From contig NC_043015.1 in the NCBI RefSeq assembly GCF_006345805.1, positions 47,616,001 to 47,680,000 on the forward strand: a stretch of DNA of 64,000 bases. The letters run 5' to 3'. How positions within the stretch are numbered: position 1 is the stretch's first letter; every line of letters starts with the position of its first letter. This DNA comes from Octopus sinensis (Eukaryota). A model generated the notes under the pieces. It was not told the origin of the DNA, did not search any database, and saw nothing but the letters and a program-made list of their open reading frames with translations. The translations under genes and the position numbers were made by a program. Positions 1-64,000 of the stretch are shown here, piece by piece.

Positions 1-278
1 AATATTGAACACATTTTTTTTAGAAATCGGTTTTGGAAAAACGAATCTCCAGAGGAAAGTGAGCATTCAGAAAGACTATCGAAATAAGAGCGTATAAAAT
101 ATTTACAGGAATTTATTCCAGTTTAGTTAAAATATCAAATTTCAGGAGGAAAATGGTAAAAAAGGTTGGATTTTTGTTTCAACTTGAGAGAATCAAAATC
201 CAATTTTATAAAAGTGGGAGGTGACCAGAAAAAGGCACAAGATAAAGCATTTAGTTAATTAATGTTACATCTACTCAC

Positions 279-347
279 ATAAAACTGGAAAAATTTAGAT
301 AGTCTCGGTTTTCCGTGATTATTAAATACTAATATTGCCTTAATCAT
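279..347 (-). CDS. AP3S: AP-3 complex subunit sigma, coding exon 1 (gene continues beyond left edge)
   Basis: Reverse strand ATG at 347 reads MIKAILVFNNHGKPRLSKFFQFY, followed by a GTGAGT donor at 278. Near-identical to the N-terminus of human AP3S1 (MIKAILIFNNHGKPRLSKFYQPY) as I recall it, with a 23-codon first exon. Confidence 0.96.
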
Positions 348-620
348 AATTTCGTTAAAGAAATAACGGGACAGCGATGTTATCGTTCCATTCTTTGATT
401 GATGTTGACAACAGTGATGGCGTCATGACAGTCGACGACAGAGCCGCCTCTGCTGGTTTCTCGAAAAGCGCTTCAGCCGAACAAAGAATTTACTCATGCA
501 CAAAGGTTACTATATCTGCATAATCAGGATCCGCAACAACTCCCCTGACAGTTACCACGATCCTCCGTGGCCGTGTCCAACATACTTTATGCATTTGGCG
601 TCATATATATATATATATAA
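348..620 (-). promoter_or_regulatory. AP3S 5' UTR / proximal promoter
   Basis: CpG-enriched, repeat-free stretch directly upstream of the AP3S ATG, with two TGACGCCA (CRE-half-like) motifs on the minus strand near 420 and 600. TSS not determined. Confidence 0.5.
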
Positions 621-949
621 CAAAAATGCATATACGAAAAATCATATCTGTAGAAAAATCAGAATTGTAGAATTCTTTGTCTTATTATTTGGATCATATT
701 TTATCATCATCATCATTTAACGTCCGTTTTTCATGCTAGCATGGGTTGCACAGTTTGATAGGTGCTGGCTAGATGAAGAGTTCCCCAGGTTCCACAATGG
801 TTTACCGTAGTGAAATCAGTATTTTCTATATCTGAAATATTTCCGTATTAGTCTGGAATCCGACAGGGTTGAGAGATCAAAACTCAGCTTGAGTGCTTTA
901 TTGGAAATACCCTACTAGGACATTATGTATGTACACACACACACACATA

Positions 950-1955
950 TCATCATCATCATCATCATCGTTTAACGTCTGCTTTCCATGCTACCATGGA
1001 TTGGACGATTTGACTAAGGACTGGCGAACCAGATGAGTGCACCAGACTCCAATCTGATCTGGCAGAGTTTCTACAGTGGATGCCCTTCCTAACGCCAACC
1101 ACTCTGAGAGTGTAGTGGGTGCTTTTACGTGCCACCGGTACGAGGGCCAGTCGGGCAGTACTGGCAACGGCCACGCTCAAATGATGTTTTTTCTTTGCCA
1201 CCTGCACAGGAGCCAGTCCAGCAGCACTGGCAACGACCTCGCTTGAATGTTTTCTCATGTGCCAGTAAGGCAAAGCTGGTAATGATCACACTCGAATAGT
1301 GCTTTTTACGTGCCACCAGCACAGAAGCCAGTTAGCTGCTCTGGCGATGATCATGCTTGGATGGTGCTCTTGGCGCTCCACTAGCACGGATGCCAGTCAT
1401 CAAATTTGATTTTGATTTCACTTGCTTCAACAGGTCTTCGCAAGCAGAGTTTAGTGTCCAATGAAGGAAAGGTATGCATAAGTGAGCTAGTTACATCACT
1501 GGCATAGGTCACGGGTTATGGTCTCACTTGGCTTGCCGGGTCTTTTCAAGCACAGCATATTTCCAAAGGTCTCTGTCACTAGTCATTGCTTCAGTGAAGT
1601 CTAATGTTCGAAGGTCATGCTTCACCACCTCATCCCAGGTCTTCCTGGGTCTACCTCTTCTACAGGTTCCCTCAATCCCTAGGGTATGGCTCTTTTTCCC
1701 ACAGCTATCCTTGTCCATTCTCACCACATGACCATACCAGCGCAGTCGTGTCTCTTGCACACCACATCTGATGCTTCTTAGGTCCAACTTTTCTCTCAAG
1801 GTACTTACACTCTGTCGAGTATGCACACTGACATTACACATCCATCGGAGCATACTGACTTCATTCCTTGCGAGCTTACACATGTCCTCAGCAGTCACGG
1901 CCCATGTAGCATGGCTGTTCGTACACATGCGTCATACAGTCTACCTTTTACTCTG
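950..1955 (-). mobile_element. 5'-truncated RTE-clade LINE (ORF C-terminus plus 3' UTR ending in (GAT)n)
   Basis: ORF 1524-1928 has the RTE C-terminal motifs RLRWYGHVVRM and RGRPRKTWDEVV, followed by a 3' UTR and an AAACGATGATG tail. Confidence 0.88.
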
Positions 1956-2344
1956 AGTGATATATATATATATATATGTATTTATGTATACATATATATA
2001 TCAAAGGGTAAAAAGTATTAGAAATTTCCATTACCAGGGCCTAGCGTGTAAAACTTTTAGTCAATAGACTATATATTATTCATATAAATACAGAGTACAT
2101 TTAAACACATGATAAAAAAAGTCTGAAGCCATTGATCCAGGAGTTAGATGGTAAATGCTTTTATTTTTCATTCCCTTCGAAATTTTATCCCTAATAGTGG
2201 TTTGGAATTTAACTGTCCTCTCTAGCGTGCAGGTAGTCCTATGATGGATATGTCTTTTGTGTTTAAATGTACACTGTATTTATTTATGTGTGTTGTGTGT
2301 GAGTATGAATATATATATATTATATATATATATATATATTATAT

Positions 2345-2408
<64 letters not shown>

Positions 2409-2871
2409 ATGTATGTATGTATGTATATGTATATATATATATATAAGACTGGTGTCTGCTCAATACAAAGCTCAGTGTACACAATACTCAGTTCTAACAT
2501 GAGATCTCAGGTGGCTTTTTAGACCAGACATACTTTTAAGAAGACATCCACATAAACTGCTCACAAGTTTTGGGACATCTTAAACTGCCTGTAGTATTTG
2601 ATCTTGATAAAACTTGAAATGTTTTTCAGACCTCCTTGAAATTTGCAGAACCTGAGGTAAATGTGACATTGATAAAGGTGAACTGATAAGTATGTTCTAT
2701 AATCAATAGGAAATACCTTATTGTGTGCTCTTATGTGAGATTTAAGAGCAGCCTCAGACAGGCAGATTTTGCCATAAAATGTACAAACAGAAAAAGTACC
2801 ATCAAGTTCATATTTCCTTACAGGCTATTTTTTTTTTTTAGTATTTTCCTCTTAATATTTAACTGTATTAA

Positions 2872-3280
2872 GGCAGCCAGCTGGCAGAAACATTAGAACA
2901 CCGGGCAAAATGCTTAGTGGTATTTCGTCTGCCGCTACATTCTGAGTTCAAATTCCGCCAAGGTCGACTTTGCCTTTCATCCTCGATTAAATAAGTACCA
3001 GTTATGCACTGGGGTCAATATGATCGACTTAATCCGTTTGTCTGTCCTTGTTTGTCCTCTCTGTGTTTAGCCCCTTGTGGGTAGTAAAGAAATAGGTATT
3101 TCGTCTGCCGTTACGTTCTGAGTTCAAATTCCACCAAGGTCAACTTTGCCTTTTATCCTTTCAGAGTTGATAAATTAAGTACCAGTTACGCACTGGAGTC
3201 GATATAATCTACTTAATCCGTTTGTCTGTCCTTCTTTGTCCCCTCTGTGTGTAGCCCCTTGTGGGCAGTAAAGAAATAAG
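2872..3280 (+). mobile_element. tRNA-derived SINE family A, tandem dimer
   Basis: GGCAGCCAGCTGGCAGAAAC head, B-box-like GAGTTCAAATTCC and central GCCTTTCATCCTTTCGGGGTCGATAAA motif. Similar copies at ~12762-13066, 14205-14410, 22705-22950, 39470-39695 and 61040-61400. Confidence 0.85.
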
Positions 3281-4919
3281 AAATAGTACTTATTCTATCA
3301 GGCTCTTTTGTCAAACCACTAACCTACGATATGTTAATACTCTGCTTGTTTCATTCATTATCTTTGCTGTTAAACTCTAAAAGATCTTACAATATAAACA
3401 GAATGGTTATAAGGTGAACTGTAAAGGTTTAATACTTTCAAGTCAGTTAGCCTACCTATTTTCTCACATACCACGTACAGAACAACAACCTATAAGATTT
3501 TTTAAAGTTTTTTTTCCAGCATTTACAAGTAACAATGTTGTTACTATAGCCACAGAAGTTGGGGGTTTTTTTTTCTGATTTAAAACACAGAGTGGAGCCA
3601 TCTGGTTTGCCAGCCCTCAGTCAAAATCGTCCAACCCATGCTGGCATGGAAAGGGGACGTTAAACGATGATGATGATGAATCCAATGAAATCCAATAAGT
3701 AGGGTTTCTTTGTTTTAATCAAATGAGTATCATAAACCCTACAAAAAAAAAAGCCCTAAAATAAAGTGCACAACAAATTACTTATGGCTTATATACCAAA
3801 CCTTGCTCTGAACTTCAGAACATCCATTAATGCACAAAAACATGACCACTAGCAAATGATTAAGGATGCAAGGTAGGTTGATCATATCCCCACACAATGA
3901 ATATCAGTATGTCAAAGAAACACAGTCGATAATGTCATGTGTAAAAATCAAACAGGATCATGAATAAAGAATTTGATTTTGCTACGGAAAAGAAGGGTCT
4001 GTGATGAAGTGCCTTTTTTGCCTATATAAGCACAGATTTGTTGGTAGAAGAACTGAAGAAATTTATGGTATTTCTGATAAAGATGTGCTTAAAAACTGAA
4101 CAATGGTTACCAAAAGATTAAGCTACAAGGATGTTTTTTAAGTTGCATATTATGAGTATGATGAACATGTTGCACTCATAGCATTAAGAGAAAGTGAATT
4201 TTGTTCCATAAAAATTATTAATAGGCTGTCTGGAAAAAAAAAAAACTCTGAACATGTCAAATCAAAATATGCTACATTGTGTCTCCAAATCAAAAATATG
4301 TTGCACTGGTGGGAAAAGATTTATATGCTTGGGTATGTAAATTGTATGACTGGACTTATTAAGCATAATGCTGTTAGACAACTTCCAAAAACCCACAGAC
4401 AGCTGTAAGTTTTCTATGGACACAAATAAATATAATTTGGCTGGTGTACAAGATTCATGAATAGAAACGAGCAAGCATTACATCAGGGAATTGCTAGCCA
4501 TGTTTATCATGCTAGATATGAGAATCAATTGATTTTTTTTAGAGAAGAAAATGATTATGAGAATTCCACACTGTTGATTTTACAGTCGGTATCCTTTGAT
4601 GGCATACACTGGTAAAGTTCTAAGGTCACGTTCCAATTTACTTTACATTTTGATTAGGAAACATGAACTTTATCAATGTATCTTAGGCTGTTGTAATAAA
4701 TCTGACTATACACTATAAATAAATCGAGATGGTGACTGCACTCCAGAAATAAGACGGCGAATAGTACTAGGCAGAGAGGCAATGGTCAGCATGAGCAGCT
4801 CAAAATTATTTTCTATTTGAAAGGGGGGATAACCAACTTTACAATCAGTCCAACTACCAGTCTGAATTTTGTTTATATTTAGTGTGTTATGTATAATGTA
4901 TACCTTTAATTATTGTCTG

Positions 4920-5410
4920 GTCTGAATGGTCTGGAAGAGTAGAGACATCAGACTCGCTACCAAATGCAGATTGGTGAATGCAATTGTCTTCCCAATAGCA
5001 ACATATGGATGCGAGACCTGGACACTGAAGAAAGCTGACCAGAATAGAATTAATGCAGTGGAGCTTCGGTGTTGGAGAAGACTTTTGCGGATTCCATGGA
5101 CAGCGAGGCTCACCAATGGAGAAGTTCTTAAGCAGATAAGGCCAAAAATGTCGCTAGAAGCTAGGTTCACCAAGCATAGATTGAGATATTTCGGTCATAT
5201 TATGCGGAGAAAATCCCTGGAAAAGGACATCATGCTCGGAATGGTGAGTGGCAAGAGAGGAAGAGGCCGACCAAGAACCCGCTGGCTTGACACCATCAAG
5301 AGTGATACCAGAATGGACATGGCCTATCTGAAGGAAGTGGCCCAGGATAGAACTGACTGGAGGACACTGATCCGAGTGACCGAGAGTCGACTTCGACTGA
5401 GCAGATAGAG
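4920..5410 (+). mobile_element. RTE/BovB-like LINE 3' fragment
   Basis: ORF 4926-5408 has YGCETWTL, ELRCWRRLLRIPW, LRYFGHIMRR and GRGRPRTRWLD, typical of the RTE C-terminus. Confidence 0.88.
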
Positions 5411-5899
5411 AGAGATACACTATACTAAAGAAAAGTGGTATGAATTATATGAGAGCTATTATTTTTTCATCAGGATTTTGTAGGCAATAATTAAAGGTAT
5501 ACATTATACATGATAACATTAAATATAAACAAAATTCAGACTGGGAGTTGGACTGATTGTAAAGTTGGTTATCCCCCCTTTCAAATAGAAAATAACTTTG
5601 AGCTGATTTTTAAAAAAATTGTATAATATGTAATGCTCTTAATGTCCTAAGCAAAAATCATTAAGGTAAATGATGAAAAAACAAGTTTTTTTGTGATAAC
5701 TAAATACATTTTTCTTAGATGTAACTGTGCGATAAGAAGCTTGCATCCCAGCTACATGGTTGTGTTCAGTACCACAGCATGGCACTTTGGACAACTGACT
5801 TCTTCAGCCTCAGGTTGGCCAAAACCTTATAAGTGGATCTGGTAGACAGAAACTGAAAAAAGCTTATAGTATGCATACATACATACATTGCATGCGCGA

Positions 5900-6390
5900 C
5901 AGAGTGTAAGCGCCCTGAGAGAAATGTTGGACATAAGAGGCATCGGATGTGGCATGCAGGAGAGACTTTTGTTTTGGTATTGTCATGCACTACGGATGGA
6001 TGAGGAGAGATGTGTGAAGTGACACTCCCAAACAGTTGAAGGAATCTGGGGTAGAGGTAGACCCAGGAAGACATGGGATGAGGTGGTCAAGCATGACCTT
6101 CGAACGTTGGGCCTCACCAAGGCAATAACGAAAGACTGAGATCTCTGAAGACATACTATGACTCCGAAGACCCAACAAATGAAGTGAGTTCATGGCTCGC
6201 AGGATGGCTTGCTGTGCTTACCTTGGATTGTAGGTTGACCTGCTGTGCTTGAGGAGACCTATTGAGTCATGTACATCAACATCAAAATAAAAATCAAATG
6301 GATATTGAAGTTGTAAAAAGCACCCGCTACACTCACGGAGTGGTTGGCATTAGGAAGGGCATCCAGCTGTAGAAACACTGCCAGATCAAG
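5900..6390 (+). mobile_element. RTE LINE 3' fragment (same family as 950-1955)
   Basis: Shares GGTAGACCCAGGAAGACATGGGATGAGGTGGTCAAGCATGAC with the reverse complement of 1600-1680, followed by the same 3' UTR. Confidence 0.8.
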
Positions 6391-6655
6391 GGAGATAATC
6401 AGAGAAAGACTTGAAAGTCAACATAAGATCATAATACTTCATGTAAAGTAAATATAACAAATAATCCAGAATCCTTGTCCGGTACCAGACCAATCCCAAA
6501 ATCTAATCAGTTCGTGCCAGTCACAAGGTCAAACATCCCTGAAAGTTTCATCTGAATCCATCCAGTAGTTCTTGAGATATCTTGTCCACAGACAAACAAA
6601 CAAACAAACATGGCTGAAAACAATACCTCCGCCTTAGCGAAGGCAGAGGTAATAA
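6390..6655 (+). mobile_element. Non-autonomous Helitron-like repeat 3' end
   Basis: (CAAA)n tract followed by the subterminal hairpin ACCTCCGCC-TTAGCGA-AGGCAGAGGT. Confidence 0.5.
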
Positions 6656-7002
6656 TAATAAAAAAAAGACAAAACTGTGCATAATATTTTATTCCAAAAC
6701 AATAACATTCAAATCTCATTACAAAATGTAAATTTTTCACTACAATATATTAAATATGTTTATATAATAATATTGTCTTTAGTAATTTGTAATTAAAAAT
6801 CTACATCTAAAATAAATCTAGGATTCCATTTTTGTAGAAAACATTTCACAAGAAAAATATCAAATGATAAAATGAACTGTTGGAACTGTCAGATTAAGAC
6901 TTTTTATTCTTTCTTAATTGTTTGTCTTCTTAGCTCACCTTCTTAACTGCCGTCTCTAGCTAGCATATAGAATCATACATTTGGCAAATGGTAAAAAGTA
7001 GA

Positions 7003-7060
<58 letters not shown>

Positions 7061-7121
7061 GTATATATATATATGTACATATATTGATAAATGCAATCAA
7101 AGAGCAGAGTATATAAATATT

Positions 7122-7159
<38 letters not shown>

Positions 7160-8681
7160 TTGTGAATGAGGGATGGGGGAGAGGAAGATGAGTAAATTGT
7201 CAAATAAAATATAATTATTTGTTTAATATAATGTTGTTAACTATTTCAATATAATTCATGAGATTTAATCCACAATGCTATGTAACAAAACTTTTGAAAT
7301 TGTGAATTCTATAAAGCATTATTTTAATAACAATAATAATAATAATAATCCTTTCTACTATAGGCACAAAGCCTGAAATTTTAGAGGAGGGGGATAAGTC
7401 GATTACATCAACCCCAGTACTCAACTGGTAACTTATTTAATTGACCCCACCAAAAGGATGAGAGGCTAAGTCAACCTCGGTGGAATTTGAACTCAGAACG
7501 TAATGCCAGATGAAATACCACTAAGCATTTCGCCTGGCATACAAACGATTCTCTTTCTGAATGCTACAGAATAATGTGTCTACAATATCCAATCTTCTCT
7601 AGAACTAATACAAATTTACAGATTATTTCTTAGACGGTCATTCGATACAGTTTACCATTTATTTTAATATAAAGCCTAAATAATATACTTTGCATCTACA
7701 GAATATTGTTCCCCCAACACCTTGTTTTTTTTTAATTAACATAAGAATATGAACTTTAATCTATAGGAAATGTACAAATCCTTGGGAATCTGTTAAACAA
7801 TTTACTTTAATAAATAACTATTTCAACTGCATCATGGTAAAATCATGGTAGCCATTTCAAGCACACAACACATACAAATTATTAACTTTTGTTTCAGCTA
7901 TTGTTTTTATCTTTTACTTGTTTCAAGTCACTGGACTGTGGCCATGCTGGGGCACCACACTAAAGTTTTCAGATGAACAGACGAACCCCTGTACTTCATT
8001 TTTTTTAAAACCTGGTACCAGTTTTACTGGTGTCGTTTTCCAAGCGGGGACATAAGCAGACCAACACCAGTTATCAAGAAGCAGGAGAGAGACAAACACA
8101 AACAGACATGATGCATACATATACATACATAATACACACACACACACATATATATACATATATATTATATATATATATATATATAAACACACATAGACAT
8201 GTCAGGCTTCCACACAGTTTCTGTTTAGTAAATTCACTCACAAGGCATTGGTTTGGTTGGCCCAGGGCTATAGTAAAAGACACTTGCCCAAGGTGCAGTA
8301 CAGTAGGACTGAACCTGAAACTATGTGGATGCAATTAGTAATAAACTATAATCAAAAAAATTTTGTTGAACATCTTCAGCCTGGTCACCCATATTGTTCG
8401 GTATGTGGTGGATATAACAGTACAGGTGTTGTCAATGGCTACCATGACCCCTTCATGATACAACTGTTTCAACTTCAGAAACACCTTCTCAGAGCAAATG
8501 ATTTGTCAATTTAAATAGGGAGCTCTGGTTCGTATGACATGCAACTGGTTTAAACGGAAACCTTAGCCGCCATACAACAGATTGGTGGAATCATCTCTAT
8601 ATTGTCTTAAATAAAAAGAAAAATGTTTTTCAGTATCCATACCAATAACAATGGTATAAGTGGAAGTTAAAGATTGCAAAT

Positions 8682-8766
8682 TTAGTATCGATGGTCTGTA
8701 ATCATTTCTGGTCGTCGGGGGTCATCAACAGCAATTCCCTGAGCATTATGTAATAACATCTCCGCT
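8682..8766 (-). CDS. Small membrane protein, terminal coding exon
   Basis: Acceptor TTTTGTTTTATTTGTTGTAG, then (phase 2) A-GCG GAG ATG... reading AEMLLHNAQGIAVDDPRRPEMITDHRY*. The phase matches the donor at 12377. Confidence 0.72.
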
Positions 8767-8934
8767 CTACAACAAATAAAACAAAAGCTACAATAACATT
8801 TGAGAATTATAAACCTACAAAGGCTACATTTACAACACATTAGCATGAAAACACCTTTATGAATATCATGAAGTCAATCTTTTCCAGACGTTGTCCACAG
8901 AATCAAAATTCCGTCTTTCTGGAACATCCTTATA

Positions 8935-9448
8935 CCGTAAATCCTCAAATACAGTTCGCCCTTGAGTATAATACGCAGGGGATTTTTAGGCGGGGGTGTA
9001 CCTCTGAAAAACCTAAACCTTGTGTATAATACGCACCCCTTCTCTAACTTGAGTCAAGGAGGTCTATATAACATCCTTGGTTTGTAAAAATGTATATGGT
9101 GACGTCCTTTATTATTATTGTATATATAAGATAATGCAAACATGTAGCTTTTTTGTACATTTTGTTTGCAGAAAATAAAGAAATAACAGTAATAACGTTT
9201 AATAAATATTGCTAACTGCAAGTTATGGATGATTCTTTTATGACTTCATTGCTTTCAGGCTTAGCTTAATGTATTTTCACGCCCAACATCACAAAATGCG
9301 TCTGAATAAACATTGCTGGACAGCAAATAGAGACTCAAACATTGCTTAGAAAATAATTTTCATTTTTAACCTCGTATATAGTACGCACTAGGGATTTTGA
9401 CCTTTAAATTTTGGGGGAAAAAAGCGGATTATACTCGAGGATTTACAA
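8935..9448. mobile_element. Tc1/mariner-type MITE
   Basis: Terminal inverted repeats CCGTAAATCCTC(A)A... / ...CTCGAGGATTTAC, flanked by TA dinucleotides. Confidence 0.75.
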
Positions 9449-10189
9449 TATTCTACAGTATAGGGCAACAATTTATTATTCAATCCTTCAAATGTTTCAC
9501 ATTTCAAATTACCATGCATTGCCTTGTATCTTCAAGATGTTGATGATATGATTGTTTATTTTTAGAATGACATTGTAGGGTAGGTGTGAGAGGTCAGATC
9601 TGACCAGTCTGACCATTAAACAGGTAGAATATTTAAAGCAGATACAGTTAGTTTACATGCTAATGGGTAAATGTCCTTCACATAAGAGTGTATCTGACCT
9701 GTAACTCTTCTGACAAAAATGTTTACTTGTGGTATTCATCCATCATTAATCTGCTGGACCAGAATCTGCGCTTTGCCATCTTGAAAAATTTTATCTCCAA
9801 CAACCATTTCGTCGACCCAACACATATTGATCTTTCCTTTCGCTCTGTTTTCTCTAGATTTAATCCTGCACAGTCTTATTAAAATTACATCCCTTATACA
9901 TGTATTGGATTTGTGAAGGCACTTAAGAGAATGGTGTCAGCCATTCATTAGAGATAATTAACCAGTTCAAATATCAATGAAATCATTTAAAAGTAGAACA
10001 TTTACTAAACTGATCTTTAAGAAATGCAAATAAAATAATTGACCTTTTTGACAGTAGAGAAACGTTATACAAATAATGACTACAATCTTATAGTAGGGCT
10101 GTATCTATTATAACACTATTTCTTACCTTTACACATCCAAGAGTGCAGTAAAAAGATTGAGGGTTTCTCTTACAGATGCAAAATATTTA

Positions 10190-10760
10190 AAACACTGAAC
10201 CATCCGAATGTGGCCGATGCCAGCGCTGCTTTGACTGGCTTCTGTGCCGGTGGCATGTAAAAAGCACCATCCGAACGTGGCTGATGCCAGCGCCGCATTG
10301 ACTGGCTTCTGTGCCGGTGGCATGTAAAAAGCACCAACCGATCATGGCTGATGCCAGCCTCCCCTGGCACCTGTGCCAGTGGCACGTGAAAAGCACCATC
10401 CGAACATGGCTGATGCCAGCACTGCCTTGACTGGCTTCTATGCCGGTGGCACATAAAAAGCACCATCCGAATGTGGCCGATGCCAGCGCCATCTTGACTG
10501 GCTTCTGTGCCAGTGGCACGTAAAAAGCACCAACCGATCGTGGTCGCTTCCAGCCTCCCCTGGCACCTGTGCTGGTGGCACGTAAAATGCATCCACTATA
10601 CTCATGGAGTGGTTGGCGTTAGGAAGGGCATCCAGCTGTAGAAACACTGCCGGATCAGACTGGAGCCTGGTGCAGCCTCCTGGCTTCCCAGACCCCGGTC
10701 GAACCATCCAACCCGTGCTAGCACGGAAAACGGATGTATGATGATGATGATGATGATGAC
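10190..10760 (+). mobile_element. RTE LINE 3' UTR with internal ~60-67 bp tandem repeats
   Basis: About six tandem units (GCACCATCCGAA...GACTGGCTTCTGTGCCGGTGGCATGTAAAAA), then the conserved RTE 3' end and (GAT)n tail. A reverse-oriented relative lies at 11740-12190. Confidence 0.8.
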
Positions 10761-11024
10761 CAGCTTTTAAGTAAATTCAACATTGAAATCTATCATATGC
10801 TGGAATAATGTTTAACTAACAAGAATAGTGCATACATCACATTCGCATTTTAGACCAGTCATTGAATAAACTTTAGCCTGTAGGACTTTCTGAATAGCAT
10901 ACCTATTTTGCAGAAAAAAAAAACAACATTGTTCAGCAATGTGGTCTTCCTGATGATGAGCTACATCTCATGCAGTCCACGTCTCAGAAAAAGGTTATCT
11001 GTGCCTGGTTTAGATCACATTCCA

Positions 11025-11555
11025 TTCTTTTACTCTTTTACTTGTTTCAGTCATTTGACTGGGGCCATGCTGGAGCACCACCTTTTTTAGTCGAGCAAAT
11101 CGACCCCAGGACTTATTCTTTGTAAGCCTAGTACTTATTCTATTGGTCTCTTTTGCTGAACTGCTAAGTTACGGGGACGTAAACACACCAGCATCAGTTG
11201 TCAAGCGATATTGGGGGGACAAACACAGACACACAAACATATACACACACATATCCAGCCGTAGAAACACTGCCAGATCAGACTGGGCCTGATGCAGCCT
11301 TCTGACTTCACAGACCCCAGTTGAACCGTCCAACCCATACTAGCATGGAAAGCGGACGCTAAATGATGATGATGATATATGTATATACATATATACGACG
11401 GGCTTCTTTCAGATTCCGTCTACCAAATCCACTCACAAGGCTTTGGTCGGCCTGAGGCTATAGTAGAAGACACTTGCCCAAGGTGCCATGCAGTGGGACT
11501 GTACCCGGAACCACGTGGTTCGTAAGCAAGCTACTAACCACACAGCCACTCCTAT
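11025..11555 (-). mobile_element. tRNA-derived SINE family B (with nested RTE tail at ~11235-11375)
   Basis: Minus strand head GGAGTGGCTGTGTGG..AGTAGCTTGCTT, CORE-like GGCACCTTGGGCAAGTGTCTT, internal (TA/CA)n and tail CAGTCAAATGACTGAAACAAGTAAAAG. This is the most abundant family; other copies at ~7910-8330, 13490-13650, 19105-19445, 36340-36575, 36890-37100, 38303-38700, 40115-40530, 49030-49470, 51350-51720, 51855-52240, 55180-55500, 58575-58950, 59690-60120 and 63540-63840. Confidence 0.88.
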
Positions 11556-12377
11556 ACATACCAATATATCACAATTGTGATATAGTGCTTAGCTTTCTCC
11601 TTCCTTAGTATCTTTTTTCTGCAGTAGTTTTATACTTGCTTGAACTTGAAGTCGTTCTGAATTCATTTCCTTTCCCTTGCCTCACAGCCTCATCCTTTTC
11701 CATCATTTTTCATAGTGTGTTACATCTCTGCAGTAAATCATTATCATCATCATCATCATTTAGCGTCCGCTTTCCATGCTAGCATGGGTTGGACGGTTCA
11801 ACTGGGGTCCGGGAAGCCAGAAGGCTGCACCAGGCCCAGTCTGATCTGGCAGTGTTTCTACGGCTGGATGCCCTTCCTAACGCCAACCACTCCGTGAGTG
11901 CAGTGGGTGCTTTTTACGTGCCACCCGCACAGGTGCCAGACGGGGATGGCAAACAGCCACGGATGGATAGTGCTTTTTACGTGCCACCGGCACGGGGGCC
12001 AGGTGAGGCTGGCAACGGCCACGAACGGATGGTGCTTTTTACGTGCCACCGGCATGGGGCCAGGTGAGGCTGGCAACGGCCACGAACAGATGGTGCTTTT
12101 TACGTGCCACCGGCATGGAGGCCAGTCGGGGCGGCGCTGGCGACAGCCACGGTCGGATGGTTCGCTTACTTGTCACCGGCACTGGTATCACAGCTATTTT
12201 TACAAATAACGAAGAATGCTACTCTAAATATAATTAACCCTTCGGCATGCAGATTATTTTATCAAACCATCCAACTGTAACAGTATATGGAAAACAGATA
12301 TTAAACGACGAGGGTTTTTGAGGATAATAATTTCAAGAAAACCATATTTTAAAAAGAGAAATTTAAAATTTATTTAC

Positions 12378-12580
12378 CTCCGAGCTTTCTTTTCTTTATG
12401 CTTTCGAATACATAGTAAAGCAAACACAGAAAGAAATATACATGGAACTGCTATGGCCATTACAATGAGAGCAACAAAAAGTGTCTGATCTTTTGGGTTC
12501 AAGTGATTAAGGAAACCTTTGCCATCTGTAGCATGTGGCTTGAAGTGATAATGGTGGTCAGTAGCATTGTTTGTGTCCAT
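12378..12580 (-). CDS. Small single-pass membrane protein, first coding exon (acceptor at 12583, ATG at 12580)
   Basis: Acceptor TTCTTTCATTCTGTTATAG and donor AG|GTAAAT. Reads MDTNNATDHHYHFKPHATDGKGFLNHLNPKDQTLFVALIVMAIAVPCIFLSVFALLCIRKHKEKKAR: an N-glycosylation sequon, a ~24-aa hydrophobic segment, then a basic cluster. Confidence 0.8.
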
Positions 12581-13059
12581 ATCTATAACAGAATGAAAGA
12601 AGAAAAATTTTAAAAATTGCATCAAACAGAAATTTCTAAAGGAATTTTGTATTATTCGGCACAAATTTGGCTAAAATACCATATTTTCCAGCATACATTT
12701 TTTCAGATCAAAATTTGCAGCCAAAAACAATAGGTTGACTTATACATCAAGATGATTTTGGAGGTGGCGAACTGGCAGAAATGTTAGCACGCCGGGCGAA
12801 ATGCTTAGTGGTATTTCGTCTGCCGCTACGTTCTGAGTTCAAATTCCGCCAAGGTCGACTTTGCCTTTCATCCTTTCGGAGTCGATAATTTAAGTACCTT
12901 TTACGCACAGGGGTCGATGTAATCGACTTAATCCGTTTGTCTGTCCTTGTTTGTCCCCTTTGTGTTTAGTCCCTTGTGGGTAGTAAAGAAATAGGTATTT
13001 CGTCTGCCGCTACGTTCTGAGTTCAAATTCAGAAGTTGACTTTGCCTTTCATCCTTTCG

Positions 13060-14165
13060 GGGTTGAATAGGCACGAGGGGAAGCAGATGGAGGCTTCACA
13101 GGTACAAAGTGAGTGAAAGGCTCAGATACACACACACACATGCTTGCATTGGTGGTTAAGAGTTCTCCATCATACCATTTTGCCAGTTTCTTTGTCATCT
13201 CCTTCATGAGGTGCAACATCTTGAGAACCGTCTTCGCCATTTCATCCCAAGTCTTTCCCCTTACAAAGATTTCATTCACTTAAGTCACATGACATTTCCT
13301 TTTATATAGCTACCATCATCCATACACATCAAATGTCCAAAACCAACACAGTCTCCTCTGCTGGATGCTACATCTGATTTTTCTCATATTCAATTTTTCT
13401 CTCAGCTCATCATAACTCTGTTACTTACATACACATCCAGCAGAAAATGCTAGCTTCATTCCTTTCTAGTCTTCATAAATTTACTGCAAGTGTGGCTGTG
13501 TAGTAAGAAGTTTGCTTCCCAACCACAAGGTTCCAGGTTCAGTCTCACTGCATGACACCTTGGGTAAGTGTCTTCTTCTATAGATTCAGGCTGATCAAAG
13601 TCTTGGAAGTGGACTTGATAGAAGGAAACTGAAAGAAGCCCATTGTGTATATATATCATCATAATCGTTTAACATCTGCCTTCCATACTGGCAAGGGTGG
13701 GACGGTTTGACAAGAGCCGGACAGGCAGAAGCCTGCACCAAACTTCTGTAACAGTTTTGGCAAGATTTTTACAGCTGGATGTAGTTCCTAACACCAAGCA
13801 CTCAGCAGAGAGGACTTAGTGTTTTTTACATGGCACAAGCAGAGGCGAGGTCAGTTTTGGCAAGGTTTTTACAGCTGGATGTCCTTCCAAATGCCAACCA
13901 CTTCACAGTCTGGACTGGGTGTTTTTAAGTGGCACCTGCACTGACATAATACTTTCAGAACATTTGTCACCTGGGCAACAGAAACTATCTACAACCTCAA
14001 GAGAGCCTCCTGGGCATTTGAGAGAATCTAAGTTCCGTGAGCCCTTAGTGATTATTGTCCCTGCACATCTGCCACATACAAAGACAGCTTTATCTGTTAC
14101 TCTACCTGTGATTCCACTGCACCTCTTATGTGTCCATAGTTTACACAGGGTGCAGCGAATGGAAT
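13060..14165 (-). mobile_element. Degraded RTE LINE fragments interleaved with SINEs
   Basis: 13060-13450 translates to a decayed RTE C-terminus (RGKTWDE). 13940-14165 has YSIRCTLCKLWTHKRCSG..FVCGRCAG, the PHD-like Cys cluster seen in these LINEs. Confidence 0.65.
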
Positions 14166-15779
14166 ATGTATGCATGTGTATATATATCTATGTGTGTGTC
14201 TCGAAACGTTAGCACGCCGGGCGAAATGCGTAGCCGTACTTCGTCTGCCATTACGTTCTGAGTTCAAATTCCGCCGAGGTCAACTTTGTCTTTCATCCTT
14301 TCGGGGTCAATAAATTAAGTACCAGTTCACTGGGGTCGATGTAATCGATTTAATCCGTTTGTCTGTCCTTGTTTGTCCCCTCTGTGTTTAGCCCCTTGTG
14401 GGTAGTAAAGAGATATATATCTATGTGTGTGTCTGTGTGTCCATGTCTGTTCCCCCACCACCACTTGGCAACTGATGCTGGTGTTATGTCCCCACAGTTT
14501 AGTGGTTTGGCAAAAGAGATCAACAGAATAAGTACTAGGTTTAAAAAAAATAAGTCTTGGGGTCAATTTGTTTGAGTAAAACCCTTAATGGCAGTGCCCC
14601 AGCATGGCTGCAGTCCAATGACTGAAACAAGTAAAAGAGATAAGATTTAGAGCCCACATCCCATTACCATGTAGCAATGCAGTTTGTCTGTCTACACATC
14701 ATATAATCTGCCTTCCACTGTACGAGAAAAACCCTTCGTTACCAACAGAGATAATAGCTCCCTGAACTTTTTTGCAGCCTGTTCTTACTCTTTGCTTCAA
14801 GACTTTCAGAACACCTAACTTCACTGCTAATTAGGTCACCTATATAACAGAAGCTACTACAACTACAGGGGTTCCTCTTGGGTATTTCAAAGAATTCATT
14901 TACCATGTGTTCGTAGGGCTTATTACCCCTGTGCATCAGCCCTACATAAAATTTCTTTTCTCTGTTAGCCTGCTTGCCATGCCACTACATTTCTTGTATG
15001 TTCCTTGTATATATATGAGGCACACCATATGAAATTTCAGCCTACCCCTTTTCTGCATATTGATCATGGCCATTTCCCTGATCATTGTTGAGTCCTGTCC
15101 CTTTTCCTACTCACTGAAACTCTCGAGTTTGTTAAGTTTACATAAGGGCCTTTCAATTCCAGATTTCATTTCCATAACTGAAATTTCTTCTCTAATTCTT
15201 CTACAGTGGAGGCGCAATGGCCCAGTGGTTAGGGCAGTGGACTCACGGTCGGAGGATTGCATTTTCGATTCCCAGACCATCTAAAAGCCCCACGAGGCTC
15301 CGGCAGGGGGTGGTGGCTCTTATATGCTGATAACCTACTTCTTACAGCAGAATCTGTAGGAGAATTTTTTTTTTTTACATGGCCAAACCACTAAGCCATG
15401 TGCTTTCACCCTTCTCTGCTACACCCTGACTTATTTGAAGGGGAGAAGTTTGTTGTGAGTTACTTGGTGATTTCACTAGTGTCAGTGCTGTGTAAAAAAG
15501 CATCAGGTATAATCTGTAAAGTGGTTGGCATTAGAAAGGACATCCAACCATAGAAACCATGCCAAAGCAGAGACAATGGAGCTCAATGCAGACCACTGAC
15601 TCATTGGACCCTGTAAAACTGTCCAACCATGCTAGCATGGAAGACCTGTTAAATGATATGTGTGGAGAATATACTGCCAGCATTGCCCAAACGACCTGAA
15701 CATTAGTTTCAAGGTTCATCCAAGGCTGGGCCCATGGGCCATACATCCCCTGCTCAATTCAGGATCACAGCATATAGGT

Positions 15780-15990
15780 ACACTGTGACATAATTTCTTT
15801 TCCTCAACAGGCCCTGCCCTGTTTAACATTATCCTGAAAGAGATGAAAGAGGAAAAGGATCCCATCACCTTTAAACGGAGTCTGGATAGATTTCTTCAAG
15901 GAATACCGGATAAGCCACCCATAACTGGATACAACTCAATTAACAAGAACTCACTACTTGAATCGACCATAAACAAAACTTGACTTAAAC
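15780..15990 (+). mobile_element. CR1/L2-like LINE 3' fragment
   Basis: Reads GPALFNIILKEMKEEKDPITFKRSLDRFLQGIPDKPPITGY. A related fragment lies on the minus strand at 63180-63500. Confidence 0.65.
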
Positions 15991-16659
15991 AGGATTTAGA
16001 TAATCCTATCAGGTGGCGCTATTAAGTTAGACATGGCCTGGACCAATCTTTGGTCGAAACATAATCTAAGTTTATGTGTAGGGTGTTGCACTCACAATCA
16101 CGACATCAAGGTTTCAATTCCCAGACTGGATGGTGCAGGGTGTTCTTGAGCAAAACAATTCATCTCATGTTGCTCTGGGATAACTTTGACCCCTCACACA
16201 CACACAAACCCAACCATATGATTTCTATTTCACATATAAATTCATAACTCACTTCCAAATGACAATCAGCATATTTGAAATGGAATCAATGCATTGACAA
16301 CATACAATAACCTTCTCAAAGTCAACAAATGCTAAACAGATTTGCTTTATCAGTCTTTGTTTTACAATAAATGTATGTAATCCTGGTGCAAACCCAAACC
16401 GCATTCAATTCAAGTGCCATCTTGTACTCACTTTCCACCACCACCCTCCCTTGTCCCATTATCTTGACACTTCTGTAATTGCCTCTTTCTAGTGCAAATC
16501 TTTTACTATTGTAGCAATTGCTAACAGTACCATTATGCTAGCCATTAAAACTATTAGTTTTTAGCACAGGTTTATTAGCTGAATAACTAGCTGTGACAAT
16601 AATCTAAACCAAGTCTTTTAAAATCTCAGCAACTATCTTTATACCCACAACTTTATACC

Positions 16660-17464
16660 TTCCTTTAAGAAACAGATTGGGTTTATTTACATTTGTGAAA
16701 AAAAAGATACCCTTCCCCCACCCCTAACTAACCCTAACTCTCACCCTAAATCTAAAATAGATTGAAATGCAATAGATTGATACGAGGGCCATAATTATGG
16801 GTGACAATTTCATATGACACCGCTACGGAAAATGGGATTTTTTTCTAGCGGTGTCAAATGAAAATGTCACCCATAATTATGGCCCTAGTATCGATCTATT
16901 GCATTTCAATCTATTTTAGATTTAGGGTTAGGATTAGGGGTTGGGGAAGGGTACCTTTCTTTTTTCACAAATGTAAATAAACCCAATCTGTTTCTTAAAG
17001 GTGGGACATATACATACAGCACAGAATGCTGTTTACCTAAATGGACTCCAGCAATTGGTTAAAATTGCCGAAATGCTCGAAATATCTTACAACCTATAGA
17101 ATTTTCTCAATAAAGCCAAGAGAAAAAGATGTTTTATAAACACATTCTACCAGCATACGAAGTTTAAAAGTGTTTAGTTAACTAGAAATTATGTTACTAA
17201 GTGCCGTTCAAAAAGAAAAGATCCAACGAGGGACATATTCATACGGCACAGAATGTTTTCAGTTCAATAGACGTCATTGATTGGTTGAAATTGCAGAAAT
17301 TGAAGAAAAAAAACAACAAATATCTTACAAACTATAGAATTTTCTCAATAAAGCCAAGAGAAAAAGATGTTTTATAAACACATTCTACCAGTATACGAAG
17401 TTTAAAAGTGTTTAGTTACGTGGAAATTATTTTTAAAAACTGCCGGTCAAACCGAAAAGATCCC
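16660..17464. mobile_element. Rearranged composite of the hAT-type MITE (inverted plus tandem duplicated halves)
   Basis: Head-to-head junction ATGACACCGCTA...TAGCGGTGTCA at ~16820-16855. The terminal ~240 bp is repeated after 17224. Confidence 0.75.
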
Positions 17465-18018
17465 AGGTCTGAAAAATCGATGTGACATTTTAACAGTTTG
17501 AATACCATAGTTATACTTTTATCATATTCTCTATCCTATAACTTATAAAACTTTTAGACAGTCAATCGTTCGGCTATTTGGCTGTGATATACTGAATGTG
17601 TGAGGTGAGGGCTGAGTTGCATTGAACCTGAATGGGAGGAAAGGGGGTAAGGTAAAAATTAAGTTGAGGAATCTCAATTTGGAAATTTCCATGCAGTGGG
17701 CGGGGCTTGGTGAAAGACGAAAATATATTATGATGGACGCTGCATACATAAGTACGTAAATACACACACACTTTCTCTCTCACACTCACACACACACATA
17801 CATACACAACAATACATATACACATAAGTAACAGAACGCTGAGGAGGCAAAGGGGGAGGTGAGTGTGAAGAATAGGTAGCCTTAAGGAGAGAGAGGGAGG
17901 TTTAGTAAGTTGACAACAGTTGTCAACAAAGAAACACTCAAAAACGCGCGCACGCGTTCTTTTATTCCTTTATAATGGTTTCAGCCGTAGGACTGCGGCC
18001 AGCTGGAGCACATATACA

Positions 18019-18440
18019 GGATCTTTTCGGTTTGAACGGCAGTTTTTAAAAATAATTTCCACGTAACTAAAAAATTTGAAACTTCGTATACTGGTAGAAT
18101 GTGTTTATAAAACATCTTTTTCTCTTGGCTTTATTGAGAAAATTCTATAGTTTGTAAGATATTTGTTGTTTTTTTTTCCTTCAATTTCTGCAATTTCAAC
18201 CAATCACTGACGTCTATTGAGGTAAAAAACATTCTGTGCCGTATGAATATGTCCCTCGTTTAAGAAACAGATTGTGTTTATTTACATTTGTGAAGAAAAA
18301 AAGATACCCTTCTCCCACCCCTAACTACCCTAACCCTAAAACAGATTGAAATGAAATAGATCGATACTAGGGTCATAATTATGGGTGACAATTTCATATG
18401 ACACCGCTAGAAAAAACTGCCGTTCAAACCGAAAAGATCC
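18019..18440. mobile_element. hAT-type MITE (~420 bp)
   Basis: TIR GGATCTTTTCGGTTTGAACGGCAGTTTT and 8-bp TSD CATATACA/CATATATA. Confidence 0.9.
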
Positions 18441-19744
18441 CATATATATATACATACGTAAAAACTCATAAAACTCGAATGGAAGGTCAGAGATATTTGA
18501 GGGTTAGAAGGAAAGGGAGGGGGTGTAACAAACTGATTATGCAGTGATAGGCGGGTGGGTAAGTTTACACAAGCTGTCTTTCAGATCAGCAACACACCAC
18601 CACCACCACCATTCTCTCTCCTTTTTGTCACGTAAAAAAAAAACAGGTGTAATCACTCAACGAGTTAACGGTAATCAAGGATTTAAAAAATAACATATAT
18701 ACAGATATATGTACGTATGTGTGAGCATTTTTTGCGTGAGAAAAAATGTTGGAATCTGTGTAGTTGTTAGACTTGCTGGAAATAACAACCAAATCTCTCA
18801 ATATCACGCGCTAACATCTTACAAACGAGAGGAGACACATTGGGTAAGACGGAAAAAAATACACGCGCACACGCATATGCACCTACACACACATATATAT
18901 ATAACGGGAAAGTTTACGAAAATAAACAAAAGACGAAGGCAGGTGGAGTACAAACAAACAAATGTATTAGTATAGCGCTCAGGAATAGAAAAAGTCTTTC
19001 ACGTTTCGAGCCTACGCTCTTCGACAGAAAGATACACAGAAAAAAACAAGGAGAGAAATAAAGAGAGAAAAAAAATGCGTGTAGTGGCTAACGATCTATC
19101 ATGGCATATATATATACACACACACTCTTTTACTTGTTTCAGTCATTTGACTTTGGCCTAGCTGGGGCACCGCCTCTAGTCGAGCAAATCGACCCCAGGA
19201 CTTATTCTTCGTAAGCCTAGTACTTATCCTATCGGTCTCTTTTACCGAACCGCTAATTTACGGGGACGTAAACACACCAGCATCGGTTGTCAAGCGATGT
19301 TGGGGGGGGGGGACAAACACAGACACACCAACATATGCGCACACACATACATATATACGACGGGCTTCTTTCAGTCTCCGTCTACCAAATCCACTTACAA
19401 GGCTTTGGTCGGCCCGAGGCTAAGTAGAAGACACTTGCCCAAGGTGAAATTGTGTTGAATTCTGTCTATCAAAAGGAAAAGATCCCCAAGGTGCCATACA
19501 CATATATATATACACACCATATAAAAGAACTTTGATTTTCTCTTCCACCTCTCGCTCTCTCTCTCTACCTTTTATACATCTCCCTATTTCTCTATTTTCT
19601 TCTCTTTCTCCCTCATTGTACTTTCCCCTTTTCTCTTTATCTTACTTCTCACTCTTTCTCCCCGCTCTTCCTCTCTCACATAGTTATATGACAGGCATTT
19701 ATCATAGGTGCATTTACAAGATGGCGTTAATAATGATATCGCAG

Positions 19745-21075
19745 GGTTAGAGCTCGGAAAACTTTGTACTCTCTTTGTGCTTTGTACTTCCAGTTTTACA
19801 GGAAGCCCAAGATATATGCATGAGACGACTAAAGACGTTATGACTTATCTACGTAATTGTGGATGTTTTATATAATTTCATCTCATTTTTATTCGTTTTA
19901 TGTCTTTTGTCCCCACTGTGGTCTTGTCTGTCCTTGTGGAGTCCCCTCTGTGTTCGGGCTTTATGCCTAATAAAGAAATAGTAATTGTGGATGTTTTGAT
20001 CTTCGCTTCACTTTCATTTGCAATCCCAAATGGGGCAAAATCTAAGCAGAGCGACTTCCAGAGCAGTTCTACACCAATAGACATGATCTAATTGCAAAAC
20101 TGTGATTTAGGGAATCCAGTATCAATATGGTTAAAAAATACAGAAATCAGCTGGTAAAAATTATAAATATCACGTTCACTTGCAATGTCCTGGAGGAATA
20201 CAGAGTACGCCAGATTAAAGTTATTTCTATGAAAGGGAATGAATTGCACGAATATGGTTTTCCTCAAACCAATTGTTCTGAAGTTAATAGTTTAACAACA
20301 GAACCATTAAAAGATACTTATTACAACAGTGAAGACCTGTCAAAATATGTTCGCGAAAATTAACCCAAATTGTTGCATGAACAAAAAGTATTTTACAATG
20401 CTATAATCAAATGGGTTGGGGTTTTTTTTTTATCGAAAGGGAGGACTATTTTTCTTGATGCTCCGACAGGATCTAGCAAAACATTTGTCACTAAGCTGTT
20501 ATTTGTCACAGTTCGACAACAGACAAAAAGAAAAAAAAAACGCTTTTGCTTCAGGTATTGCTGCTACGCTACTTCCAGGAGGACGAATAGCCAACTCGGA
20601 TCTTTTCGGTTTGAACGGCAGTTTTTGTCTAGCGGTGTCATATGAAATTGTCACCCATAATTATGACCCTAGTATCGATCTATTGTATTTCAATCTATTT
20701 TAGGGTTAGGGGTGGGGGGAGGATATCTTTTTTTCTTCACAAATGTAAATAAACCCAATCTGTTTCTTAAACGAGGGACATATTCATACAGCACAGAATG
20801 TTTTCACCTCAATAGACGTCATTGATTGGTTGAAATTGCAGAAATTGAAGAAAAAACAACAAATATCTTACAAACTATAGGATTTTCTCAATAAAGCCAA
20901 GAGAAAAAGATGTTTTATAAACACATTCTACCAGTATACGAAGTTTAAAAGTGTTTAGTTACGTGGAAATTATTTTAAAAGACTGCCGTTCAAACCGAAA
21001 TGATCCGCCCACTCTACTTTCAGGTTGTCCTTAAATTTAGCCAACAAACAATATACCAATTTGTAATATCAGCAA
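19745..21075 (+). mobile_element. Helitron Rep/helicase remnant
   Basis: Reads SSFTGSPRYMHE and FICNPKWG (Rep), then FLDAPTGSSKTF, SGIAATLLPGGRIA and, after the MITE, AHSTFRL (PIF1-type helicase motifs), with stops and frameshifts. Confidence 0.88.
20598..21006. mobile_element. hAT-type MITE inserted in the Helitron helicase
   Basis: Same TIRs, with 8-bp TSD GCCAACTC/GCCCACTC. Confidence 0.88.
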
Positions 21076-21092
21076 AACACCTGGGATGGGAG

Positions 21093-21518
21093 CAGCGCTG
21101 CATTAACCATTAAGCAAAATATGCACGTGCTTAGGGCATCAAGGGAAGGAGGGGGCACCACAGAAATAGTAAATGGCTTACGGCACAAAAGAAATCACTT
21201 TAAACTTGCTAAAATAATATTCTGGATGCCTTTATCTCTATTAAGTATAGATGCAGATGTGTTACCTAAGATTAATTTTGAGGATCTGATCAAAGACTTT
21301 GCAATTCAAAAAAGTAGGAGAAAACTTTTCAAATATAAATAAAGTGGAATTATACAAAAATAAACATTATTTTCCCTCTTACTGTTTTGTTTCGTTTCGA
21401 AAAATAAAAATTTATTTTATGGTTTGTTATTGTTTATATTTTGAATTACATAACCTTTTATGGGGGCCCCAAAATCTTTTAAGTGCTTGGGGCCCTTGAT
21501 GGGTCTTAATCTGGCCCA
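21093..21518 (+). mobile_element. Internally deleted hAT element with transposase C-terminal remnant
   Basis: Reads LSLLSIDADVLPKINFEDLIKDFAIQKSRRK (end of the hAT dimerisation domain) between GGGCCCC-rich termini. A related piece lies at 36580-36818. Confidence 0.7.
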
Positions 21519-21640
21519 GGATGGGACAGGTACTAAGGAGGTATCATCTCAAAGTTTGGGATGAGTGTACGATGGCAAACAGTATTTGGAAGCTCTGAAA
21601 CCAAGCTTGCAGGATTTGCTACTGTACTATCATGAGACTT

Positions 21641-21877
21641 TATTTACATTTGATGGATATTTGTCATCTTGCTTGTTGTTAACACAACGTTTCGGCTGAT
21701 ATACCCTCCAGCCTTCTTCAGGTGTCTTGGGGAAATTTCGAACCTGGGTTCTCATTCCTAAGGTATTTTTCGATGTTGTTATTATTATCATTATTATTCA
21801 GATCACTGCCTGGAATCGAACTCAGAATCTTGGGGTTAGTAGCCCGCGCTCTTAACCACTATGCCATATGCCCGTGG
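21641..21877 (-). mobile_element. tRNA-headed SINE with hammerhead-bearing Penelope-type tail (left arm of inverted dimer)
   Basis: Reverse complement of 21909-22140, with A/B boxes and a hammerhead core CTGAAGA..GAAAC. Confidence 0.85.
21681..21726 (-). ncRNA. Minimal type I hammerhead ribozyme motif
   Basis: GACAC-CTGAAGA-A-GGCTG(loop)CAGCC-GAAA-CGTT-GTGTT. Stems I and II pair; stem III is reduced to palindromic ACGT. Confidence 0.65.
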
Positions 21878-21908
21878 AGACTATAGAGAAACTCCATCAA
21901 AACCTAGT

Positions 21909-22174
21909 GCCCACGGGCATATGGCGTAGTAGTTAAGAATGCGGGCTACTAACCCCAAGATTCCGAGTTCGATTCCAGGCAGTGACCTGAATAATAACAA
22001 CAACATCGAAAAATACCTTAGGAATGAGAACCCAGTTTCGAAATTTCCCCAAGACACCTGATGAAGGCTGGAGGGTATATCAGCCGAAACGTTGTGTTAA
22101 CAATAAATAAGATGAGGACAAATATCCGTCAAATGTAAATAATGTACATAATTCCTCATCTCTTAAATATAGAA
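21909..22174 (+). mobile_element. tRNA-headed SINE with hammerhead-bearing Penelope-type tail (right arm)
   Basis: A box TGGCGTAGT(A)G, B box GTTCGATTCC, (AAT/AAC)n linker, then the hammerhead tail. Confidence 0.85.
22053..22098 (+). ncRNA. Minimal type I hammerhead ribozyme motif
   Basis: GACAC-CTGATGA-A-GGCTG-GAGGGTATAT-CAGCC-GAAA-CGTT-GTGTT. Confidence 0.68.
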
Positions 22175-22954
22175 GTGTATTATCATGAGACTTTTGCTAG
22201 ACTTTGCCAGTAACACTAAACAACACTAAAGTGGATGGGCTAATAATGGCTTGCGTGAAATCATCATATTTGTAGAGACATAAGAATGAGCCTGGCTAAG
22301 AATATAAGGGTTACACTTTGGGGTGATAACGTGTCTGAAAAATTTGTTAAAAATTTATTGAAACCCGGAGAAAGTAGGGTAACACTATATAGAATTTACT
22401 GTCTAGATACATCTCTCCATCAGTTTCATCATTCAATGAACTAATGGCAAAAGTATTTCCAGATTTCCAGGACCATCAACAGAACCGTTCTTATGTGAAA
22501 GGAAAATACTGGCACAAAAAAATATCAGTCAGCAGCATAAACAATATGCTACTGGATTGCATTTCGAAAGATTTATAAATCTGAAGATTCAATTCCAGAT
22601 CCTGCAGAGGTTGTCAACTGTCCAATTGCATTCTTAAATCCTTTAGAACCCCCTGGAATCTTGACCAGCCTTGACTGTGTAATGGTACAAGACCGGTGGA
22701 TGGCAGCGAGCTGGCAGAAACGTTAACACGCAGGGCGAAATGCGTAGCCGTATTTCGTCTGTAACAGTTACACACTGGGGTCGATATAATCGACTAAATC
22801 CGTTTGTCTGTCCTTGTTTGTCCCTTGTGTTTAGCCCCTTGTGGGTAATAAAGAAATAGGTATTTCGTCTGCCACTACGTTCTGAGTACAAATTCCACCG
22901 AGGTTAACTTTGCCCTTCATCCTTTCGTGGTCGATTAAATAAGAGTTGGAATAT

Positions 22955-23240
22955 ATATAAGGAGCACTCCGTCGGTTACGACGACGAGGGTCCCAGCTGA
23001 TACGATCAACGGAACAGCTTGCTCGTGAAATTAACGTGCAATCTCAGGGAGATTCAGCGTGACACAGAGTGACATGGCCGGCCTTTTAAAATACAAGTAC
23101 AAATCATTTTTGCTAGATGAGTGGACTGGAGCAACGTGAAATAAAGTGTCTTGCTCAAGGACACAACGCGTCGCCGGAAATCGAACTCACGACCTTACAA
23201 CCGTGAGCCGAATGCCCTAACCACTAAGCCACGCACCTTC
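22955..23240 (-). mobile_element. tRNA-derived SINE family E
   Basis: Head GTGAAGG(C/T)GCGTGGCTTAGTGG and core TTGTGTCCTTGAGCAAGACACTTTATTTCACGTTGCTCCAGTCCACTCA. Other copies at ~32100-32365, 32630-32950, 51015-51200, 52860-53170 and 57190-57450, some with a different RTE-like tail. Confidence 0.85.
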
Positions 23241-23255
23241 ATATAAATATATATA

Positions 23256-23291
<36 letters not shown>

Positions 23292-23292
<1 letters not shown>

Positions 23293-23538
23293 GTGCTATG
23301 GCCCAGTGGTTAGGTCAGCGGACTCGCGGTTTCGATTCCCAGACCGGGCGTTGTGAGCGAAAACACCTAAAGCTCCACGAGACTCTGGCAGGGGGTGGTG
23401 GTGGCGGTCCCTGCTGTACTCTTTCGCCACAACTTTCTCTCACTCTTTCTTCTGTTGGCGTCATTTGAAGGCTAAAACAATGCGAAGCGCACTGTGACCA
23501 GCGATGTGTAGCAACATCTGATAGTCTGGTTGGTCACG

Positions 23539-23545
<7 letters not shown>
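23292..23545 (+). mobile_element. tRNA-derived SINE family D
   Basis: Head GGAGGCGCAATGGCCCAGTGGTTAGGGCAGCGGACTC. Other copies at ~15208-15320, 23860-24150, 40940-41225 and 52397-52470. Confidence 0.82.
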
Positions 23546-23569
<24 letters not shown>

Positions 23570-26080
23570 CGCTGGTGCATCCAGCTGTGAAAAACAATGC
23601 CAAAGCAGGCTTTGCTAGTGCTGGTGCCACATAAAAAGCACCCAGCTCACTTTGTAAGGGGGTTGGCATTAGGAAGAGCACCAAGCCATAAAATCCATGC
23701 CAAAACAAACAACTAGAGCTTGGTGCAGTCCTTGAACTTGCCATCTCTTGTCAAGCTGTCCAACCAGCATGGAAACAGACGTTAAATGATGATGATTACA
23801 CACACACATATATATATAAACACTTAGGATGCGTTTAACATGAGTCATTTATGTAACACTGTGGAAGCACATGACCTAGTGGTTAGAGCAGCGGATTCGC
23901 GGTCGAGGGATCGCGGGTTCGAATCTCAGACCGGGTGATGTTTGTGTTTATGAGTGAAACACCTAAGTTCCACGCGGCTCTGGCAGAAGGTAATGGCGAA
24001 CTTCTGCTGACTCTTTCGCCACAACTTTCTCTCGCTTTTTTTCCTCCTGCATCTTGCAGCTCACCTGCGACGGACCGGAGTCCTGTCCAGGTGGGGACCC
24101 TATACGTCAAGGAAACCGGGAAACCGGCCCTATGCTCCACAAGGAGCAAAAAGGATTAAAAAGAAGAAGACTTATGTAACACAACTGTTAAATGTGTGTG
24201 CGTGTGTGTTTATGTGGTGTGTGCCCGCGTGCGTTTTTAGGTTCTGGGATATATATTTCTACTATTTGTACCACTTAATCTGTCTCTCTCCCTCTCTGCA
24301 TTAATAATACATACTTGTACATATATATTTACTATACAGAATACTTGTGAATATTTACTATCTAAAATACTTGTGACCAAACTAAAGATGCGATGTATCG
24401 ACAACTGCAGGTCTTTGAAATGGTGTACTGAAACAGAAATTATAGTGTGACATCGAAGACATTATATTGAAAAAAGATCCTTGACTATTTCTTGCAAGAA
24501 CATAAGTGCTCCATGTTGGTGTAATAGTACAACTTAACAATGTCTGGTGCTTTAATATGGCTTTACAAAGTATCGGAAAATTGTCCTACATAACTTTCAT
24601 GTTTTCTCTGAAAACTGCTACGTATTTATTTATATTTTCAACATCAGTTTTTTTCAAATTGCAAGTGTTTATCATATTTATTCCATTCATTTCAAAATAT
24701 GTACCAAGTGGTACTTTTTTCATTTTCAATTTTTTTTCCACCAAAAAGTGTGTGCTTTAAACGTAGCAGACAGCTTAATCTACACAAAGAATAATCCTAG
24801 GGTCAGGAATTGGCGTTCGGATCTAAGAGTGGGAGTTGGGTCACAATTAGGGTTTAGGATTCAAAGATATCTGAAAAAATATTCTTAGAAGAATTTTTTT
24901 TTTAATTGTCTTAAAACTAGATTGAGAATTTTTTAAATTTTTTTTTATTCCTGGAGATTTACTATAAGTTAAATAAATTGCTTTGCAATGTTATAACATT
25001 TACTTCCTGAATCTTCAACTCGGGCAACGCCTGATATTTCTGCTAGTAAGACAATAAAAGTACAAATCTGGTTTCTCAAATATTACTATTGTCTCTACAA
25101 AATGATGAATTCCTGCCCTTTAAAAAATATTTGTTAATATTACAGACTGCATTTCATTGCTATTTTACAAGATTTGTATATTTTAACTCTCATGAAATAA
25201 AATGATTTGTGTGGTAAAACAATAATTCTGTTCAAAAAAATTATATTAGTTAAGCGTTAAGCTAAACGTTAGTTATAGTTCCGAAAGATTACTTATTTGA
25301 TTTTGAGTAACGTAAAAATTCTTACAAGCGATCTACATTATTTTTATGAAAACTAACAACAATTATATTTTCATTCATTAGCAAATAAACCAGCTATGAA
25401 TAAAACAGAAATAAATGTAATCAACGGATGTGTGTTTTATAAGAATTCCTCGGGTAAATATAAGACTCTCTTGGGACGAATAAATATCAATATTCCCGTT
25501 ACTCCAAATAAACTGGACGTTCACCAAACAAATGTCTCCTGATACACCAACGCTTCTTCCCCAACTGGTTTTCCTGACCTTAATAGATTCTTTCTCTTTG
25601 GCACTTCCTCTATCTGTTCACAGTTCTTTTCTGCCAATTTCCATCTTCGCTCTTTATTTCTCATTTTCTTATCCCACTATGTTAACTTATATCCCCCCCT
25701 TTTTCTTCTCTTTTTTCTTTTTTTTACCTGGTTAAAGGGAAGTCCATCCACATGGATTTATAACCTTCTGGAGTGAAAACAATCTGGTAAGGTCACAAAT
25801 TTACCTGACCACTATAAACAAATATTTCAGTTTTGCAATTTTCTCTCTAGATCCAAAACACAGGTATTAATAATAACATCCTAATTAGCAGGGAATATCA
25901 ACAAACGACTTAGTCTCAGTGGGGTAGGCTATTTTAATCAATAAAATGTTTCTACTTAGCACATTTCTGTTCACTTAAAAAAAAGCGCAGAGTGACGCAC
26001 AAGAGTCTATTTCAATGTTTGTTGTAAACCATTATTTTCATTTAAACTAATCAAAAATTTAAGAAATGCTGATGTCTTAC

Positions 26081-26250
26081 CTTCTTCAAAAATAAACAAT
26101 ATTTCTGTTTGATCTAAATGACAGGTAAATTCAACTGATTGTTATGCAGTATATCAAAATATCGGCTCGGAAATGAGAAATGACCACGAACTCATGAAAT
26201 GTCAAAATACAATGAACGAAACGTTTAGAATTTTATCCGTTTCTACTTTT
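26081..26250 (-). other. Candidate non-coding first exon of the small membrane protein gene
   Basis: Consensus donor AAG|GTAAGA at 26080 in a long repeat-free stretch, with no in-frame upstream ATG. The 5' boundary is a guess. Confidence 0.3.
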
Positions 26251-26596
26251 ACATAACACCCACAACGCTTTATTGTTATCAAGTTCTAAAAATAGTGTTA
26301 CTCTCATCTCGGAAACCAACTATTTTTAGTTTAGTATAAAAATAGATTTCTAATATAAAATTATTTCAAATATCTTAATGAAGTTATCTTTCGAAAGGTG
26401 TACATAATAAGATGGTGGGCAATGTGGGAAAAAAATAAATGTACCGATTGAAAGTGAAAGATAAACAACTGAATATTCGTATGTATTAATTTCAGTTAAT
26501 GTCTCTCTCTCTCTCTTTCTTTCTCTCTGTACAGAGAGAGAAAGAGAGATAAAAACTGAAAATATTCAGATGAACGCCTGTGTATTAGCATATATA

Positions 26597-26626
26597 TATA
26601 GAGAGAGAGATAGATAGATAGAGATG

Positions 26627-26684
<58 letters not shown>

Positions 26685-26685
26685 C

Positions 26686-26724
<39 letters not shown>

Positions 26725-26728
26725 GATG

Positions 26729-26762
<34 letters not shown>

Positions 26763-26806
26763 GATGGATAGATAGATAGATACAGATGGATAGATAGATA
26801 GAGATG

Positions 26807-26836
<30 letters not shown>
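26597..26836. repeat. (GATA)n microsatellite
   Basis: About 240 bp of GATA with interspersed GATG/GAGA variants. Confidence 0.97.
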
Positions 26837-26837
<1 letters not shown>

Positions 26838-27176
26838 CGGAGTAAACACACAGCTGTGAAACAAGGTGGAAAAAAGAGTACTCAAATACCAGAGGTAGAG
26901 TAATATGCTTTATTTAAAAGCAGCAGATATTTAACAAAAGCTGTTACTCGGAGTTTTTTTTTAACAAAACTGTCCGATGAACGGGAACGTGAAACTCCGA
27001 GTAACAGCTTTTGTTAAATTTCTGCTGCTTTTAAATAAAGTATATATATATACTTTATTTGAAGCAGCAGAAAATTTGTTGAATTTTCTGCTGCTTTACA
27101 TAAAGCATATTACTCTACCACTGGTATTTGAGTACTCTTTTTTCCACCTTGTTTCACATTTATGTGTTTACTCCGG
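26838..27176. mobile_element. Penelope-type repeat arranged as an inverted pair
   Basis: The left arm (26838-26955) is the reverse complement of parts of the right arm (26992-27176), and the right arm carries a hammerhead motif. Confidence 0.7.
26966..27012 (+). ncRNA. Type I hammerhead ribozyme motif (U4C variant)
   Basis: AAAACTGT-CCGATGA-ACG(GGAA)CGT-GAAA-CT(CCG)AG-TA-ACAGCTTTT. All three stems pair and the cleavage triplet is GUA. The core reads CCGAUGA instead of CUGAUGA. Confidence 0.65.
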
Positions 27177-27179
27177 TAT

Positions 27180-27590
27180 ATATATATATAGATATAGATA
27201 TATATAAAGCTGAAGTTGTCTGTGTGTGGCAGGTTTGGTAGCCTTCAACTAACACTATCTCCTCCGAGACCCTGCGGCGCAAATTGACCAAAATTGAGAG
27301 TATGATAGAAGAAGGCTTATTCTTCATTCCGTAGAAGATAAAATTCAAATCGGACCATGTTATGACCAAATATTATTCACATCAAAAAGGTGCTTTTTTT
27401 CTATGAAAATCCCTATTTTTTACAATTTTTTGACTGCTGTGTCGCCATTTTTCGGTGTATTTCAACCAGAAAAATGTTCACTTAAAGAGAATAACAAGCT
27501 ACATAATGCAAAATTTTTACTTTTCAAAAATCCCAATTCTAAAGGGTCGAAACTAACCCGAGCAACGCCGGGCGATACTGCTAGTATATG
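27180..27590 (-). mobile_element. Non-autonomous Helitron/Helentron-like repeat
   Basis: 5' end ACTAGCAGTATCGCCCGGCGTTGCTCGGG with a hairpin, and a microsatellite 3' end. Relatives at 28560-29200 (-), 40540-40920 (+), 41798-42450 (+) and 62330-62550. Confidence 0.65.
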
Positions 27591-27715
27591 TGTGTATATA
27601 TATATTTACAGAACAAATTTAAATGGAGTACAAAAAATAAAGAAAATGTTTTTTTTCTCTATTGTGAATCTCTGGATCTCACTTGTTGACTCTCTCTCTC
27701 TTACTCTCTCTTTTA

Positions 27716-27746
<31 letters not shown>

Positions 27747-29629
27747 TCTCTTAATAGAGAAGTAGAGAGAAAGGAAGACAAGAAAAGTTTATATTTCTAT
27801 TTTAATTTTTCTGCCCCGCTCGACTAACTTTTCTTGGCATAAATGCATTGTACACCTATGTTAAGCGCATGGAATCCGGACAAAAAACCCCCAGGATAAA
27901 AACCCCATAGTTAAAGTGTGAAAATGGACAAAAGCCTCTCGGACTAAAGCCCCACGGATATATTTGATTTTGATTTTGATTTTTTTTTTCTTTTTTCCAG
28001 TTTCAGCTAATGAGCTGTGGCCATGCTGGGGCACCGCCATTTATGTTTCGTTTTTCTTTTTTTCTTTCTACTTGTCGCAGTCATTAGCCTGTGGCCATGC
28101 TGGGGCACCACCTTGAGGAATTCTTAGTCGAATGTATCGACCCAGAATTTTTTAAACCAGCGCATTAAAGGTCTCTTCACATACCAGAAATAACAGCCAA
28201 ATCTCTTGGAAATTTTTTATAACCCCCTCGGTTATATTTTTTGGTTATTCTTCGCTTTTTTTTATTTTCCAAAAATCTTTTTACTTGTTTCAGTCATTGG
28301 ACTGCGGCCAAGCTGGGGCACCGCATTGAGAAATTTTTAGTCGGACCCCAGAATCTTTTTTAGGTGATTTTCAACTAGCACATGAAGTGAAGCCTAGATG
28401 GTCTCTCCACGTACAAGAAACAACAACCAAATCTTTAAAATGTTTTTTATAATTTCACGTAAACAAAAACGAAAATCGCGGTTCTAAAAAAAAAAAGACT
28501 TTTATTTTCCAAAATTCCAATTTATATGTAAACAAAATATATTCAATCGAAAATAAATAAGTAGAATAGAGTAATCTATATATATAAAACTGTAGTTGTG
28601 TGAGTGTCTGTCCCCTTCGATTTAGATTCCTAACTACTCCCACATTTTGCGGTGCAGTTTAACCAAATTCGGGTATCTTATAGTCGTGATTCATATCGAG
28701 CCCGTCTGGGTATTAGCGCGCGTCTACGATGAGTCTACGATTTTAAAAATAATTTAACATCATTTTTTATTCCATTTTAATGCATATTTTTCGTGTGTCG
28801 ATGGCGGCGGAGTTGGCGTCCACGCTCACACCTGCACCTGTGGGGAAGGGAGTGTAAGGAAATCAACGTCGTAATGCGTTGTCAAGGAGACCAGCGTTCT
28901 TTTAGAACAACGACTTCATGGCTTGAAGACACCAAAACAGAAATGGCTAAGAAAGCGTCTACATGAGTCTACGATTTAAAAAAAATTTACTATCATTTTT
29001 TCCATTTTAATGCATTTTTTCGCTATTATATAAGGGAAGTAACTCTAAAAATGTCTACGATGAGTCAACGATTTAAAAAAAAAATTACCATAATTTTTTA
29101 TTGCACTTTTTTGCTATTTTTTTGCTATAACTCTCTAAAAATGCTTATTAGTTATTTCCCTTACAAACCCGAGCAACGCCGGGCGATACTGCTAGTAAAA
29201 CATAAGACTCTTTGCTACTCAATGTACATATTGTCTGAAACGCAAAAAAGTGTTGAAACATAAAAACAAGAAGTACGTTTGAATAACCAGCCTTCGGCGC
29301 CATAATTCTGTTGGACCTTCAACGGCCAGAAAAAGTTCAAAAGATCAACTCATTCTCATTTAATCTGTAAGTGTTGAGAGAAGGAAACAGAAGACTTTAA
29401 ATATAAATTTTTAAATGCTGGTTTTAACGCGACTAAAAATTCTTCTTAGGCGGTGCCCCAGCGTGGTCTCAGTCTAATAAACGAAACAGGTAAAAGGTGA
29501 AAAAAAGCAAAAAAAATATATATATAACCGTGGGGCTTTTGTCCTACATTTGTAAACGCATATATATACATATACACACACACACATATATTAGTATGTA
29601 TCATTTAAGAATCCATGAGTCAGAAAAAA

Positions 29630-29909
29630 ATATGCACTCGTATGTTTGTTAGTAGAGTGCGTATATTAGTCGAAGCATATGGCATTATATACCTACTGCG
29701 ACTGATCTTATCAATCTTTTTCGCGCTAGGGTTTCAACGGCGTGTTAGATAACAGCCCGCTTATCTAACCCTGTGCTCTTCAGAGATAGTAGTTACTGAA
29801 TGAAATATGCCGACTGCTCTCTATTATTGGAGGTGCTTCAGTTTGGGGATAATGCAATCGAGAGCAGTGGCCATATTTCATTCCCTTACTACCACCTCTG
29901 AAGAGTATA
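29630..29909. other. Cluster of three hairpins in unique sequence
   Basis: Stems at 29630-29666, 29744-29769 (perfect 9 bp) and 29772-29909 (~45 bp imperfect stem). Confidence 0.6.
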
Positions 29910-31034
29910 CATAACCCCATGCACTCGCATTTACACACACAATATGTGCGTGTGTGTCTCTGTGTGTTTGTGTGCGCGCGTGTATATGTGTGTGTATGTA
30001 TGTAAGTATAAGTATGCATGCATGTGTGTATGTACGTATAAGGCAGTGTAAAACGAAATGTAAATTGGATGTGTAAATGGTAAATATGTGCAGCTGTGAC
30101 CAGTTGTAAACGAGATATATCTGGTTATATATAAATAATGTTTGTAAACAAAATGTTGACAAAGGTCAAAGCTGAACCACTTCTGATTCAATAATGCGTA
30201 ATAATACTCGCAAATAGGAATAGTAGTAAAAATATTTCTTTGTCTTCTGGTATTTGAATGAATGCGTGTATGACGAAGATGGTGATGATGTCGAAGTGGC
30301 GATGGTAGTGGTGAGGAAAGTCATTGTCCGTGTTTGCTATCGTGACCACAGTGGAGGAGTGGAGGTTGTGACTCTCTCAGTCCAAAATCAGCGAGAGGAA
30401 AGTAGGTCTGCTGCTGCTCGAAATGAATTCCCTGTTCCTTCTAATGTTAAAGGGTTGAGCAGATGAATTATGAGCCACTTAGGGTATGGACAAACTGGGC
30501 AGTTGCCCAGAGGCCTTACAGGTCTCGGGGCTCAATTCTGATCTTTGTATGCTGTGGATTACTATCAATAAATGAAAATTATAGGGCCCAGTACATTGAT
30601 TTTCCAGGGACTTGTAATAATGTTAAGACGGCCCTTCCTTCGTCAGGGAAAACCGATCCAAATTAGGTTTCTTGTCTCCAGTATAGACAGGAGAACTGAA
30701 AGGAGAATAATGGAAAAGTGAATAGAGATCTGCTATAAACGAATCGAAGTTCAAGAGATCGAATCTCGGCGACGCTTCTATATTATACTACATTCTACAC
30801 AAAGAGTTAAACAACAAAGGAAACCGTACTGTTGGCGTGTGCGCGAAAACGTGTACATCGAACGATAGATGCGGTGCAAGGCTAGAGTTTGAATCTTCGG
30901 TACCAGAAGAGATAATCTGCACTGGTGGATGCGTGTGTGTGTGTAATGGTCATGTATGTTTAAATGTGTGATGGTAGTAGTCTGACTACGTATCAGGTGT
31001 GCACATATTCAAGTGATTCTGAATATGGTGCAAT

Positions 31035-31430
31035 ATAAAGCTTGCAAGAATATCATTTAGCTCGCAGCAATACCACTTAGTTCGTAGCTACACGGTTTAG
31101 CACACAACAATACCATTTTAGCTCGCGCCAATGCCATTTAGCTTGCAACAATACCATTTAGTTCGCAACAATACCATTCAGCTCGCGGCAATGCATTTAA
31201 CTTACAGTAGTGCCATTTAGCTCACAACAATACCATTTAGCTCGCAACAATACCATTTAGCTCGCGGCAATACCACTTAGCCCAGAGCAACACCATTTAG
31301 CTCAGCAATGCCATATAGTTCGCAGCCGTGCCATTTAGTTTGCAGCAAAGCCATTTTGCTTGCAGCAATACCATTTAGCTCGCAACAATATCATTTAGGT
31401 CGCAACAATACATTTAGCTCGCAGGAACAT
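31035..31430. repeat. 20-bp minisatellite, ~19 diverged units
   Basis: Consensus CCATTTAGCTCGCAACAATA in tandem, with no spacers. Confidence 0.93.
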
Positions 31431-33046
31431 TCCCAAGACTGTTCCAGCAACCATAAATCATCTGAGTCTCCCTTTGTTTACCTGTTATGGCTTATGTATA
31501 TATTATTCGGTCTACAAAATCATAATCAACCTTTAGATGAATAGGCTGTGGAGCCATCTAATGTGACTCTACTCAGAAAGCTGTAATATCATTTGACAGG
31601 AACACGGTATAAAGAAATACATGGAACAAGGTGGTAACTTTAAATACCGTTAATATGGGCCACACGTATATGTACAAGCTGAATGATAAATGGAAATGGT
31701 TGATGAACATTTATCCATATCTTTAATGTTTGCTGATAACCATCGTGAGGAAGCTCACGAACAGCGATATGATAGAACCTGTGCAGTGTTGTTGGTGCTG
31801 TGTAGAGATGTTGACGACGTTGGTGAGAGACATGATGGTGGCGACAAAGATGGGGGTCGCTGTAATGCTATCGTGTGGTCAGTGGCTAGACCTTAAAAGG
31901 TCTGGAACCAACAGACCTCGAGACTAGGAGGAATTTTGCTTTCCATCAACCGTCTTGAAAAGTATTGAAAAGAATTATGCTCTTGTATTAACAACACTGA
32001 TCAAAGATTTTTGTGGTAAGCCTCCAACAAAACGAAGTACAGTGGAGTACTGCGGAGTTTGGACGTGACTTGGAACGGAGTACCTCTGTTTATATGTAAA
32101 TAGTAAAAAAAAAATGCGCCCTTTTAAAGCCTAGCCAGGCTCATGGGCCCGGTTTCCCGGTTTCAATGGCGTATGTGTTCCCCAGCTGGACGGGACGCCA
32201 GTCCATCATAGTGTTACTCATTTTTGCCAGCTGAGTGGACTGGAGCAACGTGAAATGAAGTGTTTTGCTCAAGAACACAACGCGCCGCCCGGTCCAGGAA
32301 TCGAAACCACAATCTTACGATCATGATGCTGACACCCTAACCTCTAAGCCACGCGCCTCCACCTGTTTACATGTATTTCAAATAATTACTCGTGTAACAA
32401 ACAATTCGACCAATGAAAACTTTGAAAGAATTTTTGAATAGCGAAGAACTAATTAGGTAGAAGTAGTATTTTTTTTTCTTTTTTAAGACGTTTGACCTTT
32501 TTATAATGCTGATGTTGATGATTGTAAATTATTTACTGTAAATATAATGACTCACAAATTTATAGCAGATGTTTTAATCTATGCTGCAGTACAGTACACA
32601 TATTGCCTTCCTTATTATGTAATAGTGAGTGAAGGCGCGTGGCTTAGTGGTTAGCGCGTTCGGCTCATGATCGTAAGGTCGTGAGTTCAATTCCCGGCGG
32701 CGCGTTGTGTCCTTGGGCAAGACACTTTATTTCACGTTGCTCCAGTCCACTCAGCTGGCAAAATTGAGTAGTACCTGTATTTCAAAGGGCCAGCCTTGTC
32801 GCACACTGTGTCACGCTGAATCTCCCCGAGAACTAAGGGTACACCTGTCTGTGGAGTGCTCAGCTACTTGCACGTTAATTTCACGAGCAAGCTGTTCCGT
32901 TGATCGTATTAGCTGGGACCCTCGTCGTCGCAACCGACGGAATACTCCATTTAATAATGAGCAATAAATTTCTAATGCGTGCACCAAAGCAGTATTTTGT
33001 TTTCGATATTGCAATCTTATTTAAAACCCACTTCTGTCACTGATTA

Positions 33047-33390
33047 CGGATCTTTACCTTTTGACCGACAGATTTAAAAAATAATTTTTTGTAACTAAAC
33101 ACTTTCAGACTTCGGACACTGGTAGAATGTGTCATATAAAACATCTTTTACTCTTAGCGTTTTTGAGAAAAACATATTTACGAAGTTATTTCACGTTAAA
33201 TTTGTCGTATTTCGGTAATTGCAACCAATCAATGACGTGTATTCAGCTGAATAAAATTACTGCTGTTGTTTGTCAACAAGAACTTCCGGCGGTGTATTTT
33301 TCGTTTGTCACTCTTATTTATGACATCGTTCGTGCATTTGTACTGGTTTTAGCTTTAAGATTTTAGGGTTGGGGTTTTAGGGTTAGGGGA
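33047..33390. mobile_element. Second MITE family related to the GGATC-TIR MITE
   Basis: Terminus GGATCTTTACCTTTTGACCGACAG with TTAGGG-like hexamers internally. A relative lies at ~60135-60345. Confidence 0.6.
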
Positions 33391-33394
33391 ATTG

Positions 33395-34740
33395 GCGAAA
33401 GCATGTAGAGGTTGCGCGTTGGCAACCAAAGCACCACCGATAAAATACCAATCGTGGCCGGAGACTGAGAGCCCATGATCCAGGATACATATCAACTACG
33501 CTGGACAACTGTACGGCGCATACTATCTAATCGTTGTAGATAGCTATACAAAGCGGCCAGAGATTTGCAGATGTAATAAACCCACAGCAAAGACAACAAT
33601 AAAGTTCCTAGTCTAGTTATTTGCTCGATACATTGTTCCAGACACATTAGTTTCAGATAATGGCACACAATTCACAGGATATGATTTAACAAATTTCTGC
33701 AAAATATATGCCATAAAACCCATCTTTACCCCGCCCTACCACTCGAGGTCAGGTGGGCAGGCGGAAAGATTTGTCAACACATTCAAAAGAGCTCTAAAAA
33801 AGCTAAGAACGAGACACGAAAAACTAATGACGAGACACTGACGAAATTTTTGAGAGTATATACAATAATGCCAAATCCAAATACTAATTCAGAAAAGTCA
33901 CCAGCAGAATGTTCACGCGTAAAATAAAATCGATCTTCGATAGATTATTGCCAGGAAAAAATACATATAAAGGAAAGACCAAAATACATTTGAAGGAAAT
34001 ACGAGAAATATTACAAAACATTTAGAAGTTTTAAAAATTACAAAAATGGTAAAGAAGGTTGGGAGGATGGATGTGTAATCAAAAGATTAGGTAATATGAT
34101 GTATTTAATTAAAGGACAACGTAAGGAACAAGAGACACTTTAACCAGTAAAAGATGAGTCACACAGAAGAACGAAGGGTAATACCAATGGATGTCTTCTA
34201 TGATATGTTTGAAGTGCCAGCACCGAGAGATATTGAACCCCGTAGAACTACGGCGTAGCTTCAGAAAAAAGAAAAAGACTGAATATCTGGAAGTAATACC
34301 TAAACAAAAAAGGTATTAAATAAAAAAAAAAAGAAATAAGAGTGCTTAGTACAACAAAAAGAAAAAGTACTGTGTGCAACGAACAATACTACCATAAAAG
34401 TTGGACAACAACAAAAAAGAGGGAGAGGTGCTGGAAAGAAGAAAATAAATTTCACTTTCTCACAGTAATCGAAATCTCAAAAGGGGAGATGTGTTGAGAG
34501 TTACGATGCCTCCTTGCAAGAGATAGATTGGTCCGAGTAAAGCATAAATAGTAACGATCCGAGTGAGGTCAAAGGTTCAGAGTTCGGAGTCGAGTGAAAT
34601 TCGTGTTAGTTCGCAGTGAAGTCGCAAGGTGTCGGTTGGTTAGTTCATAAGATTCGTAAAGAGATTTGTTAGTTCGTTACATTGTTCTTACTGATGTTTG
34701 GTTACCTTATTTCTTGTACGTAACAAATTACGTTACAACA
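33395..34740 (+). mobile_element. Gypsy/Ty3 LTR retrotransposon 3' remnant (integrase, PPT, 3' LTR)
   Basis: Reads SRIHINYAG, LIVVDSYTK, VSDNGTQFT, PPYHSRSGGQAERFVNTFK (integrase core, degraded). PPT AAAGGGGAGA, then LTR TG...CA at 34490-34740. Confidence 0.88.
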
Positions 34741-34914
34741 GATTTAGCAAGGTCTTGATTTCGACTCTCGGACCGATTGATATGTTGAGTTCTTGATCAA
34801 AATATTTCTGTTCACTTTGCTTCACCCCACTCAGCTGTAAATGAATAAACCTTGCGACAGATTGCCATTCCATTCAGAAGGAATGTTGTAATCTCGTTCA
34901 CTTATACGATACGG

Positions 34915-35116
34915 CAGTGGTTTTCAACCAGGTTTTCAGCCAGTACAGTCCAGGGGTTCCGCAAGAAGTTACAAAAATGCTTAAATCGACAGTAATTTTT
35001 AATTCTCCTGTGCAGATATGTGTGCATAAGACAATTAAATTATTGCACAGGGGTTCCTCGAGCCAGTGGAATGTTTCCTTGGGGTTCCGCTTCAGCAAAA
35101 AGTTTGAAAAGCACTG
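34915..35116. mobile_element. hAT-Charlie-like MITE
   Basis: TIRs CAGTGGTTTTCAAC / TTTGAAAAGCACTG. Confidence 0.65.
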
Positions 35117-35473
35117 CGCTATGGAAACCGAAGAATTGGTCGTATGAGCCCTAGGACTGAACCAGGAAATATGTGGTTAGGAAGCAAGCTCCTTACCACA
35201 CAGACTATTTGAAAATTTTAATTATGACATTTTTTTTCTTTATCACAAAGTTTAGGGGTATTCTGCTTCATATTTTAAAGGCGAGGTATATGCTGTACGA
35301 AAGCGGGAGGGGGTTCCTGTCCTAAGAGCGTTTTGTCTTGGGTGACGTCCAAGAGGATTTTGTCACAGGAGTAACCTGCTTCGCACTCAAAGACACTCCA
35401 AGAAGACGAAGAACAAGTGGGAATTCTTATCTTTCATAATTAAGATTGGATGATGTGTGATTAAATTTTCGTG

Positions 35474-35851
35474 GGATCTTTTCGGTTTGACCGGCAGTTT
35501 TTTAAAATAATTTCCACGTAACTAAACACTTTTAAACATCGTATACTGGTAGAATGTGTTTATAAAACATCTTTTTCTCTTGGCTTTATTGAGAAAATTC
35601 TAGTTTGTAAGATATTTGTTGTTTTTTTGCTTCAATTTCTGCAATTTCAACCAATCAATGACGTCTATTGAGGGGAAAAACATTCTGTGCCGTATGAATA
35701 TGTCCCTCATTTAAGAAACAGATTTAGTTTATTTACATTTCTGAAGAAAAACAGATTAAAATGCAATAGATCGATACTAGGGTCATAATTATGGGTGACA
35801 ATTTCCTATGACACCGCTAGAAAAAAACTACCGTTCAAACCGAAAAGATCC
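35474..35851. mobile_element. hAT-type MITE (internal deletion of the telomere-like block)
   Basis: Same TIRs, with TSD TTTTCGTG/TTTTCGTC. Confidence 0.88.
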
Positions 35852-37261
35852 TTTTCGTCACGTGTAGTTTATTATGATTATAGATAAATTCATTGAGAAG
35901 ATAAATCCATTGAGAAGTGGTGCAAGTCACAAGTTTAGAACTCGAAACGGTCAAGAAAAGTGTGTACAATAACGAAACACGGAGCAAGGGAGGTAACTCA
36001 CAATATCAAATTAGAAAACGTTCGGTGTGAAGCTGCAATTTATGGTTCCAAATTTTGGCAAAAAAAGGCCCAGTAAATTTAAGGGGAGGGGGAAATAGAA
36101 TAAATCGAACTCCTCCCTCTGTCAGTGCTTGACTATTATTATATGTATCGATTCCGATGAGAAAAATGAAAGGCAATGTTGACACCTCGGCGGAATTTGA
36201 ACCATGAACGTAAAGAGTCGGAATTTGAACCATGAACGTAAAGAGTCGGAAGAAATGTTTCCAAGTGTTTTGTTTAATCCGTTAACGATTCTTCACACGA
36301 TTTCTTGAAGCTGCAATTGGTTTTTGATTAGTTATTGATTCAGAAGCAAATATCACGAGTTGGTGGGGACAGACACACAAACACACACACATATATACTT
36401 ATATACGATGGGCTTCTTTCAGTTTCCGTCTACCAAATCCACTCACAAGGCTTTGGTCAGCCCGAGGTTATAGTAGAAGTAGACACTTGCCCAAGGTTCC
36501 ACGCAGTGGGACTGAACCCGAAACCATGTTGTTGTTAAGCAAGCTACTTACCACACAGCCACTCCTGCGCCTATGTATTGCTAAAATAATATTCGAAGTT
36601 TCTTTATATGATCGGAAATGTAATTCCGAAGAACCTTTGCAATAAAAAAAAAGTAGGAGAAAACTTTTCAAATATAGATAAAGCAGAAGTATAAAACAAA
36701 TAAACATCATTTTCCATTTTATTGCGTTAGCTTTGTTTCATTTTGAAAACTAAAAACTCATTTTATTACTTATTATTGTTTATATTTTGAGTTACATATA
36801 TATGGGGGCGCCAAAATCTTCTTCACACGATTTCTTGAAGCTACAATTGGTTTTTGATTAGTTATGGATTCAGAAGCAAATATCACGAGTTGGGGGGACA
36901 GACACACAAACACACACACATATATACTTATATACGACGGGCTTCTTTCAGTTTCTGTCTACCAAATCCACTCACAAGGCTTTGGTCGGCCCGAGGCTAT
37001 AGTAGAAGACACTTGCCCAAGGTGCCACGCAGTGGGACTGAACCCGGAACTATGTGGTTTGTAAGCAAGCTATTTACCACACAGCCACCACTCCTGCGCC
37101 ATATCTTGAACTTTCTTTTTGTTGTTCATTATTTTGATCCAGACGTTGACAGGATTGCTATTTAGCTTTACACTGTTTGGCTTTTACGCTCTTTATAACT
37201 TACGTAACCCTATGGCATTTGTAGATTTGAAAAAACAAAACAAGCGAAAACAAACATATAA

Positions 37262-37580
37262 CATGATGATGATGATGGTGGTGGTGGTGGTGGTGGTGGT
37301 GGTGGGGTGGTGGTGGTGATGATGATGATGGTGGTTTTGGTGGTGGTGGTGGTGATGACGGTGGTGGTGGTGGTGGTGGTAGTGTTGGTGGTGGTGATGA
37401 TGATGGTGGTCGTCGTCGTCGTCGTCGTGATGATGATGACAGTGGTGGTGGTGGTAGTGTTGGTGGTGGTAGTGTTGGTGGTGGTAGTGTTGGTGGTGGT
37501 AGTGTTGGTGGTGGTGGTGATGATGATGATGGTGGTGGTGGTGGTGATGGTGGTGGTGGTGGTGGTGGTGATGGTGGTGG

Positions 37581-37614
<34 letters not shown>

Positions 37615-37643
37615 GGTGATGATGATGATGGTGGTGGTGATGA

Positions 37644-37675
<32 letters not shown>

Positions 37676-37807
37676 ATGATGATGGTGGTGGTGGTGGTAG
37701 TGTTGGTGGTGGTGTGATGATGATGATGGTGGTGGTGGTGGTGATAATGATGATGGTGGTGGTGGTGGTGATGATGATGATGGTGGTGGTGGTGGTGATG
37801 GTGGTGG

Positions 37808-37844
<37 letters not shown>

Positions 37845-37873
37845 GATGATGATGATGGTGATGGTGGTGATGA

Positions 37874-37905
<32 letters not shown>

Positions 37906-37942
37906 ATGATGATGGTGGTGGTGGTGGTAGTGTTGGTGGTGG

Positions 37943-37991
<49 letters not shown>

Positions 37992-38000
37992 GGTGGTGAA
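37262..38000. repeat. Compound (GAT)n/(GGT)n trinucleotide microsatellite, ~740 bp
   Basis: Mosaic of GAT, GGT, AGT and GTC triplets. It explains the poly-H/P/V/M ORFs. Confidence 0.97.
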
Positions 38001-38260
38001 AACAATGAAAAGAAATGAAACTTAAAAATAAATTCGAACTAGAACCGAGATCTGCAGATTAACTGAATTCATTTTCAAAAAACTCGGTAATTTCCCCTCA
38101 TTATTTGTTAGTTTCCCTTCATTAAATTGCATTAAATAAATGTTGCCAAGCAATTTTCTGAAAGGGCAAATAGAGATTTGGAGGCCGACATGACCTCAAG
38201 GACATGTGATGGGACAAATCTGGAAAGTATAATCATATTTAAATTAAGGAAAAAAAAAAG

Positions 38261-39226
38261 GGACCTTTTCGGTTTGAACGGCAGTTTTTTAAAATAATTT
38301 CCATGTGTGGTAAGTAGCTTGTTTACCAACCACATGGTTCTGGGTTCAGTCCCACTGCGTGGCACCTTGGGCAAGTGTCTTCTACTGTAGCCTCGGGACG
38401 ACCAAAGCCTTGTGAGTGGATTTGGTAGACGGAAACTGAAAGAAGCCTGTCGTATATATGTATATATATATATATATGCGTGTGTGTATTTGTGTGTGTC
38501 CCCCTAGCATTGCTTAACAACCGATGCTGGTGTGTTTATGTCCCCCGTTACTTAGCGGTTCGGCAAAAGAGACTGATAGAATAAGTACTGGGCTTACAAA
38601 AGAATAAGTCCCGGGGTCGAGTTGCTCGATTAAAGGCGGTGCTCCAGCATGGCCGCAGTCAAATGACTGAAACAAGTGAAAGAGAGAGTAAAAAGAGAGT
38701 AACTAAACACTTTTAAACTTCGTATACTGGTAGAATGTGTTTATAAAACATCTTTTTCTCTTGGTTTTATTGAGAAAATTCTATAGTTTGTAAGATATTT
38801 GTTGTTTTTTTTCTTCAATTTCTGCAATTTCAACCAATCAATGACGTCTATTGAGGTAAAAAAAAAAACATTCTGTGCCATATGAATATGTCCCTCGTTT
38901 AAGAAACAGATTGGGTTTATTTACATTTGTGAAGAAAAACTGATTGAAATGCAATAGATCGATACTAGGGTCATAATTATGGGTGACAATTTCATATGAC
39001 ACCGCTAGAAAAAAACTGCCGTTCAAACTGAAAAGATCCTTTTTGTCGCGTGTAGTTTATTATGAATATAGATAAATTACATTTCTGATGAAAAAAGATA
39101 CCCTTCCCTCTAACCCTAACCCTAAAACAGATTGAAATGCAATAGATCGATACTAGGGTCATAATTATGGGTAACAATTTCATATGACACCGCTAGAAAA
39201 AACTGCCAGTCAAACCGAAAAGATCC
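38261..39226. mobile_element. Composite hAT-type MITE with inserted SINE B and duplicated right end
   Basis: Outer TSD AAAAAAAG/AAAAAAAT, SINE at 38303-38700, internal TIR at ~39039. Confidence 0.8.
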
Positions 39227-40070
39227 AAAAAAATGTGTTCTGGCATTAATTAGCCACACAGTCTTCAAGAAACTTGAATCATACCATCCTATCTTTTCTT
39301 TTTCTTTTTTTCCTTGTTTTAGTTATTAGACTGTGGCCATGCTGGAGCACCACCATGAGATTTTAGTCTAATGAATCGACACCAGTTACTCATTTTGTAT
39401 GCCTGGTACTTATTCTATCGGTCCATTTCACCGGGGATGGAAACACACCAACACCGGAAGACACACATGGCGAGCTGGCAGAAATGTTAGCATGTCGGGC
39501 AAAATGCGTAGCTGTATTTTATCTGCCGTTACGTTCTGAGTTCAAATTCTGCTGGGGTCGACTTTGCCTTTCATCCTTTCGGGGTCGATTAAATCAGTAC
39601 CAGTTACGCACTGGGTCGATATAACCAACTTAATCCGTTTCTCTGTCCTTGTTTGTCCCCTCTACGTTTAGCCCCTTGTGGCCAATAAAGAAATATTTCT
39701 ACAAATATTCTATAGAAATTATATACCAGCACTGCTTTTAACTCCAACGTTTCATATCAAGACGCCAAATGCAAACAAAGAATAAGACTGAAGATAAAAA
39801 TGGGTGTATATGGCATAATTCGGTAGGGTTTGCTCCTTCTTTAGCTCCCATTTAACCCATTCTCGCCTCCGAATACATTTGTTACATAGCCGCTGCATAC
39901 AGCAGTGTTAAGTTACTGGATATGCCAATTTACATATTAAACGCATTCCTGGAGCTGGTACATAAATAGTATTTAGTATTTACATACCAGTTCCAGGAAT
40001 GCGTTTCATATGTAAATTGGTATACCAAATACCATGTACCTACAAATCATTAATATACATACATACATAC

Positions 40071-40116
<46 letters not shown>

Positions 40117-40908
40117 CTTTCTTTTATTCTTTTACTTGTTTCAGTCATTTGACTGTGGCCATGCTGGAGCACCTGCCTTTAGTTGAGCAAATCGACCCCA
40201 AGACTTATTCTTTGTAATCCTAGTATTTATTCTATCGGTCTCTTTTTCTGAACCGCTAAGTTATGGGGACATAAACACACCCGCATCGGTTGTCAAGCGA
40301 TGTTGGGGGGACAAACATAGACATACAAACATATACACACACATATATATACATATACATATTTACAATGGGCTTCTTTCAGTTTCCGTCTACCAAATCC
40401 ACTCACAAGGCTTTGGTCAGCCTGAAGCTATAGTAGAAGACACTTGCCCAAGGTGCCACACAGTGGAACTGAACCCGGAACCATGTGGTTGGTAAGCAAG
40501 CTACTTACCACACAGTCACTCCTACACCTATATATATATACTAGCAGTATCGCCCGGCGTTGCTCAGGTTTGTAAGGGAAATAACTATAAAGCATTTTTA
40601 GAGAGTTATAGCCAAAAAATAGCAAAAAAATGATGGTAAATTTTTTTTTGAGATTTAAGAAAGGTAGAGTTGCGTCCCCTAGACAGTTTGTGGTTCGTAT
40701 TCCTGATTCTCGACCCCATGTCGAATTTATCGATTTTTTTCAGAACTGGGGGAACTTTTCAAAATTTTCGCTGCGTTAGTTTTGAATTATGACATTGGGC
40801 TATGTGTGTGTCAAGTTTCATCAGAATTGGTTGAAAGCCATGGTCAGGGTGAGGGTACAAGCAAACAGACACACAGAAACACGCACAGACAAACTGCCGT
40901 TTATATAG

Positions 40909-40940
<32 letters not shown>

Positions 40941-43184
40941 GGAGGCGCAATGGCCTAGTGGTTAGGGCAGCGGACTCACGGTCGTAGGATCGCGGTTTTG
41001 ATTCCCAGACCAGGCGTTGTGAGTGTTTATTGAGCGAAAACACCTAAAAGCTCCACGAGGCTCTGGCAGGGGGTGGTGATCCCTGCTGTACTCTTTCACC
41101 ACTCTTTCTTCTGTTGGCCTGCTCGCTTAGCCAGCGAGGTGGCGTCATTCGAAGGCTAAAACAATGCAAACGCATTGTGACCAGCGATGTGTAACTACAT
41201 CTGATGAACTGGTCGGTCATGTGATATATATATATATGTATAATAATATATATGATATTAATAGTTATCGCCAAGTTAACATGGTAGTCCAGAAAAATAG
41301 GACGAATGCTGCCAACACCTCTAGCTAGCTATGTGACACACAAACTTGTGTCCATTACAACCTTCGAACAGGGAAGGTCAGCCACTTCCCCTTGCTGGTC
41401 TGGCATCCACAGACTAGTTTTGAGGTGGTTGCCTCTTATCAATATGGAGTATATATATATATATATATGCATTTATACATACGTATTTGTGCATACATCT
41501 ATATGTATATATATGCATATGTGGGCACAGAATGTCATGAAACGTGTACAACAAAAAAAAGTACGAAGCACAAGTACAGGGAGCATGAATTATTCTTTCG
41601 AACAACGAAAGACTCAAATGGGAAACAAAACAAACATAAAGAACAACCCTTCATCAGTTGTTGGCTGTTTTCCTACTCTTGCATTTCGAGCATTTAACAA
41701 CAATATACGCTTCGATAAAACAGTTGGTCCCGCAAAGCAAATTAAATAAAATTTTGAGACTTATATATAGATACACACACACGCACACATATATATATAC
41801 TAGCATTATGACCCGTCTTTGCTGGGTCATAGTGCTAGTGCATGTATATATGTGTATATATATATGTGTACATATTACATGTACATCTATATATATACAT
41901 CTACACATAAAATACAAAATACAAAGTTATATCTTGATATCGCTAGTAATAACAATACTGAAAATATATAACAGACTGGAATTGTAGGACTATTCCATTT
42001 CTGCACGCTAATTTTATTTTTAATTTATTCCCATTCATGTGAAACCACTTATTCAAGTTCAAATCATTGATGCAATTTTATACCAATTGCTATTTTTACT
42101 TTTGTTATGTTACGATTACATTATACTTTAGTTTGGTTTTAATTATCACTTACTACATATAATTTAATTGTTATTATTATTTTTATTGTTAAAGTGAAAA
42201 TATCTGACATAAAATAGAGAAATGTTTTTGTTTCACTTTTAACACATAATACTGAAATAGTGGAGAAGATATGATATAGCTATGGGCTCACCCTAGGCAA
42301 GAAGTTGAACATTTTTTTGCCCATGAAACTACATGGACCCTAAGTAAGGCATGTGTAAAATTTGAATGAAATTGGTTATGTAGTTCTCAAGTTTTAGGGA
42401 AACACAAACAGACAGACAGACAGACACACACACATTCTCAGTTTTATATATATATATATATATACGATGGGCTTCTTTCAGTTTCCATCTATGAAATTCA
42501 CTCACAAGGCTTTGGTCGACTTGAGGCTATAGTAAAAGACATTTGCCCAAGGTTCCACGCAGTGGGACTGAACCCGGAACCATATGGTTGAGAAGCAAGC
42601 TTCTCACCACACACCGAAAGTACCTTTTAAAAAGAGGTGACAGAAAATAGATAAATAAATACCTAAATAAATAATAAGGCTTCTGCATTTTAAGTGTGAA
42701 AAATAATAAACAATGTGAATATTTTTATGTCAATGGAGGTCTGTTTCATCTTAGTTAAAATGGTAATTTTATGAATCTACCAGTTGCTAGAAATAGGTTT
42801 GTGAGTGTGATTTGTGTAAGAAAAAGAGAAAAAGAGAATAAAACACATCCCAGGGAAAACTAGTGGTGGTCTGCATCGGTAAAAGTTGTTTTTATACGTT
42901 GTGTTGTTGAAGGAGAATTTCCTGATATTTCGCACCAAGACCTCCCGTGAGAAAGGAAAACTGATTTTATCATTCTCTCAAGGATGCGCAACACTATTGC
43001 ATAATTAGTTTTGTGAGCATGCGTGTAAGAAGTGTGACAGAGAAAAAAATGGATGAGAAAAATAAGGTGGAGGGTAACAAAAAATTGGTAGTAGTGGTGG
43101 TGGTGGTGGTGGTGGTGGTGGGTTTATTGGGTTGGGTAAAATAAGGATATGAGATGTTTTCTCTTGCTAACTACCACAGTATAG

Positions 43185-43600
43185 GGATCTTTTCAGTTTG
43201 AACGGCAGTTTTTTCTAGTGGTGTCACATGAAATTGTCACCCATAATTATGACCCTAGTATCGATCTATTGCATTTCAATCTGTTTTAGAGTTAGGGTTA
43301 GGGGTGGGGGGAAGGGTATCTTTTTTTCTTCACAAATGTAAATAAACCCAATCTGTTTCTTAAACGAGGGACATATTCATACGGCACAGAATGTTTTCAC
43401 CTCAATAGACGTCATTGATTGGTTGAAATTGCAGAAATTGAAGAAAAAAACAACAAATATCTTACAAACTATAGAATTTTCTCAAGAAAGCCATGAGAAA
43501 AAGATGTTTTATAAACACATTCTACCAGTATACGAAGTTTTAAAATGTTTAGTTACGTGGAAATTAGTTTAAAAAGCTGCCAGTCAAACCGAAAAGATCC
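43185..43600. mobile_element. hAT-type MITE
   Basis: TIRs plus perfect 8-bp TSD CAGTATAG. Confidence 0.92.
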
Positions 43601-43923
43601 CAGTATAGTTTATTCTAACAGAACATTCACGTTTAAGTGAGGGATAAATATTAACTCTCAGTATTAATATAACCTCTGTTGCTAATATTGATACTTTTTT
43701 TTTTTAGTAAGATAAGTGTTTGGATTAGTGAAATATTAGTGGGTGTGTGAACAGTTGCAGTCAGTGATAATACATGCATCAGCGTGACACAGAATATGAT
43801 AAAGCTGGCCCATTGAAATACAGGTTCGACTCATTGCTGCCAAATGAGTGGACTGGAGCAACGTCAGCATGAGTATTGTTGATAACCATTGTTTTTAACA
43901 TCTGGAATAAGATAATAATACAA

Positions 43924-44100
43924 TTCTATATTTAAGAGATGAGGAACTATGTACATTATTTATATTTGACAGATATTGGTCCTCATCTTGTTTGTTGTTA
44001 ACACAACGTTTCGGCTGATATACCATCTAGCCTTCAATAGGTGCCTTGGGGAAATTTCGAACCTGGGTTCTCATTCCTAAGGTATTTTTCGATGTTGTTA
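43924..44100 (-). mobile_element. 3' half (hammerhead tail) of a split tRNA/hammerhead SINE
   Basis: Matches 22000-22174 in reverse complement, with the core degenerated to CTATTGA. The head resumes at 45706-45787. Confidence 0.8.
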
Positions 44101-44113
44101 TTATTATTATTCA

Positions 44114-44149
<36 letters not shown>

Positions 44150-44185
44150 CATTATTCTTCTTCTTCTTCTTCTTCTTATTATTAT

Positions 44186-44880
44186 TATTATTATTCAGTA
44201 GTTTTATTTTTTATAGCGTGCTTTCACTTCACTACCGAGCGCAGCTCTGTGTGCCTTGGGTATGTGCTGTGATTTGTTGTGATGCTCTGATGGTTATTGT
44301 ATGGAAAGTGTTCTGCGTAGGATGTGTGCAGTGCCTAGTAGTGCAATTTTCTGTATGTTATATGTGTTTGTAAGTCCTGGTGTTTTTGTTATGTATTTGT
44401 CTGAATATTTTTTTATCATACCTAATGCGCCCACTATGATAGGAATTGTTTCTGTTTTTAGATTCCACATTTGAGTTACCTCTATTTCCAGGTCTTTGTA
44501 TTTTGAGAGTTTCTCCATTTCTTTTAGAGACACGTTGTCATCAGCCGGTATTGATACATCAATTAGAAAGCATTTTTTTCTTCATGATCTTTGACAACTA
44601 TATCTGGTCTGTTGGCCTTAATTTCTCTATCTGTGTGTATCGGCATATCCCAAAGTATGGTTGCTTTCTCGTTTTCTGTGACCTTTTCTGGTGTGTGCCT
44701 ATACCATCTTTTTTCTGTTGTTATTCCATAATGTTGGCATAGCTTCCAATGTATGTTGGCTCCAACTCTGTCATGTCTGTGAATATATTCCTTCTTAGCC
44801 AGGACTGGGCAGCTAGAGATAATATGATTTATTGTTTCTTGTCCATCTCCACATATTCTGCAGTTACTTGTTATATTTCT
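44186..44880 (-). mobile_element. R4/Dong-like non-LTR retrotransposon 3' end (CCHC knuckle plus restriction-like endonuclease)
   Basis: Reads CRICGDGQETINHIISSC...HRHDRVG...NRPDIVVKD..IDVSIP..KEMEKLSKYKDL...LLGTAHILRR with one frameshift, flanked by (TAA)n on both sides. Confidence 0.85.
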
Positions 44881-44904
44881 TTTCTATTATTATTATTATT
44901 ATTT

Positions 44905-44959
<55 letters not shown>

Positions 44960-44972
44960 GTGAATATATTCC

Positions 44973-45015
<43 letters not shown>

Positions 45016-45082
45016 AAATAATAATAATAATAATAATAATAGGCCAGACATCATATTGAAAGACTTCAGACAAAAATCATGC

Positions 45083-45114
<32 letters not shown>

Positions 45115-45115
<1 letters not shown>

Positions 45116-45670
45116 GAGTGAGAGCAGTGCATGTCATCAAAGTGACACTGGAGTAAAATATACAAAGCCCAGTATAACCATCATGACTACCCATCTGATA
45201 AGGGTACACTAGGCACATGCATCACAACCATATGTGGACGACATGGTGATCTCATAAGCAAAATAAATAGCACATGACCTTGCAGGTGGGGGCCCAGTGA
45301 GAATTTTCTTCAGGTCGAGTAGCCCATCCCGCTCAAAAGGTCCCTGAATAAGGATTGTTTAAGGACGTTGAACGAACCACCCATGTTTCCAAAGGTCAAT
45401 TATCCATACCTCAAAGAATTCCTTTCAGTACACGACTATGATGCTCCCCCACTACTTCTGCTCGTGATCAGAGATGCACATATCGTCAACCACTAAGGGA
45501 CATGCTCAACTGGTTATGGTCAAACAACTGACAAGCAAATCTGTGGTATTGAGAAGACTATTTGTTGTAGCCCATCTTTTATACCAAGACAAAACAATGT
45601 ACATGATAACACTTCCAATCAGTTAAGATCAGGAGCCATGAGAGCCACTGCGTGGTACTGCATTAGGGCA

Positions 45671-45680
<10 letters not shown>
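45115..45680. mobile_element. Non-coding interspersed repeat bounded by (TAA)n tracts
   Basis: About 560 bp non-coding unit with (TTA)n on both sides and terminal stem-loops. Possibly a non-autonomous TAA-targeted retroelement. Confidence 0.5.
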
Positions 45681-45705
<25 letters not shown>

Positions 45706-45710
<5 letters not shown>

Positions 45711-45838
45711 TCACTGCCAGGAATCGAACTCGGAATCTTAGGGTTAGTAGCCCGCGCTCTTAACCACTACGCCATATGCCCGCGGGCGACTGATACCAAA
45801 ATCTGCTTTCCTTTCTCACGGGCATATGACGTAGTGGT
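45706..45838. mobile_element. tRNA head of the split SINE plus an inverted truncated second head
   Basis: Minus-strand head at 45706-45787, ~30 bp spacer, then plus-strand CACGGGCATATGACGTAGTGGT at 45817-45838. Confidence 0.78.
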
Positions 45839-46049
45839 CATCCTTAGGAGTAAAAATTAGTCAGCATAGTTGTTGTTTTTGAAGTTTTTGAGGAATTTGA
45901 AACATAGTCAGGTGACAGATACTTTTTTTTTTTCAATTTTCCCTCAACTTTGACCCGATTGTAATTGAGGTTGCTAATAAAATATCTGGATAATTTTTGG
46001 TGTTTAACGATCAATATTCCTTTCTCTGTTGGACACCAAGTCAATTTTT

Positions 46050-46460
46050 GGATCTTTTCGGTTTGAACGGCAGTTTTTATCATAATTTCTATGTAAGTGA
46101 AAAAATTTTAAACTTCGTATACTGGTAGAATGTGTTAATAAAACATCTTTTTCTCTTGGCTTTATTGAGAAAATTCTATAGCTTGCAAGATATTTGTTGT
46201 TATTTTTCTTCAATTTCTGCAATTTCAACCAATCAGTGACGTCTATTGAGGTAAAACACATTCTGTGCCGTATGGATATGTCCCTCATTTAAGAAACAGA
46301 TTGGGCTTATTTACATTTCTGAAGAAAAAAAGATACCCTTCCCCCACCCCTAACCCTAAAAGAGATTGAAATGCAATAGATCGATACTAGGGTCATAATT
46401 ATGGGTGACAATTTCATATGACACCGCTAGAAAAAACTGCCGTTCAAACCGAAAAGATCC
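46050..46460. mobile_element. hAT-type MITE
   Basis: TIRs with TSD CAATTTTT/CAATTTTC. Confidence 0.9.
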
Positions 46461-47752
46461 CAATTTTCAAGTTTTAAAAATGATATCTAGTATGGGGTAA
46501 AATGAGTAATGACTATTTTCAATAATTTCTTCTCTTTAAACATATCAAGAAGAGGATACTCCAACAGATCGCGAAGAAGCTATAGAGAACATTTTATATT
46601 GATCTCTTTTTATTTAGTCGAGTTTCGTTAATTTCATATCATGTGCCACTTTTCCATGATCTTTTATTTTTATTTGACCAAGATATTTTTAATTTTTGTA
46701 GCATTCTTGATCTTTTTGATGTCTAACAATGGCTATTGATGTGTATGAGACTGTTTTAAAATGTCACTCTGGAGAATTGAAAAGACAAATTTATCTAATT
46801 TTGACTTACTCATTTTGCCCCAGAGAAATTTCTTTTTAATATGCTCAAAGAGAACGATAATAATTTTCCTGAAATGGTGGTCTGAATATGTTAAAGTGTT
46901 TTTAATGCATTTAAGGAAGGTCATTTGCTTAGCTGATCTAGTTTTTGTAAGACTGTGAACATTCGTAAAATATATATTTCTTCTCAAAGTCCAAAAGTGC
47001 AGTAAAACCTCCCCATTGTAAACACTCATCCCACCCTCTAGTTAATATAATATCTGTAGCCTCAATCGTTTGTCTTTAAAGTTCTTCATACTGAATGCAA
47101 GTCTTTATTCTGTCAATGGGGCTGCGAACGGTGGTGGGTAAGCAAGAGTCTGTTCCATATTAAATACATTGCTCAAAAGCCTCCACCATAGAAGATCACG
47201 TAATGCAAATGTCCTAATGACCCTGCATATACTTGACACATGATTTTACATGCCATTGTTTACTGTAGAAAATGCTAAACAAAGCAAATGAGTAATCCAT
47301 CACGTAATTTGAATGTTGTGAAAGAGAGACAGCAGATGTTCTATAGTTAAAAAAAAAACTGCGGTAGAGAATGGTAAAGAATAAAGTTTATTTTCCTAAA
47401 ACGTGATGTGTAAAATTTATAATTGCAGGAACTGTTAATTGCAGGAAGCCATGAACTCACAGAAACCTTTAAACAAAACGGAAAAAGCGGAGAATTTGAC
47501 AGCTTTAACCTTATGCAAGAATTAGGTGACTTAAAAAACAAAAACAAATGTGACTATTAACCAAAATAACGTAAGCTCTGGGAACCAATGGGAACGTCTC
47601 CGGTTAGAATTAAAGTATAAATTTGTTGCATGAGAAATATTTTACACAAATACTGAGTGGAAATCTTTCGATATTCTTGTAATAAATTTTGGCAAACAGC
47701 TTGGAAAACGTTCTTGTTATTACAACTGTTGAAGGAGAAAAAAATTATTAAA

Positions 47753-47857
47753 ATGATAACCAAACTAGCGCATCCACGTTGGATATGTTTCCTCGTTTTG
47801 CTGTTTGTTGGTGAGGTTTTCAACCAGAATCAGACGATTGTCTACGAACAAGCTCAG
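47753..47857 (+). CDS. Argos/scoloptoxin-11-like secreted protein, coding exon 1 (signal peptide)
   Basis: Reads MITKLAHPRWICFLVLLFVGEVFNQNQTIVYEQAQ, then a perfect CAG|GTAAGT donor, phase 0. Confidence 0.85.
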
Positions 47858-47898
47858 GTAAGTGAGACAGCGAGTGAGATTGACAGAAACTAAACTTC

Positions 47899-48311
47899 GG
47901 ATCATTTCGGTTTGAACGGCAGTTTTTAACATAATTTCTAGGTAACTAAAAAATTTTAAACTTCATATACTGGTAGAATGTGTTTATAAAACATCTTTTT
48001 CTCTTGGCTTTATTGAGAAAATTCTATAGTTTGTAAGATATTTGTTGTTTTTTTTTGCTTCAATTTCTGCAATTTCAACCAATCAAATACGTCTATTGAG
48101 GTAAAACACATTCTGTGCCGTATGAATATGTCCCTCGTTTAAGAAACAGATTGGGTTTATTTACATTTGTGAATAAAAAAAGATACTCTTCCCCCTAACC
48201 CTAACCCTAAAACAGATTGAAATGTAATAGATCGATACTAGGGTCATAATTATGGGTGACAATTTCATATGACACCGCTAGAAAAAACTGCCGTTCAAAC
48301 CGAAAAGATCC
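47899..48311. mobile_element. hAT-type MITE in intron 1
   Basis: TIRs with perfect TSD TAAACTTC. Confidence 0.92.
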
Positions 48312-48942
48312 TAAACTTCTTTAATTCATTATATTATTTCTTCGTATATTTTCTGAATAATTATTTTTTCCGAAAATCGATTAGCCCTGATAGAGCAAAC
48401 TTTTGATCAAACATGTTCAAGCTGTGACCACACAATCTTTACTTGAAACAGTGTTACTTAAATGAAATTATTCAACCTATCATTCCATATTTAAAATAAG
48501 AAGTGAGATGAGGAATAGTTTCTGTTTATTTCTAGCAAGTCTGGTGAGCATGTAAAAGATTCTTCATTCGCTCCAAAATTGATTCTGACTAAACAAATAA
48601 AATAGTTTGGCGGAAAATAATAAATTTCCACCAGTTAATAAAATGTGATTCACACACACACATTATATATATATCTATCTGGTAATTGACATTTGATTTG
48701 GATGTATTTCTCCATTTTCTTATTTTGTATTATGAATTTGGGGTAAAACATTTTACCTTTGCCCATATAATACAGTAAATGAATTAATTGCATCGCAATC
48801 CTTAACATTTATGTATTAACTTTGTTGGGTACTTCACTAGCAGTATATTGGATATATGTTATCCCATATATATATATATTCATACATACATATACACTTT
48901 ATTATTTTTCCATATCTCCCATCATGTGAGGAATATTTTCAA

Positions 48943-49020
<78 letters not shown>

Positions 49021-49245
49021 TCGTTTACTCGTTTACTTGTTTCAGTCATTTGACTGCAGCCATGCTGGAGCACCGCCTTTAATCGAGCAAATCGAACCCG
49101 GGACTTATTCTTTGTAAGCCCAGTACTTATTCTATCGGTCTCTTTTGCCGAACCGCTAAGTAACGGGGACGTAAACACACCAGCATCAGTTGTCAAGCAA
49201 TGCTAGAGGGACAAACACAGACACACAAACATATACACACACATG

Positions 49246-49315
<70 letters not shown>

Positions 49316-49923
49316 TACGACAGGCTTCTTTCAGTTTCCGTCTACCAAATCCACTCACAAGGCTTTGGTCGGCCCGAGGCTATAGCAGAAGACACTTGCC
49401 CAAGGTGCCACTGAACCTGGAAGCATGTGGTTGGGAAGCAAGCTACTTATCACATAGCCACTCCTGCGCCTATAATATATATATATATATATATACTACA
49501 CATACAAATATATACATATGTGAGTGTGCATATATCAACATACCATACATTTACATGGAAATGGAAATGAACTATTCAGAATCACACACACACACATACA
49601 CACACGCACACACACGCGCGCGCACACACACACATGCATGCATGCATGCAGGAGGCTTCTTTCTGTTTCTGTCTATCAAATTCACTCATAAGTATTTGAA
49701 GCTTGAACCCGCAACTATGTAATTGGGATTAAAAAGCTTTAATTTTGGCAGAACAATGTGAACACTAAAGGGTTAAGATAAACACCAACCATATACACTC
49801 ATAAGCATGCTGTCCCAGAAGGTTGGCGTGCCGTTTTAAAAGTCCGTTCTGTTTTAGGACACACCTTATGTGTGACCAATTTTCTTCCTTTCATCATTGT
49901 AAGTTATACTTTTCTTCTTTCAG

Positions 49924-50099
49924 CGAAGTAGCTCTCCATGTTTGAGTGAAAGTACTGTTTGTGCCGACGTCTATTCATTCACCAAGACAGTAAATGGAAA
50001 AAGGCAAAAAACTGAACGCCGAGTTATCAACTGTCTGTGTCAAGGAGGACAGTGCCCAAATTCGACGACCCACAATATATACGATACATCCAAGCACAA
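49924..50099 (+). CDS. Argos-like protein, coding exon 2
   Basis: Acceptor TACTTTTCTTCTTTCAG. Reads RSSSPCLSESTVCADVYSFTKTVNGKRQKTERRVINCLCQGGQCPNSTTHNIYDTSKH(K). Donor AA|GTAAAT, phase 0 to 2. Confidence 0.9.
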
Positions 50100-50179
50100 G
50101 TAAATATGCTTTTAATCTGAAAACCTGTTATGTTTGTTGTTAAGTACGATATAATAGTGGAATTGTTTCATAGATAATA

Positions 50180-50745
50180 TTGGGTTGTCCGGAAAGTTCG
50201 TGCCGATTTTTAAGGGAAAGAAAAAGGTCAATAAATACTTGCCATTACATTTTTCATCCACCAAATATGAGCCATTTTGTTGCACAGTGTCTCTCCATCT
50301 TTCCTTTAACTTGAAAATACCCTCTTCCCAGAATTGAGGTGGTTTCATGGCAAAGAATTCATCAAGGTATCTTTTTACGTCATCCAAGGAATTGAAATTT
50401 TTACCATTAAGGCTATTCTGCAGAGACCTGAATAAGTGGAAATCCGAAGGAACAATATCTGGTGAATATGGAGGGTGGGGTAACACATCCCAGCCGAGCT
50501 GCAGCAATTTTTGTCTGGTTCCCAAAGCATCAAGTGCCAAAAATGAACTTTCTTACCTTCCATTTTAAAGGGTTACAGAATTAACACAGGTTATAGGAAC
50601 ATAAACCTTCTTCCACGAAAAGATAGCTTAAACTGTGCTCTAAATGGAGGTGTAGTCAAATCCTATTTTATGGACTCAACCATGTTCTAAAATAAGTCGA
50701 AAGGTAAGCTGCTATAAATCAGCACAAACTTTCCGGACAACCCAA
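50180..50745 (-). mobile_element. Internally deleted mariner element
   Basis: TIRs TTGGGTTGTCCGGAAAGTT, TA TSDs and transposase C-terminus LPHPPYSPDIVPSDFHLFRSLQN. Confidence 0.93.
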
Positions 50746-53356
50746 TATATCTTTTCTTAAATCAACGATTAATTAATTAAACGGTAATTACATATAAATT
50801 ATTCTTTGTACAAGTCTAAGATAAGGCTGGCAGCATATTATTTCAGCAGTGGGGGTTAGTTATTAGTTTATTTCATCCACTTACCATTAGTTTCTGAGTT
50901 CAAATCCTATAAATGGTTATTTGGTCTCTAAGAAGGAATGCAATAGCTGAACTTTGTGCTGTTCATAGAGGAACAGAGGTTTGTTCCCTTAAGTTGTATA
51001 GGTTTTGTTGAATGCGCATGGCCTAGTGGTTAGGATGTTGCACTCGTGATCGCAAGATCGAGGTTTCGATTCCCGGACTGGGTGATGTGTTGTATTCTTG
51101 CGCAATGCGCAAAACATTTCATTTTACTTTGCTCCAATCCACTCAGTTGTAAGCGATCCACCTTGCAACAGACTGACGTCCCATTCAGGGCCCTGGTCAC
51201 TTGAACACAATGGAAACTTAGAATCTGGTTCCACGAACCCCAGGAGTCGAGACAATACTTATTTCTTACCAATTTCTTCTTACCTCAAGATGATTCATAG
51301 ACTTCACACGTTGCCGAACCACTTACATGTAACTAGTGTGTTATTTCTCAACAGGTGTGGCTGTGTGATAAGCTTGCATCGCGAACACATGGTTTTGCGC
51401 TCGGCGCCTTGGGCAAGTCTCTTCTTCTATAGAATAGACTGACCAAAGCTTTGTGAGTTGATTTGGTAGATGGAAACTGAAAAGAAGCCTGTTGTAATAC
51501 ACATCTATGTGTGCGGGATTTTGTGCCTATATTTGTCACCCAGCACCTCTTGATAATCGATGTTGGTGCGTTTATGTCCCTGCAACTTAGGGGTTCAGTA
51601 AAAAAGATTGTTAGAATAAGTACCGGGCTTAAAAAATAAATCCTGGGGTCGATTCGTTTGACTAAAAATTCTTCAAGGCACTGCTCCAGCATGGCCGCAG
51701 TCTAATGACTGAAACAAGAGAAAAAAGATTAAAAAAAAAAAGGAAAAGGTGTCTTGTCTTTGAAAATACTTTTATTCAAATTGGCACTCCGTTGGTTATG
51801 ACGATGAATATTCCAGTTGATCCATTCAACAGAACAGCCTGATAGGGAAATTAGGCGCAGGAGTGGCTGTGTGGTAAGTAGCTTGCTTACCAACCACATG
51901 GTTCCGGGTTCAGCCCCACTGTGTGGCACCTTGGGCAAGTGTCTTCTGCTATAGCCCTGGGCCGACCAAAGCCTTTTGAGTGGATTTGGTTGACAGAAAC
52001 TGAAAGAAGCCCGTCGTATGTGTGTGTGTGTATATGTTTGTGTGTCTGTGTTTGTCCCCCCCAGCATCACTTGACAACCGATGCGGGTGTGTTTTCGTCC
52101 CCGTAACTTAGCAGTTCGGCAAAAGATACTGATAGAATAAGTACTAGGCTTACAAAGAATAAGTCCTGGGGTCGATTTGTTCGACTAAAGGCGGTGCTCC
52201 AGCATGGCCGCAGTCAAATGACAGAAACAAATAAAGAGTATGCAAGTGGCGGAGCACGCCACAAACAGTCTTGCCCTTAATGTAGTTCCCAGGGAGGATT
52301 CAGTGTGACACAGAATGTGACAAATGTGACATGGCTGACGCCTTGAATTACTGGTACAACTCGTTTTTGCCAGCTGAGTTGGGTGCAGCAACGTGGTGGA
52401 GGCGCAATGGCCCAGTGGTTAGGGCAGCAGACTTGCATTCGGAGGATCGCGGTTTCAATTCCCAGGCCAGGCTTTCATCTATCTGTTGATGCTTTTGGTG
52501 TCGGGGGTTGACCTGCTTTCTCATATGCGCATTTTATGAATAGCAAAGGACCACGTTTCGGACTTCTCCCACTAATGGTACGAAGACCGCTTCGCTCAAC
52601 AAACGAACAAACAAACAAGCAGCAACGTGAAATAAAGTGTCTTGCTCGAAGACCCGACTCTCGGCCTTACGATTGTCAGCCAAATACCCTCCAGGGGGTC
52701 GGTGAACTTTTATAACCAATTGCCCCCAAAATACACCAATTCACTCTGACGTTACCCCCTTGATTTGAAAGGAAGAAAATCATAGATTCTCTGAATTCAA
52801 AAGGTTTATTGGATCTGTTTTATTGAATCTATATGAATCTGTTTACACGTCCGGGCAGATGCAATGTTTTTTTTATTTATTTTATGCACCCTTTTCAAGC
52901 CTAGCCAGTCTCATGGGCCCGGTTTCCCAGTTTCTGTGGCGTATGTGTTCCCCCCAGCTGGACGGGATGCCAGTCCATTGCAGCGTTACTCAAGAAACAG
53001 GAAGAAAGTGTGAGAGAAAGTTGCCACCACCCACTGCCGGAGTCTCGTGGAACTTTTTTAGGTGCTTTCGCTCAAAAAACACACACAACACCTGGTCTGG
53101 AAATCGAAACCACGATCCTCCTCCGACCGCGAATCTGCTGCCCTAACCATTGGGCCGTTGCACCTCCACAGATGCAATGTTACCAGAAGAAAAATTTCCG
53201 TCATAACAACACGTTTTTTACTTATGTCTAATGAGACCCCATTATCAAGAATTTCATTTTTACCCCACTTGGGGTAATTTAACCCGGTTTACCGACCCCT
53301 AAGATACACGACGCCTTCATTTCTTTTATTTATTACAAGTTTCAATATCATTTCAG

Positions 53357-53465
53357 GTTACAGTTGTGTCAACCGATATCGAGCCTGGAAACATGTCGCC
53401 CCAACCAGACGGCACACGAAGTTCATCTCCAGGACAAAAAGTTTGACTTGTTTAGTTATACGACT
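53357..53465 (+). CDS. Argos-like protein, coding exon 3
   Basis: Acceptor TTTCAATATCATTTCAG. Reads (K)LQLCQPISSLETCRPNQTAHEVHLQDKKFDLFSYTT. Donor GTAAGT, phase 2 to 0. Confidence 0.9.
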
Positions 53466-53734
53466 GTAAGTAAACCATTTTAAATCTGTAACACAGCTTT
53501 CTATAACATTGGCAGTTATCAATTTGAGATGCAGGCATGGCTGTTTGGTCAAAATGCTTGTATTGCAACCACATGGTTTCTAGTTCAATCCCAATACGCT
53601 GCATCTTGGGCAAGTGTCTTTTACTATAGCCCCATGTCGACCAATGCATTCTGCGTAAATTTAGTAGATAAAAACTGTGCGGAAGCCCGTCTTGTGCATG
53701 CATGTATGTGTATATATGTATGTATGTATGTATG

Positions 53735-53920
53735 AGAAATCTCGAGTTGCACATGAGAAAGTAAGGAGGGATGTCAGGAAGGGCATCGCTGTTACACTTC
53801 CAGATGGCAAGGGTCTTCCTATGATGCTGACATGCAGTGTCTGTGCAAGACCCTGCCTCAGTAAAGCTGGACTCAAGAGTCATCTTCGTAGTCATAAAGC
53901 GAGACAGATGAGTGTCAACC
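53735..53920 (+). mobile_element. LINE ORF2 C-terminal fragment with C2H2-like knuckle
   Basis: Reads LTCSVCARPCLSKAGLKSHLRSH, the C-terminal CxxC..H..H motif of RTE-like LINEs, with no splice context. Confidence 0.6.
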
Positions 53921-54765
53921 TGGCCACTGGTGGTGGTGAATCTGTCGGGCATGTGGAAGAGAGTCTAATTCAGCAGGAGGACTTAAACGACATGCAAAAG
54001 TACATGAAGCCCAGTTACAACTACAGCCAGCTATTACCAGTAAAGGTTTTAGTTGCCAATTCTGTACAAGACACGGTAGATCTTTAGCTGGGCTAAAAAG
54101 TCACAGTCAATCACAGCACTAGTAACAGTTAAGTTCCGTGCAATGGCCATACTCAATTACGAAGGGGCAGCCATAACATGTATGTATGTAAGTGTGACCT
54201 GGTAACAATAAAATATTTTGGTACAGTTAAGAGATGGAAGAACAGACGTCTGTGAAAAGTTGCAAACAAAAGCTATTATCGTTAACAAAAAAATGTCTTT
54301 GCAAAGAACTATAAAAGATAGATACCAGTACCAAGTGCTACAGTTCGCATGAGATCTATATGGTAGCAATGACAGTTGACTGCATTTCGGGCAGTTACAC
54401 TTGAGATGGTTTGATCTGGTTGCCCCCAAAAGACTCTAAGCTAAGAGCATTAGATGTCAAATAAAAGGCATCAAAGACAAAATTGTTAATAACATTCATG
54501 TTTCTACCAAAAATTTTAATGGACAGTTGCTTGTTGATATCTTCAATCTTTGACAGAATCCTTTTTGTATTATTTACTTATGTTTTGTTTGAAAACCGTG
54601 ATTCATTTGATTCACTTTAGATTGGTGCTTGGAACTCTGTCAAATATTCTTGTTACAAGCTTTAGGCTTTTTTGAGGGGTGGGGTTACTATAAAACTCAT
54701 TTATGTATAAAACATCTCATTTTGTATTACATCTGCAAAATTTATCAAAATTATTTTATCTTCAG

Positions 54766-54888
54766 GTGAAATGCTTATGTCCTCATCACCTTGAATACCT
54801 GCCCGGTCCCTTCAATCGATCAGTGAAATATGGTAATACCAACTTTGTTACAAACCATGTTGTGCACCATTATACTTGCAACATTCCG
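54766..54888 (+). CDS. Argos-like protein, coding exon 4 (final exon not found in the window)
   Basis: Acceptor TTATTTTATCTTCAG. Reads VKCLCPHHLEYLPGPFNRSVKYGNTNFVTNHVVHHYTCNIP. Donor CCG|GTAAGT, phase 0. Confidence 0.9.
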
Positions 54889-56742
54889 GTAAGTAAGCAA
54901 ATATTGTTCGTAACCAAATATATTTTGTTGTTGGCTTTAAAATTGTTCTACCCACAGCTTTGTTACTGTTTTTGTCTTGTTCATTACAAAAGAAACTCTA
55001 GTTTATTTTCCTATGTTCTGAATTAAAATCCCACGCAGGGTTTCTTCTTTCCAGGATTAATAAAATAGCACCAATCATGTACTGAGACCGCTGTCATTCA
55101 TTGTATTCCTCTTGAAAAAAAATCTGTGATATTGCATTGTTGGAAAAAATTGCTGTTTTAATTCCAAAATTTTGAGGCGTGGCTACATGGTAAGAAGTTT
55201 GCTTTTCAGCCACATGGTTCTGAGTTCAGTCCTACTGCGTGGAAAATTAGGCAAGTGTCTTCTACTATAGCCTTGGGATGACCAAAGCCTTGTGAGTGGA
55301 TTTGGTTGACAGAAACTGAAATAAGTTCATCGTGTGTGTGTGAGACCACCACTTGACAACCAGTGTTAGTGTGTTAATGTCCTTATACCAATCTTAAAAT
55401 ATAATAAGTACTGGGATCGATTCGTTCGACTAAAATTCTTTAAGGTTGTAACCTAGCATGACCGTATTCTAATGACTGAAAGAAGTAAAAGATCAAAGGT
55501 AAAACATAAATGTAGGAATATTTAGAAATATATTTCAACAGACATAGCTGTATGAATAAGAAACTTTCTTTCCAACCATGCATTCTTGGGTTCAGTCCCA
55601 CTGCCTGACACCTTGGGCATCTTCAACAAGAACCTTGGTCTTCACATGCATAAGTAGGCAAGTCCTAACTCACTAAGAGTTACATACCCATTGGCTTACC
55701 CTCACCCAGTTTAGCCCACTATTTGAAGCGGTTTACTGGGGTGTAGCTGCCATTACATGCGAACAGCTACTTGGTGCCACAGATGAGAGTTAATTGCCAT
55801 CCCTCATAATACAATATGTTCTGCATCAAAGGTGCCACTCCTCCTTAACATCCTATGCACTTTGAGATGGTGCAACCAGGAATACAGTATCAAGTTGTAC
55901 TTCATTCTTTAAGATGTTGAAGAATAATATAATTGAAATTTGCTCACTATTTCAGCTAAATATCATTTGAATAGCTATATAAAGAGGTTCTCTTTGTGTT
56001 ATCGATGACTAGTTGTGGTTTAAACCAAAGTCAGCCTTTATTTTATATATATATATATGTTTTGTTCTATATTATTATGTTTGACCTTAATGTTCATATG
56101 TAGTGGTTTAATAAATTATGTGATTGGGTATTATCTGGTAGTTGATCATTGATTAAGATGTGTTTCTCCATTTTCTTATTTTGTATATATATATATATAT
56201 ATATAATAACAAAATAATAAATAAAACATATGCATATATACATACATATATGTATGTACCTACATCTATATGTATATATACATGCATATATAGGTACAGG
56301 ACACCAAAAAAAACGTCGAACTCAATGAGAAACGAAAACATAAACACAAAACCAAGAAATGGACATTTTTCTTAAACAACGAAAAAATAAGACATACAAC
56401 ACAAGGAAATAACAAGACATACAACACATGGAACATTCCCCTTCTTCAGCCGACTCTGTTTCATCTACTCCACATTTCAAATGTAAAGGCGAGACACGAC
56501 TTCATTGAAACAATCCTTCCCGCAAAAGCAAATTAAATAAAATTTGAGATTTTTTTGCAGAGGGGTAAAAGTGGTAACAAAAACAGGACAGTAAAAACAA
56601 TACAAAATATAAACAGTAAAAGACAGGACAAGGAGAATAACAGTAACACGAACATTAAGGGCTGTTAAGCCAGAACGAATGAAAAAATATTTTTGTACGT
56701 ACCTACATCTATATGTATATATACATGCAAAAAAACGTCGAA

Positions 56743-56754
<12 letters not shown>

Positions 56755-56813
<59 letters not shown>

Positions 56814-57008
56814 TGTGTATATGTATATATATGTATGTATATATATATATGTATATATATATATATGTATATATATGTATATATATATGTGTATATATAT
56901 ATGTATGTATATATATGTATATATATATGTATGTATATATATGTATATATATGTATGTATCTATATATATATATATCATCATCATCATCATCATTTATGT
57001 ATGTATGC

Positions 57009-57055
<47 letters not shown>

Positions 57056-57095
57056 ATATATAATATATATATATATATATAAATATATCTATCTA
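56755..57095. repeat. Compound (TG)n/(TA)n/(TATG)n microsatellite
   Basis: Seen directly. It explains the Y/I/H/T-rich ORFs. Confidence 0.97.
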
Positions 57096-57746
57096 CATAG
57101 TATACGTGTGTATTTATACTATATATGTATACCTATTTGTGTGGAGGTGGGGTGCGAGATCAAAAATATAGACTACAGTGATTTGTGATAAAAAAAAATA
57201 AATGCGCCCTTTTAAAGCCTAGCCAGGCTCATGGGCCCGGTTTCCCGGTTTCTATGGCATATGTGTTCCCCAGCTGGGCGGAACGCTAGTCCATCGCAGC
57301 GTTACTCATTTTTGCCAGCTGAGTGAACTGGAGCAACGTGAAATGAAGTGTTCTACTCAAGAACACAATGCGTTGCCCGGTCCAGGAATCGAAACCACAA
57401 TCTTACGATCATGATGCTGACACCCCTAACCACTAAGCCACGTGCTTCCACACAGTGATTCATGAATAGAAAATATGCTTATTTGTTTGCAAACTTTCAT
57501 TTTTATTTCTTCTCATTTTCAGAATAATGGAAATTAAATATGTTGGACAATTGAAAGCTTTATGGTGGAAAATAAGTTGACCAATCACTAAAGGATAACC
57601 AATATTATGACACAAAAATATCCAAAAAGAAAATTTTAGTATATACGCATCGTTTGATTAGAATCTGTGAAATATTCCGATGATCAGATTATTCTCTATG
57701 AAAATAAAATATTTCTAATACATCATGGTTGTTCCTTATTTTTTTT

Positions 57747-58157
57747 GCATCTTTTCAGTTTGAACGGCAGTTTTTTTTAGTGGTGTCATATGAAATTGTC
57801 ACCCATAATTATGACCCTAGTATCGATCTATTGCATTTCAATGTTTTAGGGTTAGGGTTAGGGGTGGGAGGAAGGGTATTTTTTTTCTTCAGAAATGTAA
57901 ATAAACTCAATCTGTTTCTTAAACGAGGGACATATTCATATGGCACAGAATGTTTTCACCTCAATAGACGTCATTGATTGGTTGAAATTGCAGAAATAGA
58001 AGAAAAGACAACAAATATCTTACAAACTATAGAATTTTCTCAATAAAGCCAAGAGAAAAAGATGTTTTATAAACACATTCTACCAGTATACGAAGTTTAA
58101 AAGTGTTTAGTTATGTGGAAGTTATTTTAAAAACTTCCATTCAAACCGAAAAGCTCC
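57747..58157. mobile_element. hAT-type MITE (diverged TIRs)
   Basis: GCATCTTTTCAGTTTGAACGGCAG ... AACCGAAAAGCTCC, inserted in a T tract. Confidence 0.85.
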
Positions 58158-58199
58158 TTTTTTTTAATAAATAATAATAATAATAATTGTGTACAGTGC

Positions 58200-58560
58200 T
58201 CAGGTGCACTACAACTCATCTAAAGTGTATATATAATCAGGTGTAGTTTCGGTGGATTTCGGAAAGCATCCTTAAAGGATGCAGTGTCATGGCAGTCAAC
58301 AACTGATGCAGGCAGTTTATTCCATGCTTCAGCAACTCTGAGCGTGAAAAAATGTTTCCGAAAGTCATGGGAGCTGTGCTGTTTTCTGACTTTGTAGGCA
58401 TGCCCACGTGTGTTAGACACATGGAGATCAAAAAGGTGTTCAGTGTTGTTGTTGGTGAGGTGGTTGATAACTTTATGGGTGCTTACCAAGTCCGTCGCCA
58501 GACGCCGGAGCTTCAGTGAATCCATGCCCAGGGAAACAAGGCGCTCAGAATATGGTAGGT
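58200..58560 (-). mobile_element. CR1-like LINE 3' fragment
   Basis: Reads SLKLRRLATDL..TRGHAYKVRK..RKHFFTLRVAEAWNKLP, the CR1 C-terminal motif. Confidence 0.85.
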
Positions 58561-61499
58561 GTCTGATGGAGGGTATTACTTGTTTCAGTCATTGGACTGT
58601 AGCCATGCTGGGGTACCGCCTTAAAGGGTTTAGTCGAACAAATCGACCCCAGGACTTATTTTTTAAAGTCTGGTGTTTATTGTATTAGTCTTTTTGTTGA
58701 ATTGCTCAATTTCATGGACATAAATAAACCAACACCAGCCTTCGAGTGGTGATGGGGAGACAAACAAAAACACAAACACACGCATACATATACATGATGG
58801 GAGATAGTTACATAGTTTCCATCTTCTATATTCACCGACAGGGCATTGGTCAGTCTGGTACTATATTCAAAGACACTTGTCCAAAGTACCGTGCTGTGGG
58901 ACTGAACCCAAAACCACGTGGTTGCAATGTAAACTTCTTAACCACACAGCCATGCCTACTAAGATGCCTTAAAAAGTCTGCTGTTGTTTGTCAACAAGAA
59001 CTTCCGGTGGTGTATACATCATCATCATCATTATCATCGTTTAACATCCGCTTTCCATGCTAGCATGGGTTGGACGGTTCAACTGGGGTCTGGGAAGCCC
59101 GAAGGCTGCACCAGGCTCCAGTCAGATCTGGCAGTGTTTCTACAGCTGGATGCCGCCCTTCCTAATGCCAACCACTCCGTGAGTGTAGTGGGTGCTTTTT
59201 ACGTGCCACCAACACAGGTGCCAGACATCAATTATACAAACACTGTGAAAGGTGTATATGTGTCTGTCTGTGTATGGGAGAGAGGAAGAAAGAGGAGAAA
59301 AGAGAAAAAGAGAAAGAAAAGCAAAAGAGAGTGTATGTGTATGTGTGTGTGTGTATGTGTGTGTCCCCAAGTCAGAAACAGACTATGTACAAGCAGGGAA
59401 GACCTATGCGGTTGGCTACTTTTTGATTCACCTCATGCATTAGCCAAAAGTAGTAATGATGCAAGAAGGTAGGAAAGTAACGATGGCATCTGTCCCACCT
59501 GCTATGTACTCCCGTGGCACCTGGCACTTCTTTCTCACTTGGTTTTTTTTTTTTTGTTTTAAGCTTGAAGGAAATACCAAAAATGTTGGGTTTTATCTTT
59601 ACACTGGATCTGCCTCTTTCACAGCAAATCTGGTGCCACGGGGAAAATGCACACTTCCAGTACCACTATAACGTTTCAGTATAGAAGCCCGTCGTATATA
59701 TATAAAGTTGGTCCCTTGCCGAACCGCTAAGTTACAAGGACGTATACACACGAACATCGGTTGTCAAGCGATGGTGGGGCGTACAAACACAGACACACTA
59801 ACATACACACACACACACAAACACACACATATATATATATATGACGGGCTTCTTTCACATCATCAGTCTTAGATCTGTAATATGTATGTATGTATGTATG
59901 TTTGTATGTATGTATATGTGTGTATGTACGTATGTATGAGTGTGTGTATCTTTGTGTTGTGTTTGTCTGCCACCACCACCACCACTTGACAACCAGTGTT
60001 GGTTTGTTTACGTCCTTGTAACTTAGAGTTTCGGTAAAAAAAAAAAACTGTTTTAATAAGTACCAAATTTAGAAAAAACCCTTCAAGGCGGTGCCCCAGT
60101 TCAATGATTGCAATAAGTAAAAGAAAGAAAGAAAAAAGATCTTTTCACTTTGACCGACAGATTTTTAAAATAATTTCTTTGTAACTAAACACTTTTAAAC
60201 TTCGTATACTGGTAGAATGTGTTTATAAAACATCTTTTTCTCTTGGCTTTCTTGAGAAAATTCTGTAGTTTGTAAGCTATTTGCTGTTTAATTTCTTGCA
60301 TTTCGGCAATTTCAACCAATCAATGACGTCTATTGAGGTGAATACAATTTCTGCGGTCCTAGCTCAACGCCATTAATTTAAGCAGATTATGCAACGCCAT
60401 AGCCACAAACTGTATGCTGGGATTAGTTATTTTCGTTGGGGAGGATATTACTTTAGAGAGATTGTGAAACCTATCTTTTTTAAAAGTAAACTCATAAACA
60501 CAAATATCTTGCTTTGATCAAGACAGAATCATATCCAATACAGATAAACAGATACGTACTTTTGATTTAACGAACTCGATACACGATAACACTAACAAAA
60601 GACACGGAGTGATAAAAACAAAAGATTAAGAAAAATTATCGGTGTATTGCATTAATACTTCCGTTTAAATTATAAAACTACGATAATAGTTATCGATTGG
60701 CTTTTGTTATAGTAATAAGCTATTTTATAGCTTATATAAACGCTCAAGATAAAAGGCGGGAAAATAGCGTTTAGAAGGTACCATTTTAAAAGTAATAATC
60801 CTTTCTACTATCGGAACGATGTCTGAAATTTGAGGGGAATATTGTTTTTGCAGGAGTGGAAAGGCAACGTCGACCTTGGCTTGAACTTAGAACAACAAAA
60901 CGAACGAAATGCCGCTATTCATTTTTCCCGCTGTGCTAACGATTCTGCCACCTCGCCAATAATAACTAACAATAGTAAAAAGAAAAAAAAATGGCGGGTT
61001 ACTCCTCATACAGATAATACCTGCATTATACCCGGGAGCAAAGGCGGCCAGCTGGCAGAATCGTTAGCACGCCGGACGAAATGCTTTGCGGTATTTCGTG
61101 CGCCGCTGCGTTCTGAGTTCAAATTCCGCCGAAGTCGACTTTGCCTTTCATCCTTTCGGGGTCGATAAATTAAGTACCAGTTACGCATTGAGGTCGATGT
61201 AATCGACTTAATACTTATGTCTGTCCTTGTTTGTCCCCTCTGTGTTTAGCCCCTTGTGGGCAATAAAGAAATAAGAATCGTCAGCGTTCCATGTAAAATA
61301 CTTGGCGACATTTCGTCCATCTTTACAATCTGAGTTCAAATTCAACTGAGGTCGACTTTACTTTTATCCTTCGAGGTCGATAAAATAAGTGCTAGTGGGA
61401 TCGATGTAATCTACTTACCCCTCTCCTAAAATTGCTAGATATATTAAATAATGTATTAAATTGTTGTTTGTATTATTAGTTATCCAAATTGTGGAAGAA

Positions 61500-61870
61500 G
61501 TGGTATTCGTTGAGTTCATATGGAACTCACTTATCCAAATTTTTCACTTTACCGATTTGAACTAGGTGAGTCAATATTGTTTGCTTGCTAACACCAAACA
61601 ACAACGGTAATTCACGGGCATTTTGAGATGAATGTGACTCAACGGTGGCTTCCAGTTCGTCATTATTCACCTTTGTTTCTGGTCGACCGTGCTGCTCATT
61701 TGTAAGGTCAAAGTTACCAGAACGAAATTTTGCAAACCAATTTGATACTGTCTGCTGTGTAATAACATTAGAATGAAATATTCCATTAAAATTCCGAGCT
61801 ATCTGTGATGCTGTATTTCCAAGAAAGAACTCATATTTCAAAACTGTACGAATTTCCAGCTTATCCATCT
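61500..61870 (-). mobile_element. Mariner transposase N-terminal fragment (HTH)
   Basis: Reads MDKLEIRTVLKYEF..TVSNWFAKFRSGNFDLTNEQHGRPETKV..IGKVKNLDK(WVP). Confidence 0.88.
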
Positions 61871-63645
61871 CTAAATAAAAATAGCAAAAAATGATTTATA
61901 AATAATTTATAAAGCGCAAAATGAGTCAAAATAAAGACATAGATGTGTCAGCTTTCTTAGAAAAAATAAGATTGTCAAAATATAATTAACGAGCAAAACG
62001 CCCCCCCCCCGGTCCAATGTACGGTGCTGAGTTGTCAAACATTTAAACCAAATATTCTCAAAACAACTTGTCCGACCGTCCCATAGGCCTCCCCTTTGAG
62101 AAACACTGATTTAACCTAAATTTGAGACACCAGCAAAAGAAGAAATAAAGATAGACTTTTTTCTATTCTAAAGAAAAACGATTTTATTCACACAAATATG
62201 CCACCGAAGAGTTTAAAGTACCAGTAATGATAAGGCTGTTGACTGGGAGAACACAAACATGGTTTAAATAGTAAGCTTGGCAGGAAAGAAACGTGCCTTT
62301 AAGCAGTACAAAAACAATAAAAAATGGAAGGTGCAGTTATGTACAGGTTGACAGAAGAAAAGCACGTTCCCACAGCTTTATCGATCGCATTCTCACCTGG
62401 AATCGATTTTTGTAAATTTTTCAAGACTTATACACGTCCTGATACCGTCGGTAGCTACATATCAAATTTGAGCGCAATTGGATGGAGGATGCCCGAGATC
62501 CTAGAAGAGACACACACACAGACAGACGGAACGGATTTTATATAATAGATGGCGCAAAATGAGCAGCTGTCAGAGTTTACCATATACCTTACTACAAATT
62601 TCATACGTGACAACCAAATAAATAATGTACTCCAGGTACACTATGCCCAAAAACAAAAACAAAAAAAAACAGGGTAGTCGCGGCTGAAATGTTCAAAGCG
62701 ATCACTCCTACTCGATAAACACTGAAACGGCAAACGGCTTGCAAATCTGGCAACCACTTCTAATCTATGTTTTAAATAAGATTATTTAAAGTTTATCTGA
62801 TTTGTAATCTGGATTAATTAGGTTTATCATAAATATTGTTGTGCTGTGATGTCACTGCTAATAACGAAAAGAGCTGCCCTGTACGGCAATTGTTGTGTCT
62901 GGACCTTGTTTAACTGTTACTGTTTTGGGACCATGTACTGAATGAAGTAAGTAGCTATTTTCCCTTCAAACAATTATTGTACCTGTTGTGCCAAAAAATC
63001 ATTGACAAGGATTTTTCTCCAAGCACGTGTGTGTGTGTGCGCGCTAGTACGTCGTGCATGCGTGCGTGTGTATGTGTGTATATATATGTAGTTTTTTCTT
63101 TACTAGTTTCAGCTCGAGAACTGCGGCCATGCTGGGGCATCGCGGTCAGCTTTGCTATACTTTCGCTACGTGAAACCTCCTCTGACATGTGGTATTCGGT
63201 GAATGGGGGAGTTTGATGTTGCTACCCTCATCTGCATTTTTAGCCTCGAGGTAGGTTCATCCGGAAATCTTAACAGGAGGAGATCCAGATTTGTTTTGAA
63301 AACGCCTACATCCACCTCATGTAGGTCTCTCAGGTTTTTGAGAGGATATTGAAGACCTATGGGCCTTTGACACCCAAGCTGTTGCAATATCTGGCCCTGT
63401 ATCCTGATGGTAACATTGGGATTTTTGGTACTAAGCAGTGTGCTCCATTCTGCCTGTTTGTGTTAACTTTCAATGCCAAAGTTTGGTACAAGTTCTTCAA
63501 GGATTTTCCAGATGTATATCACTGCATATCTTTCCCCGCTTTGTTGTATGGAGTTAGTATCTTTTGCTGAACCACTAAGTTACAAGGACATATACACACC
63601 AACATCGGTTGTCAAGCGATGGTGTGGGTACAAATACAGCCACAC

Positions 63646-63699
<54 letters not shown>

Positions 63700-64000
63700 C
63701 TACGAAGGACTTCTTTCACTTTCTGTCTACCAAATCCACTCACAAGGCTTTTGTCGGCCCGAGACTATAGTAGAAGGCACTTGCCCAAGGTGTCACGCAG
63801 TGGGACTAAACCCGGAACCACACAGCCACGCCTGCATACTATAATTTAATAATGCGTGTATAAAACAACATATAATATAATGCAAAAACATTCTGCAGGG
63901 TGCGATAGTCGATAACATAGAAATAAAATTTAAAATTTATTCTTTCTGTGACCCGGTATCAAAATGATCCACCGCCTGATCCCTGATACTGATCCCTAGT

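Follow-up and report, generated by a model that had tools for sequence, protein, structure and literature searches.

An uncharacterized octopus gene encodes a probable secreted two-domain relative of Drosophila Argos

Introduction

The Drosophila protein Argos (giant-lens; structures 3C9A and 3CGU, Pfam family PF11581) is secreted, and its third domain is required for clamping the Spitz EGF domain (Khilji et al. 2025, Protein Sci 34:e70333). The same study places proteins of this kind under the name 2FTX, the "two-finger toxin fold", describes a kappa-scoloptoxin as Argos-like, and defines a two-domain cluster A, represented by KAL3848361.1 of Sinanodonta woodiana. Octopus is absent from its main text, and its sole octopus sequence is the three-domain representative of cluster J (Khilji et al. 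2025, Protein Sci 34:e70333).

Two groups of venom proteins bear on the comparison. Full-length members of the scoloptoxin-11 family (SLPTX11) are three-domain products of Scolopendra venom glands and have been reported to act on Kv channels or as anticoagulants; their 16 Cys follow a 6+4+6 frame (C-C-CxC-C-C-C-CxC-C-C-C-CxC-C-C), and truncated members exist. The two-domain 2FTX macro-conotoxins (MLSML, MMLFM and related proteins) have genes of four coding exons, separated by introns of phases 0, 2, 0.

Here we describe a locus of Octopus sinensis lying in a 64,000-nucleotide window, the whole stretch of DNA that was analysed, from whose first letter all positions are counted unless another locus is named. 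With high confidence, it holds a real single-copy gene of five exons for a predicted secreted, probably N-glycosylated protein of 175 aa, built of two disulfide-locked, two-finger beta-hairpin domains and belonging to a family of the cluster A type.

Gene structure and identity

All coding exons lie on the forward strand. The first (47753-47857) carries the ATG, the predicted signal peptide and the first mature residues (MITKLAHPRWICFLVLLFVGEVFNQNQTIVYEQAQ), and a phase 0 intron follows it. Exon 2 (49924-50099, 176 nt) supplies Cys 1-5 of domain 1 (PC..VC..CLC..CP) and precedes a phase 2 intron; exon 3 (53357-53465, 109 nt) adds the Cys that completes domain 1 (LCQP) and the one that opens domain 2, and exon 4 (54766-54888, 123 nt) Cys 8-10 of domain 2 (CLCPHH ... 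YTCNIP), each being followed by a phase 0 intron. GTAAGT or GTAAAT comes directly after exons 1-4, and the acceptors consist of a pyrimidine tract ending in CAG. Searches with domain HMMs agree with this partition: exon 2 is matched by the domain-1 HMM at E = 7e-18, the sole significant match of that HMM in the window, and exons 3 and 4 are matched by the domain-2 HMM at E = 1e-10 and E = 8e-10. The introns are big and repeat-rich, with a mariner fragment and microsatellites among their contents.

The four exons had been proposed in a sequence-only reading, whose coordinates, splice sites and intron phases of 0, 2, 0, 0 were reproduced exactly on re-splicing. The spliced product of 171 aa has a hydrophobic N-terminus and a mature part with 10 Cys, as that reading had described it (a signal peptide, then Cys as 6+4); an eleventh Cys, C12, sits in the predicted signal peptide. 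The N-terminus reads WICFLVLLFVG after basic residues and is modelled as a helix over residues 8-23; secretion is predicted solely from this hydrophobic segment, the equivalent of which is found in all relatives.

A fifth coding exon (57523-57537, acceptor ttttatttcttctcattttcag) encodes NNGN and a TAA stop, bringing the protein to its end at 175 aa. With this exon, which the match requires, the product is identical at every residue to RefSeq XP_029648247.1, "uncharacterized protein LOC115222226 [Octopus sinensis]". The gene is thus most likely LOC115222226, and the four-exon observation is not due to chance, because adding exon 5 gives an exact match. A probable 3' UTR (57538-57746) follows, inferred only from a consensus AATAAA at 57703-57708. 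The gene had been called hidden, which is true of a prokaryote-style ORF track; it is nevertheless annotated, in three Octopus genomes.

Orthologues are present in O. vulgaris, O. bimaculoides and Argonauta; octopod orthologues are 1:1, with identities of 93% (O. bimaculoides) and 65%. The O. bimaculoides orthologue has five exons with identical exon lengths and splice sites. In its locus (L001), the counterpart of exon 1 lies at 10001-10105 and that of exon 5 at 15999-16013, the latter encoding GNGN and TAA; exon 2 shares 97.7% nucleotide identity with the corresponding exon. The block 57452-57746, which contains exon 5, aligns with L001 15927-16222 at 94.9% identity. The gene is single-copy, with no tandem expansion, in the window as well as at the O. 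bimaculoides locus. All substitutions between the two species leave the Cys frame untouched, and dN/dS is 0.47 (0.62 for the mature part), a figure based on just 28 substitutions, so that the constraint it suggests is modest and poorly measured.

The locus could also be read as an artefact of annotation or as a dying gene, that is, a set of exons open by chance or a pseudogene left after loss of domain 3. Large introns filled with repeats would suit such an origin, but neither the ORF nor any of the ten Cys or eight splice sites is damaged, all are kept in O. bimaculoides, and the exon pattern is kept as far as oyster, abalone and chiton. Moreover, a 50%-identical relative has uninterrupted 167-aa ORFs on ~74 short cDNA-like contigs (1-2 kb), and a deep alignment yields a very confident fold. 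We regard decay or artefact as extremely improbable.

Homology to Argos and predicted fold

A profile of 27 family sequences, compared with PDB sequences, retrieved Argos 3C9A at E = 4e-8. The alignment covers residues 27-123 of the 3C9A chain, which correspond to Argos domains 1-2; nine Cys line up, as do the CxCP and CQP motifs. The 93%-identical O. bimaculoides orthologue was modelled with AlphaFold2 (pLDDT 92.9, pTM 0.82), and the model contains four beta-hairpins, at residues 46-70, 86-97, 112-131 and 150-168. A Foldseek search of the PDB with this model gave no hits at E <= 1e-3 other than four Argos chains (probability 1.00, E = 2e-6 to 9e-6, TM 0.54-0.57 by query length, rmsd 3.7 A), in line with the structural comparison that the sequence-only reading had put forward. 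The octopus protein is homologous to fly Argos over domains 1 and 2, and a RefSeq "uncharacterized protein" thereby acquires a name and a predicted fold.

This homology is detectable only through the family profile or the structural model. Searched alone against Pfam, the octopus protein matched no family at E <= 10, PF11581 included, and the single sequence likewise did not match Argos; four of 27 relatives match PF11581, the best at E = 5.9e-4. Identity to Argos is ~16%. Argos is secreted and the octopus protein is predicted to be, and the two share domains 1-2 and their fold, whereas domain 3 and long flexible insertions are present in Argos and absent from the octopus protein. The description of the gene as a member of the Argos family is accordingly sound for domains 1-2 and fails for domain 3 and for PF11581; the remark that the protein is compact, with no counterpart of the long fly insertion, was correct.

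Absence of a third cysteine module

Three domains are the norm for Argos and for most 2FTX proteins, and exon 4 stays open up to a strong donor in phase 0. Both points favour a three-module Argos orthologue whose third module of six Cys would be carried by a later phase-0 exon, perhaps outside the window, which is what the sequence-only reading had expected. The next exon, however, is the one at 57523-57537, with four codons and a stop, so that the reading frame closes at 57537 with a product equal to the RefSeq protein. The O. sinensis, O. bimaculoides and Argonauta proteins all stop four residues past exon 4, and ~30 other mollusc relatives end near the tenth Cys. On the cDNA-like contigs, the ORFs of the 50%-identical relative stop directly past the last Cys, and the 3' UTR holds no further module. 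No third 6-Cys module was detected elsewhere in the window, either with the module (domain-1) HMM or by tblastn with domain 3 of the octopus three-domain gene. Given the exon 5 stop, the ends of orthologues and relatives, and the null HMM and tblastn results in the window, a three-module gene was rejected as very improbable.

Octopus does possess a three-domain Argos-like gene, of cluster J, at a different locus; the family HMM scores its protein at just 13 bits. In the two-domain gene, the phase-0 intron 2-3 residues past the last Cys of domain 2 occupies the site of the intron between domains 2 and 3 of the three-domain gene. Only a vestigial mini-exon follows that intron in octopus and abalone, consisting of four codons or of the stop alone. 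Loss of the domain 3 exon from a three-domain Argos-like gene may have given rise to the two-domain family.

A mollusc-wide two-domain family

A search of 1.84 billion representative proteins recovered 26 relatives, nearly all of 150-220 aa and sharing the 10-Cys frame. Family members with species names belong to one chiton and to numerous bivalves and gastropods. Intron phases are 0, 2, 0, 0 in abalone, 0, 2, 0 in oyster (with four exons) and 0, 2, 0, 1 in chiton, and an intron lies 2-4 residues ahead of Cys 6 in octopus, abalone, oyster and chiton alike. The two-domain family spans chiton, bivalves, gastropods and cephalopods, and is always without domain 3; its octopus member is not the Argos orthologue of octopus. 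It constitutes a conserved two-domain branch of Argos-like (2FTX) proteins existing beside the separate three-domain gene.

The family HMM scores the cluster A representative KAL3848361.1 at 103.5 bits across its full length, compared with 36.8 bits for the octopus protein on its own; by hhalign, the family and cluster A match at 99.3% (P = 7e-21). Cluster A proteins and the octopus product are similar in being secreted (by prediction for the octopus product), in their ~150-170 mature residues, and in the frame of 10 Cys (C-C-CxC-C-C | C-CxC-C) that makes up two two-finger domains with no domain 3. We infer from these matches that the octopus gene belongs with the two-domain 2FTX proteins, its assignment to cluster A being made through one representative. 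In the tree, the cephalopod clade falls within a larger mollusc subfamily, apart from the bivalve "FYFY"-tail subfamily that holds KAL3848361.1. Another family member, KAL3848362.1, has an accession and a locus tag adjoining those of KAL3848361.1 in Sinanodonta, which suggests that the two are neighbouring genes. The protein family was first described in 2025, and both the gene model and the superfamily are already public; the octopus two-domain gene joins a known superfamily and is no new kind of system.

Possible function

We propose that the octopus protein would act extracellularly, its finger loops binding a protein ligand, as a soluble decoy or modulator. A soluble ligand-binding role seems the most likely one by analogy with Argos, the Ly6/uPAR proteins and the ectodomains of TGF-beta receptors, which have a related fold. 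Having no domain 3, the octopus protein is unlikely to hold an EGF ligand in an Argos-type clamp. That the ligand would be EGF-like at all is doubtful, at perhaps one chance in four. Somewhat less likely still is an EGF-ligand trap that works in another mode, with domains 1 and 2 acting by themselves or with a dimer rebuilding the clamp. Such a trap would fit the Argos homology in sequence and fold, as well as the existence of EGFR signalling in molluscs and the suggestion that Argos-like proteins modulate it (Khilji et al. 2025, Protein Sci 34:e70333); the separate three-domain gene of octopus is, however, the more natural equivalent of Argos. As putative soluble ligand-binding proteins, members of the family are tractable candidate extracellular modulators of growth-factor signalling in molluscs.

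Relationship to venom proteins

The resemblance to scoloptoxin-11 noted in the sequence-only reading holds at the family level, through the 6+4+6 frame and the Argos-like kappa-scoloptoxin. The octopus protein has the first 10 of the 16 SLPTX11 Cys positions; SLPTX11 tolerates truncations, and the frame alone is not decisive for membership. The comparison was made at the level of the published frame. A Bombus protein annotated as kappa-scoloptoxin(11)-Ssd1b-like scores 24.6 bits against the family profile (hhalign 93.7%), and a Cherax "Sm6a-like" protein has no similarity to that profile. Beyond the shared Cys frame the two differ: the octopus protein is the product of a mollusc gene conserved among orthologues, and full-length SLPTX11 proteins are three-domain toxins of the venom gland.

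A shortened Argos-fold toxin made in the posterior salivary gland for injection into prey, comparable to truncated SLPTX11 members or to the two-domain macro-conotoxins, was considered as well. Centipedes and cone snails have both recruited this fold to their venoms, where domain loss is recurrent; the family profile resembles the MLSML macro-conotoxins, with which it shares intron phases 0, 2, 0; and a dN/dS of 0.47 is not very low. Against a venom role stand the single copy, the 1:1 octopod orthologues, a Cys frame spared by every O. bimaculoides substitution and a dN/dS below 1. The role is further weakened because the family is conserved across non-venomous molluscs, with relatives in chitons, oysters, mussels, abalone and limpets, and the literature offered no link between octopus salivary glands and either these accessions or Argos-like proteins. 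We judge a salivary toxin to be quite improbable, and an endogenous, non-venom role appears the better reading.

The mollusc family and the two-domain macro-conotoxins both have two 2FTX domains and no domain 3. In a comparison by intron phase, the conotoxin phases 0, 2, 0 are those of the first three introns of the mollusc family; the oyster gene has exactly four exons. The profiles of the family and of MLSML match with Cys in register (hhalign 95.2%, P = 2.9e-8). Macro-conotoxins, however, are hypervariable venom-gland products of Conoidea, and MLSML has 12 Cys, whereas the octopus gene is conserved and single-copy, belongs to a non-conoidean host and is not hypervariable (93% identity between two Octopus species, dN/dS 0.47).

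Because the domain count, the phases 0, 2, 0 and the profile similarity are common to both, the two-domain mollusc family is a possible, if tentative, endogenous source of the two-domain 2FTX macro-conotoxins, a link we would put at about one chance in three. If true, it would offer an answer to the question of the origin of these toxins left open in 2025. The three-domain gastropod gene examined in that year has intron phases 0, 1, 0 and scores far worse against the MLSML conotoxin profile.

Gene structure and annotation

A four-exon gene on the forward strand had been placed by a sequence-only reading, and we reproduced it exactly, including intron phases 0, 2, 0, 0 and an open frame of 171 aa after splicing. 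Exon 1 (47753–47857, 105 nt) begins at the ATG and is followed by exon 2 (49924–50099, 176 nt), exon 3 (53357–53465, 109 nt) and exon 4 (54766–54888, 123 nt); each donor shows GTAAGT or GTAAAT, and each acceptor a CAG-terminated pyrimidine tract. The N-terminus is hydrophobic, and the mature part contains 10 Cys, with an 11th lying within the signal peptide. A protein search returned two octopod matches, one from Octopus bimaculoides at 93% identity and one from Argonauta hians at 65%. They are 175 and 177 aa long, and the C-terminus of both lies four residues past the end of exon 4. A fifth exon at 57523–57537 (+), with the acceptor ttttatttcttctcattttcag, encodes NNGN and then TAA. The protein then comes to 175 aa and matches RefSeq XP_029648247.1 at every residue, an entry titled "uncharacterized protein LOC115222226 [Octopus sinensis]"; the gene, taken earlier to be hidden, is therefore already annotated and was missed only by the prokaryote-type ORF track.

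The window and the O. bimaculoides locus align collinearly at 85–95% nucleotide identity, introns included, and exact spliced mapping recovered five exons with the same lengths and splice sites. The dN/dS between the two species is 0.47, based on 28 substitutions, too few to tell relaxed from purifying selection. A copy is also present in O. vulgaris, and no paralogues were found in the window. The Argonauta protein (P0002) bears the name LOC115222226, shared with the O. sinensis gene, and LOC115226858 is the name given to the three-domain protein of Argonauta; both look like names lifted over from the annotation of O. sinensis and not like independent ones.

A two-domain family in molluscs

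Scoring 1.84 billion representative proteins with a profile built from the two octopod sequences yielded 26 relatives, nearly all 150–220 aa in length. They have in common the Cys frame C-C-CxC-C-C | C-CxC-C, with six Cys in domain 1 and four in domain 2, and motifs that include AVCAD, NCxCP, CQP and CxCPxH. The named members come from a chiton (Liolophura), bivalves (Crassostrea, Solemya, Pinctada, Mercenaria, Ruditapes, Mactra, Dreissena, Potamilus, Sinanodonta) and gastropods (Haliotis, Patella, Gigantopelta, Elysia, Physella, Bulinus, Bradybaena, Candidula, Nucella), and the database labels of all of them read uncharacterized or hypothetical. One match, the 828-aa "mucin-16-like" protein of the fish Erpetoichthys (P0022; two-sequence profile E = 7.8e-6, five matched stretches), was rejected as a false positive rather than a vertebrate Argos-like protein: it has 12 Cys and serine/threonine-rich repeats, and did not match the 34-sequence HMM.

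A third, six-Cys module had been predicted downstream of exon 4, and it does not exist. It occurs in none of the named family members. In the six-frame translation of the window, the domain-1 HMM matched exon 2 alone (E = 7e-18; next best 0.05); a tblastn search with domain 3 of the octopus three-domain proteins found nothing (best E = 0.39), and the stop-free stretches downstream gave only noise. On ~74 contigs of 1–2 kb from public sequencing runs, which look like cDNA, an uninterrupted 167-aa ORF encodes a relative at 50% identity that clusters with the octopods; its stop codon lies shortly past the last Cys, and the 3' UTR holds nothing module-like.

Relation to Argos

Searched alone, the octopus protein matched nothing in Pfam at E ≤ 10, the Argos family included, and only noise among PDB sequences (GLD2 at E = 0.49). 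The 27-sequence family profile matched "Protein giant-lens" (Drosophila Argos, PDB 3C9A/3CGU) at E = 4e-8, over chain residues 27–123, which correspond to Argos domains 1 and 2; nine Cys are in register, and a second, weak match falls on domain 3. Pfam Argos (PF11581) was matched weakly by 4 of the 27 relatives (best E = 5.9e-4).

AlphaFold2 modeling of the O. bimaculoides orthologue, 93% identical to the window protein, gave a pLDDT of 92.9 and a pTM of 0.82 with a 34-sequence alignment, whose depth was decisive (pLDDT 36 with two sequences). The model consists of four beta-hairpins, two in each domain. Foldseek returned four significant PDB matches to it, all of them Argos chains (E = 2e-6 to 9e-6, probability 1.00, TM 0.54–0.57 by query length, rmsd 3.7–5.6 Å), the next match having E = 0.18. 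Because both the family profile and Foldseek match Argos, the alignment originally made by eye is correct, and the gene product is a predicted Argos-fold protein, homologous to Argos domains 1 and 2. Of the earlier interpretation, the Argos homology thus stands, and the third module and the unannotated status do not.

Placement within the 2FTX superfamily

Khilji et al. [quoted passage not shown] The same authors described ~1800 Argos-like secreted proteins in protostomes, sorted into 12 clusters, of which A and D are two-domain, and noted one kappa-scoloptoxin as an Argos-like three-domain protein. A centipede review gives the SLPTX11 frame as 16 Cys (6+4+6), with recurrent truncations.

Cluster representatives from Supporting File 4 of the preprint (Khilji et al. 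2025) were scored with the family HMM. The two-domain cluster A protein of Sinanodonta (KAL3848361.1) reached 103.5 bits over its full length, followed by the cluster C spider giant-lens (26.4 bits), the cluster E Bombus "kappa-scoloptoxin(11)-Ssd1b-like" protein (24.6 bits) and the cluster J octopus three-domain protein (13.3 bits); hhalign of the family against cluster A agreed, at 99.3%. A quick tree nested the cephalopod clade (support 99) in a larger mollusc subfamily, separate from a bivalve subfamily that holds the cluster A representative. Given the cluster A scores and the tree, sequence comparison places the window gene as a previously unremarked member of this recently described 2FTX kind. 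Unlike Argos, its family lacks domain 3, and a three-domain Argos-like gene exists separately in the octopus.

Intron positions and origin

Exact spliced mapping gave intron phases 0,2,0,0 for the octopus gene and for the abalone member, whose final exon consists of the stop codon only, 0,2,0 for the four-exon oyster member and 0,2,0,1 for the chiton member. Positions are conserved across the family: intron 1 lies immediately before Cys 1, intron 2 lies 2–4 residues upstream of Cys 6, and intron 3 immediately ahead of the second CxCP. Genes for two-domain macro-conotoxins are split into four coding exons, with phases 0,2,0, and the gastropod three-domain gene tested as their possible ancestor has phases 0,1,0 (Khilji et al. 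2025, PMC12514838). The 0,2,0 pattern is thus common to macro-conotoxin genes and the family, the Conus comparison covering intron phase.

The family HMM was positive for all 12 conotoxin sequences taken from Supporting File 2 of the preprint (5–21 bits) and negative for all their reversed versions. By hhalign, the family matched the MLSML alignment at 95.2% (P = 2.9e-8) with Cys in register; the MLSML profile matched gastropod three-domain proteins at only 0.4–8%, a comparison of a profile with single sequences that is not strictly comparable with the profile–profile value.

The octopus three-domain gene, examined at its O. vulgaris locus (L011), has three exons, encoding the signal, domains 1+2, and domain 3, and a phase-0 intron (L011 8234/9719) two residues past the last Cys of domain 2. 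Intron 4 of the window gene (54889/57522), also of phase 0, occupies the same place, 2–3 residues past the last Cys of domain 2. In the three-domain gene this intron precedes the domain 3 exon, and in the window gene only a four-codon mini-exon; it is also present in abalone, has phase 1 in the chiton and is absent in oyster. The post-domain-2 intron may be a remnant left by the loss of domain 3. Taken together, the phases, the conotoxin profile similarity and the position of this intron suggest that a three-domain ancestor lost its domain 3 exon and that the two-domain family was later recruited into conoidean venom.

Possible function

By analogy with Argos, uPAR/Ly6 proteins and TGF-beta-receptor ectodomains, the window protein would act as a secreted ligand-binding modulator. 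A canonical EGF clamp is unlikely, since the protein lacks domain 3, on which Argos depends for clamping Spitz, and the octopus retains its separate three-domain gene. A venom role is not supported, given that this single-copy gene has 1:1 orthologues and that non-venomous molluscs conserve it too. In the literature, the gene and protein accessions go unmentioned, and no paper links the octopus salivary gland with Argos.

Repeats and other features of the window

Intron 2 carries, 13 nt past the exon 2 donor, a 142-aa ORF (50112–50540, −) matching the C-terminal catalytic part of the mariner Mos1 transposase (PDB 3HOS/4U7B, E = 8.5e-23), with residues 7–93 aligned to Mos1 255–341; SETMAR was also matched, and Pfam gave no match. 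By sequence similarity, the ORF is identified as a mariner remnant. An overlapping stretch, ~50180–50744, is missing from the O. bimaculoides intron. Likewise, a microsatellite-rich stretch of ~1.7 kb in intron 4 (~55726–57452; TG/CA and TATG-type runs) has no O. bimaculoides counterpart, the flanks there lying ~30 bp apart (15895–15927 of locus L001); on both strands, at 56477–57188, it gives rise to long spurious "ORFs" rich in C/V/Y/I.

A long trinucleotide-repeat tract at 37193–38005 yields poly-His, poly-Ser/Pro or poly-Val/Met ORFs of 136–270 aa on both strands and is low-complexity DNA with no sign of a gene. Two further ORFs, at 1524–1928 (−, 134 aa) and 4926–5408 (+, 160 aa), have a similar C-terminal motif (RLRWYGHV.RM / LRYFGHIMRR ... 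GR.RGRPR..W); neither matches Pfam at E ≤ 0.01, and from the motif they look like candidate tails of a retroelement ORF. Finally, a dispersed repeat of ~200–400 bp occurs in both orientations (e.g., 40115–40512, 49018–49244, 51870–52235 and 58576–58975) and at least four sites in the 26-kb locus of O. bimaculoides match it at 67–87% identity; presumably this is a SINE-like element of octopus introns and intergenic DNA.
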